Shown piece by piece: positions 1-64,000 of a DNA stretch of 64,000 nucleotides; position 1 is the stretch's first letter; the number at the start of each line of letters is the position of its first letter. The translations under genes and the position numbers were made by a program. The stretch covers positions 992,001 to 1,056,000 of the forward strand of contig CAVVPN010000011.1 of assembly GCA_963750165.1 (NCBI GenBank), written 5' to 3'. A model generated the notes under the pieces. The model was not told the DNA's origin. It saw nothing but the letters and a program-made list of their open reading frames with translations, and ran no database searches. Source of the stretch: an uncultured Gemmataceae bacterium (GTDB taxonomy: Bacteria; Planctomycetota; Planctomycetia; Gemmatales; Gemmataceae).

Positions 1-263
1 TTGGCCTGATACCCTGTCGAGTCGCTGGTCACGGGTGGCGTGAGCAGCTTGACCACTTGCCTTCCCAACTCCTGCTGCACCGCCTTGAGGAGCCGAGGTT
101 CGGTGATCTCGCTGGACCCTTGTTCGATGGGCCAGTCGTCCAATCCCATTACCATCACCGACAGATTGGGCAATTCGACCATCGCCCCGACACCATAGGT
201 GAAGAGGAGTTGGCTGGGGCGGATGTCGCCTACTTTCCGCTTGTCCGTGGCGAGGTTACTCAT
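1..263 (-). CDS. drmB: DISARM DrmB (DUF1998 family), 5' part only; runs off the window
   Basis: Manual translation from ATG at 263 gives MSNLATDKRKVGDIRPSQLLFTYGVGAMVELPNLSVMVMGLDDW, the typical DrmB N-terminus. It has an ATGA overlap with the drmA stop. Confidence 0.85.
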   Translation of the reverse strand, partial: MSNLATDKRKVGDIRPSQLLFTYGVGAMVELPNLSVMVMGLDDWPIEQGSSEITEPRLLKAVQQELGRQVVKLLTPPVTSDSTGYQA

Positions 264-3200
264 GACGCTTCTTCCTCCTCGCCACCCTCAGTGTCTTCGC
301 TGACCGACGTTACAAAGGTAGGATCGCCGTCCAATCCGCCGTCGTGGAAGATCAGCCCGACTGTCGGCTCCACGTCTCGTAGCGAGTTGAGGCAAGTGAA
401 ATCATCCCACGGATCGAGGGCGGGGCGATGTAGCAAGCCCACTGTCACACCGTCACGTTCCTCGTCGTAGCCCAACACTCGCCCGCCAGCGGTCTTTTGA
501 GCTTCGGCGAGCCATTGGTCGAGCCGCTCGTTCAACTCGGTTTTCAGGTTCTTGATGAAGTCGTCGTCGCTGTTGCCGACCAGTTCGGCCCGCCGCAGGA
601 TCGTCTTAACGGCCTCCTGCACATACGGATGGTTGCGGTCGATGCGGGCGGCTTTCTTATTCGAGTTGAACTCGGTCCCTTGCAGTCGCACGCACGAGAT
701 CAAGAGCGCCGTCAACCCACGGCTCAAGGCTCCCAAGGCGAACGGAGTCACCGACAGTGCCTCGACGTGCTTGTAGAACGTAGCGTGGTAGTGCTCGAAA
801 GTCTCATAGTGCGACAGGTCGCGGGGCCGCGTCCAGTTGTAGACCGTGAAGACCAGACCGGGGAACTTGCGTCCGACCCGGCTGGTGGCCTGAATGTATT
901 CTGCTGTCGTCTTCGGCTGACCTGCCACTACCATGAGGCCGAGTCGCTGCACGTCCACGCCTACCGAGACCATGTTGGTCGCCAGCAGCACATCGAGCGG
1001 GCGTCTCGGCATCTCATGGATGCGCCCCTTTTTCTTCAACTCTTCGCGTTTAGCTTCGATCAGGGGGTTGAATTCCGCTTCAAGGTGGTCGAGCACTTGG
1101 GGAATGTCCGTCGAATCCTTGCGGGATGTCAGTTCGTCCACCATGTAGAGCGACCGCCTCGACAGACCACGCTGGTCCATTTTTCCCAACCGGGTCTTCA
1201 CGTCGTCATCCACCAGCCGTCGCATTCCGGCGAGTTCCCGCATTGAGTTGAAGTAGCCGATGAGGGTCATCCACGAGTCGGCATCCTTGCCGTAGCCCTT
1301 CTTTTCGTAGAGCGTCTGGGCGGCGGAAAGCAGGGCGAGATACACCCGGATCAGAGAAACCTTGAGTCGGCGACCGGGGGCGCAAATGCCGATGTAGCGG
1401 CGACCGGGAAGTTCCTCACTCGGCTTTCGTTGGAGGGCGAAGAAATTGTCTCGCACGTCCAAGGCGTAGGGTGGGAAGACGTTGACCTTGCGCAGAAAGG
1501 TCGCGTGGATCTGATCCCCGGCCTTGCGGATCGTCGCGGTCGAGGCAATGACCTTGGGCCGCACGGTCTTGCCGTTCACCTCCCACGAACACAGTTTGTC
1601 CACCGCCGTCTCGTATAAGCCGACGAGCGTACCCAGCGGCCCGGAGATCAAGTGCAACTCGTCCTGAATGATGAGGTCCGGTGGCCGCAGTAACGGGTGC
1701 TGTTTTGTCTTGGTGGCTGGCAGTTTGCCCTTCTTGACGTGCGACTCGCCACAGGTCAGTTCTGGAGAACAATAACCGTGGCGGTCACAATAGGCTTCAA
1801 CCTGTCCGAAAAGCATCTGGACCTTGCCGTTCCACGGCATCTGGGCGAACTTGTCCACGGTGGCGATGAGCAACGTCGGCAGGCGGCGGTAGATCTCTTC
1901 ATCGACCACAAGTACCGGAATGCCTTCCAGCGGCGACTGCTTGCCGCTGAAAGGGCAACGGCCCAGCACGTCGCCGCAGAACGAGACCGTGCGGCTACGG
2001 CCCTTCGCGTAGGTTTCCACCTTGATGTGCAGACCAACATTGATCTTGGCACCGCACCAAGGACAGTTAGTCAATTGAGCCGGGGAGCCGCTTCCTTTTC
2101 CCTTGAACTTGCCGCCATGCTCCTGCTGGATTGCTTCCGCCGCCCCATCAGTCGTGTTCGGCGTCGTCTTCTGACCAACCCAGAGGCCGATGCGGAACGG
2201 CTCCTTGCCCCATTTCTTCTCGTCGCCGCGCCGAATGACCTCGCAGGCGCAGACAAGGGCCGTCGCCCGCTGGAACTGTTGGATCGTCAGAAGCCGCAGC
2301 GTGTAGCGCATTAGCACGGCCACACCCTGTTCGCCCGAGCGACCCGCTACGCTCCCTTGGAGCCGTCGCAGGGCCATCGTATACGCCGACAGGCCAAGGT
2401 AGGCTTCGGTCTTGCCGCCGCCTGTAGGGAACCACAATAGGTCGGCTACCGCATTCTCTTCGCCGATTCGATCTACGTGGTCGAACTTGGTGATGCCGGG
2501 AAGGTTCAACAGAATGAACGCCAACTGAAATGGATACCACGAGCGGTTGCGAGGCTCGTCGATGGTCTTGAGGTCGGCCTCTTCGTCCCGCCGCCGCTTT
2601 TGCGAGTAGATGGTGTGGACGCGCTGCTGCCACATGGCCTGATTGGCAAACCGGAAGGCTTCCGCCGCCTTCTCGTCCTCTTGCAGTAGTTTGAGACCGG
2701 CTTCGATCCGCTTCAGGGCATTCTTGCAGAGTTCGAGCGCCGTTTGGCCCGGCTTCTGGTAGAGGGCCATGTCCGGTTTCGTGAGGTCAGCCTCCCGCTC
2801 CTTGATCCATGCCGCATACGCCGTTACCAGCGGACGCAGCTTCTTGTCCAACTCGGCGGTCGGCGTCTCGCCCAACTCCTTCATGTCCACTGCCAGCCCG
2901 GCCAGCTTGGGCAAGTCGGCTCCGGTCGGCGGGGTGGTGCGCGGGACTTCGTAGGTCGGCACCACCTTGGTCGAGATGCGGAAGGCCCGGTCGCAGACGC
3001 CTTCGGGACAGTCAACGTGTATGCTCACGCCATGTCCTACGCCGAACTCGACGTGCTGGCGGTAAAGCATTGCCATCTCCTGTTCCTCGGCAAAAGTGAC
3101 CGGATCGCTCTTACCGGGGTCGCGCTGCTGGGGGCGGCTGTGCAACACTGGCTTGCTATCAGGCGACTGGACGCTCAATTCCGGCTGGAAGATCCACGCC

Positions 3201-3790
3201 ATATCCCGCAACTTCTTCGGCTCCTGCTGGCCGTTGACCAAGAAGAGCGTGATGGTCCAGAAGTGGTCGCGCTTGCGGAGAAGCCCCTGTACCTCGACTT
3301 CGGGAAATTCATTGTCCGGCGTCCAGTTCAGCCTGCCTACCTTCAACGGGATCGGCTCCGATACTCCTCCTCGCGGGCTCCGTTTCCAGACCACCTTCTT
3401 CTCGCCCTTGGTTGTCGTGAGGGTGGCGCTGCGGTCGCGGTGATAGTGGCCCCAGCGTGCAGTAAGTTGAAGTTCCTTGGCGTCCAGATCGACGCAGAAC
3501 GTCATCCCGAAGGAAGACGGAAACATCGTCTTCGTCGAGGGGGCAGTGGCTTCGGTGGAGCCGTCCTCAGCGGCCCCACTGCCCCCTTGAGGCAATTCGT
3601 CGAATTCCTCGGGAGAAAGCTCCTGCCGCTTGGGGGCGAGCATCCCGACAAGATAGCGGTCGCGCACGCTGGGCTCGTCGATCTCTTCGTCCTGCCCGCC
3701 GACCGGCCCGAGGAGGTCGTTCAGGACCATCTGCTCCAGTTCGTCCCGAATCTTCATCGAGGACGGGATGCTTTGCAGGAGGTTGCTCAT
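260..3790 (-). CDS. drmA: DISARM SF2 helicase DrmA
   Basis: 1176 aa with LLWFPTGGGKTEAY, MRYTLRLLTIQQFQR, IIQDELH, ASTAT, LATNMVSVGVD, YIQATSRVGR and RPRDLSHYE motifs. Lies directly upstream of drmB. Confidence 0.92.
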   Translation of the reverse strand: MSNLLQSIPSSMKIRDELEQMVLNDLLGPVGGQDEEIDEPSVRDRYLVGMLAPKRQELSPEEFDELPQGGSGAAEDGSTEATAPSTKTMFPSSFGMTFCVDLDAKELQLTARWGHYHRDRSATLTTTKGEKKVVWKRSPRGGVSEPIPLKVGRLNWTPDNEFPEVEVQGLLRKRDHFWTITLFLVNGQQEPKKLRDMAWIFQPELSVQSPDSKPVLHSRPQQRDPGKSDPVTFAEEQEMAMLYRQHVEFGVGHGVSIHVDCPEGVCDRAFRISTKVVPTYEVPRTTPPTGADLPKLAGLAVDMKELGETPTAELDKKLRPLVTAYAAWIKEREADLTKPDMALYQKPGQTALELCKNALKRIEAGLKLLQEDEKAAEAFRFANQAMWQQRVHTIYSQKRRRDEEADLKTIDEPRNRSWYPFQLAFILLNLPGITKFDHVDRIGEENAVADLLWFPTGGGKTEAYLGLSAYTMALRRLQGSVAGRSGEQGVAVLMRYTLRLLTIQQFQRATALVCACEVIRRGDEKKWGKEPFRIGLWVGQKTTPNTTDGAAEAIQQEHGGKFKGKGSGSPAQLTNCPWCGAKINVGLHIKVETYAKGRSRTVSFCGDVLGRCPFSGKQSPLEGIPVLVVDEEIYRRLPTLLIATVDKFAQMPWNGKVQMLFGQVEAYCDRHGYCSPELTCGESHVKKGKLPATKTKQHPLLRPPDLIIQDELHLISGPLGTLVGLYETAVDKLCSWEVNGKTVRPKVIASTATIRKAGDQIHATFLRKVNVFPPYALDVRDNFFALQRKPSEELPGRRYIGICAPGRRLKVSLIRVYLALLSAAQTLYEKKGYGKDADSWMTLIGYFNSMRELAGMRRLVDDDVKTRLGKMDQRGLSRRSLYMVDELTSRKDSTDIPQVLDHLEAEFNPLIEAKREELKKKGRIHEMPRRPLDVLLATNMVSVGVDVQRLGLMVVAGQPKTTAEYIQATSRVGRKFPGLVFTVYNWTRPRDLSHYETFEHYHATFYKHVEALSVTPFALGALSRGLTALLISCVRLQGTEFNSNKKAARIDRNHPYVQEAVKTILRRAELVGNSDDDFIKNLKTELNERLDQWLAEAQKTAGGRVLGYDEERDGVTVGLLHRPALDPWDDFTCLNSLRDVEPTVGLIFHDGGLDGDPTFVTSVSEDTEGGEEEEAS

Positions 3791-3915
3791 AAACCGTGTC
3801 CCAAGTTGTTCACTTCATGCAGGTAACGCCGATTCGCCGGGCCGATATTCCGCAGGCGAACCAGAGACAGCATAGCCGGTGTCTTGACAAAATGCAACAA
3901 GAATTCAAGTTTCGA

Positions 3916-3944
3916 TTGACTTTGTAAACCTCTGGGCTGATAAT
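3916..3944 (+). promoter_or_regulatory. sigma70-type promoter for the QueC-IrrE-PIN operon
   Basis: TTGACT (3916-3921), a 17-nt spacer and GATAAT (3939-3944) in an AT-rich intergenic gap, 50 nt before the ATG at 3995. Confidence 0.6.
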
Positions 3945-3994
3945 GTTCCTAGACGGAGCAGGACGCTTAGCCGAACCTCGGAGCGAACACCAAC

Positions 3995-4573
3995 ATGGCT
4001 GAGAACGAATCGCTGGACCTCGGCTCTTCTTACGCGAAACGCTGGGACGCCGCTTTCACCGCCGCCCAAAACGGCGACCCCTGCGAAAAGGTCGCCCCCA
4101 AGGTCAGCAAGGCGCTGTATGACGGGGTGCGGAAAGCGCTCAAGCAATTTCAGGAGCACGGCATCACCCTCTCCGACTTGCTGGACGCCCGCGACTCGCG
4201 GCAACGGCTTCGCCAGTTGATCCGCCAGATCGGGGGCCACCAGTACGCCCAGCTTTTTGAGTCCGCCGCTCACGCGAGCGGCCCCACCGCCAAGGACTGT
4301 GTACAGGGGTGGGTCGAAGCGATCCTCGACAAAGTGTTCGACCAGATCTGCCTCCGAATCACCGAGACGGACGAATCGCGCACCTTTTTCGATCTCAAGG
4401 AGCTTGCCGACACCGTGCGCGATGCTGTCGCGGGTGACGTGGAGCACCTCGCCACCACACTTGCCAACAACCCCGACTGGCGACCGCAGCGAAAATCGGG
4501 GAAAGCCAAGTCCGCAGACGCCACCAGTCCCACGGAAGAACTGATGGGCATGTCGCTACTGGGAGGCAAGTAA
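3995..4573 (+). CDS. Hypothetical helical protein, first gene of the QueC-like operon
   Basis: 192-aa ORF after the promoter, ending 2 nt before the next ATG. No recognisable motif. Confidence 0.75.
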   Translation: MAENESLDLGSSYAKRWDAAFTAAQNGDPCEKVAPKVSKALYDGVRKALKQFQEHGITLSDLLDARDSRQRLRQLIRQIGGHQYAQLFESAAHASGPTAKDCVQGWVEAILDKVFDQICLRITETDESRTFFDLKELADTVRDAVAGDVEHLATTLANNPDWRPQRKSGKAKSADATSPTEELMGMSLLGGK

Positions 4574-4575
4574 CC

Positions 4576-5988
4576 ATGATAACCCAGCGGTTCCCGTTCA
4601 CCACGTCTTTCTGGGTACGTCCCCAGAACAACGTCATCGAACTCCGCGCGGGCAAGCACTTCCGGTTTGACCTCGACGCCGTGAACACCTTCTGCCTCGG
4701 GGACTTGCCCGCCCGGCTCGTGGACTTCCTGCGGATCTCTTCGGCGTTCTACGTCGTGGACCGTCTCGTGAAGCGCCGACCCACGGGCGGCGTGAGGAAA
4801 CCCTCTCGCACCATCGGCCTGAAGGTCGGGGTGCTGGACGCCGGGTTCTGGGGCCAGCGCGAGGTCCGTGACGCGATCCTAGACACCGTGGAGTTCGTTA
4901 GCAGCGACTTCTGGGACATCGAGTTCCTTCAAGACACGTCGCCGTTCTGCCGGACTGACCGCTTCTTGCCCGACCCGTATGAGGGGATGTCGCCGCTCGT
5001 CTGCTTGTACAGCGGCGGTCTCGATTCCGCCGCAGGTCTGGTGGCCCGCATGGTCGAGTGTCCCGGCAGGCCGGTGCTGCCTGTCACGATTTGGCATCAG
5101 CCCCGGCAGCGTCACCTCGTCCGCGAGCAGTTGAAACTCCTTGGCGGTCGGTTCGACGTTCCGGTCGATCCGCTGATAGTCAAGGTGGCGATGATGTGGA
5201 AGTCGCTCCTCGACCGGGATCTGGAGGAGAACACCCAGCGCTGCCGCTGTTTCCAGTTCGCCTCGATAGGCGCGATTGCAGCCATCATGCACGGCCAGCG
5301 GATCGTGGAGGTCTTCGAGTCCGGCATCGGGGCCATCAACCTACCCCTGATGGCCGGGATGGTCGGCGCGATGACGACCAAGAGCGCCCATCCGAAGTTC
5401 CTGCGCTTGATGTCCCACCTCGCCAGCCTCGTCGCTGATGGCGAGGTCGAGTTCCGCCTGCCGTTCTTCGACCGGACGAAGGGTGAGGTGGTCCGCACGA
5501 TGGCCGAGGCGGGGTTGGAGGAACTGGCCCGCCAAACGGCATCCTGTGTGCATTACCCACTTCGGCATTCGCAGCAGAAGCAGTGCGGCGTCTGCCCGGC
5601 CTGCGTCTTCCGGCGACAGGCGATGACGGTTGCCGGAATCACGGAGCCTGACGACACGTACAAGTACGACTTCATGGGTTCGTCGGGCGGGACGGCTCGG
5701 ATTCCGTCTAAAGGACTCCTTTACCTTAAGGCATTCTTGATGCAGGTGGCGTCACTGAAGGACGCCTGCGCCGGGAAGTCCCTCCCTCGCTCCGTCGCCC
5801 GCCACCTCGTCAGCACCGAGGTTCTGGCTGACGGATGCCCGCGAGAGGCAGTGACCGCCCTGCTTGCCCGCTACCGGGACGAGTGGATGGACATCGCCTC
5901 GGACGGATACCGGAAAGGGTTGGCGTGGTCGCGGCTCCTCGCCGCGCCACGACTACAGAAACAAGGAGTGACCCATGCCTCAGTCTGA
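4576..5988 (+). CDS. QueC-like PP-loop ATP pyrophosphatase (QatC/Cap9-type defence-associated QueC homologue)
   Basis: YSGGLDS PP-loop, FESGIGAINLPL, TKSAHP, TKGEV, TASC and the Zn motif CGVCPACVFRR. At 470 aa with an N-terminal extension it resembles QatC more than the ~230-aa housekeeping QueC. Confidence 0.8.
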   Translation: MITQRFPFTTSFWVRPQNNVIELRAGKHFRFDLDAVNTFCLGDLPARLVDFLRISSAFYVVDRLVKRRPTGGVRKPSRTIGLKVGVLDAGFWGQREVRDAILDTVEFVSSDFWDIEFLQDTSPFCRTDRFLPDPYEGMSPLVCLYSGGLDSAAGLVARMVECPGRPVLPVTIWHQPRQRHLVREQLKLLGGRFDVPVDPLIVKVAMMWKSLLDRDLEENTQRCRCFQFASIGAIAAIMHGQRIVEVFESGIGAINLPLMAGMVGAMTTKSAHPKFLRLMSHLASLVADGEVEFRLPFFDRTKGEVVRTMAEAGLEELARQTASCVHYPLRHSQQKQCGVCPACVFRRQAMTVAGITEPDDTYKYDFMGSSGGTARIPSKGLLYLKAFLMQVASLKDACAGKSLPRSVARHLVSTEVLADGCPREAVTALLARYRDEWMDIASDGYRKGLAWSRLLAAPRLQKQGVTHASV

Positions 5989-7195
5989 CACGCTCGATCC
6001 CCGCATTGTGGGCCAGCGGATCACCGAGGCTCGCAAAGCCCGTGGCAAGACGCAGGAGGAAGTCGCCGATTTTTTGGGGTGTAGTCGTCCTACCTACATC
6101 GCCATCGAGAAGGGCGACCGTCTCGCCAAGTCGGAAGAGATCATCAAGCTCGCCTCCTTCTTGGGTCGCAAGGTCCACGAACTCGTGCGCCCCACCGAGC
6201 CAGTCGTGGACCTCCAGCCACATCTCCGCGCCGCCGTCGAGAAGATGAAGGGGGCGGACGAGGCAGTGCTCAACGCTGCTATTGACGAACTTCAGCGACT
6301 CGCCGAAGACTACCGGGACTTGGAGAAGTTGATGAACGCGCCATTGCGCTTCAACTATCCCCCGGAGGTCACGCTGAGCCCACGGATCGACCCGGCTGAA
6401 CTGGCCGAGGGCGTGGCTCTTCAGGAGAGGCAGCGGCTCGGACTGGGCGACCAGCCTGTGATCTACTTGCGCAACACGTTGGAGTGGGATGTCGGCCTGC
6501 GGATCTTCTACTGGAGCTTGCCCTCACCCATCGCTGGGATGTACGCCTACACGGCGGACCTCGGCTGTTGCATCCTCGTCAATCGCAAGCACCCGCCCGA
6601 GCGGAGGCGAGTCTCGATGCTGCACGAGTACGGTCATTTGATCGTGGACCGCTACAAGCCCGGCATCGACTACCTGTCGATGACCGGACGCAAGCCTGCT
6701 AACGAGCGTTTCGCGGAGTCGTTCGCGCTGAGTTTCCTGATGCCGACGAGTTCCGTGCGGCAGCGGTTCCACGACATCGTGACGACGACCGGCAACTTTC
6801 GAGTGGCCGACCTGCGACGATTGAGTCATTTTTACTACGTCTCGATGGAGGCGATGGCTCTGCGGTTGGAGCAGTTGGGACTCATTCAAAAGGGAAGCTC
6901 GCAGTTCTTGAAGGAGTCGAAGTTCTCACCACGTGAGGCGGCGGAACTGCTGTGCTTGCAGCCACAGCCGGTGAACGACTTCCCGTTCCCCGACCGCTAC
7001 AAGTATCTCGCCGTTGCCGCCTACGAGCGAGGAGAGATCGGCGACGGCGACCTCGCGCATTACCTGCGGTGTGACATCGTGACGGCCCGAGAAATCGCGT
7101 CGGCGACCCTGACTAGCCGAGAGATGGAGCCCACCGGCGAGGCGAGCGCGTGGCGGCTCGACTTCGCCAAATCGCTACTCAGTACAACCCCCTGA
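5975..7195 (+). CDS. XRE HTH fused to an ImmA/IrrE (M78) metallopeptidase
   Basis: N-terminal HTH (RITEARKARGKTQEEVADFLGCSRPTYIAIEKG), HEYGH zincin motif and a downstream E-x-x-A (ERFAESFA). Confidence 0.88.
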   Translation: MPQSDTLDPRIVGQRITEARKARGKTQEEVADFLGCSRPTYIAIEKGDRLAKSEEIIKLASFLGRKVHELVRPTEPVVDLQPHLRAAVEKMKGADEAVLNAAIDELQRLAEDYRDLEKLMNAPLRFNYPPEVTLSPRIDPAELAEGVALQERQRLGLGDQPVIYLRNTLEWDVGLRIFYWSLPSPIAGMYAYTADLGCCILVNRKHPPERRRVSMLHEYGHLIVDRYKPGIDYLSMTGRKPANERFAESFALSFLMPTSSVRQRFHDIVTTTGNFRVADLRRLSHFYYVSMEAMALRLEQLGLIQKGSSQFLKESKFSPREAAELLCLQPQPVNDFPFPDRYKYLAVAAYERGEIGDGDLAHYLRCDIVTAREIASATLTSREMEPTGEASAWRLDFAKSLLSTTP

Positions 7196-7212
7196 TCCGA
7201 CAAGGATTCGTC

Positions 7213-7767
7213 ATGTCTCAAGCAGCCATTGACGCCTGCTGCATGTTCGACCTATTGGCTTCGGGACAGGCCGAGGCCATCCTTCGAGCCAGTGGCTTCA
7301 CATGGCAGTTGCCCTCTGCCGTGCAGGGTGAGGTTCAGTACCTTCGTCAACACGACCCGGCGCAACCGGGGAAGTTTGTGAAGGTTCCTGCCGACCTTTC
7401 GGGCGTGATTTCCTCCGGGGTCTTGACCGTTTGCTCCCCGGAGAACCAACAGGAGTTGGACCGCTACACCCACTATGCCACAGTGTTTCGTTCGGACGGC
7501 GAGTCGATGTGTCTGGCGCTTGCCGAGAGGCGGGGGTGGGTCGTCGCAACGGATGATCGAAAAGCGATTCGGGTCGCCCAGCAGGCGGGCCTGACGGTGG
7601 TATCCTGCCCCCAACTGATCAAGGCGTGGGCCGACGCGACTGCACCGGATCAAACCGTGCTGATCAAGGTCTTGCAAGACATTCAGGTACTCGCCCAATT
7701 CAAGCCGAATCCTTCCATGCCCGAGTACAAATGGTGGGTCGATGAGCTTGCAAAAAGCAGTCCGTAA
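7213..7767 (+). CDS. PIN-domain nuclease
   Basis: From ATG 7213 it shows the PIN acidic residue pattern: AIDACC, VQGEV, DGESMCLALA, VATDDRKA. Confidence 0.75.
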   Translation: MSQAAIDACCMFDLLASGQAEAILRASGFTWQLPSAVQGEVQYLRQHDPAQPGKFVKVPADLSGVISSGVLTVCSPENQQELDRYTHYATVFRSDGESMCLALAERRGWVVATDDRKAIRVAQQAGLTVVSCPQLIKAWADATAPDQTVLIKVLQDIQVLAQFKPNPSMPEYKWWVDELAKSSP

Positions 7768-7885
7768 TAGGCGCAGGTCGAGGCTCGTCGAAACTTCTCT
7801 TTCCGCGAATCCACGGAGCCAAGAAATCGACCAGCACCATTTGTTCTAACCCTTCCTGACTCATCATCGGGATGGGATCGCGGTC

Positions 7886-9382
7886 TTACACCTTGTCCTT
7901 GGAGAACAACACTCTGTCAATCTCTTGCGCTCCGAGAACCTCCTTGGCCTCCGCGATCCTCCTTTGCAGTCGCTCGATCAGAAGAGCATGTGACTCGTCC
8001 GTGAAGGTGAAGATGCGAATCGAGCCATGCCGCCCAACTCGGACAAACTGGCCGATTCGCGCTTCGAGAATCGCAGGGTTCAGAGGAAGATCATAGAAGA
8101 CAACGGCTGCTACTTCAGGGATCGGAGTCGCCACGGCTTCGGTAGCGATCAAGATGCCGCCGTTCTCAGCAAAGTCAGCAACGCCCCGCTCGCGTTCTGC
8201 GAACGAATGGCTTCCCGTCAGCACTCGAACTTGCGAGAAACGGTCTCGAAGAGTGATTTCCAAGTAGGTTGCGGTGTCAACGAATCTGGTGAATACGCAC
8301 ACGCGGCGCTCAGCGCCATCCTTGACACCCAATGAGGTCAGTAGATTTAGAAGGGCACCACACTTGGAATCCGACGCGACATCTTCCAGCATTTGCAGGA
8401 TTGGGTTAGCAATCTCGGCCAGTTCAAGATGAATCCTGATCTGATCGGCCTTTGCGAGCGATGCAGGCTGCACAGTTTCGCTTTCTTCAGCATCCTGCTC
8501 GGCTTCAGATACCCCGGCGATTCCATGAGCAAGCTCATTCCGGCGTTGGCGTAGTCGGCGCAGTCTTTGCTCAAGAGCAAATAGACTGGACGAAGCTGAC
8601 TGCAACAAGGTCACGGCGATGAGCCGCGTTTGAGGATCAGAACCGCTGATCGACTGCAAAGAGTCTTGCAGCCGAGCCAGCACCGCTGCCTCATCTGCAT
8701 GTCGATGGTGAGCAACCCATTCGATATGTACCTCTGGCAACAGCGGCCTGCCCTCATGGTCACGCAAGTTCTCGCGCGACCAAACGGTAATCGCTGCGTC
8801 ACGGAAGAGCCCAGACGATCTGTCGATCTCTGGACTGTCCAACGATCCACCTACGCGGAGGAACAGGGCGCGCATCATTGGCGCTCGGCTAAGCAGGTCC
8901 ATGACTAACTTGCCGCGCTGCGTGTCGGGCGTCACCAGTTGCACTTCATCGACGACCATCAGATCCCATGTAACGCTACCGAGACTCTCTGCGACATCCG
9001 CCTGCTTCGCAAAGTCAACCGACATGATGATGACGGAGTTCATCGGCCAGATGTCCTCACCCACTGGCCGTCGAGCTTCAAGCTCTCGCAGACGAGGACG
9101 ATCAACAAGTAGGAGCGAAGCATGTGCATCGCCTCGTTCGATGGTGTCTCGCCATTGCCAGACTAAGGCGGAAGGGGCCAGCACGAGAACTCGATGAGCT
9201 TGCCCAGAAAGAAGCGAGTAATTGATGATCGCTGCTGCCGCGAAAGACTTCCCCATACCGGGCGCGCTGATGAGAAGTTGCCTCCGCACCGCGTCCGGGG
9301 CAAAGAATGCCGCTGCGTACTCGGCCTGATGAGGTAGGCACCCTTTGCCGGTGAATGCCTTCTGCAAGGGGGTGTCGTTCAT
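7886..9382 (-). CDS. Degenerate SNF2/RapA-like helicase-fold protein
   Basis: Starts MNDTPL at 9382 (ATGA overlap). Has APGMGKS, VLVLAPSAL, VVDEVQ, VFTRFVDT and FYDLPLNP, but motifs III and VI are degenerate. Confidence 0.75.
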   Translation of the reverse strand: MNDTPLQKAFTGKGCLPHQAEYAAAFFAPDAVRRQLLISAPGMGKSFAAAAIINYSLLSGQAHRVLVLAPSALVWQWRDTIERGDAHASLLLVDRPRLRELEARRPVGEDIWPMNSVIIMSVDFAKQADVAESLGSVTWDLMVVDEVQLVTPDTQRGKLVMDLLSRAPMMRALFLRVGGSLDSPEIDRSSGLFRDAAITVWSRENLRDHEGRPLLPEVHIEWVAHHRHADEAAVLARLQDSLQSISGSDPQTRLIAVTLLQSASSSLFALEQRLRRLRQRRNELAHGIAGVSEAEQDAEESETVQPASLAKADQIRIHLELAEIANPILQMLEDVASDSKCGALLNLLTSLGVKDGAERRVCVFTRFVDTATYLEITLRDRFSQVRVLTGSHSFAERERGVADFAENGGILIATEAVATPIPEVAAVVFYDLPLNPAILEARIGQFVRVGRHGSIRIFTFTDESHALLIERLQRRIAEAKEVLGAQEIDRVLFSKDKV

Positions 9383-10232
9383 TGCTTGGCCTCCTCTCGA
9401 CGTGCTTCGGCAGCGCGCGCCTTGAGCAGCATCCATTCTCTCCCAGCCGCGAGAGTCTCGTATTCTTCCACCGTGATCCCGCGCTTGAAGTGAAAGACGA
9501 CGTTTCGGAGATCCCGCAATTGTTCGAGCTTGGCCCTTGCGCCACTCGGTTTCCGCCCATGAAGGTCTGGAAATGGTCCCAACTGCGGCCATCACCGATG
9601 ATCTGCACGTAGTCGTTGAACGTCATGTCTTCCAGCCGCGTCGGAAGCTGATCTGCGTATTTGTCCTTGAGGCATTCTTTGGCGCAAGCCGCGAGTGTCT
9701 CAGGGGCCACTGCCAACTGGATAAGCGCTCGCAGGGCGAGTTCGATTTCGGCGATCAGCACAAAGGGGCTTGCTACGCCATACAGATAACGCAGTATGTC
9801 CATTGCCGTCACGATTCCCTGCAACCGATTCGGTTCGCCGACTAGAACGGAATCGAATTGGTCGATGAAATCGAACCACTCCACAAATTCATCGGTGACA
9901 CGCGCAAACGTCGGTTTTTCGAGGCAGTCCTCGACCAGCAATTCCAATGGATTGAATCTCTGATTCTTGGGAGCAGATTGACCGAGCGTGACAACGGCAT
10001 TGGCAAAGGAACGATAAGAAAAGAGTCCAAGGACTTCTCGGCCAACGACTACTGGAAGCTGCGAGAACCGATGCTCCTTCATTTTCTTGAGTGCATCCAC
10101 GGCCAGCATGTCTGGAGGCACGGCGACAATCTGCTGGTCAACAGGGAGAACGCTGTTCAGGCGATGGAAGAGTTCCGTTACCGACAGTGCAGCCCCGCCA
10201 AGGGCCTTCAACAGTATCTTGGTTGCGTTCAT
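9379..10232 (-). CDS. CBS-pair + Swt1-like HEPN protein, split by a frameshift near 9540
   Basis: CBS motifs FSQLPVV..VLGLFS and LQGIVTAMDIL, then LEDMTFNDYVQII. The C-terminus continues in another frame as ARAKLEQLRDLRNVVFH (RxxxxH) and ends at 9379. Confidence 0.72.
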
Positions 10233-10306
10233 TCGTTGCCCTCTCCATCGTCGGCAGACAGAGGTGTGGATGGCTCGCGCATGGCCCGCTCGTGGTGGTT
10301 CATAGC

Positions 10307-13300
10307 CTATTCCTCCCTCCAGATCACGCTGCCTTCGTAGCCAAGGACGCCGTGGCGGATCGCGCTGTTGATGGCCGACTTGATGGCGTCCCGGCTAGTG
10401 TCGGTGACGCGAGCGAAACCAAGGTAGCGGGCAAGGGCGTGGATTACATCCTCGCGCTCATAGTTGGTCCCCTTCCGCATCACGGAGCGGAACGTCTCCC
10501 TCAGTTCGTCGAGGCCGTAGTCGGCCATCGTGCCGGTCCCAGCCCGCACCAAGCTGGCCCCGTCCGCCTCAATGATCCGGCGACGAATCGCCGCTCGCAG
10601 GTGCCCCCGCAGCGTCTCGTCAATCTTGGGACCGAGCCGCTGGAAACCGAGAGTCAGCGACACATCTTTCAACAGTTCATCCCGCTCCAGCCAACCCCGC
10701 CCTCGTGTCGCTTGGCGGAAAGCCGCCATGATGGTGTCCGCGTCGATCAGGTCGATGGAAACGGGCCGATTCGTGGGCTCGGCCTCGCTCTCGGGTTCAA
10801 GTTGATCGTCGTCTTTGGGCTCAGGGTCTTCTTCGTTGCCCTCATCGAACAGCGACTTGCCGCCCGCTGGAGGCGACGATTTCCGCCCGCGCCCACTCGA
10901 CGGCTTCTTGCCCTTCCCCTTCTTCTCGTGGAGCCCCTGCTTGACTTCCTCGGCGTATCGCTCGTGATTGAGCCTCAGTAGGCGGGCGAGAATCTCGTGC
11001 CGTGCCGGTTCGCTGATCGTGTTGCGACCACCTTGCTTCGTTTCATGGAATCCGTGGCCGAGGTTGAGATCATGCCAACCGTATGTAGCGACGACGGCAT
11101 TGTCCATTTGGGCGTGCAAGGCGCGTAGTTCTTCCACGTCGCGTGCCTTCTCCTCAGAATCATGAAGACGGTTGTATACCTTGGTAAGCCCTTCTTGTCG
11201 AGCAGTCATGATTTGCTGCCGCGCCAAGAGATACTCGTCCCCGATCTTGCGCAAGCCCTGAACGTCCAGAGGAAACGGAAACGTCTCGCAGCAATCGCTT
11301 GGCGAGTAGTTGAGACGGGATTCCAGTGACGATGAGTAGGCCCTTGCCCAAGGCTCGTGGACGTTCGATTGAAGTACGGAGAAGTCACCAGAATCGCTCG
11401 AAGGAAACACGCCAAGCCGATGAGCGAATACCTGAGCCGCTGGGACCAGCGCGATAGCAACGTGATGGGTCACAAGAGAGACAGCAAAGACTTTGCGCAG
11501 CTTCTTCTCACGAATCGCGGAATACAGTTCAATCGCCTTTCGACCAAATTGCCACCAGAACTTCGCGTACCCTTTGGCTGAGGCATCGTTCTTGAGTCCA
11601 AGCCGATCCCTCTCGGGCTTGACCTTGGCGCGCACAACTTCCAAACATGCTGGATAGTCGGAGGCCACTGGTCCTCGGTAGTCGCTCGCGGCTGACTTTC
11701 GGTCGAGCGGCCAGTCAAAGAAGTTTATCACCCACCGGGTCGCTGACTGATCGACTTGGGAATTTAGGTCTTCTCCGTTTAGATAGGGAAACAGAACCTC
11801 GCTGTTACGCTCGTTCTGCTTCAGAAGTTCGTGAGCTTCCTCTTGGCTCACGACAAAGCCTATCCCAACGATGTTCGAGCCCTGAAAGCAACGGCCACGA
11901 TTCGCACTCAAGCGTGAAGGTGGACCGCCGACCACGTTAGAAGTAGTCAGGAAAGGAGTGATACCGGGAACGTGCGTCTCATCAAGAACGAACGGGCCAC
12001 TCCATTGTCCGAGCCGGACCCAGACATGGGCCACTTCAAGATTCGCAGTTCCGGGCCACTTACGACTCGGCACTGCACGCGGTACGGTACAGCCAGAGGC
12101 GACCAACGACTCCAGTGATACTTCCCGCGTATCGCCCTGTGCAATGGTGTTGGTGGCAAGGAATCCAAACTGACCGTTTTCCCGAAGCAGGGTCTTGGCT
12201 CGAAGGAAGAAGTAGGCACAGAGATCGGCGCTGCCCTTCTTATTGTTCGCCAAGTGTTCCACAAGGTAGTTTCGGTAGGCTGTACCAAGGACTCCCGTGA
12301 TCTTTTTGCCGCCCATGAACGGCGGATTGCAGACGAAGGCGTCGAAGCCACCCCGGTCCACCAGCACCTCGGGAAACTCCAGCGGCCAGTGGAATGTCGG
12401 ATTGCCGCGCATGCCCTTTCTCGCCGCCGCGCTGAACTCCTCCACAGTTCCTTTCTCGACGTAGTATCCCGCCTGTATCGCCATGCTGTTGTGGAGCCGC
12501 TCTTTCCCCTCGGGAGCCTCTTGAAACTCGACCGATAGCAGCAGATCAGCGGCGCAGCGGAGTCGGGCGGTCTTCGCTTCGACCTCAGCAAGCAACTTCT
12601 CCTTGGCCTGCACATCCTCGACCGTGTTCGCAGGAGCCGCTTCGATCTTCTTCCGCAGGGCGATGGCGTCGTCCACCCAGTCTTCGAGCGGCCCCTTGAA
12701 TTTCAGCGTACCCGGCTGGTCCGCCTCCAAATGGAAGTTCTTGAGTTGTCCGAGGTCTTTGATCCCCACCAGCGAGTCGCCGGTGCGGATCGCGTGGTCG
12801 AGGAAGGTGAACGGCTTGTCTTTGGCAACCGTCAGTAGCCAGAGGGACAGCTTCGCCATTTCCACCGCGAGGTGGTTCTTGTCCACGCCGTACAGGCAGC
12901 GCTGGGCGACAATGCGGTGGGCGAACGCAAGCCGCTCGTTCGTGTCCGTGGGAATGGGTTGCTCCGAGGGCACCCCCTTCGATGGCTCCCCGTAAGGGGT
13001 GATGCGCGTCCCCTCGGGGTACTTCTCCTCGCGCTCCATCCATGCTTCGACCAGCCGTTGCGACAGATAGCGGCACGCCTGCACCAAGAAGGCTCCTGAT
13101 CCACACGCCATATCGCAAATTTTGAGGTCAAGCAGTTCCTTCGCCGACCGCAGATTCCACTCATCTTCGGGCTTGCCCTCGGCGGGGCCGACATACACAA
13201 GCGGCTCCAATGTGTAGCGGACGATGGGTTCGGTCAGTTCAGGAGGCGTGTAGTGCGTTCCGCTGGAGCGTCGGTCAGTCCCCTCCGTGACGAAGATGCT

Positions 13301-14953
13301 CCCGGTGCGAACGACCACGGGCCTATCGAACGTGTCGTTCCGCAGCAGGCCAGAGAAGCGAAGCACTCGCTGGAAGAGCTTCTCCTCGTTGCCACAAGTT
13401 GCCCGCAGTTTCTTGGCGTCCTCCCCTTCGAGCGGGGTGTCCAGTCCGCGATTGAGCGTCTTCTCCTGCCTGCCCGTCTGGTCGTTCAGGAACGCGATAA
13501 GGTCGGACTCGCCCTTGTCTTTCAGCCGCTCTACTGCGGCAAGGGCTACTTCCGTTTCCTTGCCTTTCGCACCGAGCAGGCCGAGCATCGGTTCGGCGGC
13601 GCGCTTCGCAGTGTGGTCGAGGAGTCCCTCGTAGACGTGGCCGATCTGTTCGATGCCGAGTGATTGGAAGCTCAGCCGAACAGCGAGGTCTTCCTTGCGC
13701 TCCCCTTGCAAGTATTGCAGAGAGCGCAGCAGGTGCAGCACCGTGCGATTGTTCACAGGCAGCGGTGTGGCCGGGGTATCCCGCCACATCGTCCCCGACT
13801 TACGGCCTTCGAGGAACGGGAAGCGGTCAGGGTTGAAGAGGTTGCCTCCGTAGGCGGGCAGTTTCATACGCTCGTGCTGGACGCCGCCGAACACGGCCCG
13901 AAAGATGGCGAGCAGCCGCGTGTAGGCATCGAGACGGCGTTCGAGAACCTCTTCGCCATGCTGGTCGGCGGCTTCTTGAAGCTGATCGAGGATCGTCGAG
14001 ACGGCGTAGTGCTGCAAGTACAGTTCGTCGTCCGTCTGTGCCGGGATCAGCTTGTTTTCCTCCGCGTAGAAGAGGAACACGAGCCGCATCATGACCGTGA
14101 GGGCGGCTTCGTAGAGTACAGCCTCGGACACCTCGCGCAAGAGTTTCCGTTCGTGGTCCTGATCGGCCCGGTCGAGCGACTGGATGAGTACCGCGACCGC
14201 CTGACGCACTTGAAGTCCCAACTGGTCGGTGACTTCCTTTTGGTGCGTGACGCTCTCGACCAACATCGCTTCTAACGTGTCGAGGTCGGCGACGGAGAAG
14301 AAGCGGCTGACGCCCAAGAGGCTGCGGAACGCCCGGAGTGTCAGCGGTTCGTCGAACCACAGGGTCGCGTACCACGAGGCGAAGCCCGCCGTGCGATCCC
14401 GTGGGGCATCGACGAGCATCCAGTGTTCGCCGTTGGTAACGAGACCGAGGCGGACATCCGTGGCGCGTAGGAGGTCCGCCATCCGGCTCGCGGGAGACGC
14501 ATTCCAGTGCCGTCCCACGATTGGCCTCTCCAAGTCCTGCTGAGACGGGTGGATCTGGACCAGCAGGCGGGGTTTACCAGTATTCGGCACTCCCTCCGGG
14601 TTGCGGACGAGGACATCGGGACGCAGCACCTCGCCGTGAAGGGCGATGTTCGCCTTGAGCGTCTGCGGGATGTCCTGCCCCTCGGCCATCACCTCGTCGG
14701 GTAGGCCGAGAGTCTGCTTGAGCACGAAGTCGATCCACGCCTTGTGAATGGCAGGATTGGGTCGGTGGCTGCTCTCGTTGTCATCCCACTCGTCATACGC
14801 CAGCCGCAAGTGACGGGCGTGCGCCTTCGCCTCGGGCGAGTCGTCCTTGTCGAGCCCCTGCGGGAAGACGCGCTCCAGCACCGGCAGCGTGAGGAACGGC
14901 CCAGCGACCTCGATCAGCGATAGCCATTCGGCGTGATGGCGTGATGCGGCCAT
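10307..14953 (-). CDS. drmMI: DISARM class I N6-adenine DNA methyltransferase DrmMI (type IIG/Eco57I-like)
   Basis: Motifs GTHYTP, DMACGSGAF, LYGVD, FHWPLEFPEV, CNPPF and ATNTIAQGDTR, plus an MmeI-like target-recognition region. Lies immediately after drmD. Confidence 0.85.
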   Translation of the reverse strand: MAASRHHAEWLSLIEVAGPFLTLPVLERVFPQGLDKDDSPEAKAHARHLRLAYDEWDDNESSHRPNPAIHKAWIDFVLKQTLGLPDEVMAEGQDIPQTLKANIALHGEVLRPDVLVRNPEGVPNTGKPRLLVQIHPSQQDLERPIVGRHWNASPASRMADLLRATDVRLGLVTNGEHWMLVDAPRDRTAGFASWYATLWFDEPLTLRAFRSLLGVSRFFSVADLDTLEAMLVESVTHQKEVTDQLGLQVRQAVAVLIQSLDRADQDHERKLLREVSEAVLYEAALTVMMRLVFLFYAEENKLIPAQTDDELYLQHYAVSTILDQLQEAADQHGEEVLERRLDAYTRLLAIFRAVFGGVQHERMKLPAYGGNLFNPDRFPFLEGRKSGTMWRDTPATPLPVNNRTVLHLLRSLQYLQGERKEDLAVRLSFQSLGIEQIGHVYEGLLDHTAKRAAEPMLGLLGAKGKETEVALAAVERLKDKGESDLIAFLNDQTGRQEKTLNRGLDTPLEGEDAKKLRATCGNEEKLFQRVLRFSGLLRNDTFDRPVVVRTGSIFVTEGTDRRSSGTHYTPPELTEPIVRYTLEPLVYVGPAEGKPEDEWNLRSAKELLDLKICDMACGSGAFLVQACRYLSQRLVEAWMEREEKYPEGTRITPYGEPSKGVPSEQPIPTDTNERLAFAHRIVAQRCLYGVDKNHLAVEMAKLSLWLLTVAKDKPFTFLDHAIRTGDSLVGIKDLGQLKNFHLEADQPGTLKFKGPLEDWVDDAIALRKKIEAAPANTVEDVQAKEKLLAEVEAKTARLRCAADLLLSVEFQEAPEGKERLHNSMAIQAGYYVEKGTVEEFSAAARKGMRGNPTFHWPLEFPEVLVDRGGFDAFVCNPPFMGGKKITGVLGTAYRNYLVEHLANNKKGSADLCAYFFLRAKTLLRENGQFGFLATNTIAQGDTREVSLESLVASGCTVPRAVPSRKWPGTANLEVAHVWVRLGQWSGPFVLDETHVPGITPFLTTSNVVGGPPSRLSANRGRCFQGSNIVGIGFVVSQEEAHELLKQNERNSEVLFPYLNGEDLNSQVDQSATRWVINFFDWPLDRKSAASDYRGPVASDYPACLEVVRAKVKPERDRLGLKNDASAKGYAKFWWQFGRKAIELYSAIREKKLRKVFAVSLVTHHVAIALVPAAQVFAHRLGVFPSSDSGDFSVLQSNVHEPWARAYSSSLESRLNYSPSDCCETFPFPLDVQGLRKIGDEYLLARQQIMTARQEGLTKVYNRLHDSEEKARDVEELRALHAQMDNAVVATYGWHDLNLGHGFHETKQGGRNTISEPARHEILARLLRLNHERYAEEVKQGLHEKKGKGKKPSSGRGRKSSPPAGGKSLFDEGNEEDPEPKDDDQLEPESEAEPTNRPVSIDLIDADTIMAAFRQATRGRGWLERDELLKDVSLTLGFQRLGPKIDETLRGHLRAAIRRRIIEADGASLVRAGTGTMADYGLDELRETFRSVMRKGTNYEREDVIHALARYLGFARVTDTSRDAIKSAINSAIRHGVLGYEGSVIWREE

Positions 14954-14967
14954 TGTCCCTACACCTC

Positions 14968-17900
14968 TCAGCGGGCCATCTTTTGCGGCACGAGGAACGT
15001 CACTGCCACGGGGAACAAGCGTGGTTGCGGGTCGGCGAAACGAAGTTTCACTGCCTCCGTCTCACGCTCGATCTCCTCGGGGATCTCCTGAAGCCTGTGT
15101 CGCAGGGCATCGACGTTCCGCTCGAACTGCTCCTGCTCGGCGGGAGCCATACCGGGAAGATACTGCTGCTGGTAGAACGGGTCATTAAGCTGGCCCTGAA
15201 TCGCCCGCCGCAATTCGGTCAGGATCGTCTCGATGTCTTTCGCTTCCTTCTCGGCTCGCTCGGCGAGCGCCCTCCTCAACCCGTCCGTTCGGTCCTTCAT
15301 CCGTGCTTCGAGTGCCTGCCGCAGCGACTCGGCATTCTTCGGCCACAGGGCCAGCAACTTCTCTTTGACGACTTTTGAGGGCTCCTCAGCGGTAGCCGCC
15401 GCCAATGCCTCCTGCATCTCCTTCAGAGATCCGAACCGCGAAAACCGTCCCTCCCGAAGCTGCCCGCCTGCTGTGATGATCTCCTCGTGGAGCCGGTGAC
15501 AGTCGCCGCCGATGACTACCAGTCGGGCATGTGCGACCATCGCCAGATGTTGTAGGGCGGTGTCTGGGATCACCCGCGCCGTGATCCGGTTCAGCCTCTT
15601 CCTGCCTTCCACCGACCAGACCTCGGCTCGCAGCAGGCGTAGGCCCATCTGCACGAGCCGGTGGTTCAGGTGGACGAGCGCGACATCATCCCGCCCCTTC
15701 GCCAAATCGTGAGCGAAGACGAACGGGCGCATCTTCTCCCGCTCGTAGGGGTCGTACAGGCCCTCAACGCACTGCTCCCAACTGCCGCTCAGGGCGGGCA
15801 GGTGGAAGACTGGGCAGGCGTGCAGTTTGGGATCGGGCCACATGCCCTTTACCTCGGCGGGGATGAGCGGCGGCTGACCGGCAAGCTCCAAAGCCACCTC
15901 GACGACCTTCTGGACGTTTTCGGGCGACAGGCGAAGCTCCCTCTTCGTCTCCTGCAACTGGTCCATCAACTGCTTGATCTGCTTTGCGAGGTCGCGCTCG
16001 AACTTCATGAGCCGCCGCACCGGCTCCGCGTCTGCCTCGGCCTTCTTGGTGTCAAGCCGCGAGCGTCGGCCCAGCATCGCTTCCTCGACCTGTTCGGCGA
16101 TGACGGGGCCGACTTTGCCGAGGTCTTCGCGGATCGCCTCTATCTTCCGCACGGCCCGCATGAGAAACTCAAGGTCGGCTTCGAGGTCGCCTACCGCTGT
16201 CTCAGCAATCCGGCGCTCGCGGTCGAGGTAGCCCTTGCCGACGAAGTGGTGGACCAGCACCTTCTTCGCCTTTTGCCCGTGGCGGTCGATGCGCCCATTC
16301 CGCTGCTCCAGCCGGTTCGGGTTCCACGGGATCTCGTAGTGGATCAAGCGCGAGCAGTAATTCTGAAGGTCAATACCCTCCGAGGCAGCGTCGGTGGCAA
16401 GTAGGATGCGCACAGGGCTCCGCTTTGGGTCGGTCTGGAATGCCGCTTTGACCCGCTCCCGCTCGTCCTTGTCCATGCCGCCGTACATGGTCATGAGCCG
16501 ATCCCCGGTCGTGAAGCCCTCAGCGGCGAATTTCTCCTGAAGCCAGTTCTGCGTGGCGCGGTATTCGGTGAAAATGATGACGCGAAGGTCGGACCATTTC
16601 CCTCCCGGTCGGATAGAGTCGTGCAGCCAACGGATCAGCCCCTTGGCCTTGGCGTCAAGCTGAGCGGTCGCCCGTCCAGCCCACGTCTTCATCGCCTTGA
16701 GCAGCGTCAGTTCGTCGTCCGTGGGCTCATGGAAAAGTAGGCTGGCAGCGTCGAGGGCATCGTTCGTCGCCTCGTCGGCCTCGTCGTCCACCGAGTAGTC
16801 TTCCTCCACGCGGTCGATCTGCCGCTGGAGGATACCCCGCGTCGGCCTCGTGATCGCCTTGCGTTTCTTGGCGTTTTTCAGGGAAAACTCATGTTGCTCC
16901 AGTGTGCGGAGGAAGGCGGCAGGGCTGGAAAAGAGCCGCTTCTTGAGCGTCATCAGCACGAAGTCGCTGGCGAAGCGCTCGGCGTGGTCATCGGACTTTG
17001 CCTGCCGCAGTCTTGTGTATTCTTTGAGGGCCGCGTGGACGCGCCGCTCCTCCTCGGGGTAATCGACCTCAAGCGCCTCCAGCACGCGCTTGGGGAAGCG
17101 GTCCTGCCCAAAGTCGTCCTTGGGCAACTCCGACTTCAGGCGGCGCACCATCACCACGTCGCGCTGCCGCATGAACTCCTTCGATTCCGTGGACATGCCA
17201 CGGGCGAATCGCTGGTTGTCCAGCAGTTCGAGCAAGGCCGTGAAGCTCTCCGAGTAGCCGTTGTGCGGCGTGGCCGTCAGGAAGAGCTTGTGCTCGAAGT
17301 GCGGCGCGAGCACCCGGATCGCTTCGGTACGCAGCGAGTCGGTGGCGTACTTGCCCCGGCCAGCCGGGGCGCAGTTGTGGGCCTCGTCCAGAATGAGTAC
17401 GTCGTAACGGCGGGGGTAGATCGACTCGCCTTCGGCGGGCAGAGTCTCCTTGAACAGACGCAGTGGTCGCTCGCGTTTGAGGAAGTCGATGGACGTAATG
17501 AGGCGCGGGAAGTGAGTCCACGGGTTGACGTGGATGCCGCGCTTGCGGCGCAACTCCCGCATCATCTCGCTGTCCACGATGCGGAAGTCGAGGCCGAACT
17601 TGTCCCGCATTTGGTCGCGCCACTGTACCTGAAGGGAGGACGGGCAGACGACCACTACACGCCTCGCCCGGTGCCGGATGATGAGTTCCGAGACGGTCAG
17701 CCCCGCCTCGATGGTCTTGCCGAGGCCCACGTCGTCGGCGATGAGCAGGTTTGCCCGTGGCATCTGGATGGCGCGCACCACCGGGTCAAGCTGGTAGTCC
17801 TCAATGTCGATGCCCGAGCGGAAGGGGGACTGGATGCTCTTCAGGTCGGCGGTCGAAGCCGCGCCCCAGCGGACGGCATCGAGGAAGGCATCGAGGCGGT

Positions 17901-18171
17901 CGGGGGCGTCGAAGCCGGTCGGTTCGGGCAGCGGCGACTTCTCGATGGCCTTAGCGCCGGGCTCCAGTTCCCAGATGACTTGCAGTTCTTCGCCGAGGCC
18001 ATCGTCCTCGACGGAAGACAGGGTGATGAGGTGCTGCGGGCTCCTGTCGAGTGGTTGCAGGGGGCCATCGACCAACGCACTCCTGACCACCTCGTTGACC
18101 ATCCACTGCCGCTGGCGGACGTTCACGAGTTGTCCCTGTTCTGGGGGACCAGCAAGAGCAGTGGTGGTCAT
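14968..18171 (-). CDS. drmD: DISARM SNF2-like helicase DrmD
   Basis: LLIADDVGLGKTIEAG, DEAHN, LTATPHNG, LATDAASEGIDLQ and WNPNRLEQRNGRIDR motifs; the N-terminus PEQGQLVNVRQRQW is DrmD-like. Start taken at ATG 18171. Confidence 0.9.
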   Translation of the reverse strand: MTTTALAGPPEQGQLVNVRQRQWMVNEVVRSALVDGPLQPLDRSPQHLITLSSVEDDGLGEELQVIWELEPGAKAIEKSPLPEPTGFDAPDRLDAFLDAVRWGAASTADLKSIQSPFRSGIDIEDYQLDPVVRAIQMPRANLLIADDVGLGKTIEAGLTVSELIIRHRARRVVVVCPSSLQVQWRDQMRDKFGLDFRIVDSEMMRELRRKRGIHVNPWTHFPRLITSIDFLKRERPLRLFKETLPAEGESIYPRRYDVLILDEAHNCAPAGRGKYATDSLRTEAIRVLAPHFEHKLFLTATPHNGYSESFTALLELLDNQRFARGMSTESKEFMRQRDVVMVRRLKSELPKDDFGQDRFPKRVLEALEVDYPEEERRVHAALKEYTRLRQAKSDDHAERFASDFVLMTLKKRLFSSPAAFLRTLEQHEFSLKNAKKRKAITRPTRGILQRQIDRVEEDYSVDDEADEATNDALDAASLLFHEPTDDELTLLKAMKTWAGRATAQLDAKAKGLIRWLHDSIRPGGKWSDLRVIIFTEYRATQNWLQEKFAAEGFTTGDRLMTMYGGMDKDERERVKAAFQTDPKRSPVRILLATDAASEGIDLQNYCSRLIHYEIPWNPNRLEQRNGRIDRHGQKAKKVLVHHFVGKGYLDRERRIAETAVGDLEADLEFLMRAVRKIEAIREDLGKVGPVIAEQVEEAMLGRRSRLDTKKAEADAEPVRRLMKFERDLAKQIKQLMDQLQETKRELRLSPENVQKVVEVALELAGQPPLIPAEVKGMWPDPKLHACPVFHLPALSGSWEQCVEGLYDPYEREKMRPFVFAHDLAKGRDDVALVHLNHRLVQMGLRLLRAEVWSVEGRKRLNRITARVIPDTALQHLAMVAHARLVVIGGDCHRLHEEIITAGGQLREGRFSRFGSLKEMQEALAAATAEEPSKVVKEKLLALWPKNAESLRQALEARMKDRTDGLRRALAERAEKEAKDIETILTELRRAIQGQLNDPFYQQQYLPGMAPAEQEQFERNVDALRHRLQEIPEEIERETEAVKLRFADPQPRLFPVAVTFLVPQKMAR

Positions 18172-18303
18172 GGAATCCTCGTAACGAGCGGCCTCCGTTG
18201 CCCGACCCGGTGATGTCCGACGACCGGCATCTTTGTGGTTGAACTCCAACGACAACTAGCTTATCCTTACGGTATGACGCCTGCAAGCAGGAACCGACAC
18301 AAA

Positions 18304-18666
18304 ATGACTTTCGGCCAGCGACTTCGGGATTTGCGGAAGGCCAAGAACCTCGGCCAGCGGGGGCTCGCCGAAAGGGTCGGGATCAACTTCACGTACCTGA
18401 GCAAGATCGAGAACGAGCGGCTCGATTTTGCCCAGTTCCCCAGCGAGGAGTTGATCCGCAAGTTGGCGAAGGCGCTCGACGCCGACGAGGACGAACTCCT
18501 GTTGCTGGCTGAGAAGATCCCCGAGCCAATTAAGAAGCGGGTGCTCCAGCGGCCAGACGCCTTCCGCAAACTGGCCTCGCTCGACGACGAAGCTCTTGAC
18601 GCCGTACTGGTCCAGATCGGGCAGCGCCCGGCCCCAGCGCAGCGGCGGCAGAAACGCAGCGAGTAA
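18304..18666 (+). CDS. XRE-family HTH regulator divergent from drmD
   Basis: MTFGQRLRDLRKAKNLGQRGLAERVGINFTYLSKIENE. Confidence 0.85.
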   Translation: MTFGQRLRDLRKAKNLGQRGLAERVGINFTYLSKIENERLDFAQFPSEELIRKLAKALDADEDELLLLAEKIPEPIKKRVLQRPDAFRKLASLDDEALDAVLVQIGQRPAPAQRRQKRSE

Positions 18667-18784
18667 CATGGCTTTTTTCCGCGTCGATTTTCGGGGCCAG
18701 TTGCACGACCCGGACGGCAACCTCACCAGATACCGTGAGCGAAGTGCTCAAGCCGCTGGACGGGACCGCGCAGCAAGCGGCGGG

Positions 18785-20077
18785 TCAAAGGATCGGCGGC
18801 ACTTCGCCGAAGAGCACCTTTGCCGCCGACAGGCAGATCTCTCGGTTCTGCTCCTCGCTTAGCATGACGGTGTGGTTCAAGTCGTTCAGCCCGCGAAAGG
18901 CAAAGTGGAGAAACTCGCTCATACGTTGTTGCTGAACGTCGTCTGTCAGCCGCTCCTCGTAGACCCAGCAGGCAGCAAGCAGCTTCAGTAGTGCTCCTTC
19001 TGGATGAGCCAGCAGCATGACGAACGGGCACTCGACGAAAAGACGGCGGAAGAACTCCTTCGCCTTCGGAACCTCCCACAACTCTCTCGGGTCAGCGTCG
19101 TATCCCTCCACCATCAACCCGATCCGCTGCCGAAACGCCGACGCCTTTTCTCGTGTGGACACCATGTCTCTCAAGGCCCACGTGATCGGGGTGGTGTCCC
19201 CTTCCTCAATCAAATCATGGGGGACCGCCAGCATCACCAGTTGGAGTTGGTTCTTGAGACCTCGGACGATGTACGGGTTCTTGTCCGCGACGAATCGCGT
19301 CGGGTAGTGGTGCAGAAGCGGGTACATGCTCGCGGCGGCGTGGTCCCATCCAGCCGTGGTTGTCAAGCGACCGATGCCGGGCAGGATCGGCTGCGCGGCT
19401 GGATAACCGCTGGTAAATGCCTTGATCCACTGGTCGAACTCTGGGCAGGGCCACACCGAGTCTGCGCGAGCGATCAACAGGGTGAAGGCGAGGGAGTTGA
19501 TCGCCACCGTCCGCTGGACGAGCGACAGGGCCGGGTGGTCGGTGATGCGGAACTGCCCGATGCGAAACGAGTGCGGCTCCTTGACATACGGCTGGCCCTG
19601 TTCGTCCCGCCGTGCAGGACGGATGAGCTTGGCTTCTGGGTCAATGCTTGTCGCCGACACAAGATGGAGCCAGCAGCGAATACGGTCGGGGAGCGGCGAC
19701 TCGCCGAGCATGACCTTGCGGTACTCGCGGACCACTCGCATGTCGGCGTTCTGGGCGCGGGCGCTGTTGTACGACAGCTTCAGCAGCCACCGGAGGAGGC
19801 GGTCGCCGTCGAAGTCGAAGGTAACGGTCTCGCCCGCGTAGACTGGGGTGGCGAAGTAGCGCTCGTACAACTCCTTGCCATAGCCGTCCAAGCTGGAGAG
19901 GACGCCGCTGTTGCAGACGGTGCATACGTCTCGGACGATCAGGTCGCCCTTGACGTGCGTGAGCGGGGCGCGTGCGCTGAAGGTCTCGGCCTCGCCGGGC
20001 GTATCGTTGTACCAGCGCGGGACCACGTGTTCCCGCGTTTGTTGGCACGGCATGTCGCAGTAAGCACAGTTCAACAC
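18785..20077 (-). CDS. HNH-like Zn-binding N-terminus + C-terminal CRR6/DUF1817-like domain
   Basis: CAYC...TREHVVP...VCTVCN at the N-terminus and VEGYDADPRELWEVP at the C-terminus. TTG start. Confidence 0.55.
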   Translation of the reverse strand: MLNCAYCDMPCQQTREHVVPRWYNDTPGEAETFSARAPLTHVKGDLIVRDVCTVCNSGVLSSLDGYGKELYERYFATPVYAGETVTFDFDGDRLLRWLLKLSYNSARAQNADMRVVREYRKVMLGESPLPDRIRCWLHLVSATSIDPEAKLIRPARRDEQGQPYVKEPHSFRIGQFRITDHPALSLVQRTVAINSLAFTLLIARADSVWPCPEFDQWIKAFTSGYPAAQPILPGIGRLTTTAGWDHAAASMYPLLHHYPTRFVADKNPYIVRGLKNQLQLVMLAVPHDLIEEGDTTPITWALRDMVSTREKASAFRQRIGLMVEGYDADPRELWEVPKAKEFFRRLFVECPFVMLLAHPEGALLKLLAACWVYEERLTDDVQQQRMSEFLHFAFRGLNDLNHTVMLSEEQNREICLSAAKVLFGEVPPIL

Positions 20078-20797
20078 GACGACCTCCCCGAGCCTTCCTC
20101 TGATCCCTCCTTCTTGGACCGGCTGCTGGAGTTTCGGGTTCGCCTTCGCTCACATGCAACGGTCATGAGCCGGATTGCCTTTGCTTCTCCAGCCAGTCGG
20201 CAGCGAGGAGGGCGTCCTGCCGCATTTGCAGCACGAAGTCGTACAGCGCCCGGAGCAGCGTGTTCAGTTCGTCAAGGTCGAACCCCTCCACATGCACGTA
20301 CAGTTCCACCAACTTACAGGGTCTTGGAGCGGGTCGCCAAAGTAGAAGGCGCTGTTGCGAACGCTCTTGAACTTGTGGATGCGTTCGAGGGTAGGCGGGA
20401 CGCGCTTGCGGTGGTCGATGGTCGCCTGCGACAGCGCCCCCATGACCTTCAGCTTGTTGTGCCAGTGGTCCAGCATGAGCCGCAGTTGACGAAGTACAAG
20501 TCTTTCATTCCAGTACCTTTTAGCTGCTTCTTATTGGGGGCTACGTCATCGTATCGAAGATCGACGGCTCGTTCCTGCTCAGCTAGACTGCGCCAAGGTC
20601 GCATCGGTACAAGAGTATAGACGCAACCGCGAGGTCGAGGTTCACTCTCGCAACGCTCGATCCGGGCATCGAAACCTGAACCGGCGTGCGCCTTCGACTG
20701 TCAGGTAAGGTAGGTGGGCGCTTCCAGTCGGCCAGTAGATGTTGCTCCTGAGACTAGCCGCCTCCCCCACCCGTCGCCCACGTATGAGGCCCCAACA

Positions 20798-22333
20798 ATG
20801 TCGTCGGCTCTTGATCGTATCCAAGCTGAGGTCCGGCTCCTGAAACTGGATGACTCGCTGCTGTTCCTGAACCACCTCCTCGCCGTGGCACGCGACGAAC
20901 GCCAAGACCCGGTGCTCGATGAGTACGTCCGCTCGCGGAAGGCCAAGGCCCCTGCGTTCGTGGTTCACTTTTTGGCGAAGCAAATCTTGCTCCACGGCAG
21001 TAACCTTGGCATCTACCCCCTCGACGGGTCGAGGTTTATCCGGTTTCAAGATCTCTACTTTCAACTGGACGATCCGATTGTCCATGACCCGACGTGGAAA
21101 GACGCCGACCCGACCGGATTCTTCGAGCGGCTGCTGGCCCAGCAGCTACCCTCTCAGCGGCGGAACATGATCCAAAAGTACGGACTCGCCCTCGGTTTGT
21201 TCCGTGACGCAGGCCCGGTTAGCTGGCCGGTCGCCTACGACCTCAAGGATGACATCGAGCGCGAACTCGGGACACCCATCGAGCAGTTTATGGCGATGGG
21301 GCATCTCGGCTACGCCCTACGCCGCGCCTCCCTTAACGGCCACGAGTGCAACGGCACGTTCGACCACATGTACCTCGTCGAAGCCTTTCGTCAAGGGTTC
21401 GCGTTTTCCGTCCCCGAGGTGTGGCGCACCTTCTTGACGCGGGCCGCGTGCGACAGGGACGCCTTCCGCGCCGCCTGCCAGAATCCCCTGTACCGGGTCA
21501 CGGACGCGCAGTTCACCCAGTTCGAGTTCAACCCGCTGCACCGCTACCCGCTGATTGACGTGGCTGGCGGGCGTTTCGTGGCCGTCGATCCCGACCTCAT
21601 CGTCGAACGCGCGACCTTCGGCCTGTTCTACGACCTCTTCGAGCGCGACGGGATCGTGTTCTCCGAGCGATTCGGCTACGTCTTCGATCAGTTCGTCGGA
21701 AAACTGCTCCGGTCGGTTTGCACACCCGAAGCCCTGTGGTCGGCAGCGGCGTGGGAGAGCGCCCTCGGCGGCAAGAAGCCGAAGAACACCAGCAAGATCG
21801 GCGATTGGGTGTACGTCGGCCAGAACCGCCATGTCCTGATCGAATGCAAGAGCCTCCGACCTTCACTGGAGCTACTGACCTACGGTTCCGATAAGAGCGT
21901 TGGGGACACGAGGGGCAGAATTGCGTCCGCTCTGGAGCAACTGATCCGCCACGACCGGGCGATCCAGCAGTGGCAGTGGCAGGCTCAGGGTCTTCTGCCG
22001 AAGCCCGCCGTGTGCGTCGTCGTTACCTACGGGCGCATCCAGACCATCAACGGACCCTTCGTGCGCAGGCGGGTTCGCCAGCAGCTTGCCGACAAGGGGC
22101 TGGAGGCTCCTCCGTTCGTCGTCCTTTCTCTGGAAGAACTCGACATGACGATCCGGTTGGTTGAACTCGGCCACCCGTTCGACGATGTGATCGCGGCGCT
22201 GGCGAGCAACGAAGATTCCTTCGAGCCCCTGACGAAGTTCAAAGACGAGTTGAAAGTCCACGCCCTCAGTTCGTTCACCTACGCCAAGGGCAAGGCGTTC
22301 ATGGATGGGATCGCGCCCGGAGGGACAACGTGA
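20798..22333 (+). CDS. Hypothetical protein with a C-terminal PD-(D/E)xK/NERD-like nuclease motif
   Basis: 511-aa ORF containing IGDWVYVGQNRHVLIECKS (D...ExK). Confidence 0.6.
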   Translation: MSSALDRIQAEVRLLKLDDSLLFLNHLLAVARDERQDPVLDEYVRSRKAKAPAFVVHFLAKQILLHGSNLGIYPLDGSRFIRFQDLYFQLDDPIVHDPTWKDADPTGFFERLLAQQLPSQRRNMIQKYGLALGLFRDAGPVSWPVAYDLKDDIERELGTPIEQFMAMGHLGYALRRASLNGHECNGTFDHMYLVEAFRQGFAFSVPEVWRTFLTRAACDRDAFRAACQNPLYRVTDAQFTQFEFNPLHRYPLIDVAGGRFVAVDPDLIVERATFGLFYDLFERDGIVFSERFGYVFDQFVGKLLRSVCTPEALWSAAAWESALGGKKPKNTSKIGDWVYVGQNRHVLIECKSLRPSLELLTYGSDKSVGDTRGRIASALEQLIRHDRAIQQWQWQAQGLLPKPAVCVVVTYGRIQTINGPFVRRRVRQQLADKGLEAPPFVVLSLEELDMTIRLVELGHPFDDVIAALASNEDSFEPLTKFKDELKVHALSSFTYAKGKAFMDGIAPGGTT

Positions 22334-22393
22334 CCGCGAGCGGCTCGAAGGCATCCACAAGTGATTGGCGGGCATCCGCTGCTCTGCAAGAAG

Positions 22394-22921
22394 TTACGGC
22401 TCTATCCCGTCAAGCGCCGCCCGCTTCTCGGCGATGAACGGCAGGTGGTGCCGCAGGTGCCGCACGGCCTGCAACACCAGTTGCCGCAGGGTGAGGAGGC
22501 CCGACCCGCTGTGGACGGCGATGCGGTGCCACGCCTCGGGCGACTGCGCCCGCAGGATGCGAACGGCGTGCCGCCGCAGGGCCGCGAACAGCGCCAGTTG
22601 TTCATCGAGGTCAAAGGACTGGTAGTCGAGCCGCTCGATGTACAGTTTCTCGTCGGCACTCATCAGCAGCGGGCGGTCGAGGGCGATGGTCCGCACGATG
22701 CGGTCGGTGAAGAAGACCTCAGTGTCAGCGAGGTGGCCGACGCACTCCACCGTGCTCCACTTGCCGGGCACGGGCCGGGCGAGAACCTGCTCGGCGGTCA
22801 TGCCCGCCACGGCGGATCGCAGGTCGTCGATCCCCTGTTCGTAGGCGGCGATCAACTCGGCGCTGCCCAGCGTCTCGTTGTCCCGTTGCATCATCGACAT
22901 ATACTCAGAGTTCTGCATCAT
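22394..22921 (-). CDS. DinB-family protein
   Basis: PGKWSTVECVGHLADTE and the C-terminal HLRHHL metal-binding pattern. Confidence 0.85.
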   Translation of the reverse strand: MMQNSEYMSMMQRDNETLGSAELIAAYEQGIDDLRSAVAGMTAEQVLARPVPGKWSTVECVGHLADTEVFFTDRIVRTIALDRPLLMSADEKLYIERLDYQSFDLDEQLALFAALRRHAVRILRAQSPEAWHRIAVHSGSGLLTLRQLVLQAVRHLRHHLPFIAEKRAALDGIEP

Positions 22922-23715
22922 CGGTCCCCTGTGGTAGCCCGTACTCGTAGTGCAGGAACGCAGTGTCCCGCCGCCAGCCGTCCCGCTCGTAGAGGGCCTG
23001 CGCCGTCGTGTTCGTGACCGCCGTGGAGAGTGCAAGTCGGACAGCGCCCGTTCGCAAAGCGTGGTCACGGGCAGCTTGCAACAACCGAGCCCCCACGCCT
23101 CGCCGCCGAGCGTCGTCAGCGACGAACAGATCGTTCAGAATCCAGATCGGTCTCATCGACACGGACGAGAACGACGGGTAAAGCTGCGTGAAACCCAGCG
23201 CTCGCCCGCCCTCGACCACGGCAAGGATCACCGACTCGCCCCGGACCAGCCGCTCGGCCAAGAACCGGCGAGCGCCATCTGGGTCGGGCGGCTGGCCGTA
23301 AAACTGCCGGTAGGCGTCGAAGAGCGGGGCGACCAGTTCGACCTGTTCCGCCGTGACTTGTACGGGTTGAAACTGCGAGGCACCACCCAGTTCGATCTCC
23401 ATGTAAAGCGCCCCCTCTATTGGGTTGGTCCGGTACGGGTCGATGCGATTGAAGCCGAGGGACTCGTAGAGTCGGATCGCTCCCGCCATCTCGGGCGTCG
23501 TGTCCAGTCGGATGCGGCGGTAGCCGATGCTCGCGGCCTCCTCCAACACTGTCCGGGCGAGCCGCTTCCCCAGCCCCACGCCACGGTGCTCGGGGCGAAC
23601 GTAGAGCCGCTTCATCTCCCCGACATCCGGCTCCAGCCGACGCAGGGCGACACACACCGCGAACTCGCCACGGTCGGTAGTCGCCAACCATAGACCTCCG
23701 CTGGGCAGGGCATAC
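22905..23715 (-). CDS. Tandem GNAT acetyltransferase, apparently truncated at the 5' end
   Basis: Two GNAT domains (EMKRLYVRPEHRGVGLG and LNDLFVADDARRRGVG). The frame extends upstream through YALPSGGLWLA to a TAG, so the normal N-terminal helices are missing. Confidence 0.75.
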
Positions 23716-23985
23716 GAGGAACCAGATTCCGCATCACCCTATCCTTTGGGACCAACGCCGTCAAGAAAGCACGCCAGCCTGTTGAGGAGCCTCCCTCGGA
23801 GCCAGATTGGTCCCGAGGGGCTCGGTCTTCACGATCTCAAGAATTTGATGCGCTCTTGCTGAATTTTGCTGTCAAAGGGACGTACAGTGGGAATGGATTT
23901 CGGAGACCAAGCCGACCTTGGTGAGTTTCCACAGCGGCTAACAGCACTCCCAAGCCGGTAGCGGTTCGATGCGAAGGGATGACCC

Positions 23986-24276
23986 ATGACGGACAACACG
24001 GCCAAGAAACTGTTGCGCAGGATGCTCCGCTCGTTCACGGCAGGAAGAGTCCTTCACCTCCTTGCCCACCTCCACGTCGAGGCAGCAAAGGAGGCGCGGC
24101 AAAACGGAAACGAGTTGCTCTACATGCAACTCGCGCTGATCGAGGCTGGGCTGATCGTCGCCGGGTACGGGGTCGATGCGGCTTGGCCTGATCAGGAGTA
24201 CGCGGTCCTGTTCGCTGAACGAAAAACTCAGCCCAATCATACGAGGAGGAATCATGTCCGAAAAGCAAGTAACTGA
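23986..24276 (+). CDS. Small hypothetical protein preceding ruvB-like gene
   Basis: 96-aa ORF overlapping the RuvB-like start. Confidence 0.5.
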   Translation: MTDNTAKKLLRRMLRSFTAGRVLHLLAHLHVEAAKEARQNGNELLYMQLALIEAGLIVAGYGVDAAWPDQEYAVLFAERKTQPNHTRRNHVRKASN

Positions 24277-25237
24277 CATCAACGACGTTGCTCCTTCGGC
24301 GCTTTCGCACCTGATCGGGCAGAAGAGCGTCGTCGAGCAGGTGCGCGTTGCGCTCGACGCGGCCCATCAGGACGGCAAGAAGTTCGACCACGCTCTTTTG
24401 GTCGGGCCGAGCGGCGTAGGCAAAACGCAGACGGCCAAGGTCATCGCCGCCGAGATGGCAACTGAACTGCACGAGATGTTGGGGCAGTCGATCACCTGCC
24501 CCGCCGACTTCAACTCGGTGCTCCTCGCCGCCAAGGACCGCGACATCCTGTTCGTGGACGAGTGCCATGAACTTCCCAAGGAGTTTCAGACGGCGCTGTA
24601 CCTCGCCCTCGACCAGCGAAAGCTGGTCCTTGCTGGCGGTCGGTCGGGGCGAGGGGTCCAGAGCATCCCGGTGCGCGACTTTACCCTCTTGCTGGCGACG
24701 ACCGACGAGTTCGGCGTTTTGGCACCCCTCGCGCAACGGGTTCGTCTCGTCCTGCGCTTCGACTTCTACTCGGTCGAAGAGTTGACCACCGTGCTTCTAC
24801 AGCGAGGTCGGGCGCTCGGCTGGTCCGTCCACGAGGAACTGCTGCCGCTGATCGCACAACGCTCACGCGGGACGCCTCGCCTCGCGCTACGGCTGCTGTC
24901 CTCCTGTCGGCGTGTCTGTCGCAGTGAAGGCGAGAACACGATCACAGGCGAGCACCTGCACCGGGCCTGCGACCTTGAACAGATTGACGAACTCGGCCTC
25001 GGGCCGACCGAGCAGCAGTACCTCGGGCTACTCGCCGAGGGGACCAGCCGCCTGAACGTCATCGCGTCCTTGCTGGGTTTGCCGTCGCGCACCGTAAGCC
25101 ATGTGACCGAGAGTTTCTTGCTCCGCGCCGGACTGATCATCAAAGACGATCAAGGAAGGCGTCAATTGACGGCGAAGGGCCGTGGGCATCTGGCCGCGAA
25201 GCGACCCCTCGTGGCTTCCTTGGAGAAACTGTCATGA
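24254..25237 (+). CDS. ruvB: RuvB-like Holliday junction branch-migration AAA+ ATPase (mobile-element paralogue)
   Basis: GAGGAGG RBS before ATG 24254. Motifs IGQ, DHALLVGPSGVGKT, ILFVDECH, FTLLLATT, FYSVEEL, IAQRSRGTPRLALRLL, IDELGL and C-terminal GR..T.KG. Confidence 0.88.
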   Translation: MSEKQVTDINDVAPSALSHLIGQKSVVEQVRVALDAAHQDGKKFDHALLVGPSGVGKTQTAKVIAAEMATELHEMLGQSITCPADFNSVLLAAKDRDILFVDECHELPKEFQTALYLALDQRKLVLAGGRSGRGVQSIPVRDFTLLLATTDEFGVLAPLAQRVRLVLRFDFYSVEELTTVLLQRGRALGWSVHEELLPLIAQRSRGTPRLALRLLSSCRRVCRSEGENTITGEHLHRACDLEQIDELGLGPTEQQYLGLLAEGTSRLNVIASLLGLPSRTVSHVTESFLLRAGLIIKDDQGRRQLTAKGRGHLAAKRPLVASLEKLS

Positions 25238-25722
25238 CCGTGATCAACCAGAATCCTGACAACCTGAAAACCGCTGTGAGCGTGAAGGACATGGCGGCGA
25301 TGTGCGGCCTCTCGCGCCAGCGGTTCGCCCAACTCGTCAAGGCCGGGGTCTTCCCCACGCCGCTATACGACACGGCGACTCGCCGCCCCTTCTACGCCGA
25401 GGACATGCAGAAAGTCTGTTTGGAGGTTCGTCGGCGCAACTTCGGGATCAACGGCAAGGCCGTCCTGTTCTACGCGCGTCGAGCGGGTCTGGTTGTGGCC
25501 CCTCCGAAGGGGTCAAAGTCACCAAAGGACGACCCGAACAGCGAGATCCTCGGCGGGTTGAAGGCGCTCGGCCTGACGACCGTGACGGCCAGCCTTGTCG
25601 CCGAGGCGCTGAAGGCGCTCTTCCCCAAGGGAACGGCCTCCACGGATCAGGCCGAGGTCGTCCGGGCCGTGTTCATCCACCTGCGCGGAAAGAATACGGC
25701 GGTAAATGCGGGGAGTAAATAG
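25234..25722 (+). CDS. AlpA/MerR-like HTH fused to a RuvA domain III-like C-terminal helical domain
   Basis: N-terminus AVSVKDMAAMCGLSRQRFAQLVKAGVFPTP, a basic linker, then EILGGLKALGL...VAEAL...AEVVRAVFIHL. ATGA overlap with ruvB. Confidence 0.6.
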   Translation: MTVINQNPDNLKTAVSVKDMAAMCGLSRQRFAQLVKAGVFPTPLYDTATRRPFYAEDMQKVCLEVRRRNFGINGKAVLFYARRAGLVVAPPKGSKSPKDDPNSEILGGLKALGLTTVTASLVAEALKALFPKGTASTDQAEVVRAVFIHLRGKNTAVNAGSK

Positions 25723-25735
25723 CCCTTTACTCCCC
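25710..25735. repeat. Perfect 10-bp inverted repeat with a 6-bp spacer; candidate recombinase core site
   Basis: GGGGAGTAAA-TAGCCC-TTTACTCCCC. Confidence 0.7.
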
Positions 25736-25796
25736 AGTAGAGGGCGGTCGGTGGCAAATTCGTGCAACATTCGAGACTCAATCAAGGAGCTATCCC

Positions 25797-26708
25797 ATGA
25801 AGAATTCGTCTGTAAATGTTTTCGAGGGCATCCCGGTCGGAACGGAAGAGGCGGGCCTCGTCGTCCGGTTCCTCGACGGCCACGACTTCGCCACTGGCAC
25901 TCGGCGGCTCATCATGCTTGATGTGCGCCAGTTCGCCAAGTGGTTCGCCGACGCCAATCGAGAGCCATTCATTGTGAATAGAGTGACCGTGCGCGATGTC
26001 GTCGATTTCCGCGAGTACCTGCGCCGCGAGAAGGAGCAGGCGGTCGCCACCGTGAACCGAACCCTCGTCCTGCTGCGGGGTTTCCTCGGTTGGCTGGTTG
26101 ATCAAGGCCACATCCCCTCGAACCCGGCCAAGCAGGTCAAGGAGCTTCGCCGTGTCCAACTCGCTCCGAAGGGTCTGGATCGCAGTCAGGTGCGGCGACT
26201 GTTACGCGAAGTCGATCTGCGGAAGGACATTCGTGCTGCCGCGATCTTCTCGTTGTTCCTGTTCACTGGCGGTCGCGTCGGCGATCTGGTCTATCTCGAA
26301 CTCCAAGACGTGATGATCACCGAGCGGAGCGGCAACGTGGTCTATCGTTTCGGCAAGGGTGGCAAGGAGCGGTCGGTGCCGCTGCCTCTTCCCGCGCGGC
26401 GAGTGCTGCAAGCGTACCTCGACACGCGGCCCCCAGTCGAGTCGCGCCGCGTCTTCATCGGCGAGCGCGGGCCACTCACCGACCGGGGCATGAGGGCGCT
26501 CCTCAACAAGTACAGCGCCATCATCGGCGTGAAAATGTTCCCGCACCTGTTGCGGCATACGATGGCGCACGAGTTTCTCGCCGACAACAACAACGATCTG
26601 GTCGCGCTGGCACAGATCCTCGGACACGAAAGCCTGTCCACGACTGCCCGCTACGTCCAGCGCACCCAGCAGGAGTTGAATGACGCGACGGATCGCCTCG
26701 ACTACTGA
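25797..26708 (+). CDS. XerC/D-like tyrosine recombinase
   Basis: TGGRVGDL, GKGGKERSVP, PHLLRH, LGHES and TTARY catalytic set. AAGGAG RBS. Confidence 0.92.
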   Translation: MKNSSVNVFEGIPVGTEEAGLVVRFLDGHDFATGTRRLIMLDVRQFAKWFADANREPFIVNRVTVRDVVDFREYLRREKEQAVATVNRTLVLLRGFLGWLVDQGHIPSNPAKQVKELRRVQLAPKGLDRSQVRRLLREVDLRKDIRAAAIFSLFLFTGGRVGDLVYLELQDVMITERSGNVVYRFGKGGKERSVPLPLPARRVLQAYLDTRPPVESRRVFIGERGPLTDRGMRALLNKYSAIIGVKMFPHLLRHTMAHEFLADNNNDLVALAQILGHESLSTTARYVQRTQQELNDATDRLDY

Positions 26709-26732
26709 CACACTACAAGAACGGAGGTAGCC

Positions 26733-27050
26733 ATGACCACTTATGAGATCAACCAGTTGATCGTTCTGGTCGAAAAACACCGTGTTGAAGCTCAGTCAGC
26801 AGCAGAAGCCGTCGTGAAGGTGTTCGATGGTGAGTCATAGCTGATTGGCATCGAAATCGCCGACCTCTGCCACGAGCGCGGCTTGCCCGCTGAAGATTAT
26901 CCGGCTCTAGTGGCCGAACTGCGGCAGGCGGGAATCATGACGAACGAAACCGTTATTCCCTCCATCAGCAGCATCGAGAAATTCGGAGACGCCCGCTTCA
27001 CCATGCCGAAGGACGCCGAAGTGGCCTTCAGTTTCGAGCCTGCGGATTAA
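26733..27050 (+). pseudogene. Small hypothetical gene with an in-frame TAG at 26838
   Basis: GGAGG RBS and ATG at 26733. The frame stays open after the TAG until TAA at 27050. Confidence 0.45.
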
Positions 27051-27070
27051 AGGCGGGACGCCAAGCTTGG

Positions 27071-28580
27071 CAGTCGCACTTTTCCGAGTGCTCAAACCGC
27101 GAGATTTACGCAGTTTTTCAGCGCTTCGATGAGTTTCAGGAGTTCCGTTGCATCGGCCGACTTGGGTTTAATTAGGGCGTTCAAAGTCGCCCGCCGCAAC
27201 ACGGCAACCATATGACGCAACGACCATTCACTCTCCCAGGGTCCCATCACTTGGCGCAATTCCTCCGCCTCCGGCAACTGCCGACCGGCGGTAAGATACC
27301 ACACCATCACGACGCTCTGCAACGACCACACCCACGGCGCCACCTTCTCCACCGCTTCCCGACTGTAGTGTTGTGGCGCCTCGAGGTCCAGCACCTGTTT
27401 GCTCGCCCGGAACAGTACCTCAATGGACCAGCGCCAGGCGAACTGCGTAATCACCCACCCCACGTCCGCACGCACGTCGGTCGTGAACAGGTAGGCATCG
27501 TCCAACTTCCCGTCCGGGTCGCGCACCACCACCACCTGCACCGGCCGCAACCCCAACACCCGCGGCCACACCGCCCGGTAGGCGAACGCCCGCAGGACGC
27601 GCTGCTCCCCGTAGACGGTCACCGTCACCGCCTGCCACACCCAGTCCCCGGTGGCCACGCGCTTACGGTCGGCCTTGGCGGCGGCTGCTTTGGGGTTGGG
27701 CAGACGCGGCCCCTTCTGCGCCTTGCGGCCGCGCCGGCCGGGCTTGGCCTGAGGCAGACGCGGGTCGTACACGGCCGCGTCGCCGCGCAACCGGCCGACG
27801 AAGGTCACGCGCTCGTCCAGGTCCGCCAGCAGCGCTTGGGCCGCGTAAGCGCCGTCGGCCACCAGGGTAAAGCGCCGGCCGGGGAACCAGGCCAGCACTT
27901 CGGCGAGCAGCGCGCGCGCCAGCAGTGGGCAGGACGGCTGCGCCTGGCCGGGCCGGTGCAACCGGGCCAGCAAGGGCAACGCCAGGATCGGGGCGTTCGC
28001 GAAGGGCAGGCAGACGGCGACGGCGACGACCACCCAGTTGTGCCCCGCGGCCGTGGCGGTGCGTTTGCGGGTCGAGGCGACGGCATCGCGGAACCAGCCG
28101 AGGCCCCAGACGTGCTTGCCGCGCTTGTGGGCCAGGGTGTCGTCCACCAACAGCGTGATGGTGCCGCCCAGGTGGAGGCGCGTCAGGATGAGGACGGCGA
28201 CGTGGTAGGCCAACCCGGTCACGGTCCAGGCGGAGCGCGCAAAGAAGTTGTAGGTGGTGTCCAGGCCGTGGCGCCGGGAATGGTCCCGCAAGTCTTGGGG
28301 TTGGGCGGTGTCGGCGACGCGACAGAGGCGGTGCTGGCCCAGGCACATCACCCAGCCGAGCACGAGTTGGCAGTGGGTGTGGAACGAGGGCAGGGTGAAG
28401 GCCGGGGCGAGGGCTTGGACGATGGGCTGGAGAGAAGCTATCATCAGCCACATGAGGGGCTCCTTCCGGCGAGTGCATGGCTTGAGAACCTATGCACAAA
28501 CTTAGGAGGAACCCCTCTCTCTTTCTGCGACAGCCCCGTGACACTATCGGTGTTCGTCTGTTCATGGAAGCGTGCGACAG
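27071..28580 (-). mobile_element. IS701-like insertion sequence
   Basis: Imperfect terminal inverted repeats CAGTCGCACTTTTCC (27071) and GGAAGCGTGCGACAG (to 28580) enclose a DDE transposase. No target duplication is visible. Confidence 0.75.
27092..28453 (-). CDS. DDE transposase (IS701-like)
   Basis: LLVDDT, VADGAY and WRWSIEVLFRASKQ motifs. Confidence 0.88.
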   Translation of the reverse strand: MWLMIASLQPIVQALAPAFTLPSFHTHCQLVLGWVMCLGQHRLCRVADTAQPQDLRDHSRRHGLDTTYNFFARSAWTVTGLAYHVAVLILTRLHLGGTITLLVDDTLAHKRGKHVWGLGWFRDAVASTRKRTATAAGHNWVVVAVAVCLPFANAPILALPLLARLHRPGQAQPSCPLLARALLAEVLAWFPGRRFTLVADGAYAAQALLADLDERVTFVGRLRGDAAVYDPRLPQAKPGRRGRKAQKGPRLPNPKAAAAKADRKRVATGDWVWQAVTVTVYGEQRVLRAFAYRAVWPRVLGLRPVQVVVVRDPDGKLDDAYLFTTDVRADVGWVITQFAWRWSIEVLFRASKQVLDLEAPQHYSREAVEKVAPWVWSLQSVVMVWYLTAGRQLPEAEELRQVMGPWESEWSLRHMVAVLRRATLNALIKPKSADATELLKLIEALKNCVNLAV

Positions 28581-28684
28581 TTCAGCAACGAGTATCAGTG
28601 AAAGAGGCGGCGGCACGGACGCCGCCGCCTCTTTCACAAATAAACCCATTTGAGACCAATAAGAAAAATGGGAAGCCATTTCCC

Positions 28685-30445
28685 ACAGCCATCTCCAGTG
28701 GTTTTCCACCATCAAATACGATCTCGCCGAGCATCCGAATCACTGAGAAGGATTTGAGCTTCATTGCTCCCGATCAGTCGTTCCATCGCGCAGGCTTGAT
28801 TGGGTTCGCCTCCAAGGGTCCGATTAACGTCCCGACGCTGATCGCCACTGATAACCAGTTGGCGACCGTGTTTGGCTACCCGCACCCTGAGTCTGGCGAT
28901 CCTTACCTCATCTACGCCGCCAAGCAATATCTGCTCGTGGGTAACGAGCTTTATGTCGTGCGCGTAGCTGACACCGATAACGTCTCCGACGAGCAGGCCC
29001 ACACCGCAAGTGTGGCTGTGCCCAGCGCCGGTGGACAGATCAGCATTCTCGCCAGCAAGGCAGGCCCCTACACCTTCGGTGTGGACTCCTTCTTCCGCTG
29101 GAGACTGAACGGCGTCCTGCACAGCAAGACGCTCGTGATGCTTGCTGGAACTTACAGCGCCGCGCAGATGGCCGAAGACCTGAACCTGCAAGTCGATCCT
29201 GAGATCGACGGCATCAGCTTCTTCTACGACCAGAGCAGCACGCACGTCGGCGTTGAAACGACATGGGCCTTCGGTCCCGACGCCTCCTTCGAGTTCGTCT
29301 CGGTGCAGGACGCCATGTACGGCGACACTGTGCTGCACGGCAACCCGACTGGTTGGGGTACGGGCATGACCAAGGCTGCGATCACTTGCAGCAACGACCG
29401 CTACCCAGCCTCTTACCAGAGCGCCGGTGAGTACGACTTCACAGGTCTGACGAACCAGAACCTCCAGATCGTCATCGACGGCACCGACAACGTGCTGATT
29501 GATAACGTCGTGCAGGTCATTGACCTTAGCTCTCTTGAGGGCTCCGAAGTCACGATTGCCACAATCGTCAATGAAATCAACCTCCAGAGCGTAGACAACG
29601 GCGGCACCCTACCGGGTGGCTGGATCGCTTCCGCCACTGGCAACAACCTGACCTTCAAGACGCTGACCACGGGTGTAGACGCCCGCTTGCTCTTGAAGCC
29701 AGACGGCACCGCTAACGGCATCTTCGGCGTCAGCAGCGTCACAGTGCTGGGCACCAGCCCGCAGGGTGACAGCGGAGACGCTGGCGTTGCGACCTACGGC
29801 ATCATCAACGGTGACGCCAACGTAGATGGGGCGACGACCTTCACGATCACGGCGGACTCCGCTGGTATCGACGGTAACGCCACGCAGGTTGTGATTGAGA
29901 ACAACGTCCGCGAAGGCAACTGGACGATGCAGATCTACAACAACGGCGGACAGGTCGAAAGCTGGGGTGGTATGGTCAAGGACCAGAACTCCTCCTTCTA
30001 TGTCGAAACCTTCCTCGCCTTGGTGTCGGACTGGATCAGAGTTACCGACAACACCGCGAACGCGGCCCCGCCGCTTGATGGAACGTACACCTTGACGGGT
30101 GGCACAGACGGTATTCCATCTGACCCCGACAAGCAGGACGCCCTGATCATCGGCAACCAGTTGGCTTACACCGGCATCTACGCCCTCTCCGAACCGGAGC
30201 AGATCGACATCGACCTGATCGCGGTTCCGGGCCACGCTTCGACCGCAGTGGTCTCGGCCTTGCTCGATCTTGCCCAGAACGTCCGTATGGACTGCTTGGC
30301 GATCATCGACCCGCCGTTCGGCCTGACGGTGCAGGAGATCGTGGATTGGCAGAACGGTAGTCACCCGCTGATAAGATCATGTGTAGCGGCGAAAGCGCGC
30401 ACCCGTCTCCTCGGCCTCGGTGATCGCTGCGTCAAGGACCGTTAG
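28685..30445 (+). pseudogene. Truncated contractile phage tail-sheath protein
   Basis: ISPSIRITEKDLS...AGLIGFASKGPINVPTLI (sheath N-terminus) and LTGGTDG...IDIDLIAVPG...CLAIIDPP (sheath central domain). No ATG at the expected start, and the similarity stops near 30370, before the C-terminal domain. Confidence 0.8.
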
Positions 30446-30522
30446 TACGATCTGGGCCGCATCGAGCTTGTCGTGTAGTGGCACGAGCCGTTCGTCAGTT
30501 CCCCTCTCGACGCGGATGAAAC

Positions 30523-30684
30523 TCACTTCTTCCCTTTGGTGTCCTTCTTCTCCTTGCGCGGCCTGTTCCAGTATGGGCTCTTGCACTTGGGGCAGACACG
30601 CGGTTCCTCGGTGCTTCCTTGCCGCTGAACCCAGACGTGTCCGCACCTCTCGCACTGCCACCCAGACAACTCGACTTTCGCCAT
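30523..30684 (-). CDS. Small Zn-ribbon protein
   Basis: MAKVELSGWQCERCGHVW...VCPKCKSPYWN (two CxxC pairs) with a basic tail. Confidence 0.7.
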   Translation of the reverse strand: MAKVELSGWQCERCGHVWVQRQGSTEEPRVCPKCKSPYWNRPRKEKKDTKGKK

Positions 30685-31042
30685 AGAAAGCCTCGATGAG
30701 CGCAATTCAGCAACCAACTTCCTCACGAGAGTATATCCACTAAAGGAATATACTTCAAGGAAATCGTTTCCGGTTGCTCGCAGCGCGATCTTCACGGACC
30801 TGTCCACACGCACGGGAAACGCCGAGCAGTGGGGTTGCCGCTAGACGGACGATGCCCGCTGGCTGCGAGTCCACGGCTACATCCACGCGGCCTCGGCTCG
30901 GCTGGTCTGCTCCGGGTTCAAGTACCACGCCCCTGAGACCAAGGCAGAGGTCGCGGTCAAGGACAGTCGTTACAGGGTCAAGGTGGTCATCTCGGAATAG
31001 CCACCAATCGGCGAGCCGTCAGTATCCGTAGCCACGTTTTCG

Positions 31043-31071
31043 TGGACAAGGGCCGACCAGAGCCGTAAAAT
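31043..31071 (+). promoter_or_regulatory. sigma70-type promoter, nearly leaderless, for the RHH gene
   Basis: TGGACA, a 17-nt spacer and TAAAAT, 8 nt before ATG 31080. Confidence 0.45.
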
Positions 31072-31079
31072 GGGGCGGA

Positions 31080-31274
31080 ATGGGACGCAAGAAGTTGCCA
31101 CCAGAGCAGGCCCGCGAGAAGCCGCTGCGCATCCGCCTCAATGCGGAGGAGCGGCGGCTAGTGGATGGAGCCGCTGAAGCTCAAGGGCATCGGAACACCT
31201 CAGCATGGGCGCACGAGGTGTTGCTCCGGCTGGCATCTAAAGTCCTGAACGAAGGAGACGTAAGAGAGCCTTGA
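31080..31274 (+). CDS. Ribbon-helix-helix (MobC/DUF1778-like) DNA-binding protein
   Basis: PLRIRLNAEERRLVDGAAEAQGHRNTSAWAHEVLL. Confidence 0.65.
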   Translation: MGRKKLPPEQAREKPLRIRLNAEERRLVDGAAEAQGHRNTSAWAHEVLLRLASKVLNEGDVREP

Positions 31275-31518
31275 CCGTGGCAGAATGAGGGCCTCGGTAA
31301 CAACCTGACTGACGCGCGTGCGTCAAGAACTGCTTTCAGTGAAACCGCCAACCTGAGCGGGCAACCGCTCTTGTATCCAGACGAAGCAGCCTTGGCCGCG
31401 CTCCCGTAAGGGAGCGCTGGGCCTTGTGCTGTTCGTCTGCGCCCTTGGCGGGGGCCACTGGAGCGGCCTTGGTTTGGCGCTCTCTATTTTGTTGGCCCCG
31501 CCAACCGGGAGAACAGCA

Positions 31519-33374
31519 ATGGCACAAGACTGGTTCGTCAGCCGTGACGGCGAGGAGACTGGCCCGTTCACCACACCGCAACTCAAACAGATGGCCGCTA
31601 CCGGGAAGCTCCAGCCCGACGATAAGGTTCGGCGCGGCGACATGAAGGCCGCAAGCAAGGCCAGCAGCATCAAGGGGCTCCTTACCACGGTCGAGCCCGC
31701 GCCCGCGAAGCCGTCCCCGCCTCCACCTTCGACTGAACCCCGGCCACCTGCCGCCCAGAAGAAGGGCGTTCCATCGAAGAAGACCCTCATCATGGCGTCC
31801 GTTGTCGGCGGCGCGTGCCTGTTGCTGTGCTGCGGCATCTTCGGCATCTTCGGCCTTTTCGGCCTGAAGATGCAAGACAGCACCCGCAAGCAACTGGCGG
31901 AAGCGGACACCCTCTGGGACAAGGGCGACAAGACGGGTGCGGTGAGCAAGTACCGAGCGATCCTCGACGACCACCGCGCCACCTTCCTCAAGGAAGAGGA
32001 TCGGCCTCGCGTCTATGGTCGGGTGATCGACTTCGACATGGAGAGCGGCAACAAGGACTCCGCGAAGAAGTTGCTCGCTGACGCCATCCAGAAGAAGGTC
32101 GAGCCTGCGGTCAGCCACCCCGATGCGAGGACCGCCCTCGCCGCCGCCCGGCGAGAGCAACAAGCAAAGGCCGATGCCACACAATTCACGTGGAAGCAGC
32201 CCGAGGGTTGGTGGGGAGACACCCTCAAGTCGTCTGACCTGCGGTTCCGCCCCATGCCCGGCGCTGACTACACCGAACTCGTCACGGCGCTCAACAGCAG
32301 GAAGCCCGAGCAGGTCGCCAAGCTCCTCCAGCACGTTGATCCGCACTCGCTGTTCACTAGCGACGAACTGAAGGTGATGCAGACCCCGTACTACGGCATC
32401 GTCAACTTCTCGCGCGATGTGGTTTATCCCAATGATCCTGTCGAAGCCTACACGGAGGTCCAACATGGTGAGATGAGGGCGCGGACGCCAAACCAGAGAA
32501 GTTCAAGACGCCACTGTTCTTGGTCAGCGGCAAGCCAGACAACAGCACGGGCGGCGTGGTGTCGGGCACGTTCTACCGGAGCTACGAGTTGAAAGAGGAG
32601 AAGCGGACGAGGCTGATAAAAAAGACGGTGGCCCTGAAGCTCGACTTCAACTACACCGGCCCGGACCTCAAGATTACTGGTGTCAAGGGCGCACGCCTGA
32701 GTTGGATCGTCATCCGCATCCCGGCGATCTTCAACGACGAGAAGTGCTATGGGTGGGATGCCATGATCTCGACCATCAATGATCGGGTCGCGTATGTCCA
32801 TTTCATCGAGAGAAGGGAGAATGCGCTCGACAAGATGGACTTCGAGCGGACTGTACCCGGCACCGGGAACCTCGCTCCCACCGATAGCGATCTCTATCGC
32901 ATCAAGTACGACCTCACTGATCCTGCACGGCCTTACACGATTGAGGATGGATCAGGGCGCAAAATCGGGCCGACACAGCCCACCAACGATGGCGAGGGCT
33001 GGAAGGGCGGGACAATCGCTGACTTCATTTCACGAATGAACCAGTTCGCCCGCCAAGACTGGCCCAAGATCGGTTGGCTGACCTTCGACCCAGCGAAGGG
33101 AAGTGCCCGAACGCTCGCCCGAAGCGAAGCTGAGTTCTACAAGCGCTTCGGCAAGCCCATCGAGAACGTCGTGGACAAGAACAAGGCTGACAACTCGGCC
33201 AAGCCCAAGGACGCCTCCTACCGCGAGCGGTTTCGGTTGTGGACCTACCGTTGCACGGATGGCACCGTCACGCTGCACGTGGAGCCCACGCACATCCAGC
33301 CTCCATCGGGTCTGGGCGACCCGATAGAAGTGCTGGACATCAACATCGGGCCGGGTGACTGCGTGAAAAAGTAG
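31519..33374 (+). CDS. GYF_2 (DUF4339) domain membrane protein, frameshifted near 32470
   Basis: WFVSRDGEETGPFTTPQLKQMAATGKLQPDD, a Pro-rich linker and one TM helix (LLLCCGIFG). The reading frame switches into the 32520-33374 ORF. Confidence 0.65.
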
Positions 33375-33421
33375 CGGCGGGTTTCTGCCGCTCGCCACGA
33401 AATTCGCCAACCTGCTACAAA

Positions 33422-33457
33422 CGGAGGGCCTTCGAGTTGAAACTCGAAGGCCCTCCG
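33422..33457. terminator. Long GC-rich hairpin, probable terminator
   Basis: CGGAGGGCCTTCGAGTT-GA-AACTCGAAGGCCCTCCG, downstream of the GYF_2 gene. No clear U-tract. Confidence 0.55.
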
Positions 33458-33632
33458 CACGACTTCCTCACCAATTCCCGGCCTCACCTTCCAGTATGAT
33501 ACCGGAAAGATATTACCAAAAATCATACCGCGCCGCTTTCACGGCGTTTCCAAGGGACGTATAGTGGTTTCGGTATGACATCGCTGGGATGTCACCGAAC
33601 GTATATTACCGGGAGTAGCGGAGGGAACTGGT

Positions 33633-34256
33633 ATGAATGCCATCCAGCACCACCTGCATCGTCTTAGTGCGTCTCGCGCGGCCCTTGAATGGGCGCGTAC
33701 CCAAGACTGCCCCAACGACGCATGGAATAGTTGCCCACGGGGAGACTGGCTCCTCTGCTTGGCTGCGAAACTCGGCGTCGAGCACCGGGTCGTCGTCCTC
33801 GCTGCCTGCGCCTGCGCTCGGCTCGCTCTGCCGTTCACGAGGGACGACCGCCCGCTCCACGCCATCTTGGTGACGGAGCATTTGGTCACGGGCGACAAGA
33901 CAGTCGCGGTGCAGGACATGAGGGACGCCGCCAAGGATTGTGACGACGCGGCGGGCGATGCGGCGTGCTTCGGCGATCTCGCGGCTGCAAACGTGGCCTA
34001 CGCCGCCATGTACGCCACTATCGCCGCCTTGCCGGGCAATACGCCGAAAACGGCGGCTGGCGATGCCGCTGCGGCGGTGGCCGAAGCCGCAGCAGACGCA
34101 GCGACCAGCCCAGCAGAAGCCGATCAGGCGAGGACCGCCATGCAGCGGGCATGTGCCAACATTGTCCGCAACAAGATCGACGAGGCCGTGATCATGCGGC
34201 TCTGGTGGGAACACGCTACTCGTTCTGACCGGGAGGATCAGCCATGCACGCACTAA
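33633..34256 (+). CDS. Ala-rich helical hypothetical protein (phage/Imm5-like)
   Basis: AWNSCPRGDWLL..VVLAACACARLAL..DDRP pattern. Overlaps the next gene. Confidence 0.5.
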   Translation: MNAIQHHLHRLSASRAALEWARTQDCPNDAWNSCPRGDWLLCLAAKLGVEHRVVVLAACACARLALPFTRDDRPLHAILVTEHLVTGDKTVAVQDMRDAAKDCDDAAGDAACFGDLAAANVAYAAMYATIAALPGNTPKTAAGDAAAAVAEAAADAATSPAEADQARTAMQRACANIVRNKIDEAVIMRLWWEHATRSDREDQPCTH

Positions 34257-34897
34257 CCACCGCACGGGCAGAGCCCTATGTGTGGGTGTCGTGGATCACC
34301 AAGTTGCTCGCGGGCGAGTCGTCTTGCCTGTGGTCAGCATGGCTCCGTGCCCACTACCAGACGGCCAAGGCCACGAGCGGCTTCGACATGGGGACGTGGC
34401 AGATGGACCACTCGGCTATGCTCCGCAAGACCGCCGCTGATCACGAGAAGGAGGGATACGAGGTCCGCACCGAGGGCCAGAACATGTTCGCCCTGAAGGG
34501 GAAGGCAGGCACACTGTCGGGGAAGCCAGACGTGGTGGCGGTCAAGGACTTGGCAGGCTGGGTGGTGGATACGAAGACCGGCTCGCCGAAGGCGTCCGAC
34601 CGGGTGCAGGTGATGATCTACATGTGGGCGTTGCCGAAAGCCATCCCGGCTTTCAAGGACGTGACGTTCCACGGCAAGGTGGTGTACAAGACCGGCTACA
34701 GCATCATCACGCCAGAAGAGGTTGATACCTTGTTCATCAAGATGGTGTCCGATCTGATGAAGCAGATCTGCGCCGAGGACGAGCCGCGAAAGGCTCCGAG
34801 CTTCTCGGAATGTCAGCACTGCCCGATCACGGTCGAGGACTGCCCCGACAGGGCTGGGGCCGTGAAGGTCTATGAGGGCGAAACCGATGAGTTCTGA
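34244..34897 (+). CDS. Solo Cas4-like PD-(D/E)xK nuclease
   Basis: SGKPDVV, VVDTKTG, QVMIY and C-terminal CQHC.....C, plus an N-terminal Cys (possible Fe-S ligand set). Confidence 0.7.
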   Translation: MHALTTARAEPYVWVSWITKLLAGESSCLWSAWLRAHYQTAKATSGFDMGTWQMDHSAMLRKTAADHEKEGYEVRTEGQNMFALKGKAGTLSGKPDVVAVKDLAGWVVDTKTGSPKASDRVQVMIYMWALPKAIPAFKDVTFHGKVVYKTGYSIITPEEVDTLFIKMVSDLMKQICAEDEPRKAPSFSECQHCPITVEDCPDRAGAVKVYEGETDEF

Positions 34898-34994
34898 GCC
34901 GCAGAACGTATTCTTTTGAGCGGGCCGCGCCGAACAAGGAAAGTCTCGGCGCGGCCTCGTTGTTGCGGACCACATCGCCGAGCGTTGGTCGTTT

Positions 34995-35873
34995 CTACGC
35001 CAGTTCCTTGACAATCCTCGTGACCCGCTCCTTCAGAACACCGAACAAATGCGTTGTGTTGCCGGGAGTGATTTGGATTGTGTCATCCACGATGATGAGG
35101 CGGTCTCCTTGGAGAACCGGAGTGGTGGTCCCGGTCGCGTCCAAGAAGCGCGCCTTGTACTTGCCGAGGTCAGGTCCGAACCGACCGCCGTTGTGCGCCA
35201 GCGCGTGCCTGACCAGTTTCGCAAGATCGACTTCGGCGTCGGTCCAACAGTAGTCCCTCAGCGGTGCTCCGAAGTGTCTGGCGAAGGCATCCTTGATCTG
35301 GTCCTTCTTCGAGTTGTAGGTAGGCTCCTTGGTCCTGATGACGTTGGCAAGGAAGTCTTCGTAGGCGAAGAACAACGAGCCGTAGTTGCTGCGCTGAGTG
35401 CCGAGAATGGAGAACTGGAACTCGGAGGCGTGCGTCAGGAAGTCCCAGTATCCTGCGAGCGGAAATTCCACGTTGGACTGGGCGGTCTTGAGGGCATCGT
35501 GTGCCTCCTGCTCGATCTTGGTGACAACGCGCTTCAGGGTCGCACGCTGGTCGAACTTGAGGCTGTGGTGCATTCGTGATTCCAGTTTGGTCACAATGCC
35601 CTTAATGACCTCGCCAGAGTAATTGGCACGAAACCGCAAGCTGCCATTGCCTTCGCCCTCGGCGAAGCGTTTCATCGAGTGGGCCATGAGCCACGGCAGC
35701 ATGTGCGACCCATTCGTGGACCGCCAAGCCACCATCAGGATGCTGATGGCGTCGTTCAAGGGCGATTTCTCGACCGCCTCGAACGTGCTCTTACACCAGC
35801 CGTGGTCGAAGAACTGCTGGTATGAGTCGAGGTTCGGGTCGATGAGAACGTGGTCGATGATGTCTTTGTCCAT
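34995..35873 (-). CDS. Hypothetical protein with a HEPN-like RxxxxH motif
   Basis: FFAYEDFL...LVRHALAHNGG. Confidence 0.55.
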   Translation of the reverse strand: MDKDIIDHVLIDPNLDSYQQFFDHGWCKSTFEAVEKSPLNDAISILMVAWRSTNGSHMLPWLMAHSMKRFAEGEGNGSLRFRANYSGEVIKGIVTKLESRMHHSLKFDQRATLKRVVTKIEQEAHDALKTAQSNVEFPLAGYWDFLTHASEFQFSILGTQRSNYGSLFFAYEDFLANVIRTKEPTYNSKKDQIKDAFARHFGAPLRDYCWTDAEVDLAKLVRHALAHNGGRFGPDLGKYKARFLDATGTTTPVLQGDRLIIVDDTIQITPGNTTHLFGVLKERVTRIVKELA

Positions 35874-35912
35874 TTGGGCGACTCCTTGTTGAGCTTCTCC
35901 TGCGAACGCTGT

Positions 35913-37136
35913 TTACTGGCTCTTCAAGACATCCGCAAGTCGGGCGCGGGCAGACACGAGAAACTGCAAGTGACCACCAGCGGGACGGCCAGCCTGCTCC
36001 CATAGGTCTGCTGCAAGCTGCTCGACTTTTTCTTGGAACAGGCGTTCGCGCCGGTCTTCTTCCTTCTCGGCAGCACCAAGACCCGCATGATGCTCCCGTA
36101 GCGAGTTCAGGACATCGGGCGAGGTGCCATGGTGATTGCAGTAGTGCCTGAACCACCAAGCGACGACCTTGCCGACGTTGCCGATCTCCAGAGCGCACTT
36201 CCACATCTCCGTCAGGAACATCCACGTCAGGACTGCACGCTTGCCGTGGACCTCAGCCAAGCACGCCTCGTACTGCCGCTGCTTCTTCTCGTCCGGCTGG
36301 TGGGCGTACTGCGTGTACAGGAACACGTCGATCAGCCGTTTTGTGGTGAACGTGCAGGTGCCAGTCGGCACAAACGGTCGGGCTTCCGGCACTGCTGCCA
36401 GATGGCTCCCGTACTCCTTGGCCGCACCTTCGACCCACTTGCTGTAGGAGTGATCCCCGAGGGCCGTCAGAAAAATAGGCACGACCTTCACGAAGCTCGC
36501 CGGATCATGAGGTCCGGTCATATAAAGGCGACGGAAGATCGTCACGAAGGACCGGATTTCGTCATCAGTCGCAGGAGTCTCCACGGTAGGGTTACTGGCA
36601 GGGCTCATGAAGCCGCTGGATGAAATCAACGAGCCGGGGCCGTCCTTCATGAAGGCCGAGGTCAGCATCTCCTGTAGGTCTCGCACGAAATAGCCCAAGA
36701 GCCTGATCTGCTCTGGGGAGAGCGTGACATCGGCGAGCGGCACCGGCTTCGGCTCGGCAAGCATGAAGTCGATGTCGTGCTGTTTCGCACCACTGGGAAC
36801 GACTCGGGCCGTTGGGCTCCCGGTCAAGATCTGGGCCATCTCGTCGTGCGTGATTTCTCGGCCAGTTTCGTCCTCCAGATACTCGGAGGGGCCTACGGTG
36901 AGGAACTTGTCCCAGTCATTCGGGTCGCCGGGGCCTTCCAGCGCGCCTTCGACGAACCGATGGCGGTACTTCAGGATCTCCCGCTCGGTCCTGCTGGACT
37001 TGTTCTCGGCCACAAGCTCGACGGTAGCCCGCGCGACAGGATCGAGGGTCTTCGTGTCGAGGTAGAGGTAGCGGTCCTTGAACTGCCGGTCGGCTCGGTC
37101 CAAGTAGCGGATTTTCCAGAACAGCATCATGGGCAT
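35913..37136 (-). CDS. Hypothetical protein
   Basis: 407-aa ORF with AAGGAG RBS and no recognised family. Confidence 0.7.
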   Translation of the reverse strand: MPMMLFWKIRYLDRADRQFKDRYLYLDTKTLDPVARATVELVAENKSSRTEREILKYRHRFVEGALEGPGDPNDWDKFLTVGPSEYLEDETGREITHDEMAQILTGSPTARVVPSGAKQHDIDFMLAEPKPVPLADVTLSPEQIRLLGYFVRDLQEMLTSAFMKDGPGSLISSSGFMSPASNPTVETPATDDEIRSFVTIFRRLYMTGPHDPASFVKVVPIFLTALGDHSYSKWVEGAAKEYGSHLAAVPEARPFVPTGTCTFTTKRLIDVFLYTQYAHQPDEKKQRQYEACLAEVHGKRAVLTWMFLTEMWKCALEIGNVGKVVAWWFRHYCNHHGTSPDVLNSLREHHAGLGAAEKEEDRRERLFQEKVEQLAADLWEQAGRPAGGHLQFLVSARARLADVLKSQ

Positions 37137-37213
37137 CTCCTTGTCTTCGGCAGGCCCTAAGTTAGTAAGGACACGCCAGTTCGTTTCAGGTTCGCGTTCG
37201 GCCTACCTGACGC

Positions 37214-37945
37214 TCAGTTCCTTGACCCGCCTCGTCGTGGTGCGGAGGCACTCGCACCTTCCGTCCGTGAAGCGGCTGGCACTGCTGGTCCCCGACCGCT
37301 GACTTCACTGATGAGCCTGCCGGGTATCCTGTCGATCCTGTCAACGATCACACCCGAGGCGCTGTGCATGTCTTGGTAGACCCTCGCCGTGGCGGGAAGT
37401 CCGGTCATGTCGATTCGGACGATCCCCCAGTCCGGGTCGTTGAAGTTGTTCTTCTTGCCGAGGGTCATCATCCACCACTCGGCACTGTCGTTCTGGTCGC
37501 CCTCGTGGGACAACTTCGCGCAGACGTGGATAACGCCGTCCGTGTCGGGGAAGCCCGTGGCTCGCCGCTCGGCGTTGCTCGGCAACAGGCCCTCGCCGTG
37601 CTCGCCGCAAATCTTGGGAATCAGGCAGGATCGCGTGGCGTGGTAGCCGACCTCCAGCGGCCTCGGCAAGATGGGGGTCAGCCCGAAAGTCGGAAGCGTC
37701 TGGCCCTTATACTCAATGCTCTGGCCGGTCGTCAGGAAGAGCCACCCGATCCCGTCAAGCTCCTTGCGGATCTGCGGCTCGACACCCGCGAGGCCGAAGC
37801 CGGGCGCGAAGCCGATCCGCCAGAAGTGATGACCCTTGTAGATGTCGCTCCGGTTATACAGCAGCGACTCCCCCAAGTGGCGGCGTGCGATCTCTATCGC
37901 CTCTACGGCTGGGCGCGCCGACCAGAAGGTGAACGGGTCTTCCAT
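37214..37945 (-). CDS. Hypothetical protein with an ART-fold (Tpt1/KptA/DUF952-like) signature
   Basis: GYHAT......I...EGLLP...GVIHVC...IVRID...VYQD...VDRIDRIP. Confidence 0.45.
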   Translation of the reverse strand: MEDPFTFWSARPAVEAIEIARRHLGESLLYNRSDIYKGHHFWRIGFAPGFGLAGVEPQIRKELDGIGWLFLTTGQSIEYKGQTLPTFGLTPILPRPLEVGYHATRSCLIPKICGEHGEGLLPSNAERRATGFPDTDGVIHVCAKLSHEGDQNDSAEWWMMTLGKKNNFNDPDWGIVRIDMTGLPATARVYQDMHSASGVIVDRIDRIPGRLISEVSGRGPAVPAASRTEGASASAPRRGGSRN

Positions 37946-38009
37946 ACGGCTTTCTCAAGGGGTTGGATACTTGGCCTTCGGGATCGTGTTCGCTTGGTGC
38001 TGTGGCCCG

Positions 38010-38846
38010 TTACCTCACTCCCTTTTCGGTTTCCTCTACCAACACCGGGAACAGGCTGTGAAGCCGATCCTTGAGGTCGGGATAGTTCTCCAACAACAAC
38101 TCGACGATCACTCGTACAGGCACGCACTTCAGCAGCCTCGATTGGTCAAGCCATGCGTACTGGATGCCGTAGAGGCGCACATGCTTCTGCGGGTTGAACA
38201 GCATTCCATCCTCGGGGCGATCTACGCCCCAGACGCCTGCGCCGCTGAAACCATGCGGCGTCTCTGGAAGCCGTGAGGTTTCACAGGACAGATTTTGCCC
38301 GATCCCGTATGCTTCGTTGTGATAGTAGAGCGCGAATACGTCAGGCTTTACCCCGACAAGGTTCGTCCCGAAGGCGATCTGTGGTGCGGCGAGTGTGGAG
38401 TCCGTAGCCTGCGCCAGCTTGGCGGGATAGCCGATCACCCAGAACATCGGGACAGTGGCAGGGTCCGCATCCTTGCTCGGCGGTGTTGGAAGGTCGATAC
38501 AGACCTGTTCGATGTCACACGCGAAAACATCCGAGCGTTCTTGTAGCTCTAAGACGGCGATGTCCAGAGGCTCCCGTGTTATCTCCTTCAGGATACCCGA
38601 ACTCGACTTCTGGCCTTCCCCGAGCGGGAAGAACAACCTCATCTCTTCTTTGACGCTGACGCAGTGCTTGGCGGTGACGGCGAATAGGTGTTTCCCCGCG
38701 CGCAGCATGACCGCCGTGGCGATCTCCTTCCTCTGGTCAGACCAGCGAGAAAGTACCAAGTGGACGTAGGTTCGGGGGACGCTCACCAGTACAGTCAGTT
38801 CGCGCCTCGTCTCGACTGTCGGCGGCGGCAACGGTCGCATGTCCAT
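38010..38846 (-). CDS. Trypsin-like serine protease
   Basis: Catalytic triad contexts VTAKHC, DIAVL and GFSGAGV. No signal peptide is apparent. Confidence 0.75.
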   Translation of the reverse strand: MDMRPLPPPTVETRRELTVLVSVPRTYVHLVLSRWSDQRKEIATAVMLRAGKHLFAVTAKHCVSVKEEMRLFFPLGEGQKSSSGILKEITREPLDIAVLELQERSDVFACDIEQVCIDLPTPPSKDADPATVPMFWVIGYPAKLAQATDSTLAAPQIAFGTNLVGVKPDVFALYYHNEAYGIGQNLSCETSRLPETPHGFSGAGVWGVDRPEDGMLFNPQKHVRLYGIQYAWLDQSRLLKCVPVRVIVELLLENYPDLKDRLHSLFPVLVEETEKGVR

Positions 38847-38871
38847 GTTCACGTTCTCGCGTGAGAAGGGT

Positions 38872-39705
38872 CTACTTACTCTTCGGCGTCGTGTACATCT
38901 TGAACCGCTCGACCAGAGCCTTTCCATTGACCAGTTCGAGCCTCGTAGGGACCAACCGGGCGATGTCGGGGTCATCCATAATCTTCGGCGCGAACTCCCA
39001 CGTTGTCGAGATGATGCCCTTGCTCGTCTGGGGCTGCTTGTTCATCACCCCGATCAAGGCATCGACTTCTTCGGCGGTTACAACGTGGCCCGGCGTGTAC
39101 CTCTTCACGGACTCGACGAACCGCACCGAGCCGAAACCCCTCTTCACGACAATCAGGTCTTTGCCACGGTCGCCGCTTCGTGGGGTGAGCGTTACTTCGT
39201 CGAACAAGCCCGACTGCTCGTAGGTCGCCGCGATGATCTCTTCCAATTTGCGCGGGTCGATCTGGTACATGCGGGAAGGGTCTTCCATGATCTTCTGGAT
39301 GATGTCGAGCAACGGGATCGTAATCGCCCTGATGAGTTCGCCCTCGAAGGTCTTTTCATAGGGGATGATGACCGCCTGACTAACGATGACGGGGAAGTTG
39401 TCTGGGGGAACGAATACCTCGTCGCCGCCCTGCATCGACGCCAGAACCGCCGCGAAATTCTGCCTGCGGCGCTGCTCGTTATTCATGGCGATAATCGTGT
39501 TGGCGGCGTCCTGCGAGCCGTCCTCGACGAAAATTGGAGGACGCTGAGGAACCCATTCAGGTTCCACGGCGCTCGACCGGATTGCCGCGTGTAGTTGTTG
39601 TTGTCTCCGTCTCTGATCTGCGTTTCTGGCGATGATCGCGGCAGCGTCCTGCGAGCCATCCTCGACGAAGGGAGGCAGCGGTTGGTGATTCTTGTCGTCG
39701 CTCAT
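38872..39705 (-). CDS. Mrr-family restriction endonuclease
   Basis: LEEIIA...VTLTPRSGDRGKDL...ESVKRY...SKGIISTT. The N-terminus contains a duplicated motif. Confidence 0.8.
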   Translation of the reverse strand: MSDDKNHQPLPPFVEDGSQDAAAIIARNADQRRRQQQLHAAIRSSAVEPEWVPQRPPIFVEDGSQDAANTIIAMNNEQRRRQNFAAVLASMQGGDEVFVPPDNFPVIVSQAVIIPYEKTFEGELIRAITIPLLDIIQKIMEDPSRMYQIDPRKLEEIIAATYEQSGLFDEVTLTPRSGDRGKDLIVVKRGFGSVRFVESVKRYTPGHVVTAEEVDALIGVMNKQPQTSKGIISTTWEFAPKIMDDPDIARLVPTRLELVNGKALVERFKMYTTPKSK

Positions 39706-40809
39706 CGGCGGTGTCCTCCACGATGGCTCAGGGCTGGCTCTTGTCGTCGAGCCGCTTGCGGATTCTGGCCTTCATCTCCACAACGGGGATGAAAAGGACC
39801 ATGCTGCCGAGGGTCTCGGCAACAACGCCGATGCGGGTCACGGCGGGTGGGAGATGGTTCAGGGAGAGAAGAAGCTCATGGTCCCAAACGAACTTGACGG
39901 ACGGTCCAGCGAACATCTGGGGCGCGTTCCCACCCCTGAATTTCCTCACCTTGTCCTCGTTTGTGAACAGGGCCATTGCCACCGAGCCATCATCTCACAG
40001 CAAGACTACCCCGCCTTGGTAGTTGTTGCTCATTACGGCGTAGCACGTATTCCGGCGCGGGTATTGGACGGCAGAATATCGACATCCACAGCCTATTTTA
40101 CAAGACGGATGAGCCTGCCCGTAGCTCAGTAGCGGCAAGAAAAAGGCCCGGCTCGACCTTCTGGCGGTCGAGCCGAGCCTCGTGTCGGCTTCATCTTCCA
40201 GCGGCCCGTGGTCAGGCGGTGTCGCTCGTCTCTCGGGGGAACATCTCCTTCGTGGCGGGCCTTCTTGGCAGGGGATCGGCTTCGGTCCTTCCTCATCGGC
40301 GGGTTTCGCCTCGGCGAGCACGCGGGCTAGTTGCTTGCGGCTAATGGCCGAGGACGCGCTCGATCTCAATTACCCTTTGCCCTCAGCGTTCATTTCGGCA
40401 TCCTACGGACAACCTCGGGGGCGAGAGCGACGTCTTCCTACGGCCCGTTGGCTGGACTTTGGAGCGGCGGGAATGGCCGGACTAAGCACGGAATGGACGT
40501 AGACAACGTACAACAACCTCCAGCGTGCTATTCACAATGAATCGACTCCACCGACGCTCTGCCACCCTTTTTCGGACACGTCGCCACGGGGAAGCAGACC
40601 CGGCTCCTGCTCGATGCCCTGATCCAGTCGGCGGATCGGGAGATGCGGTTCGGGCAGTCATCGGCGTGGAACCGCTGTTTTGGAGATGTGTGCGACAGGA
40701 ATTTGACCGATCACCGGACAATTCGTTTAAGGAATCGTTTAAGAGGAGCAACTGGCGCAAGCGTTTAATCGAGCAGTCGCCATAAACCCTTTGGGCAACT
40801 GAAGTTTCA

Positions 40810-40855
40810 AGAGCGGGCGATGGGATTCGAACCCACGACGTCCAGCTTGGGAAAC
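40810..40855 (-). repeat. att core: 3' half of tRNA-Gly(CCC), copy 1
   Basis: Minus strand reads GTTTCCCAAGCTGGACGTCGTGGGTTCGAATCCCATCGCCCGCTCT (anticodon loop, T-arm, acceptor 3' strand). Identical to 62053-62098. The 5' half of the tRNA is absent. Confidence 0.9.
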
Positions 40856-41177
40856 ATTCCCTCAAACCGGCCCTTGGCCGCGAAAACCCTTTCACACCAG
40901 CATTTTACCGCAACCGGCCTTGTTTGCAAGGTCGTGCGGAAGCGTGCGAGGGTGTGCGAAAAGCTGCGGAAATTCCGCAGTTCGGAAGGTTGTGCGGAAG
41001 TTCTGCGGAAGAACTGCGGAACCGTTCCGGCGTCAGGACTGCTTGCCGTTTCGCCCCAGCAACTGGCTCAGGCTGGACCCACCCGGCAGTCCGCGCAGCC
41101 CCCGCCAGAGGGCATGGTCGATCCCGTTCCAGGTTTCCCCCGGCGCGTCCAGAACGGGGCCGCTGCGCTGGCCATGC

Positions 41178-43284
41178 TCAATCTTGGCGAGATGCGGGTT
41201 CCGCCGGCGCCCTGGTCCGACCGGCTAGCACGTCAAGAAGCGGGCCCAGGTGCCGCTCGTAGTGGCGCCAGCGGCCGACGGAGCGGTTGTAAATGGGTTG
41301 GCGAACCTGCCAGACGCTGGCGGTGACGACGGCCCGTTGCGTGCGGTGGAATTCGAGGCAGACCGGGTCCCAGGGCAGGCCGAGAAAGTCGATGAGGCGC
41401 CGGCTCTGGCCCTCCTGGTCCGCGATCAGCTCCTCGTAATGCAGTTCGAGCATCGGCAGCGGCAGCGTTTTGAGCCAGTGGGCGGTGAGCCGTTCGGTTT
41501 CCAGGTATTGCCGGCCGCAATCCGCCAGGTCGAAGGTAAAGCGCAGGCGATTGTGGGCGAACCGCTGGAAATAACACGACAGGCAGGTGTCACGGGCATC
41601 GCGGCGGCAGAAGATCACTCGGGCCTGGGGAAACAAGGTCGCGATCAGACCGAGGTGGAACACGTTGCCCGGCATCTTGTCGGTGACGCGCACCGCCGCG
41701 CCTCCCAGAGAGCGCAGCTGTTCCAGGTGGGCGGCGGAAGCCCTCGCGATCGCCTGGGCGTCCCAGCTTTTCGCGGTGAGGCGGCCCGCCTCGTCGGCAG
41801 CCAGGGTTCGGGCGATGCCGCCAATGTCGCGCAACTCGCCGGCGCCGAAAACGGCCGGGTGGCTGGCGGCAATCTGCTCGACCAGAGTCGTGCCCGAGCG
41901 CGGCATGCCAACGATGAAAACCGGCAGTTCCGAAGCAGCAACCCACTGGCGCCGGGCCGCGAAGAACCGGGGCGTAAAACCCTGGATCAACTGATCGACC
42001 GTGCGGCGGAGTTTGTCGCCGTCGAACGCTTCGTCGGCCGCGGCCGGCAACTGTTTCAGAAGCGCGTTGGCCTGGACAAAGCATGGAAATGCCTCATCGA
42101 AGCGGTCGGCGTCGTCCAGCAACTTGCCCAGAGCGAACCCCGCTTCCACGCGGTGCTGGGGGGGCAAGTCGGTTTGGTTCAGCAGCCCGGTGAGCCGCTC
42201 GATCTCCGCCGGATTGGCCTCCTGCGCGCAATGGAGATCAGGTTCCTGTGGAAAAGGGCCTTGTCCGGACTGATCGCCAGGGCACGGCGGAAGCAGGCCG
42301 ACGCCTCATCAAATTTTCCCAGGGAGCGCAACGCCATGCCCAGACCGTTCCAGGAGGTTGCCGAATCGGGCGCCAAACTCAAGGCCTTGCGGAAACTGGC
42401 TTCCGCGCCGCTGATGTCAAACAGGTACAGCAAAGCCGATCCGAGAGATTCATGGGCGCCGGCGTCCTCGGGCGCAGCGCCAGCGCCCGCCGATGGACTT
42501 GTGCGGCCTCCGCGTGGCGCTCCAAACCTGCCAGGGCCAAACCGCTCATGTTCTGGGCTTCAAAATAATCGGGCTGGAGCCGCACGGCCCTCTCGAACGC
42601 GGCCAGTGCCTCGGCGAACCGCTCGCGCTTGAAGAAGGCGTTGCCGAGATTGAACTGGGTGACCGGGTCGTCTCCCTTGAGGGCCGTCGCCTGGAGATAT
42701 TCGGCAATCGCCTCGTCCAGCAAACCCTTGTCCCTGAGGACATTGGCCAGGTTGTTGCGCGCATCAGCCCAGTTGGGTCTGAGCGCGATGGCCCTGGAAT
42801 AGGCGGCGATTGCCTCATCCAGTCGCCCCTGGTTTCGCAGCGCTGCACCGAGCCTGACGTGCGTGTCGGCGAAGTCGGGTTGGAGTTGGGTTGCCCTGGA
42901 AAATGCGGCGATCGCCTCATCGAGTCGCCCTAACTCGCACAAGATAATACCCAGGGCATAATGGGGTCCGCCATCCGCGGGACGGAGCTGAACCAGCCGA
43001 CGGTAAGGCGCGATGGCCTCATCGAACTTCCGGTGGTTCACCAGGATGCAGCCGAGATTGCCCCACGCCTCGGCAAAGTCGGGTCGATGTTGGACTGCTC
43101 GGCCGATCAGAGCGGCGGCCGCTTCCAGATGACCTGCCTGCGCCGTGAGAATCCCCAGGAGGTGCAGGGCGTCAGGATCATTGGGTTCCCGGACGAGAAC
43201 CTGATGGCAAATCCTTTCCGCGTCGCGGCGCCGTCCCGCCCGATAGTGCTGCTCTGCAACCTGGATAGGCCGATCCATCGTCAT
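41178..43284 (-). CDS. TPR-repeat sulfotransferase family protein, split by two frameshifts (~42450 and ~42200)
   Basis: TPR repeats in 43284-42179, then PVFIVGMPRSGTTLVEQI, DKMP and TASVWQVRQPIY in 42167-41178. Confidence 0.85.
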
Positions 43285-43338
43285 GGGTCGATCTTTCGGA
43301 TTGCCTGGGTTCGCGCCAACAGAAATTCCCGCCCCTCC

Positions 43339-43378
43339 GACGAAGCACCCCTCCCTTGAACCGGAGGGGTGCTTCGTC
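43339..43378. terminator. 16-bp stem hairpin between the secreted-protein gene and the TPR gene
   Basis: GACGAAGCACCCCTCC-CTTGAACC-GGAGGGGTGCTTCGTC. Confidence 0.55.
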
Positions 43379-43401
43379 TGACGACCTGTTCCGATTCGTT
43401 C

Positions 43402-46400
43402 TCAACCGAGGGGGTCGAAGTGGTCATCAAGCCCACTGAACCCTTCAAAACTGAAGGTCAAGCCGCCGTGATCCTGAAGGATGATCGAATTGCCGGGGAC
43501 CAGTTGGATCGGCGTGTTGTCCGAGTAGTCGGCCGCGTCCACGTAGCCGATGTCGCCGAACAAGGTGTCGTTAATGTCGCTGTTCTGCCAGACGTCGAAG
43601 ATGAATTGCCCGGTAACGGTGACGTTGAGGCTCACCGACGGGTGGATGATCCCGGGGATGGGCAAGATCGTGATGCTGAGTCCGGCACTAAAGTTGATGG
43701 AGAACTGGGTGAAGTTCTGCATCATGAAGGTGAGTTCCGGGATGTATTCGTTGGCGCCGGGCGCCGGGCCGGCCGGCGTCAGGTCGTCTGGACTGCTCTT
43801 CATGCTGTAGAGGTTGAAGAACCCATCGACGGGAACGCCGGAGGCGCCAACGTCAATGCCGGCGTGGGCGTCAAAGAGCGTAACCGTCAAGTTGGTTGGC
43901 ACCAGGAAAGTGGTGCTGAGGTTCACGTCCAACGGCAGGATGTCCATGCCGTAGTTGACGTCCAGTTCCTGCAAGCGAACCCCCCCGACGAGGCGATTAC
44001 TGCCGTCCTGGGCGAGGAACAGCAAGGTGAAGGGGTTGCTGGCGACGAAGCTGGCGTTGCCGTTGGGGAAGCCAAAGCTCCAGTTGATTTGCACGTCCGT
44101 CGGCGTGTTTTGCATCACGGCACGCAGGGCCGTGTCGCTATCCTGGGCCATCCCCTGTGGACCGTAATAGAGGTCGATGGTGCCCGCGGAGGCGCTGCTG
44201 TGGAAGTGGATGTTGTTGGCCGCCAGGTTGATGTCCAGGGTGGCCGAATCGGGGATGTTGTCGATGTGGGCAATGAGGATATTGCTGTCCAGGCCGGCGC
44301 CGGCGAGAAACGGATGCGGGCCGGCGGTGGGGGCGTCGAACTCGAAGTGGCCGCCATTGGTATTGGGCTGGTACGCGATTTTCTGGAAGCCGGTGAACTG
44401 GGCGTCGAGGAAATCGAGTGCCCCGCTGTTAATCTGGACGACGGCATGGTCTTCGCCGGCGGTGAGCACCTGGGCGTTGTTGTAAATGTTTTGCAGCTGC
44501 GCGAGCGTGACGGGGGCGCCGCTCCCCAGACTGAAGTAACGGTTGTCGATTTCCTGGAGGTACGGCGAGTAGTTGATGCGGGCGCCGCCCGGACCGGAGG
44601 TCTGGAACGGCATGAGCTTGCCCGCGTTGACGCCCGCGTCGTCGGACGTGGAGACCGTCGCCGTCACCTGCCCCATGGGTGTGGGGTTGTCCGAAGCGTC
44701 TGCGGCCTGGAGCACGAACTGGCCGCCGCCCCAGTTGGCGGACCAGTGGGCGGGAATGTTGTGCAGCGCCGCCTGGATGAGCCTGTACGTGCCCGTCCCC
44801 AGAATGGTGTTGTCGCTGGTCGCGCTCACCATCAGCAGGGTGATGGCGTCGCTCATGGTCAGGGTGGCGCTGGCGCTGGGATCCAGGGTGAAGTTCAACA
44901 TGGCGGGCAGACCCAGGGCCGTGAACATGACGTGGGTGTTGTCCGCCGGGGTGTTGGTCTTGCTGATGTCGGCCACGACCGTGAGGGAGCTGATGGCGGA
45001 ACTGCCCATGTAGTTCACCACCGTCGCGAAATCGGAATTGAAGTCCCAGGTCTGCGGCACGTTCATGATGTCGATGGCGGCCGTGATGTTGTAAAGCGAG
45101 AAGAACCTGCCGCCCAGTTTCGAGGTGACGTTGACCTGCATTTCATGGGCGGAGTTGGCGACGTAATGCAAGGTCACCCCGAGCGCCGGGTCCGCGGTCG
45201 TGAGGCTGAAATCGCCGAGGCCGAACAGGCCCGCGGAGAGGCGCTTCACCATGCCCGCGCCCTCGTCGTCCAGCCGCGCGTAATCGATGGACGAGCCGGT
45301 GGCGGCCGCCAGCGCGGCCACGTCGTTGTCCATCGTGGACACTGCGACCTGCGCCCCGCCCAGGAACGTGCCCGGGGTGTCGGTGTCGAAGTGGATGGCC
45401 GTGCCCGCGGACGTGGACCAGGTGGCGTGGAAACTGGGTACGGAGTCCACGCGGATCCGGGCGTCGCGCACCACGTCGCCGAGCAGACTGCCGCTGCCCG
45501 GGAAGCCGTTGGGGTCGTGCACGTGGGCGGTGATGTTGCCGATGTTGTTCGGCGACGAGACGGTGACCGTCAGGTGCGAAGCGGGGTCGAGGTCGAAACT
45601 GAGGTTCGCCGGCAGGCTGCTGGCGCTCAGGCTGAATTTGGTCGTGTCGTAGGTGCCTTCCGTCCCGGGCACGCTGCCGCCCACGGTGATCGAGCCAATC
45701 CCACTGCTGGCGGTGTACGACAGCTGGGTCGAAAAATTACTGGTCAGGGTGATGCTCGCCGGCAGCAGGTTGACGACCACCGCGGCGTCCACGTTATGCC
45801 CCGGGAAGAAGTGGCCGTTGTTGGAGACCACCGTGGCGGTCAGCAGCCGCGCGGCGTCCTGCGTCATCACGATGGTTGACGAGTGGCTCGCGTCGGTCGT
45901 GGAGTAGGTGAACTGGGTGAGGCCGAACAGCTCGGCCACCAGGTGCTTGGCCGCACTGCCGCCCGGGTCGGAAAGGGTGACGACGTCGGCGTTGCTGCCC
46001 GTCGGCGGGCCGGGGGGCGCGAGGTCGATCGCCGAGGAGATCTGCAACTGCGTGGCGCCGATCGACAGGCCCGGGGCCACGCTCATGAGGCCGACCGTCG
46101 TGCCGGTGGCGGTGGTGGCAAAGGTCCCCTGGAAGCTCGGCACGTTGTCCAGGCGCAGCCGGGCTTGCTCGATCGGGGCGCCGAGCAGGCCGGAGGTGCC
46201 GGGCAGTCCGGTCGGGTCCTCCAGGTCGAAGCTGAGGTCGCCCATCGTCTGATTGTCGTGGCCCAGGGTGTCCTGGGAGAGGACGGAGAAGGTGCCGAGG
46301 GTCGGTTCAAAGTCGAAGACAATCACCGGCGGCAGGTTGTCGGCGTGGATGGTCAGCGAGGAGCCGGCGGGCAGGCCCACGTTCTGGCCGAACGTCAGGT

Positions 46401-48909
46401 CAATCGAGGGGATGAAGTTCGTGCCGACGAGGCGGATCATCGGGTCGAGGTTGGTCTGGTAATCGAGGTGGCTGGGCACCAGGGCAATGTTATTGTTCAG
46501 GGTCACCTGGTTGCCCGCGAAATAGACGCCGCCGGTGACCGAGTTGACGTTGAGGTTGAACGGCACGGCCCGGTTGTCGTCCCAGGTGGCGTGGACAAAA
46601 TCGCTGGCGTTGGCGACCGCGTAGCTGAACGAGTCGATGCCGACGATGCCGACGCTCATGCTCCGCGCCGCCGCCCCCTGATCGCTGAAGGAGGCGTAGT
46701 CCGCGGTCAGGCTGGCGGCCGGGGTCATCGGGTAAGCGGGCAGGCCCGGGTCGTTCAACTTCGTGGACACCGCGAACTGGACGCCGCCCGCGAACAGGCC
46801 GGCCATGACGGTGTCGAAGTGGATGGCCGTGTTGCCGCTGCCGTCCGTGGCCACCCAGGTGCCGGTGAAGGTCGGGATGTCATCGACGCGCATGCGCGCC
46901 GTCTTCAGTTTGGGGCCGAACAGCAGGCCGGCGTCCGCGAACAGCGAGATGCCGTTGGAGTCCGCCAGGGACACTTCCACGTGGCCGGCGACGGCGTTGC
47001 CGCCGTGGCCGTCCTGGGCCACGATGTGCATCATCGAATCCGGGTCGAACAGGAAGCTGAACACGGCCGGCAGTCCGCCGGTGTCCAGGTTGAACATCAA
47101 CGAATCGATGTGCCCGAAGCAAGTGAACGAGCCGATGCCGGTGGGCGGGTTGGTCGAGTAGCCGAAATCGGCCGGGCTGTTGAAGTGGAACATCGTTTCC
47201 CCGGCCGGGACGTTGACCAACTCGCAGGTGATCTCGATATCGTGCCCGGGGGTGAGCAGCGAGGTGGGCGTCGTCCGCAGGTAGCTCTGCAAGGGCGTCG
47301 CGGTCGTTGTCCTCAGGTCGAACGAGCTGCCGAGCGGGGCGGTGGTCAGGGTGAAGGTGGCCGAGACGAGGTTCAGCAGCCGGGTCGCCGCTGTGGCGCC
47401 CGGCCCGTAGACCGCCGGCACGGAGGTGTCGCCCGTGCCGGTGTCGATCATCGAGAAGACGTCCCAGGTCGGGTTGCTCCAGCGGGTCGGCAACTGCACC
47501 GTGGCGGGGGTTTTGCTCGACGCCAGGAATTCCAGGCTGCCGATGACGTTGGTCGGGACCACCGGGGCGGCGGTGAAGGTCCGGGTGGTGCCGCTGGCGT
47601 TGAAGCCGGCCGTCAAGCTGGGGGCGTTCGTCACGGCCAGGCCGACCGTATCGACGTTGTAGCCGAGGAAGGCGGAACTGCCGGCGAAGCCGCCGGTTTT
47701 GGCGGCCTGGATGGCCAGGTTGAGGGAGGTCGAGTTGTCGGTCAGCGTCGCCGAGCCGGCCGTCCTGAGGGTCAGGTCCACCTGCGTGGGCACGTTGCTG
47801 GCGTTGCCGACGACCGCCAGGCCGTCGCTGCGCGTCTTCTGGAACGTCATCTGGCTGACGCCGGTGTTGCCGTGCTGCGACAGCGTCAGGTTGCCGGTAG
47901 GCTCGTTGAGGGCGAGCGAAAATTGCTCGCTGGTCGGCATCGCGCTGGCGGTCAGGCTGGTGTTGAAGTCCGGGCCGGGGGCGGTCGCCGGGTTGGTCAG
48001 GTTCTCCAGGTAGTCCATCTGAACCAGGCTGGTGGCGCTCGCCTGCCAGTTCAGGGCGAAGGAGGTGTTGACCGGGGTGGTGAGGGCCGACTCGCTGGTG
48101 GTGACGGTGAGGTTGATCGTGGCCGGCACGGTCTCGACGTAGGTGCGGAAACCGGCGGCGTTCAGGGTGCCGGTCAGGTTGGTGCCGTCGAGGTTGCCGA
48201 GGATAAAGCTGAGCGGGTTGTCCGCCGCGGTAGTGGTCATGGTGGCCTGGAAGCTGTGGCTGGTGCCAGCGAGGGTGCCGGGATAAAGGTCGATGACCTC
48301 TTCCAGGGGGGCGTGCCCGCCGGGGGTGTTGCCGGTGGCCCGCGTCTGGAAGCCCATGACCAGGTTCGGGGTGCTGGGCAGCCCGGCCTCCAGGTCGAAG
48401 CCGGCGAACGGGAAGGCGATCACCACCGAGAGGTTACTGGCGTACGGGGCGTTGCCCAGCCGGTCAATGGTCAATTCGAGGTGCGGGGTCGGGTCCACGT
48501 AAGCGTCCAGCTCCAGCTGGATGTCGAAGCCGCTGTGGCCCTGGCCGGTGTCCTTGCTCTGGTCGGCGTCGATTTTGACGGGGGCGTGGGAGTGGCCGTC
48601 GGTCACCGTGGGCGCGGCCCCGCCGGCGCTGGCGACGATGACGAAGGGCACCGGCAGGTTGTCGAGGACGTGGCGGTTGCTGACCGCCTTGTCGAGCACA
48701 TTTCTCAGGATGCTGGAATCGCCCGGGTCCGGGACGAGGGGGTCGGGCAGTGGCAGCGGCGCCGGATTGACCGGGCCGGGCAACGCCAGGGTGGGCACGA
48801 CGCGGGTTTCCAGTTCCTCCAGCCGAACGCGGACAGGGCGGCGCGAACGGCGGCGCAACGGCTTGGTGGTCGGCTTCAGCCAGCTGGTGAGCAGGTTGCG
48901 AAGTCCCAT
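43402..48909 (-). CDS. Large beta-rich secreted/surface protein with a planctomycete-type leader
   Basis: 1835 aa, with N-terminal RRRSRRPVRVRLEELETRVVP, Thr/Ser/Gly/Ala/Asn-rich composition, AAAGGAG RBS and internal repeats. Confidence 0.8.
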   Translation of the reverse strand: MGLRNLLTSWLKPTTKPLRRRSRRPVRVRLEELETRVVPTLALPGPVNPAPLPLPDPLVPDPGDSSILRNVLDKAVSNRHVLDNLPVPFVIVASAGGAAPTVTDGHSHAPVKIDADQSKDTGQGHSGFDIQLELDAYVDPTPHLELTIDRLGNAPYASNLSVVIAFPFAGFDLEAGLPSTPNLVMGFQTRATGNTPGGHAPLEEVIDLYPGTLAGTSHSFQATMTTTAADNPLSFILGNLDGTNLTGTLNAAGFRTYVETVPATINLTVTTSESALTTPVNTSFALNWQASATSLVQMDYLENLTNPATAPGPDFNTSLTASAMPTSEQFSLALNEPTGNLTLSQHGNTGVSQMTFQKTRSDGLAVVGNASNVPTQVDLTLRTAGSATLTDNSTSLNLAIQAAKTGGFAGSSAFLGYNVDTVGLAVTNAPSLTAGFNASGTTRTFTAAPVVPTNVIGSLEFLASSKTPATVQLPTRWSNPTWDVFSMIDTGTGDTSVPAVYGPGATAATRLLNLVSATFTLTTAPLGSSFDLRTTTATPLQSYLRTTPTSLLTPGHDIEITCELVNVPAGETMFHFNSPADFGYSTNPPTGIGSFTCFGHIDSLMFNLDTGGLPAVFSFLFDPDSMMHIVAQDGHGGNAVAGHVEVSLADSNGISLFADAGLLFGPKLKTARMRVDDIPTFTGTWVATDGSGNTAIHFDTVMAGLFAGGVQFAVSTKLNDPGLPAYPMTPAASLTADYASFSDQGAAARSMSVGIVGIDSFSYAVANASDFVHATWDDNRAVPFNLNVNSVTGGVYFAGNQVTLNNNIALVPSHLDYQTNLDPMIRLVGTNFIPSIDLTFGQNVGLPAGSSLTIHADNLPPVIVFDFEPTLGTFSVLSQDTLGHDNQTMGDLSFDLEDPTGLPGTSGLLGAPIEQARLRLDNVPSFQGTFATTATGTTVGLMSVAPGLSIGATQLQISSAIDLAPPGPPTGSNADVVTLSDPGGSAAKHLVAELFGLTQFTYSTTDASHSSTIVMTQDAARLLTATVVSNNGHFFPGHNVDAAVVVNLLPASITLTSNFSTQLSYTASSGIGSITVGGSVPGTEGTYDTTKFSLSASSLPANLSFDLDPASHLTVTVSSPNNIGNITAHVHDPNGFPGSGSLLGDVVRDARIRVDSVPSFHATWSTSAGTAIHFDTDTPGTFLGGAQVAVSTMDNDVAALAAATGSSIDYARLDDEGAGMVKRLSAGLFGLGDFSLTTADPALGVTLHYVANSAHEMQVNVTSKLGGRFFSLYNITAAIDIMNVPQTWDFNSDFATVVNYMGSSAISSLTVVADISKTNTPADNTHVMFTALGLPAMLNFTLDPSASATLTMSDAITLLMVSATSDNTILGTGTYRLIQAALHNIPAHWSANWGGGQFVLQAADASDNPTPMGQVTATVSTSDDAGVNAGKLMPFQTSGPGGARINYSPYLQEIDNRYFSLGSGAPVTLAQLQNIYNNAQVLTAGEDHAVVQINSGALDFLDAQFTGFQKIAYQPNTNGGHFEFDAPTAGPHPFLAGAGLDSNILIAHIDNIPDSATLDINLAANNIHFHSSASAGTIDLYYGPQGMAQDSDTALRAVMQNTPTDVQINWSFGFPNGNASFVASNPFTLLFLAQDGSNRLVGGVRLQELDVNYGMDILPLDVNLSTTFLVPTNLTVTLFDAHAGIDVGASGVPVDGFFNLYSMKSSPDDLTPAGPAPGANEYIPELTFMMQNFTQFSINFSAGLSITILPIPGIIHPSVSLNVTVTGQFIFDVWQNSDINDTLFGDIGYVDAADYSDNTPIQLVPGNSIILQDHGGLTFSFEGFSGLDDHFDPLG

Positions 48910-49367
48910 GTGGCGATCTCCTTTGCGGTGGGGTACGTCGGTGCAGGTTCCTTGACGGAGTTTCCACGAGCCATTTCGCGGCGGCGCACGGCGTCCGCCA
49001 GGGTGCGAAATGTTCTGATTACCCGCAGGTTAAAAGTAAAAGTGGCGGCGTAGGATTACCCACCTCGGCGGCACGGGGGGATGGTGTCGAGGTGGCGGCA
49101 GCTGGCGCCGTGGTGCGGCTCAACGCTTGAAGGACAACTGGGCGATAAACTCCTTTTCCAATAGCCCGCAGAGGGCATGTCCCGCAATCGAGTTGCTCAA
49201 CACATCAGCTAGAAACGATCGCCAATCCAGCGGGAAGGAAGGCGAAATTGCGTCGGGATGATTTGGAAGCCAACCTAAATGGTTGATAATAGGTTGGATG
49301 GATGAGGATAATCCCATGCGGTTCTGCCTTTGTCAAGAGAAATTCCAGAATCTTTTTGGAAGTAGTT

Positions 49368-50866
49368 CTACTGTGCTACTTTCCTCTTTTCGGTCGGCCG
49401 CGCGGCCGCGGCCGACGCGGCGGGAACTGCCCGGTCGCGTTGTGCCAGTGGTAGATGCGTGCCTCCTCGTTACGCCGCAGCACTTGGCTCACGATCTCCG
49501 CGACCCGGGCCGCGCTGGGGCTCGGCTCGCGCAGCAGTTCCGTGAAGATCTGCCGCACCTGCGGCACCGTCAGCGCTGGTGTTTTTCCCCCCCAGCCGCA
49601 GCTTCTCGGTCTGCAGGAACCACAGGGCCAACAGCGACAGCGTCATGTGGTGGTGCCAGCCCACCCAGCTGCGCACCTCGTAGTGTCCCAACCCCACCTC
49701 GCCCTTGGCCTCCGCCAAGAGTTCCTCGACCCCGTGCCGCGCCCATGTACCCGCGCCACCTGCCCGCGCCGCGCCCGGTGCGCGTTGGAGAGCGTGTACC
49801 ACGTCTGCGGCTTGGGCTCGCAACTCTTGAGGATCGCCAGACGTTCGCGCGGCCCCACGCAGCCGTCCTCGTCCTTGGTCTGCACCGCCGCCAACAGCAC
49901 CTTGACCCACTGCGGCCCCTTGGCTCCGTCACGCACCTTCACCTTGCGCCACCGCCCCGCCGGCTGCCGCGCCGCCCACCGATCAACGCGCTCGAACGCC
50001 GGCAACCGCGGCCGGCCGCCGGGGCGCGCCGGCGGCGACCGCTCGGCCAGGTCACGCACCAGGGTGTTGCAGGGCACGTCCAGCACGTACCGGAGCCGCC
50101 GCTGCCGCAGGGCCGCCCGCAGTTCCGTGCAGCGGCCGAACTCGTCGTCGCCAGCCACCCAGTCCCCGGGCAGGTCGGCGCGGCGCGGTCCAGCAGTTCC
50201 AGGCCGACCCGCCACTTCTCGGCGAAGGCGACCGCCGCGGGCACAAACGTGGCGGCGCGGCGCCTGGGGTCGTGGGCCCAGTCCTGGTCCAGATAGAGCT
50301 GGGCGTCGAGCAGGGCCTTGCCGCGCGGGGCGACGTAGGCCAGGAAGACGCCGACCTGGCAGTTGTCGATCTTGCCCAACCGGCCGCACCACTGGCGGGC
50401 CACCCCACAGGAAGCCGCCCCCTTCTTGGGGAAGGCCGAGGGGTCCAGGACGAAGACGGCGTCGTCGTCGGCCAACTCCTCGGCGATGTGGCGGCGCAAC
50501 TCGCCCAGGACGGCCTGGTCGTCCCAGCCGCCGCCACCGACGAACAGTTGCAAGGGGCGGCGCTTGAGGCCGGCCAAGGTGGCGATGGGCTCGGTGGTCT
50601 TGCGCTGCAGGCCGCTGAGCTTGCCGCGCAGCACGGTCAGGGCGTGGCCGCGGTGCTCCTCTCGGTGGAACCGGGGCAGGTAGCGCTGGGCGAAGGCGGT
50701 CAACTGGTCCGCGCAGGAGCGGACGGCAGCAGCGGAGAGTTCGGCGTCGTTCAGCAGGGCCTGCGCGTCGGGGTGGTCGAGGATGTCCATGGCGGCCTCC
50801 ACAAAGATACCGCCGTTCAGTGTAGCCACCGCGTCAGCTGCCGGCTAGAATCATGTCGCACAGTAG
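49368..50866 (-). mobile_element. IS701-family insertion sequence
   Basis: Terminal inverted repeats CTACTGTGCTAC (49368) and GTCGCACAGTAG (to 50866). Confidence 0.8.
49376..50790 (-). pseudogene. IS701 transposase, frameshifted across several ORFs
   Basis: FPKKG..SCGVARQWCGRLGKIDNCQVGV, VAGDDEFG and AKGEVGLGHYEVRSWVGWHHH fall in different frames. Confidence 0.85.
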
Positions 50867-51261
50867 AAATAGGCAGCCAAATAGGCAGGAACTAAACGGG
50901 CGGGATTCGGTCGGACTCGAATCAGGAACCCTGCGAACACCAATTGTCCGTCTTTCGGATCGTAAAGGTAAGACTTCCCAACGCTAGCCCCGGTCCGGGC
51001 AAAAACGATGTCTCCTTCGCTTAGGTGGTATCTGCCGGAGTTCTCACTTTTCACAGAGACGAGATTCTCGGTGGAAAAGCCGCCGTTTTCGGTAATATCA
51101 GTTATTCGGATATAAGTAGGAAGTTTATCCGAAAAATGGCAAGCTGGCGCATTGATCCCATAATTAGGTGCGGAAGCAAGACATTCACCCAACTTGCGAA
51201 CATTCCAATTGTCTGGAATTACGCCAACATTTGTTTTTTTGAAACTCGTTTTCAATTCCAT
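50867..51261 (-). pseudogene. hsdS: Type I RM specificity subunit, truncated by IS701
   Basis: FKKTNVGVIPDNW, YIRITDI, GDIVFARTGASVGK and FAGFLIR. It ends at the IS end, and no continuation was found on the far side of the IS. Confidence 0.85.
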
Positions 51262-53726
51262 ACTGCCCCCAAATTCTTGAGGTGTTCCCCTACTTTGGCG
51301 CTCAGGGATTCCACCTTTTCAGTAAGTACGGGTAGCGGTGACGTGTAACGATCAGCCAGTTGCCTGATGCGGCCGGTGAGCGCATGCGAAACCCGATCCA
51401 GTTCGGATTGCACATCCGCGGCGAGCGTGGCCACCCACTTGTCTTCCACTGCAAGGGTCTTGATTTCCGCCTCGGTCAGCTGGCCATACTTCGCGGCAAC
51501 CTTGGTCTCCAGTTCCTTCTCTGCCTCTTTGCCCTTCTTTTTGGCGGCCGCTTCCTTTTCGAGGAGAGCCACGTATTCCCCCAGCACCTTCCGCTCGTCG
51601 TCTGCCTCCGCATCGTCCTTGATTGCTTTCAATCGCTTGGTCGCTTCCCCCTTGGCAATGTTCCCCTTGTCGTCGAGCAGGTCCGCCAACAGCCCTTCCT
51701 CGCCGCTGTGCTCCTCCTTCAACTCTTCCAGCTGTTGCCCGAGCGCTGCCACCTCGGCCTCCAACTGGTCAATGGCGGCCTGTTCCGCGGCAAAGTAGCG
51801 GAAGACCAGCAGCCGGGCCGGGATCAGGTCCGACTTGTACCGCTGTTTGCCCACCGTGAAATCGTGGTCCTCGGGCCAGACCGTCTTGCCATCCTTGTTC
51901 CTGGTGGGAACGAGTTGCCTGGGCCTGGTGCCCTCCACCCAGCCGCTCCCCGAAATGATGTACACGTCATCCTGCATCGTCTCGGCCCAGTAGGTCATGA
52001 GGTGCTGGTAAACGTCGTAGGGATCGACCAGCCGGGCCTTGCGGAACACCTCCAGCAGAGTTTCGGACAGCGTTTCGATCAGCGCCTTGGGAGGGCTGCC
52101 GACGCCGAGGCCGGTGAGGCGCGGCGCGTTGGTCTTGCGCCAGCGGGCGAACAGGGCAGTCACCGATTCGTTGAACGCCGTGAATTCGGCATGGCCGAAG
52201 ATGGCGGCCTTGACCTCGGCGGCCGGTAGCTTGAGGCGGCTGTAACCGGGGCGGTCGGCCGCGGTAAAGAGCAGCGCCCGCACGCCCGGGAAGACCTGCC
52301 AGTAGCGTTCCAGGTCGTCGAGGTCGCGGTTCGGGATGCCGCCGCGCAGGTGGGCGTCGATGTCTTGCAGGTCTTCCGGTTCGGTGCTGTCGATGTAGCG
52401 GGGCAGGTTCAGGTTGTAATCGTTCTTCGGGTCGGCGATCTCGGTCAGCGGCACCATCCGCGAAAATCGGGGGATGGCGGTTTGCTTCGTGAAGGCGTCC
52501 ACGATCTTGTGAATGTCCTGAGCACGCAGGCGGTTCTTGTTGCCGTCCTTGAGGAAGCCCTTGCTGGCGTCGATCATGAAGATGCCCTTGCGGGCGGCGG
52601 CGTTCTCCCGGTCCAGCACGAGGATGCAGGCCGGGATGCCGGTGCCGTAAAACAGGTTGGGCGGCAGGCCGATGATGCCCCGGATGTAGCCGCGGCGGAC
52701 GATTTCCTTGCGGATGTCGGCCTCGGCGTTGCCGCGGAACAGGACGCCGTGCGGCAGGTTGACCGCCGCCTTGCCAGTGGTTTTCAGGCAGGCGAGGATG
52801 TGCAGCAGGAATGCGAGGTCGCCGTTCTTGGCGGGCGGGGTGCCGAACCCGAAGCGGTTGAATTCGTCCTGTCCAGGGTTGAAGCCGTTGCGCCACGACT
52901 TGAAGGAGAAGGGCGGGTTGGCGACCACGAAGTCAAACGTCTTGAGGGCGCCGGTCTTTTCCTTGTAGTAGGGGCTGGCGAGGACGTTGTCCTTCCAGAT
53001 TTCGGCGGTGGGGCAGTCGTGCAGGATCATGTTCATCTTGGCCAGGGCGGCGGTGGCGTTGTCCATTTCCTGGCCGTAGAGGGCGAGGTCGAACCCGGTG
53101 GCGCTTTTGGCCTCGTCGTGGGCCTTCAGCAAGAGCGAGCCGGATCCGCAAGTCGGGTCGTGGATGGTCTGGTTGCCGCTTCTGGCGCTACCGACGCCGA
53201 TCACCTTGGCCATGACGCGCGAGACTTCGGCCGGGGTATAGAACTGGCCCTTGCTCTTGCCGGATTCGGTGGCGAAGTGCCGCATCAGGTACTCGTAGGC
53301 GTCGCCGAGCAGGTCGTCGCCTTCGGCCCGGTTGTTGCGGAAATCCAGGTTGGGTGTGTCGAAGATGGCCACCAGGTTGGAGAGGGTGTCCACCATGTCC
53401 TTGCCCTTGCCCAGCTTGTCCTCGGCGTTGAAATCGGTCTGGTCGATCACCCCTTTCAGGTGGTTGGCCTCTGCCAGCTTGGAGATGATCTTGTTCATCC
53501 CCTCACCGATGTTCGGGTTGCCCTTGAGGGCCACCATGTCGGCAAAGCGGCCCCCCTGGGGGACATCGAGCAGGGCGTCCTTCTGGCCGGCGTACTTGTC
53601 GGAGACGTATTTGACGAACAGCAACGACAGGACGTAATCCTTATACTGCGAGGCGTCCATGCCGCCGCGCAGCTCGTCGCAGCTTTTCCAGATGGAACTG
53701 TAGAGTTCGGACTTCTTGATCGGCAT
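51252..53726 (-). CDS. hsdM: Type I restriction-modification subunit M
   Basis: SCDELRGGMDASQYKDY, GQFYTP, DPTCGSG, VANPPF and LPHGVLFRG. Confidence 0.95.
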   Translation of the reverse strand: MPIKKSELYSSIWKSCDELRGGMDASQYKDYVLSLLFVKYVSDKYAGQKDALLDVPQGGRFADMVALKGNPNIGEGMNKIISKLAEANHLKGVIDQTDFNAEDKLGKGKDMVDTLSNLVAIFDTPNLDFRNNRAEGDDLLGDAYEYLMRHFATESGKSKGQFYTPAEVSRVMAKVIGVGSARSGNQTIHDPTCGSGSLLLKAHDEAKSATGFDLALYGQEMDNATAALAKMNMILHDCPTAEIWKDNVLASPYYKEKTGALKTFDFVVANPPFSFKSWRNGFNPGQDEFNRFGFGTPPAKNGDLAFLLHILACLKTTGKAAVNLPHGVLFRGNAEADIRKEIVRRGYIRGIIGLPPNLFYGTGIPACILVLDRENAAARKGIFMIDASKGFLKDGNKNRLRAQDIHKIVDAFTKQTAIPRFSRMVPLTEIADPKNDYNLNLPRYIDSTEPEDLQDIDAHLRGGIPNRDLDDLERYWQVFPGVRALLFTAADRPGYSRLKLPAAEVKAAIFGHAEFTAFNESVTALFARWRKTNAPRLTGLGVGSPPKALIETLSETLLEVFRKARLVDPYDVYQHLMTYWAETMQDDVYIISGSGWVEGTRPRQLVPTRNKDGKTVWPEDHDFTVGKQRYKSDLIPARLLVFRYFAAEQAAIDQLEAEVAALGQQLEELKEEHSGEEGLLADLLDDKGNIAKGEATKRLKAIKDDAEADDERKVLGEYVALLEKEAAAKKKGKEAEKELETKVAAKYGQLTEAEIKTLAVEDKWVATLAADVQSELDRVSHALTGRIRQLADRYTSPLPVLTEKVESLSAKVGEHLKNLGAVWN

Positions 53727-53870
53727 CGGTTACCCGGGCACGGTCGCAGTGTGTCGTTGCTGTCGCCTGGCTGGTGTAGGTTACCCAGGGGGAGGAACGG
53801 CCGAAAGGAAAAAGTAGCAGACACTGCCTTTTTGCATTTCAGGGTCGATTTCCCGGCACCCAGGCTGAGG

Positions 53871-53996
53871 GCGAGACAGCTGGTGCCGACCGAAGCGGAC
53901 CTGGCCCGCGCCTACGAACCGGACGCCGTCCTGCTCGACCGCATCCGGGCGGAGCACGCAAGACAAGCGGTTCCGACAAGGACAAGGAGGAAGTGA
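53871..53996 (+). pseudogene. C-terminal remnant of a second HsdS-like gene
   Basis: QLVPTEADLARAYEPDAVLLDRIRAE resembles the HsdS C-terminal ELVPTEAELAR...EPASVLLERIRAE tail. Confidence 0.55.
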
Positions 53997-54008
53997 ACGC
54001 CTCTTGGT

Positions 54009-55996
54009 TCAAGCCACCAGCGCCCACGGTTGCCCCGTCCCGTTCCCCGGACCGCTGTACAGGAACTCCAGCATCCTTACCGCCATCTCCAGGGCGTCCG
54101 GCCCGTCGTCGAAGTCCCCGGTCGGGAAGTCCCGCAGCTGCTGCACCAGCAGGCGGCAACCTGGTGAGCGGCGGAACCGCAGCCGCCGCTGCGCCAGCCA
54201 CGTCGTCAGGCCCCGGATGCGCACCTCTTTGTTCCCCATGTTCTCGATGCCGAACAGGGGGATGGGCAGGTCGTGGACATTCTGGCGCAGGAACTCGCCG
54301 GCGAGCAACTCCTGCCACTGGTTGACTTCCAGAAGGAAGCCGTCCGGACGGAACGAAGTACAAAGGTTGAGGCCGTCCCGGACGATCCGGTCCACCGGAC
54401 GGCGTTCCAGGTCGGCGTCGAGCCACACCACCAGGTTGCGGTCGATGACGGCCAGGACGAAGGCGCTGTAGTCGCCGGCCCGGGCGTCTTTCCCTTTCGA
54501 CGGGTCCAGGGCCATCGCCCTGAGCAACACCTGCTCACCAGTCGGCCAGTCGTTGAACCACAACTCCTCGCCCTCGAAGTAGCTGGCCGGCCATTCGCAC
54601 GCCTCGGGGCTCATCGGCTCGTTCTGCTTCTCGCTGGCGAAGGCGCCGACGCCGATGGTGGCGCACAACTTCATCAGGTCGTACAGGCTTTCCCGTTCGG
54701 GCCAGAGCACGACGGCGCCGGCGTCCATGTCCGCCTGGTGGTCCTGGTAGAACGCCAGGGCGTGGGCCTCGTAATCGGGCACCTCGTAGTTGTGGAAGAC
54801 GCGCTCCCACTCGGCCCAAAGCTCCATCCGGTCGGGCCACTGTACCACGCTGCGGTAAACGTGCGTCCGCCAGCCCGGCGTGCGCTGCAGCTGGCACACG
54901 ATGGCGTCGCGGTGCAGCGCGGTCCCCAGCGCCAGGAAGTTCGTGCCCGGGGCGCCGGCGTTCATCACGTCCTTTTGCAGCCACTGCATCGACCGCTCGC
55001 GCTTCAACGCGGAGATGATGTGGTCCTTGTTCTGCGGGTCGTCGTTGACAATCAGGCTGGGCCGGTGCTGGCGGTGCTTGCGTCCGCGAATCTTGTCGCC
55101 GGTGCCCAGGGACTCGATGAGAACGCCGTTGCGTAGCTCGATGCTGTTGTCCCGCCACACCCGGCCCCGGCCGCAGGCATGGGGGTAATCCCGCCGCAGT
55201 TCCTCGTTGTCTTCCAGTTCCGAACGAATCGCGGTCAGGTACTTCGCCGCCTGCGTGCTGGTGTCGCTGGTCAGGATGGTGTACGGCTCCAGGCCGTGGA
55301 CCGCGGCATACAGCGGGTAGGCGAAGGTGGACCAGGTCGTTTTCGCAGCGCCACGGGCGCAAGCCACACCTCGCGGGAATCCCGGCGGGTGTGCAGGGTG
55401 GAGAGGTCGGCAACGAGGTCGCGGTGGAACCGGGAAGGTTTGTCGGGGAAGTAGCGCTTGAGGTAGTGGTCGGCCCACTCACCCAGGGGAGGCAGCGTCG
55501 CCCGGGCGCCGCCAGGCGCACTTCCTCCGGTGGGTAGATCGCCCGCAAGTGCCTGGCGAAGTTGCGCAGCAAGTTTGGGGGGAAGGAGGGCAAGGACGGC
55601 CTCCAGCGGGTCCAGCGTCGGGGCTTCGTACAACCGAAGCAGTTCACCAATGTCTTTCAGGATCGCCCTGGCGTTCCGCAGATCGGCGTCGTCGATGGCC
55701 CTGGCGAACAGGTCGCGGAGTTGGGCAAGGTGGAAATTGAAGTTGATTTCCCGGTCTTTCTCCAGATCGGCCGCCAGGAGCTTGTTGCCGGCCTGGATGT
55801 ACTTCTTTAACTGGCTGTCGCTGACCTTCCACGTCTTGCCTTCGCGCCCCGGATGGTCGGTTTGGTTCGCATAATCCCGTACGTCGTGGAATGCCGCCCC
55901 GGCCATGCGGATTTTCAAAACTTCCAATACCCGGCGCTGCACGGTGGCTGCCGTGGATCGCTTAGACCCCTTCGGTTTTTTCCGCGCTTGGCTCAT
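54009..55996 (-). CDS. Terminase large subunit with a fused TerS-like HTH N-terminus (1-nt frameshift at ~55355)
   Basis: Restoring one C gives LAPRGAAKTT (Walker A). Also IRGRKH..RPSLIVNDDPQ, MALDPS..GDYSA and DDGPDALEMA (RNase H-like nuclease). Confidence 0.8.
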
Positions 55997-56612
55997 GTTT
56001 CTCGACCATTGCGGTTATCCATGCCGAGTGCCAGCCATGCAACTCGACGTGGTTGATGAGCGCGAACTGCTCACGCCCGCTACCGTTGCCACAAAGGTTG
56101 GCGCTGCCCTCGATCACCAACTTGACGCCGGAGGCGAAGGCCAGCGTAACGACCTTGGCGTGCGAGTGGGCGGCGGCCACGCGCTGGTTGCGTTTGCGGA
56201 ACTGCTCTTGCGTCTCTTTCCACAAGGGGGGCTTGTGGGCGCGGAAAAAGATGCTGGTGAGCAGGAGCAGGGCGCCGACCTTCCGTTCGTCCACCCAGGC
56301 CAGGAGGCTGGCCAGGTTCCTCTCATTGTACCCCAGCGTGGCGCAGGTCAGGCGGTCGCAGGGGCCGTAATGGTCGAGCAGGTGGCCGATAACGTCGGTC
56401 AGGTCCATGCGTGCCGTACAGAGGGCGTGCAGGCTCTCGCCGGGGCCTGGCAGCAGCTGCAGCACAGCCCCGGCTTCCTTGATGCCGGCGGCGCGGCGGG
56501 CGGCCAGCTTGACGGTCTTCGGGGTGGGCAGCCCCTGGCCGTCGTCCTCGGGTTCGTCGGGCGCTGGTGGCGGCGCGAGGCCGAAGCGCGGTTTGTACGG
56601 CTTGAACTGCAT
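55962..56612 (-). CDS. Phospholipase D-fold (HKD-like) protein
   Basis: HSHAKVVTL...VIEGSANL. Confidence 0.7.
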   Translation of the reverse strand: MQFKPYKPRFGLAPPPAPDEPEDDGQGLPTPKTVKLAARRAAGIKEAGAVLQLLPGPGESLHALCTARMDLTDVIGHLLDHYGPCDRLTCATLGYNERNLASLLAWVDERKVGALLLLTSIFFRAHKPPLWKETQEQFRKRNQRVAAAHSHAKVVTLAFASGVKLVIEGSANLCGNGSGREQFALINHVELHGWHSAWITAMVEKHEPSAEKTEGV

Positions 56613-56620
56613 GTGTTAAC

Positions 56621-56776
56621 TCAGCTGATGGAGCCGCCGGTGCCCATGTCCTTTTTGCGCTGCCACGCCTCGATCTGGGTGGGGCTACGCTTGTACCGCT
56701 TGCCCCGGCCCTTGGCCTTCTTTTTCTTCACGTTGGCGCCGAAATTGAAGCTGATGCCGGTGGATTTCTTGGCCAT
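56621..56776 (-). CDS. 51-aa highly basic protein
   Basis: AAAGGAG RBS, then MAKKSTGISFNFGANVKKKKAKGRGKRYKRSPTQIEAWQRKKDMGTGGSIS. Confidence 0.6.
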   Translation of the reverse strand: MAKKSTGISFNFGANVKKKKAKGRGKRYKRSPTQIEAWQRKKDMGTGGSIS

Positions 56777-56833
56777 GATCGCTCCTTTCTTTTCCCATGT
56801 TTCCCGTCACCGCTGGCCCTGCGCGAGGCCAGG

Positions 56834-59128
56834 TCAACACCCCTCCCAGGCGTCTCCCTGGGAGCCGTTTTCGTTAGAAGAACAGGTAGGGATTTCACCG
56901 TCCGGACCGTCCGTAGCGTCCGATTCCCTGTGTTTTTCACGGTTGTCTACGGACGGTTGCGGACGGTCGCCGGACGGTTGCCAATCTGGACCGTCCGTAA
57001 CTTCTGCCCATTCGGAATGCGGTTCGGACGGTTCGGACGGTTCGGACGGTTGTTCCCCTATGCTCTCCATCTCGACGGTGACAATCCGGTGCTTCTTGTC
57101 GGTCGTGAACCCGAATGTCACGAGGATGCCATTCTTGCGGAGGTTGGTCGTCAGCCGGCGCAAGATGCCGGACAGGCCCCGCGGCGACTTCGGCCACGCC
57201 TTGCTTTTCGCAACCTTGTCTTCCACCTTCGCCGCCAGTTCCAGCAGCAACGCCTGGCAGGAACCCTCCCAGCGCTCACGGTTCGTAAGCAGGGTGCGGA
57301 GGGGTTCGTAGAGTACCGAGCACTCCAGGGCCGCGCTACTCTGCTCGTCCCGATTCAGTTCGTAAGCGTAGATGAAGGCGTCGTCATTCCAGCCAAGCGC
57401 CTTGCCGGCCGCGGTCGCCATCACCGCGAAGTCCGCCATCCGCGGCAGTTCCTTGAGATTTACCTCGGGGCGGTATTTCAAAGCTCCTGCCACAGCCGTC
57501 AACAGAGCGCCGAAAATCATGGGCCGGACCGTCTCGAATTCCTCCCAGATGACCCGCTCTTGCTTCCGCTCCCTCTCGTTCAGCGACGGCAGTTGCAGCA
57601 CGATGCCCCGGTCGAGCAGATCTGGCCGCGACGAAAGCTCCTCGATGCCGTTGAGCAGACAGGGCCGCTGGGCGTTGAAGATGATCTCTTCATCGTCGGT
57701 GTACAGTTGGCGTGTCGAGAACCCGCCGCCGGTCGCCAACCGGCAGAGCGCATCCGACAACCACCCGTCGATGAAGCTCAGATTGTCCAGCGCCACCACC
57801 CAGGAGTTGCTCGCGGTGATGATGAGGTCGCGCTCGTCCTTGGGGGCGGTCCGCAGCGGTGCCATGCTCGGGTCGATCACCGACCGCAGGAATCGCATCG
57901 TGTTGCTCTTGGCGCTGCCCTGTTCGCCGTACAGGCAGAGTACCGGGTAGGGGCCGAACGGGTTGAGCGCTTGCACCATCCAGGCGACGATGAGCTTCCA
58001 GTCGTCCTTGAGCCTGTTGTGGTTGACGTAGGGCCGCAACTGGTCCAGACTGCCGTCCGACTGGGGCATCGGCAGCGCGAGTTGTCCCCGCGGCCGACGG
58101 AACCGCACCGGCGAATTCTCCAGCACCCGCCAACCGTCCGCGCTCACCTGTACGACGTGCCATTCCGGGTCGCCGAGGTCGATGTAAATTCGGCCGGCCG
58201 CCTTGCCCACGCGGCAGTATACCTCTCGCTCGCTGCCCTCGAATCGGGCCTTGGCTTCCAGCACGCCCAGCACGTCCTGCATGATCCCAGCGGAAGCGGC
58301 TTTCCCGGTTTCCAGGTAGAGGCGGCGGGCAAGCCAATTGCGGAAGTGGCCGCCGCGGATGGGGTGCGTTTCCTGGTGGAGCCGCTGTTGCCTGTCCTCC
58401 ACCTGAACGACCGCGAACCCCTTGCCGTCCGGGGTGTGGAAGTAAACCGGCCCGTTCGCCAGGCCGAGCAGCTGCTCGGCCTGGGTCGGCCCCTTCTTCG
58501 ACTTTCGCTTGGAAACAGTAGGCCCCCGACCGTCCGAACCGTCCGCCCACGGGGCGGCGGCCTGCACCAGTTCCAGCAGCTGTACCTTGTCGCCGCCGGT
58601 CTGTAACCAGTCGCTCACGTCGCCCTTGGCAGGTAAGCCAGGCAACTCCACCACCTTGACCGACGCGGCCACGCCGGCGAGCGACCTGGCGACGGCCTGG
58701 GCGTGCTTCCGCCCCGGGTCGTCGTCGTCCGGGAAAATGATGACGTGCCGCCCGGCGAAATGATCGTTGTACTGCGGCTTCCACTTGCCCGCCCCCATCG
58801 GGTTCGTGGTGGAGAGCATGCCGATAGCACCCAGGCTCTCTGCGTCTTTTTCCCCCTCCACGACGTACACGGGCCGATCAACCGGGGCCGCGTACAGTTC
58901 GGGAAGGCGGTAGGGGACCAGCCGAACGTCCTTGAGGTTCCACACCCAGCCGCCACGGCCATCGGGTTTGCGCTGACGAAACATCTTTCTGTCGCCGTTG
59001 TCGCCGGGTTCAAAGCGAACCGACTGAAACAGCAGTTCGCCGTGCTCGTCGCGGTAGTCGTAGGCCGCCACCTCCCGGGGCTTGCCGTTGCTGCTGGGTT
59101 TGGCGCTGGGCGCCGTGGCTGTGCTCAT
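56834..59128 (-). CDS. TOPRIM primase fused to a P-loop ATPase/helicase (replication protein)
   Basis: YDYRDEHG, KMFRQR, VVEGEKD and PDDDDPG (TOPRIM); GEQGSAKS, LDNLS, TGGGFSTRQLYTD and DLLDR (ATPase). Start taken at MSTATAP. Confidence 0.85.
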   Translation of the reverse strand: MSTATAPSAKPSSNGKPREVAAYDYRDEHGELLFQSVRFEPGDNGDRKMFRQRKPDGRGGWVWNLKDVRLVPYRLPELYAAPVDRPVYVVEGEKDAESLGAIGMLSTTNPMGAGKWKPQYNDHFAGRHVIIFPDDDDPGRKHAQAVARSLAGVAASVKVVELPGLPAKGDVSDWLQTGGDKVQLLELVQAAAPWADGSDGRGPTVSKRKSKKGPTQAEQLLGLANGPVYFHTPDGKGFAVVQVEDRQQRLHQETHPIRGGHFRNWLARRLYLETGKAASAGIMQDVLGVLEAKARFEGSEREVYCRVGKAAGRIYIDLGDPEWHVVQVSADGWRVLENSPVRFRRPRGQLALPMPQSDGSLDQLRPYVNHNRLKDDWKLIVAWMVQALNPFGPYPVLCLYGEQGSAKSNTMRFLRSVIDPSMAPLRTAPKDERDLIITASNSWVVALDNLSFIDGWLSDALCRLATGGGFSTRQLYTDDEEIIFNAQRPCLLNGIEELSSRPDLLDRGIVLQLPSLNERERKQERVIWEEFETVRPMIFGALLTAVAGALKYRPEVNLKELPRMADFAVMATAAGKALGWNDDAFIYAYELNRDEQSSAALECSVLYEPLRTLLTNRERWEGSCQALLLELAAKVEDKVAKSKAWPKSPRGLSGILRRLTTNLRKNGILVTFGFTTDKKHRIVTVEMESIGEQPSEPSEPSEPHSEWAEVTDGPDWQPSGDRPQPSVDNREKHRESDATDGPDGEIPTCSSNENGSQGDAWEGC
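56897..57050. repeat. Nine copies of CGGACGGT (6 direct, 3 inverted); candidate iteron origin
   Basis: Copies start at 56897, 56906, 56950, 56960, 56971, 56990, 57025, 57034 and 57043. Confidence 0.7.
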
Positions 59129-59159
59129 CGTGGCGGCCTCCCTTGTGCCCGTGGGGCCG

Positions 59160-59515
59160 TCAGATGCCGATTTTGTCCAATGCCGCACCCGCCGCCTCGC
59201 TGGCGCGCTTCCGCATGCCCGGAGTGCGCGGCGCCACGGTATCCTCTTGGGGCCTACCCTGCTGGGCCTCAATGAACCTGGTGATAGCGGCTTCCGTGGT
59301 GAGAAGGCGGCCGGCAACGCGGCAAGATTCGAGTTGGACGCGCTGCCCGTCCGCGTTGCGTGCGCCGGTGGTGCACCACCTGAACACGCAGGAACCGCTA
59401 ACGGGGCGGCCCTTGCGGAAGGGGGGAAGCGCCTGGCGGCCTGGCTCAAGGTCAGGCCGTGGCCTTCGGCGATCTCCTGGGCCAGCTGGTTACTGATTGC
59501 GGCGGTCGTGGTCAT
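59160..59515 (-). CDS. DUF1580-like HTH excisionase, frameshifted at a G6 run near 59421
   Basis: LTLSQAARRFP / CVFRWCTTG...VQLESCRVAGRLLTTEAAITRF. Confidence 0.75.
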
Positions 59516-59635
59516 GGCATTGCCTCGCGTGTGCTCGCCGGCTGACGTAGCCGGTCGTATCGCGTGGCATGAGACCATGAAGCCTGAACAGCAATCAAAC
59601 GAGGTGTCCGCGCGGACAGACGCGGATTTTGACTG

Positions 59636-60482
59636 TCAATTCAGCATCTGATACCGCCGAATTTTCCTGAGAAGTGTTTGCGCCTTTTTCTCGTTTCCCT
59701 CGGTAAAATCACGGGCAATCGCGATCATTGAATCCCCGTTAGGCAGTTCCTTTTGTAGCTTTTTGACGAGTTGAAGAACTGCAGAGTCGGTGCAGGTTTT
59801 TTTTGTCCCCTTGTCCGCGCCGCTGTCCGTTTGTCCGCGCCGGTTTGTGGTGGCCGCAGCGAGTAATTCCCTCTGACGTGTCGCTTCCTGTCGATCCCGC
59901 AGTGCCTGTTTCACTTCAACCTCACATAGACACGGTAGACTTTCACAAAAGCCGAAGAACCCCCCGGCATTCCATGCCAACAGGGAACGGCACCAATCGC
60001 ATAACTTCACAATGTTGCTTTCCACCTCTTCTTCTGGGAAGCGGAGGGGTATCCGGTCTCTGACGTAATAATCAACCCGAAAGCGTGCGCCGGCGTGCCA
60101 GTCAGCTTCACTGGCAATTCGATACAGGAGCTGATAGCTCGCTTCCAGAGCAGCTTGGTGGGCGGTGGCTGCGCTCACGAAGCCGTAGACATGCGGTCCC
60201 GTGCCCCGCAAGTCCCCGACGACTGCGGTGACGGCTAGTTCGCATGGGCGAAGTTCCCGGCAGATGTGCTTGAGAATGCGCACCGCCTCTTTTTGAAGCC
60301 CCTCGTGCGGTTCTGAATCGCCTCCGCCCATTATGATCAACACCTGCTGGAGTTGGACGGACAACCAGCAGGCTCCGTTGTAGGCAGCGAGCAAATCAGC
60401 AGGCAGGGCACCGATACCAATAGGGCGGAACGGTTGAGTATGGGATGTGACGGATTGAAACCCTTCTGGTTCTGTCTGCATG
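59636..60482 (-). CDS. Hypothetical protein (start uncertain)
   Basis: Long ORF between int and xis, with a possible C-terminal HTH. Confidence 0.5.
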
Positions 60483-60607
60483 GCGTTCATCCTCGGGCGG
60501 TCGGGCCGGCATGACAGGGGCATCGGGAGGATGAGTACCGCCGCCGTCTGTCACGCCGATTGACCCCCGCGCTTGCGATTGCTCAGGCCGTCCCGTTGCC
60601 GGTGATT

Positions 60608-61945
60608 CTATCCGATCTCCCGCATGATCTCCTGCGCCTTGTTCAAGTCCCGTTCGGCGTAAATCTGCGTCGTCTCCACCCGCGTATGTCCGAGGATCAC
60701 CTTCGCAGCCTCGACGCCGTACTTTGCCCTGATCCACGTCGCCGCCGTGTGCCGCAACTGCAACGGTGACCAGGCCGGCACCTTCGCCGCCTTGCAAGCC
60801 CGGAGGATTGCTTGCCGGTAACTGCGCCGGTCGTAGCGCTCGGCAGGCAGGCGTTTCGGGTTGGCCTTCCGCTTACGGTTCTTCTCGCTGGGGGTGCGTT
60901 TCGTCTTCCGCTGGGCGGCGCGTTTGGCGCGCAGTTCCTCGACGTAGGCTTTCGGGGAGAACAAGTATTCCTCGACGTTGGGGCGCAGGAACGGCTTGAC
61001 GATCTCCTGGGCCTGCGGCCCCAGATGGATGATGCGATCCAGCCCCCGGTGCTTGTTCTTGTGCTTGCGCGGCCTGTACGTCCAGACCGGGCCGCCCATG
61101 TTCAGGTCGATGCCGCGCATGACCATTACCTCACCGGCCCTCATCCCGGTGAGCATCTGCAACCGCACCATCGCCACGACAGGGGTGGGCATCTTCGCTT
61201 GCGCGGCCTCGACCACCTCGACCGCTACAGGTTTCACGCCCTCGCCCTCGGGCGCCTCGGTCCGCCCCTGTTGCAACCCCTGCACCGCGGCCAGGGCGCG
61301 ATGAACGGTTTCGGGGACCATCTCTTCGGCGACAGCCCATCGGAACAGGCGCACGACATGGCCGATCCGTTGGTTGATGACGCCGCGCGACAAGGCTTTC
61401 TCCGAACGGAGCAGTTCGGCGGGCCGCCATTTCTTTTTCCACAAAGCCTCACAGCCCCCCGGGGTTTGGCGGAAGCAGTGTTCCCACACCCACCGTTCCA
61501 ACGGCTTGTCATCGACCAGGAAGCGCACGAGGTAGCGGCGGGAATCGGCCAGCCGTTGCCGCAGAGCCTTCAACTTGAGTGGGGAGAACTCCGCAGCCGG
61601 GAGCATGCCATACGTGGCCCTGAGCGGCCGGAGCGAAATGCGAAGGTTGTTCAGTTCGCTGGTCGGCTCGCCGTCAACGTCGCGGTAGTGCTGCTCGGCG
61701 TGCTTCCAGAACGCCAGCACCACTTCGTTGATCGACAGCGAACAGGCTTCCCGGGCGACCTTGAGTTGGCGGCCGGACGCTTCCCATTCGGCAATCACGC
61801 GGGCGTACTCCGCCCGGCTTTCGGGTGTGCCGTGGCGACCGAGCAGAACGTCGCGCCGCCCGCCCAGGCCGTCCGTGAGCGTGACGACGGCCTGACCTGA
61901 TTGTTTGTGCAGGCGATAAGTAGGGATTTGGGGGGTACGGGACAT
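60608..61945 (-). CDS. int: Tyrosine integrase of the tRNA-Gly element
   Basis: PTYRLHKQSGQAVVTL N-terminus, then TGMRAGE, HKNKHRG, PLQLRH, LGH and TTQIY. Starts about 110 bp from the att repeat. Confidence 0.93.
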   Translation of the reverse strand: MSRTPQIPTYRLHKQSGQAVVTLTDGLGGRRDVLLGRHGTPESRAEYARVIAEWEASGRQLKVAREACSLSINEVVLAFWKHAEQHYRDVDGEPTSELNNLRISLRPLRATYGMLPAAEFSPLKLKALRQRLADSRRYLVRFLVDDKPLERWVWEHCFRQTPGGCEALWKKKWRPAELLRSEKALSRGVINQRIGHVVRLFRWAVAEEMVPETVHRALAAVQGLQQGRTEAPEGEGVKPVAVEVVEAAQAKMPTPVVAMVRLQMLTGMRAGEVMVMRGIDLNMGGPVWTYRPRKHKNKHRGLDRIIHLGPQAQEIVKPFLRPNVEEYLFSPKAYVEELRAKRAAQRKTKRTPSEKNRKRKANPKRLPAERYDRRSYRQAILRACKAAKVPAWSPLQLRHTAATWIRAKYGVEAAKVILGHTRVETTQIYAERDLNKAQEIMREIG

Positions 61946-62052
61946 GCGGTAGACCCTTCTGCGGAAGACTTCCGCACAAGTAAGGGTTTCTGGCCGCACT
62001 CCCGACCGTCGAGAGGTACGCTTAACTAGCGTCAGGCTATCGGTTTGCGTTC

Positions 62053-62098
62053 AGAGCGGGCGATGGGATTCGAACCCACGACGTCCAGCTTGGGAAAC
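62053..62098 (-). repeat. att core: 3' half of tRNA-Gly(CCC), copy 2
   Basis: Identical to 40810-40855. The upstream sequence cannot form the anticodon stem or the 5' acceptor strand. Confidence 0.9.
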
Positions 62099-62490
62099 GT
62101 GAAATACCGTCAGTCCGAAAGCCTACCGAAGCCTTACACACCAATAGTTTACGACAAACCAGGGTGGTTTGCAAGGTCGTGCGTGGCCATGCGAAAAGCT
62201 GCGAGAAACCACGGTATTCCAGCATGTGCGCCGGTAGTAACCCGGTAGAAATCCGGTAGGCGTTTCTTCCCATCGGGAACAACCTCAACCCCTTCGATTA
62301 AGTCTCATTGCACAGCAAAGCAAACACGGGCGCAGGAACGCCGCCGCCTTGCCGTGAACGCCCGGGCGCCGCTCGCGCGCGGACCATCGGCGTTCAGCAC
62401 GCCGATGCTGGCGCCGTCGATTCATTCAGCCACGGCGCCGGGGTCACCTATGGTACGGGCACCAAACCGGGAGGCATGGCCCCTGTTCGA

Positions 62491-63813
62491 TCACGCGACG
62501 GTGTGCGTTTTCAGATCGAGAACGAACGAGTCAGCCGGGGAAGAGGGGGCCGTTCGGGGCGAACTTTTCTGCGTGAAAAACTCCCCCGTCAGGCTGCGCT
62601 TGCCTGCGTCCAGGGTTATCCTCACGAACCCGAAGTCCTGATCGTTGAAAGCGGCCAACTCGACCCGATCTCCCGGGGGGAGACTCAACCCGGGGGGGAA
62701 GACCACTTCCGGATGACTCGCGAGCGGCCCGGCATCCTGCCCTTTCTCACACGGCCTGGCCAGTCTCTCCACGGGCGCGTGGCCGCCGCAGCCGACCACC
62801 AGGAACGGGATTTGTCGGCCGTCGCCGCAGGTGTAGGTCAGCCGCTGGTAGAGGTGCGCGTGGGCAGAGAGGACGCCATCGGGGTACTGCCCCGCCTCGC
62901 GAAACGCCCGCTGCAGCAGCATTCCCAGCGGCTCCAGTCGCTTCTGTTCCGGTCGGGGGGTGGGGCCGAGGTTCGGGTCGCCGCGCTGCAAGAAGTTGAC
63001 CGCCGCGGAGTACGGCGGGTAATGCACGACCAGGAACACCGCCTTGCCGTCGCCGGCCGCCTTGATGTCCTTGAGCGTCTGCACCAACCAGTCATACTGC
63101 GGCTGGGCGCCGCCCGCGGGGTCGTCGAGCTGACCGGCGTTGTTGACGTTCGAGTAGAGACCGACGAAGTAGGCCAGCGGCGTGTCGAGCAGCCAGTACG
63201 GATACGGCTGGGTCATCGGCCGGCGCGCGGACGACTGGTTGTCCGGCGGGTCGCCGTCCTCCAGGCCGCAGAAGTTCTTCAGGAAGTGGCGAATGGCCGA
63301 TTTGCGCGTCGGGCCGTCGGGCTCCTTGTCCTTGCCGTCGTGGTTCCCGGCGACGGCAAAGACCGGCGGCGCATAGGCGGCGTACGGGCCGTAAAACTGG
63401 GCGTCGTACAGAAGGCCGAAGTCCTGGTGCTTGTCGGGGGGCGGCGACGGCGACTGTTCCCCGGCCGTGTCCTTATCCCGCTTGTAAACGACATCGCCGA
63501 GGTGGTAGAGGAACGAAGGGGCGACCGCGACGGGACTGCCGCCGAGCCGGTGCGGGTGCCGGACCTGCTCGGCCATCAGCGCGGCCACCTGGGTCGTCGC
63601 CTGCTGGTCGGCGTGACAACCCGTGCAGCCGACCGTGTGAAAGCTCATCACCCCCCGATCTTTGATGGCCTGGGACGCCTGCTGATCAACTTCCTTGAGC
63701 TTGAGCCGCAGAGACCTGGGAGGGGGCAGCGGGACCTCCGTCCATTCGCCGAGTTCCACGCACGCCGGCAAATTCCCCTGGCTTGACGGTGCGCTGGTCG
63801 ATGAGGTGGCCAT
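62491..63813 (-). CDS. Calcineurin-like metallophosphoesterase
   Basis: YHLGDVVY, VAGNHD, VHYPPYS and SAHAHLYQR motifs. Confidence 0.88.
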   Translation of the reverse strand: MATSSTSAPSSQGNLPACVELGEWTEVPLPPPRSLRLKLKEVDQQASQAIKDRGVMSFHTVGCTGCHADQQATTQVAALMAEQVRHPHRLGGSPVAVAPSFLYHLGDVVYKRDKDTAGEQSPSPPPDKHQDFGLLYDAQFYGPYAAYAPPVFAVAGNHDGKDKEPDGPTRKSAIRHFLKNFCGLEDGDPPDNQSSARRPMTQPYPYWLLDTPLAYFVGLYSNVNNAGQLDDPAGGAQPQYDWLVQTLKDIKAAGDGKAVFLVVHYPPYSAAVNFLQRGDPNLGPTPRPEQKRLEPLGMLLQRAFREAGQYPDGVLSAHAHLYQRLTYTCGDGRQIPFLVVGCGGHAPVERLARPCEKGQDAGPLASHPEVVFPPGLSLPPGDRVELAAFNDQDFGFVRITLDAGKRSLTGEFFTQKSSPRTAPSSPADSFVLDLKTHTVA

Positions 63814-64000
63814 GATGGTTCGTCTCCCGGGTTCACGGACTTGCGGTGGCCGCGGTGACGCGAGTGTTAAGCGTATGCCGCTTCCGTCCATCGACCAGAT
63901 CCGGCACGGTGACGGTAACGAGCGCTTCGGTCTCGGGGTCGAGCAGGTGGAATGCGCGTAGGTAAGGGCTTTGGGTCGCGTACCGCCTTGTCCCTCCGCT

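Follow-up and report, generated by a model that had tools for sequence, protein, structure and literature searches.

RuvB is a motor that is aimed by the structure of DNA, through RuvA. Domain III of RuvA, a UBA-like fold of three helices, docks on the presensor-1 hairpin of RuvB and stimulates its ATPase. In the XerCD/dif system the recombinase is activated by a hexameric DNA translocase, FtsK, which drives XerCD strand exchange in one direction. In the TnpI/IRS system of Tn4430, accessory repeats impose the selectivity of resolution, according to the available part of the description (PMC2847244), and the Pseudomonas islands I23, I44 and I55 carry no transfer genes, as far as the accessible portion of their account goes (PMC12595487).

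The window analysed here, a stretch of 64,000 nucleotides from an uncultured Gemmataceae bacterium, carries a gene for a RuvB paralogue whose end overlaps by ATGA the start of a gene for a 162-aa protein, hereafter called the adaptor, which is followed by a gene for a tyrosine recombinase (Table 1). The original prediction, made from the letters of the sequence, had described these three genes, and all of them were found in place. It had also noted that ruvA and ruvC are missing nearby, and indeed neither family was matched among the window ORFs scanned; the host genome has its own ruvC-ruvA-ruvB on contig C3, to which the RuvB of the module is additional. We consider it probable that a RuvA docking domain has here been grafted on an excisionase-like DNA-binding domain, which would give a sequence-addressed translocase that licenses the resolution or replication of genomic islands and can be served by any resolvase.

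Table 1. Coordinates of the module and of neighbouring features in the window
Feature	Position	Strand	Basis
96-aa accessory ORF, non-core	23986..24276	+	No Pfam match, position unconserved
RuvB paralogue of mobile-element clade, 327 aa	24254..25237	+	Pfam, motifs, tree
Adaptor, 162 aa	25234..25722	+	Predicted models, fold searches, Pfam, hhalign, complex prediction
Palindromic core with 6-bp spacer, candidate recombinase site	25708..25737	.	Position, arm symmetry
Two direct repeats of 11-bp period, candidate adaptor-binding sites	25750..25771	+	Conservation
Tyrosine recombinase, 303 aa, likely resolvase	25797..26708	+	Pfam, catalytic residues
Accessory gene of the small-gene pool, stop at 26838-26840	26733..27050	+	Cluster C14
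44-bp repeat, tRNA 3' half by eye, likely island right end	40810..40853	.	Repeat copies

The window RuvB contains all three Pfam domains of the family (RuvB_N, AAA_lid_4 and RuvB_C) above cut-off and scores below the NCBIfam ruvB equivalog cut-offs (223 against 282 and 210 against 299 bits). Residues K57, D102, E103, R162 and R209, which we take to be the Walker A, Walker B, arginine finger and sensor 2 set of RuvB, are invariant across 61 members of its clade. A quick tree, in which the chromosomal sequences come from the same phylum and the sampling excludes other phyla, split the module RuvBs (n=40) from the chromosomal RuvBs (n=24) with an SH-aLRT of 100, at a distance of about 1.9 changes per column. 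By its scores and by its separate clade in this same-phylum quick tree, the window RuvB stands outside the chromosomal equivalog group. The carrier genomes G270, G315, G137 and G284 also list a chromosomal-type RuvB, which is 32-36% identical. The chromosomal ruvB of the host shows a frameshift near residue 190 (L065:5308-6313; G000:C3, about 1354300-1355310), which is as likely to be a sequencing error as a real lesion.

According to the predicted model, the adaptor consists of a winged helix (about residues 14-84), a basic linker and a three-helix tail (about 102-152), the winged helix replacing the N-terminal domains of RuvA. The excisionase-type HTH that had been predicted is borne out by a winged helix of the MerR/excisionase type, for which Foldseek listed RdfS, BldC, the Pukovnik Xis and P2 Cox, all at E>0.01, and for which Pfam (E<=0.1) found HTH_17 in 66 and AlpA in 54 of 117 adaptor members. 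The OB and helix-hairpin-helix junction-binding domains of RuvA are absent from the 25 families shown for these members. The proposed likeness of the tail to RuvA domain III appears real but weak: the modelled fold is compatible, and Pfam, hhalign and fold searches gave signals that are weak singly and concordant together, and RuvA_C had no match in the window's own adaptor. The tail is conserved in 65 aligned members, with a G and an F invariant and an L, a P, a G and an R nearly invariant. Complex prediction, which had been suggested as a check, agreed in part, giving a weak score of 0.53 for adaptor and RuvB against 0.00 for the controls, with no contacts given; by this prediction the tail would hold the RuvB ring. 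A search with the single sequence found 265 homologues of the adaptor and a profile search 1,734, most of them annotated as unnamed hypothetical proteins.

The module is general in planctomycete genomic islands. The adaptor gene was present in 63 of the 64 genome loci fetched, with RuvB directly upstream in 62 and a recombinase downstream in 59, and the order RuvB-adaptor-recombinase held in 58 of 63 genome loci, two of the misses being contig ends. Of 80 metagenome loci fetched via the recombinase, 53 extended 750 bp or more upstream of it, and 50 of these contained both adaptor and RuvB. In a set of 165 distinct loci, 144 of the 147 with room for it have RuvB before the adaptor, and a recombinase follows within 900 bp of the adaptor in 160 of 163; the loci that were not found by the recombinase query hold both RuvB and recombinase in 92 of 99 cases. 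The original prediction had looked to RuvB phylogeny and synteny for a separate clade adjoining the HTH gene, and this is what the tree and the 144 loci revealed. Record titles of the fetched loci are mostly Planctomycetota, and 42 of the 401 genomes searched in the class have the adaptor, with a patchy distribution within genera.

The triad is surrounded by genes of the same orientation, namely shuffled small genes and an ArdC-family gene, which by Pfam is close to the triad in 39 of 64 clustered sequences; a conserved transposase accompanying the module was not found. The two outer ORFs of the segment described in the original prediction turned out not to belong to the core of the operon. 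The position of the 96-aa ORF is not conserved: L013 and L059 have a homologue some 6 kb beyond the triad on its downstream side, and in L204 one precedes RuvB. The gene behind the recombinase is interrupted; members of its cluster occur in 11 loci, and in L060 an uninterrupted one follows the recombinase immediately. ArdC stands downstream, not upstream, of the triad in six loci. Imperfect inverted repeats of 10-12 bp with loops of 30-70 nt precede ArdC genes (e.g. in L025, L028, L142, L159 and L166), and a GACACC motif recurs about 40 bp before the ArdC start codon; these are possible single-strand promoters or regulator boxes. Common blocks of L008 and L029 look circularly permuted around the triad, and in L102 (genome G270) an RNA-repair cluster of Hen1, Pnkp, two RlaP and an ATP-grasp protein comes directly after the recombinase (L102:11570-18256).

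The recombinase had been called XerC/D-like. It is a tyrosine recombinase, with Phage_integrase (catalytic) and Phage_int_SAM_1 (core-binding) above the Pfam cut-offs and a complete catalytic set (R160, K187, H250, R253, H277 and Y286, invariant in 52 members), but falls below the XerC and XerD cut-offs (158 against 335 and 131 against 330 bits), and each module has one recombinase and not a pair like XerC and XerD. Sequence comparison indicates that the recombinase in the slot is exchangeable. Tyrosine recombinases of three distantly related types fill it in 140 (type 1), 14 (type 2) and 4 loci (type 3), and a serine recombinase does so in 2; the three tyrosine types are mutually 26-28% identical, and Pfam matched a core-binding domain in types 1 and 2 and not in type 3. 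A tyrosine recombinase is present in 91 of the 96 loci having 5 kb downstream, and a co-directional serine resolvase in none of these 91 as against three of the remaining five (Fisher p 7e-5, to be read with the loci being related and the serine queries being taken from two of these same loci). Pfam confirmed Resolvase domains in L244, L248 and L054; in one case the serine resolvase stands as far as 4.4 kb away, and a chance insertion of resolvases near the module is possible. Since the RuvBs of L244, L248 and L054 are only 38-52% identical, more than one serine replacement is likely. In L003, L005, L028 and L114, 3' parts of the recombinase gene are duplicated 2-6 kb downstream, hinting at insertions into or beside that gene.

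A candidate palindromic recombination site and direct repeats, both read from sequence, are an addition to what had been predicted. The core, which overlaps the adaptor stop codon and sits between the adaptor and recombinase genes, has the family consensus GATAA-N6-TTATC (GTAAA-N6-TTTAC in the window), with an inner ATAA-N6-TTAT pattern that we take to recall dif, and lies mostly at -72 or -83 bp from the recombinase start. Among 120 distinct sites (129 loci) there are 63 spacers, and two-sided arm changes were observed 14 and 15 times at pairs 3 and 4, where shuffled data gave 1.7 and 2.1, an excess that is inflated by the relatedness of the loci. The host genome has only one strong core copy, no convincing second copy was found within loci, and no recombined form (attL/attR at element ends) was found, the core being intact and internal. 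A single internal site adjoining the recombinase, as found here, is the layout of a multimer or cointegrate resolution system. Protelomerase target sites have a palindromic spacer, and the core was ruled out as such a target, with a palindromic spacer in 0 of 120 distinct sites.

The direct repeats (family consensus GTCNAAT; window copies divergent) are kept at +38 and +49 from the core. Further copies lie at the RuvB/adaptor junction of relatives and only weakly in the window, and the motif reaches 12.5 against 1.5 per kb at the 5' end of the adaptor gene, the motif being derived from the same loci; this cluster is found also in L045 and L054, both without a tyrosine recombinase. Repeats extend over the start of the adaptor gene and that of the recombinase gene, and they are likely bound by the winged helix of the adaptor. 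The GATAA-N6-TTATC core is kept beside a recombinase that is only 26% identical. In type 2 it lies at the 5' end of the recombinase gene and the repeats are upstream, while the palindrome of type 3, as judged by eye, is a different one.

Islands that contain the module were delimited in genomes G712 (about 71 kb), G509 (about 36 kb) and G595 (about 45 kb); their borders are repeats of tRNA-Leu or tmRNA 3' ends, of 44, 17 and 13-15 bp, respectively. In G595, similarity to congeners starts again at the tmRNA end and, on the opposite side, 69 kb away. A 64-kb stretch of the host (C11:968834-1032813) is flanked by 44-bp repeats, of which the left one (C11:968834) lies outside the window; ARAGORN found no intact tRNA at the window copy. 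All of the islands have a terminal integrase-like gene of their own, belonging to differing families and partly identified by eye. Since the island ends are tRNA or tmRNA repeats with other integrases, the triad recombinase does not appear to be the island integrase. On sequence grounds its slot is probably that of a resolvase, because the site is intact and internal, the recombinase can be swapped and the terminal integrase is separate. The triad is the only gene set common to all six triad-bearing regions compared. The cargo consists mainly of restriction-modification, SNF2, SIR2 and TIR defence genes, and relaxase, secretion, Rep and phage-structure families were absent from the 126 and 103 island/flank proteins scanned. 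In five carrier genomes, the VirB4 family PF03135 was found in none and the coupling-protein family PF02534 in two, outside the islands.

The 44-bp repeat occurs five times on C11 (G000:C11 at 20769, 924325, 968834, 1032813 and 1054056) and once on C1, and integrases adjoin several copies, which suggests tandem islands; related helicase-methylase defence clusters recur on C11 at about 952-961 kb and 1539-1551 kb. At tmRNA island ends, proteins of about 600 aa (L225:9245-11092 and L234:15150-16919), each followed by a shorter paralogue, look like highly divergent tyrosine integrases without a Phage_integrase match. An IMG/VR contig (L259:17275-19272) combines a type 2 module with an integrase and a terminase fragment, and its island may be part of a prophage or adjoin one. 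The window contains two IS elements (27066-28585 and 49363-50871) that recur almost unchanged at other places in the genome; the first of them, a multicopy element, is inserted 16 bp past the last gene of the module and is followed by a frame of about 580 aa (window 27212-30445) that is phage tail-sheath-like by eye and had no Pfam match (E 1e-4).

The mechanism that we prefer, and hold as a tentative proposal somewhat short of probable, is that of an anchored RuvB translocase that helps to resolve island multimers in an FtsK-like manner. The winged helix of the adaptor would dock on the 11-bp repeats, its tail would hold the RuvB ring there, and the anchored RuvB would pull DNA such that the recombinase separates multimers of the excised island. 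The motor might be coupled to resolution in that it draws together two sites in direct repeat or gives strand exchange a direction, and in the tyrosine versions it may also push the Holliday intermediate. That the adaptor recruits RuvB to the recombination site was the central idea of the original prediction, and the RuvB clade, the synteny, the modelled tail fold with its weakly predicted RuvB interface and the adjacent candidate site support it; neither of the outcomes that the original prediction had named as refuting it was obtained. We infer that the recombinase acts at the palindrome, that circular multimers occur and that motor and resolution are coupled. The further idea that RuvB migrates the Holliday junction of the tyrosine recombinase is weakened by the serine resolvase in three of the five loci without a tyrosine recombinase. 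Serine recombinases form no Holliday junction. Pure junction migration therefore fits poorly, because serine resolvases fill the slot in some loci, and the anchored-translocase model is preferred since it fits both recombinase chemistries.

Alternatively, RuvB and adaptor might constitute a device for replication or amplification of the excised island, with the repeats acting like iterons, the motor opening or remodelling an origin and the resolvase working independently. Although we regard this as unlikely, the clustering of repeats at the adaptor 5' end even in L045 and L054, the triad being alone common to the six regions where no Rep family was found, and the distance of up to 4.4 kb at which a serine resolvase may stand would all agree with it, as would the usual layout of plasmids, in which an initiator lies beside a resolvase. 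Against it, no primase is linked to the module, in L244 a separate protein of the DnaB-N/AAA_25 type is encoded 1.9 kb upstream, and the repeats are phased by 11 bp with the core (-72 or -83), suggesting a single nucleoprotein complex; moreover, we know of no precedent for RuvB in replication initiation.

It is improbable that the recombinase is a MOB_M-type relaxase and the palindrome an oriT, with RuvB and adaptor as the relaxosome motor mobilising the island. The niche would be the same as that of SGI1 MpsAB-oriT (available part of PMC6414798), ArdC-family genes are frequent near the triad, and MOB_M relaxases are habitually found near an integrase (96% in the accessible part of bioRxiv 10.64898/2026.01.13.699239). 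However, types 1 and 2 carry a core-binding domain, which MobK, TcpM and MpsA lack according to the available part of PMC8152469, a serine resolvase is able to occupy the slot, and the VirB4 and coupling-protein families are missing from the islands of the five carriers. Judged by its Phage_int_SAM_1 domain above cut-off, the window recombinase falls outside MOB_M. Hardly probable, too, is an autoregulatory reading, in which palindrome and repeats are operators, the tail of the HTH protein, itself an excisionase or regulator, is vestigial and RuvB helps host-RuvA recombination or repair: the overlap of the repeats with the adaptor and recombinase gene starts, the fold matches to excisionases and MerR-type regulators and the missing recombined site form would suit it, but the conservation of the tail, the nearly constant pairing of RuvB and adaptor, the divergence of the module RuvBs from the chromosomal ones and the core kept beside so distant a recombinase argue against it.

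If the anchored-translocase reading is true, RuvB parked at a fixed DNA address for resolution would be an undescribed use of a repair motor, and its natural loader would show that RuvB can be aimed by sequence. With its three genes, the module would then be a small system in which to test how a translocase gives site-specific recombination its direction, and possibly the source of a retargetable motor. It would also give a handle on how large defence islands without recognisable replication or transfer genes persist and spread.

Searches of the full-text literature, subscription papers and supplements aside, turned up no account of a RuvB paralogue with an HTH-RuvA-domain-III partner or with a resolvase. 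Like Pseudomonas islands I23, I44 and I55, the planctomycete islands have tmRNA integration, direct repeats, a terminal tyrosine integrase, defence cargo and no transfer genes, but their internal motor module is extra, RuvB, resolvase and ArdC being unmentioned in the accessible portion of PMC12595487. With MOB_M modules (SGI1 MpsAB, TcpM and MobK, as far as the available texts describe them) the module shares an internal tyrosine-recombinase-like gene, inverted and direct repeats and a separate integrase, and it differs in its RuvB and adaptor, the core-binding domain of types 1 and 2 and the serine substitutes. The single tyrosine recombinase and the core with adjacent accessory direct repeats resemble TnpI/IRS of Tn4430, which differs in having no motor gene and in that its repeats are bound by the recombinase (available part of PMC2847244); unlike Tn4430, the module has no conserved transposase. 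The inner core pattern, the Xer-like recombinase and the proposed activation by a translocase are those of XerCD/dif with FtsK, whereas one recombinase, near-symmetric arms, a variable spacer and a RuvB motor encoded beside the site are not. Full RuvB domains and motifs, and a partner whose predicted three-helix domain lies at the C-terminus behind a flexible linker, match RuvAB (available part of PMC9477746), from which the module departs by the winged helix in place of junction-binding domains, the missing ruvC and a separate, mobile RuvB clade. Since the parts are known but the whole belongs to none of RuvAB, XerCD, island integrases and MOB_M, we regard the combination as categorically new.
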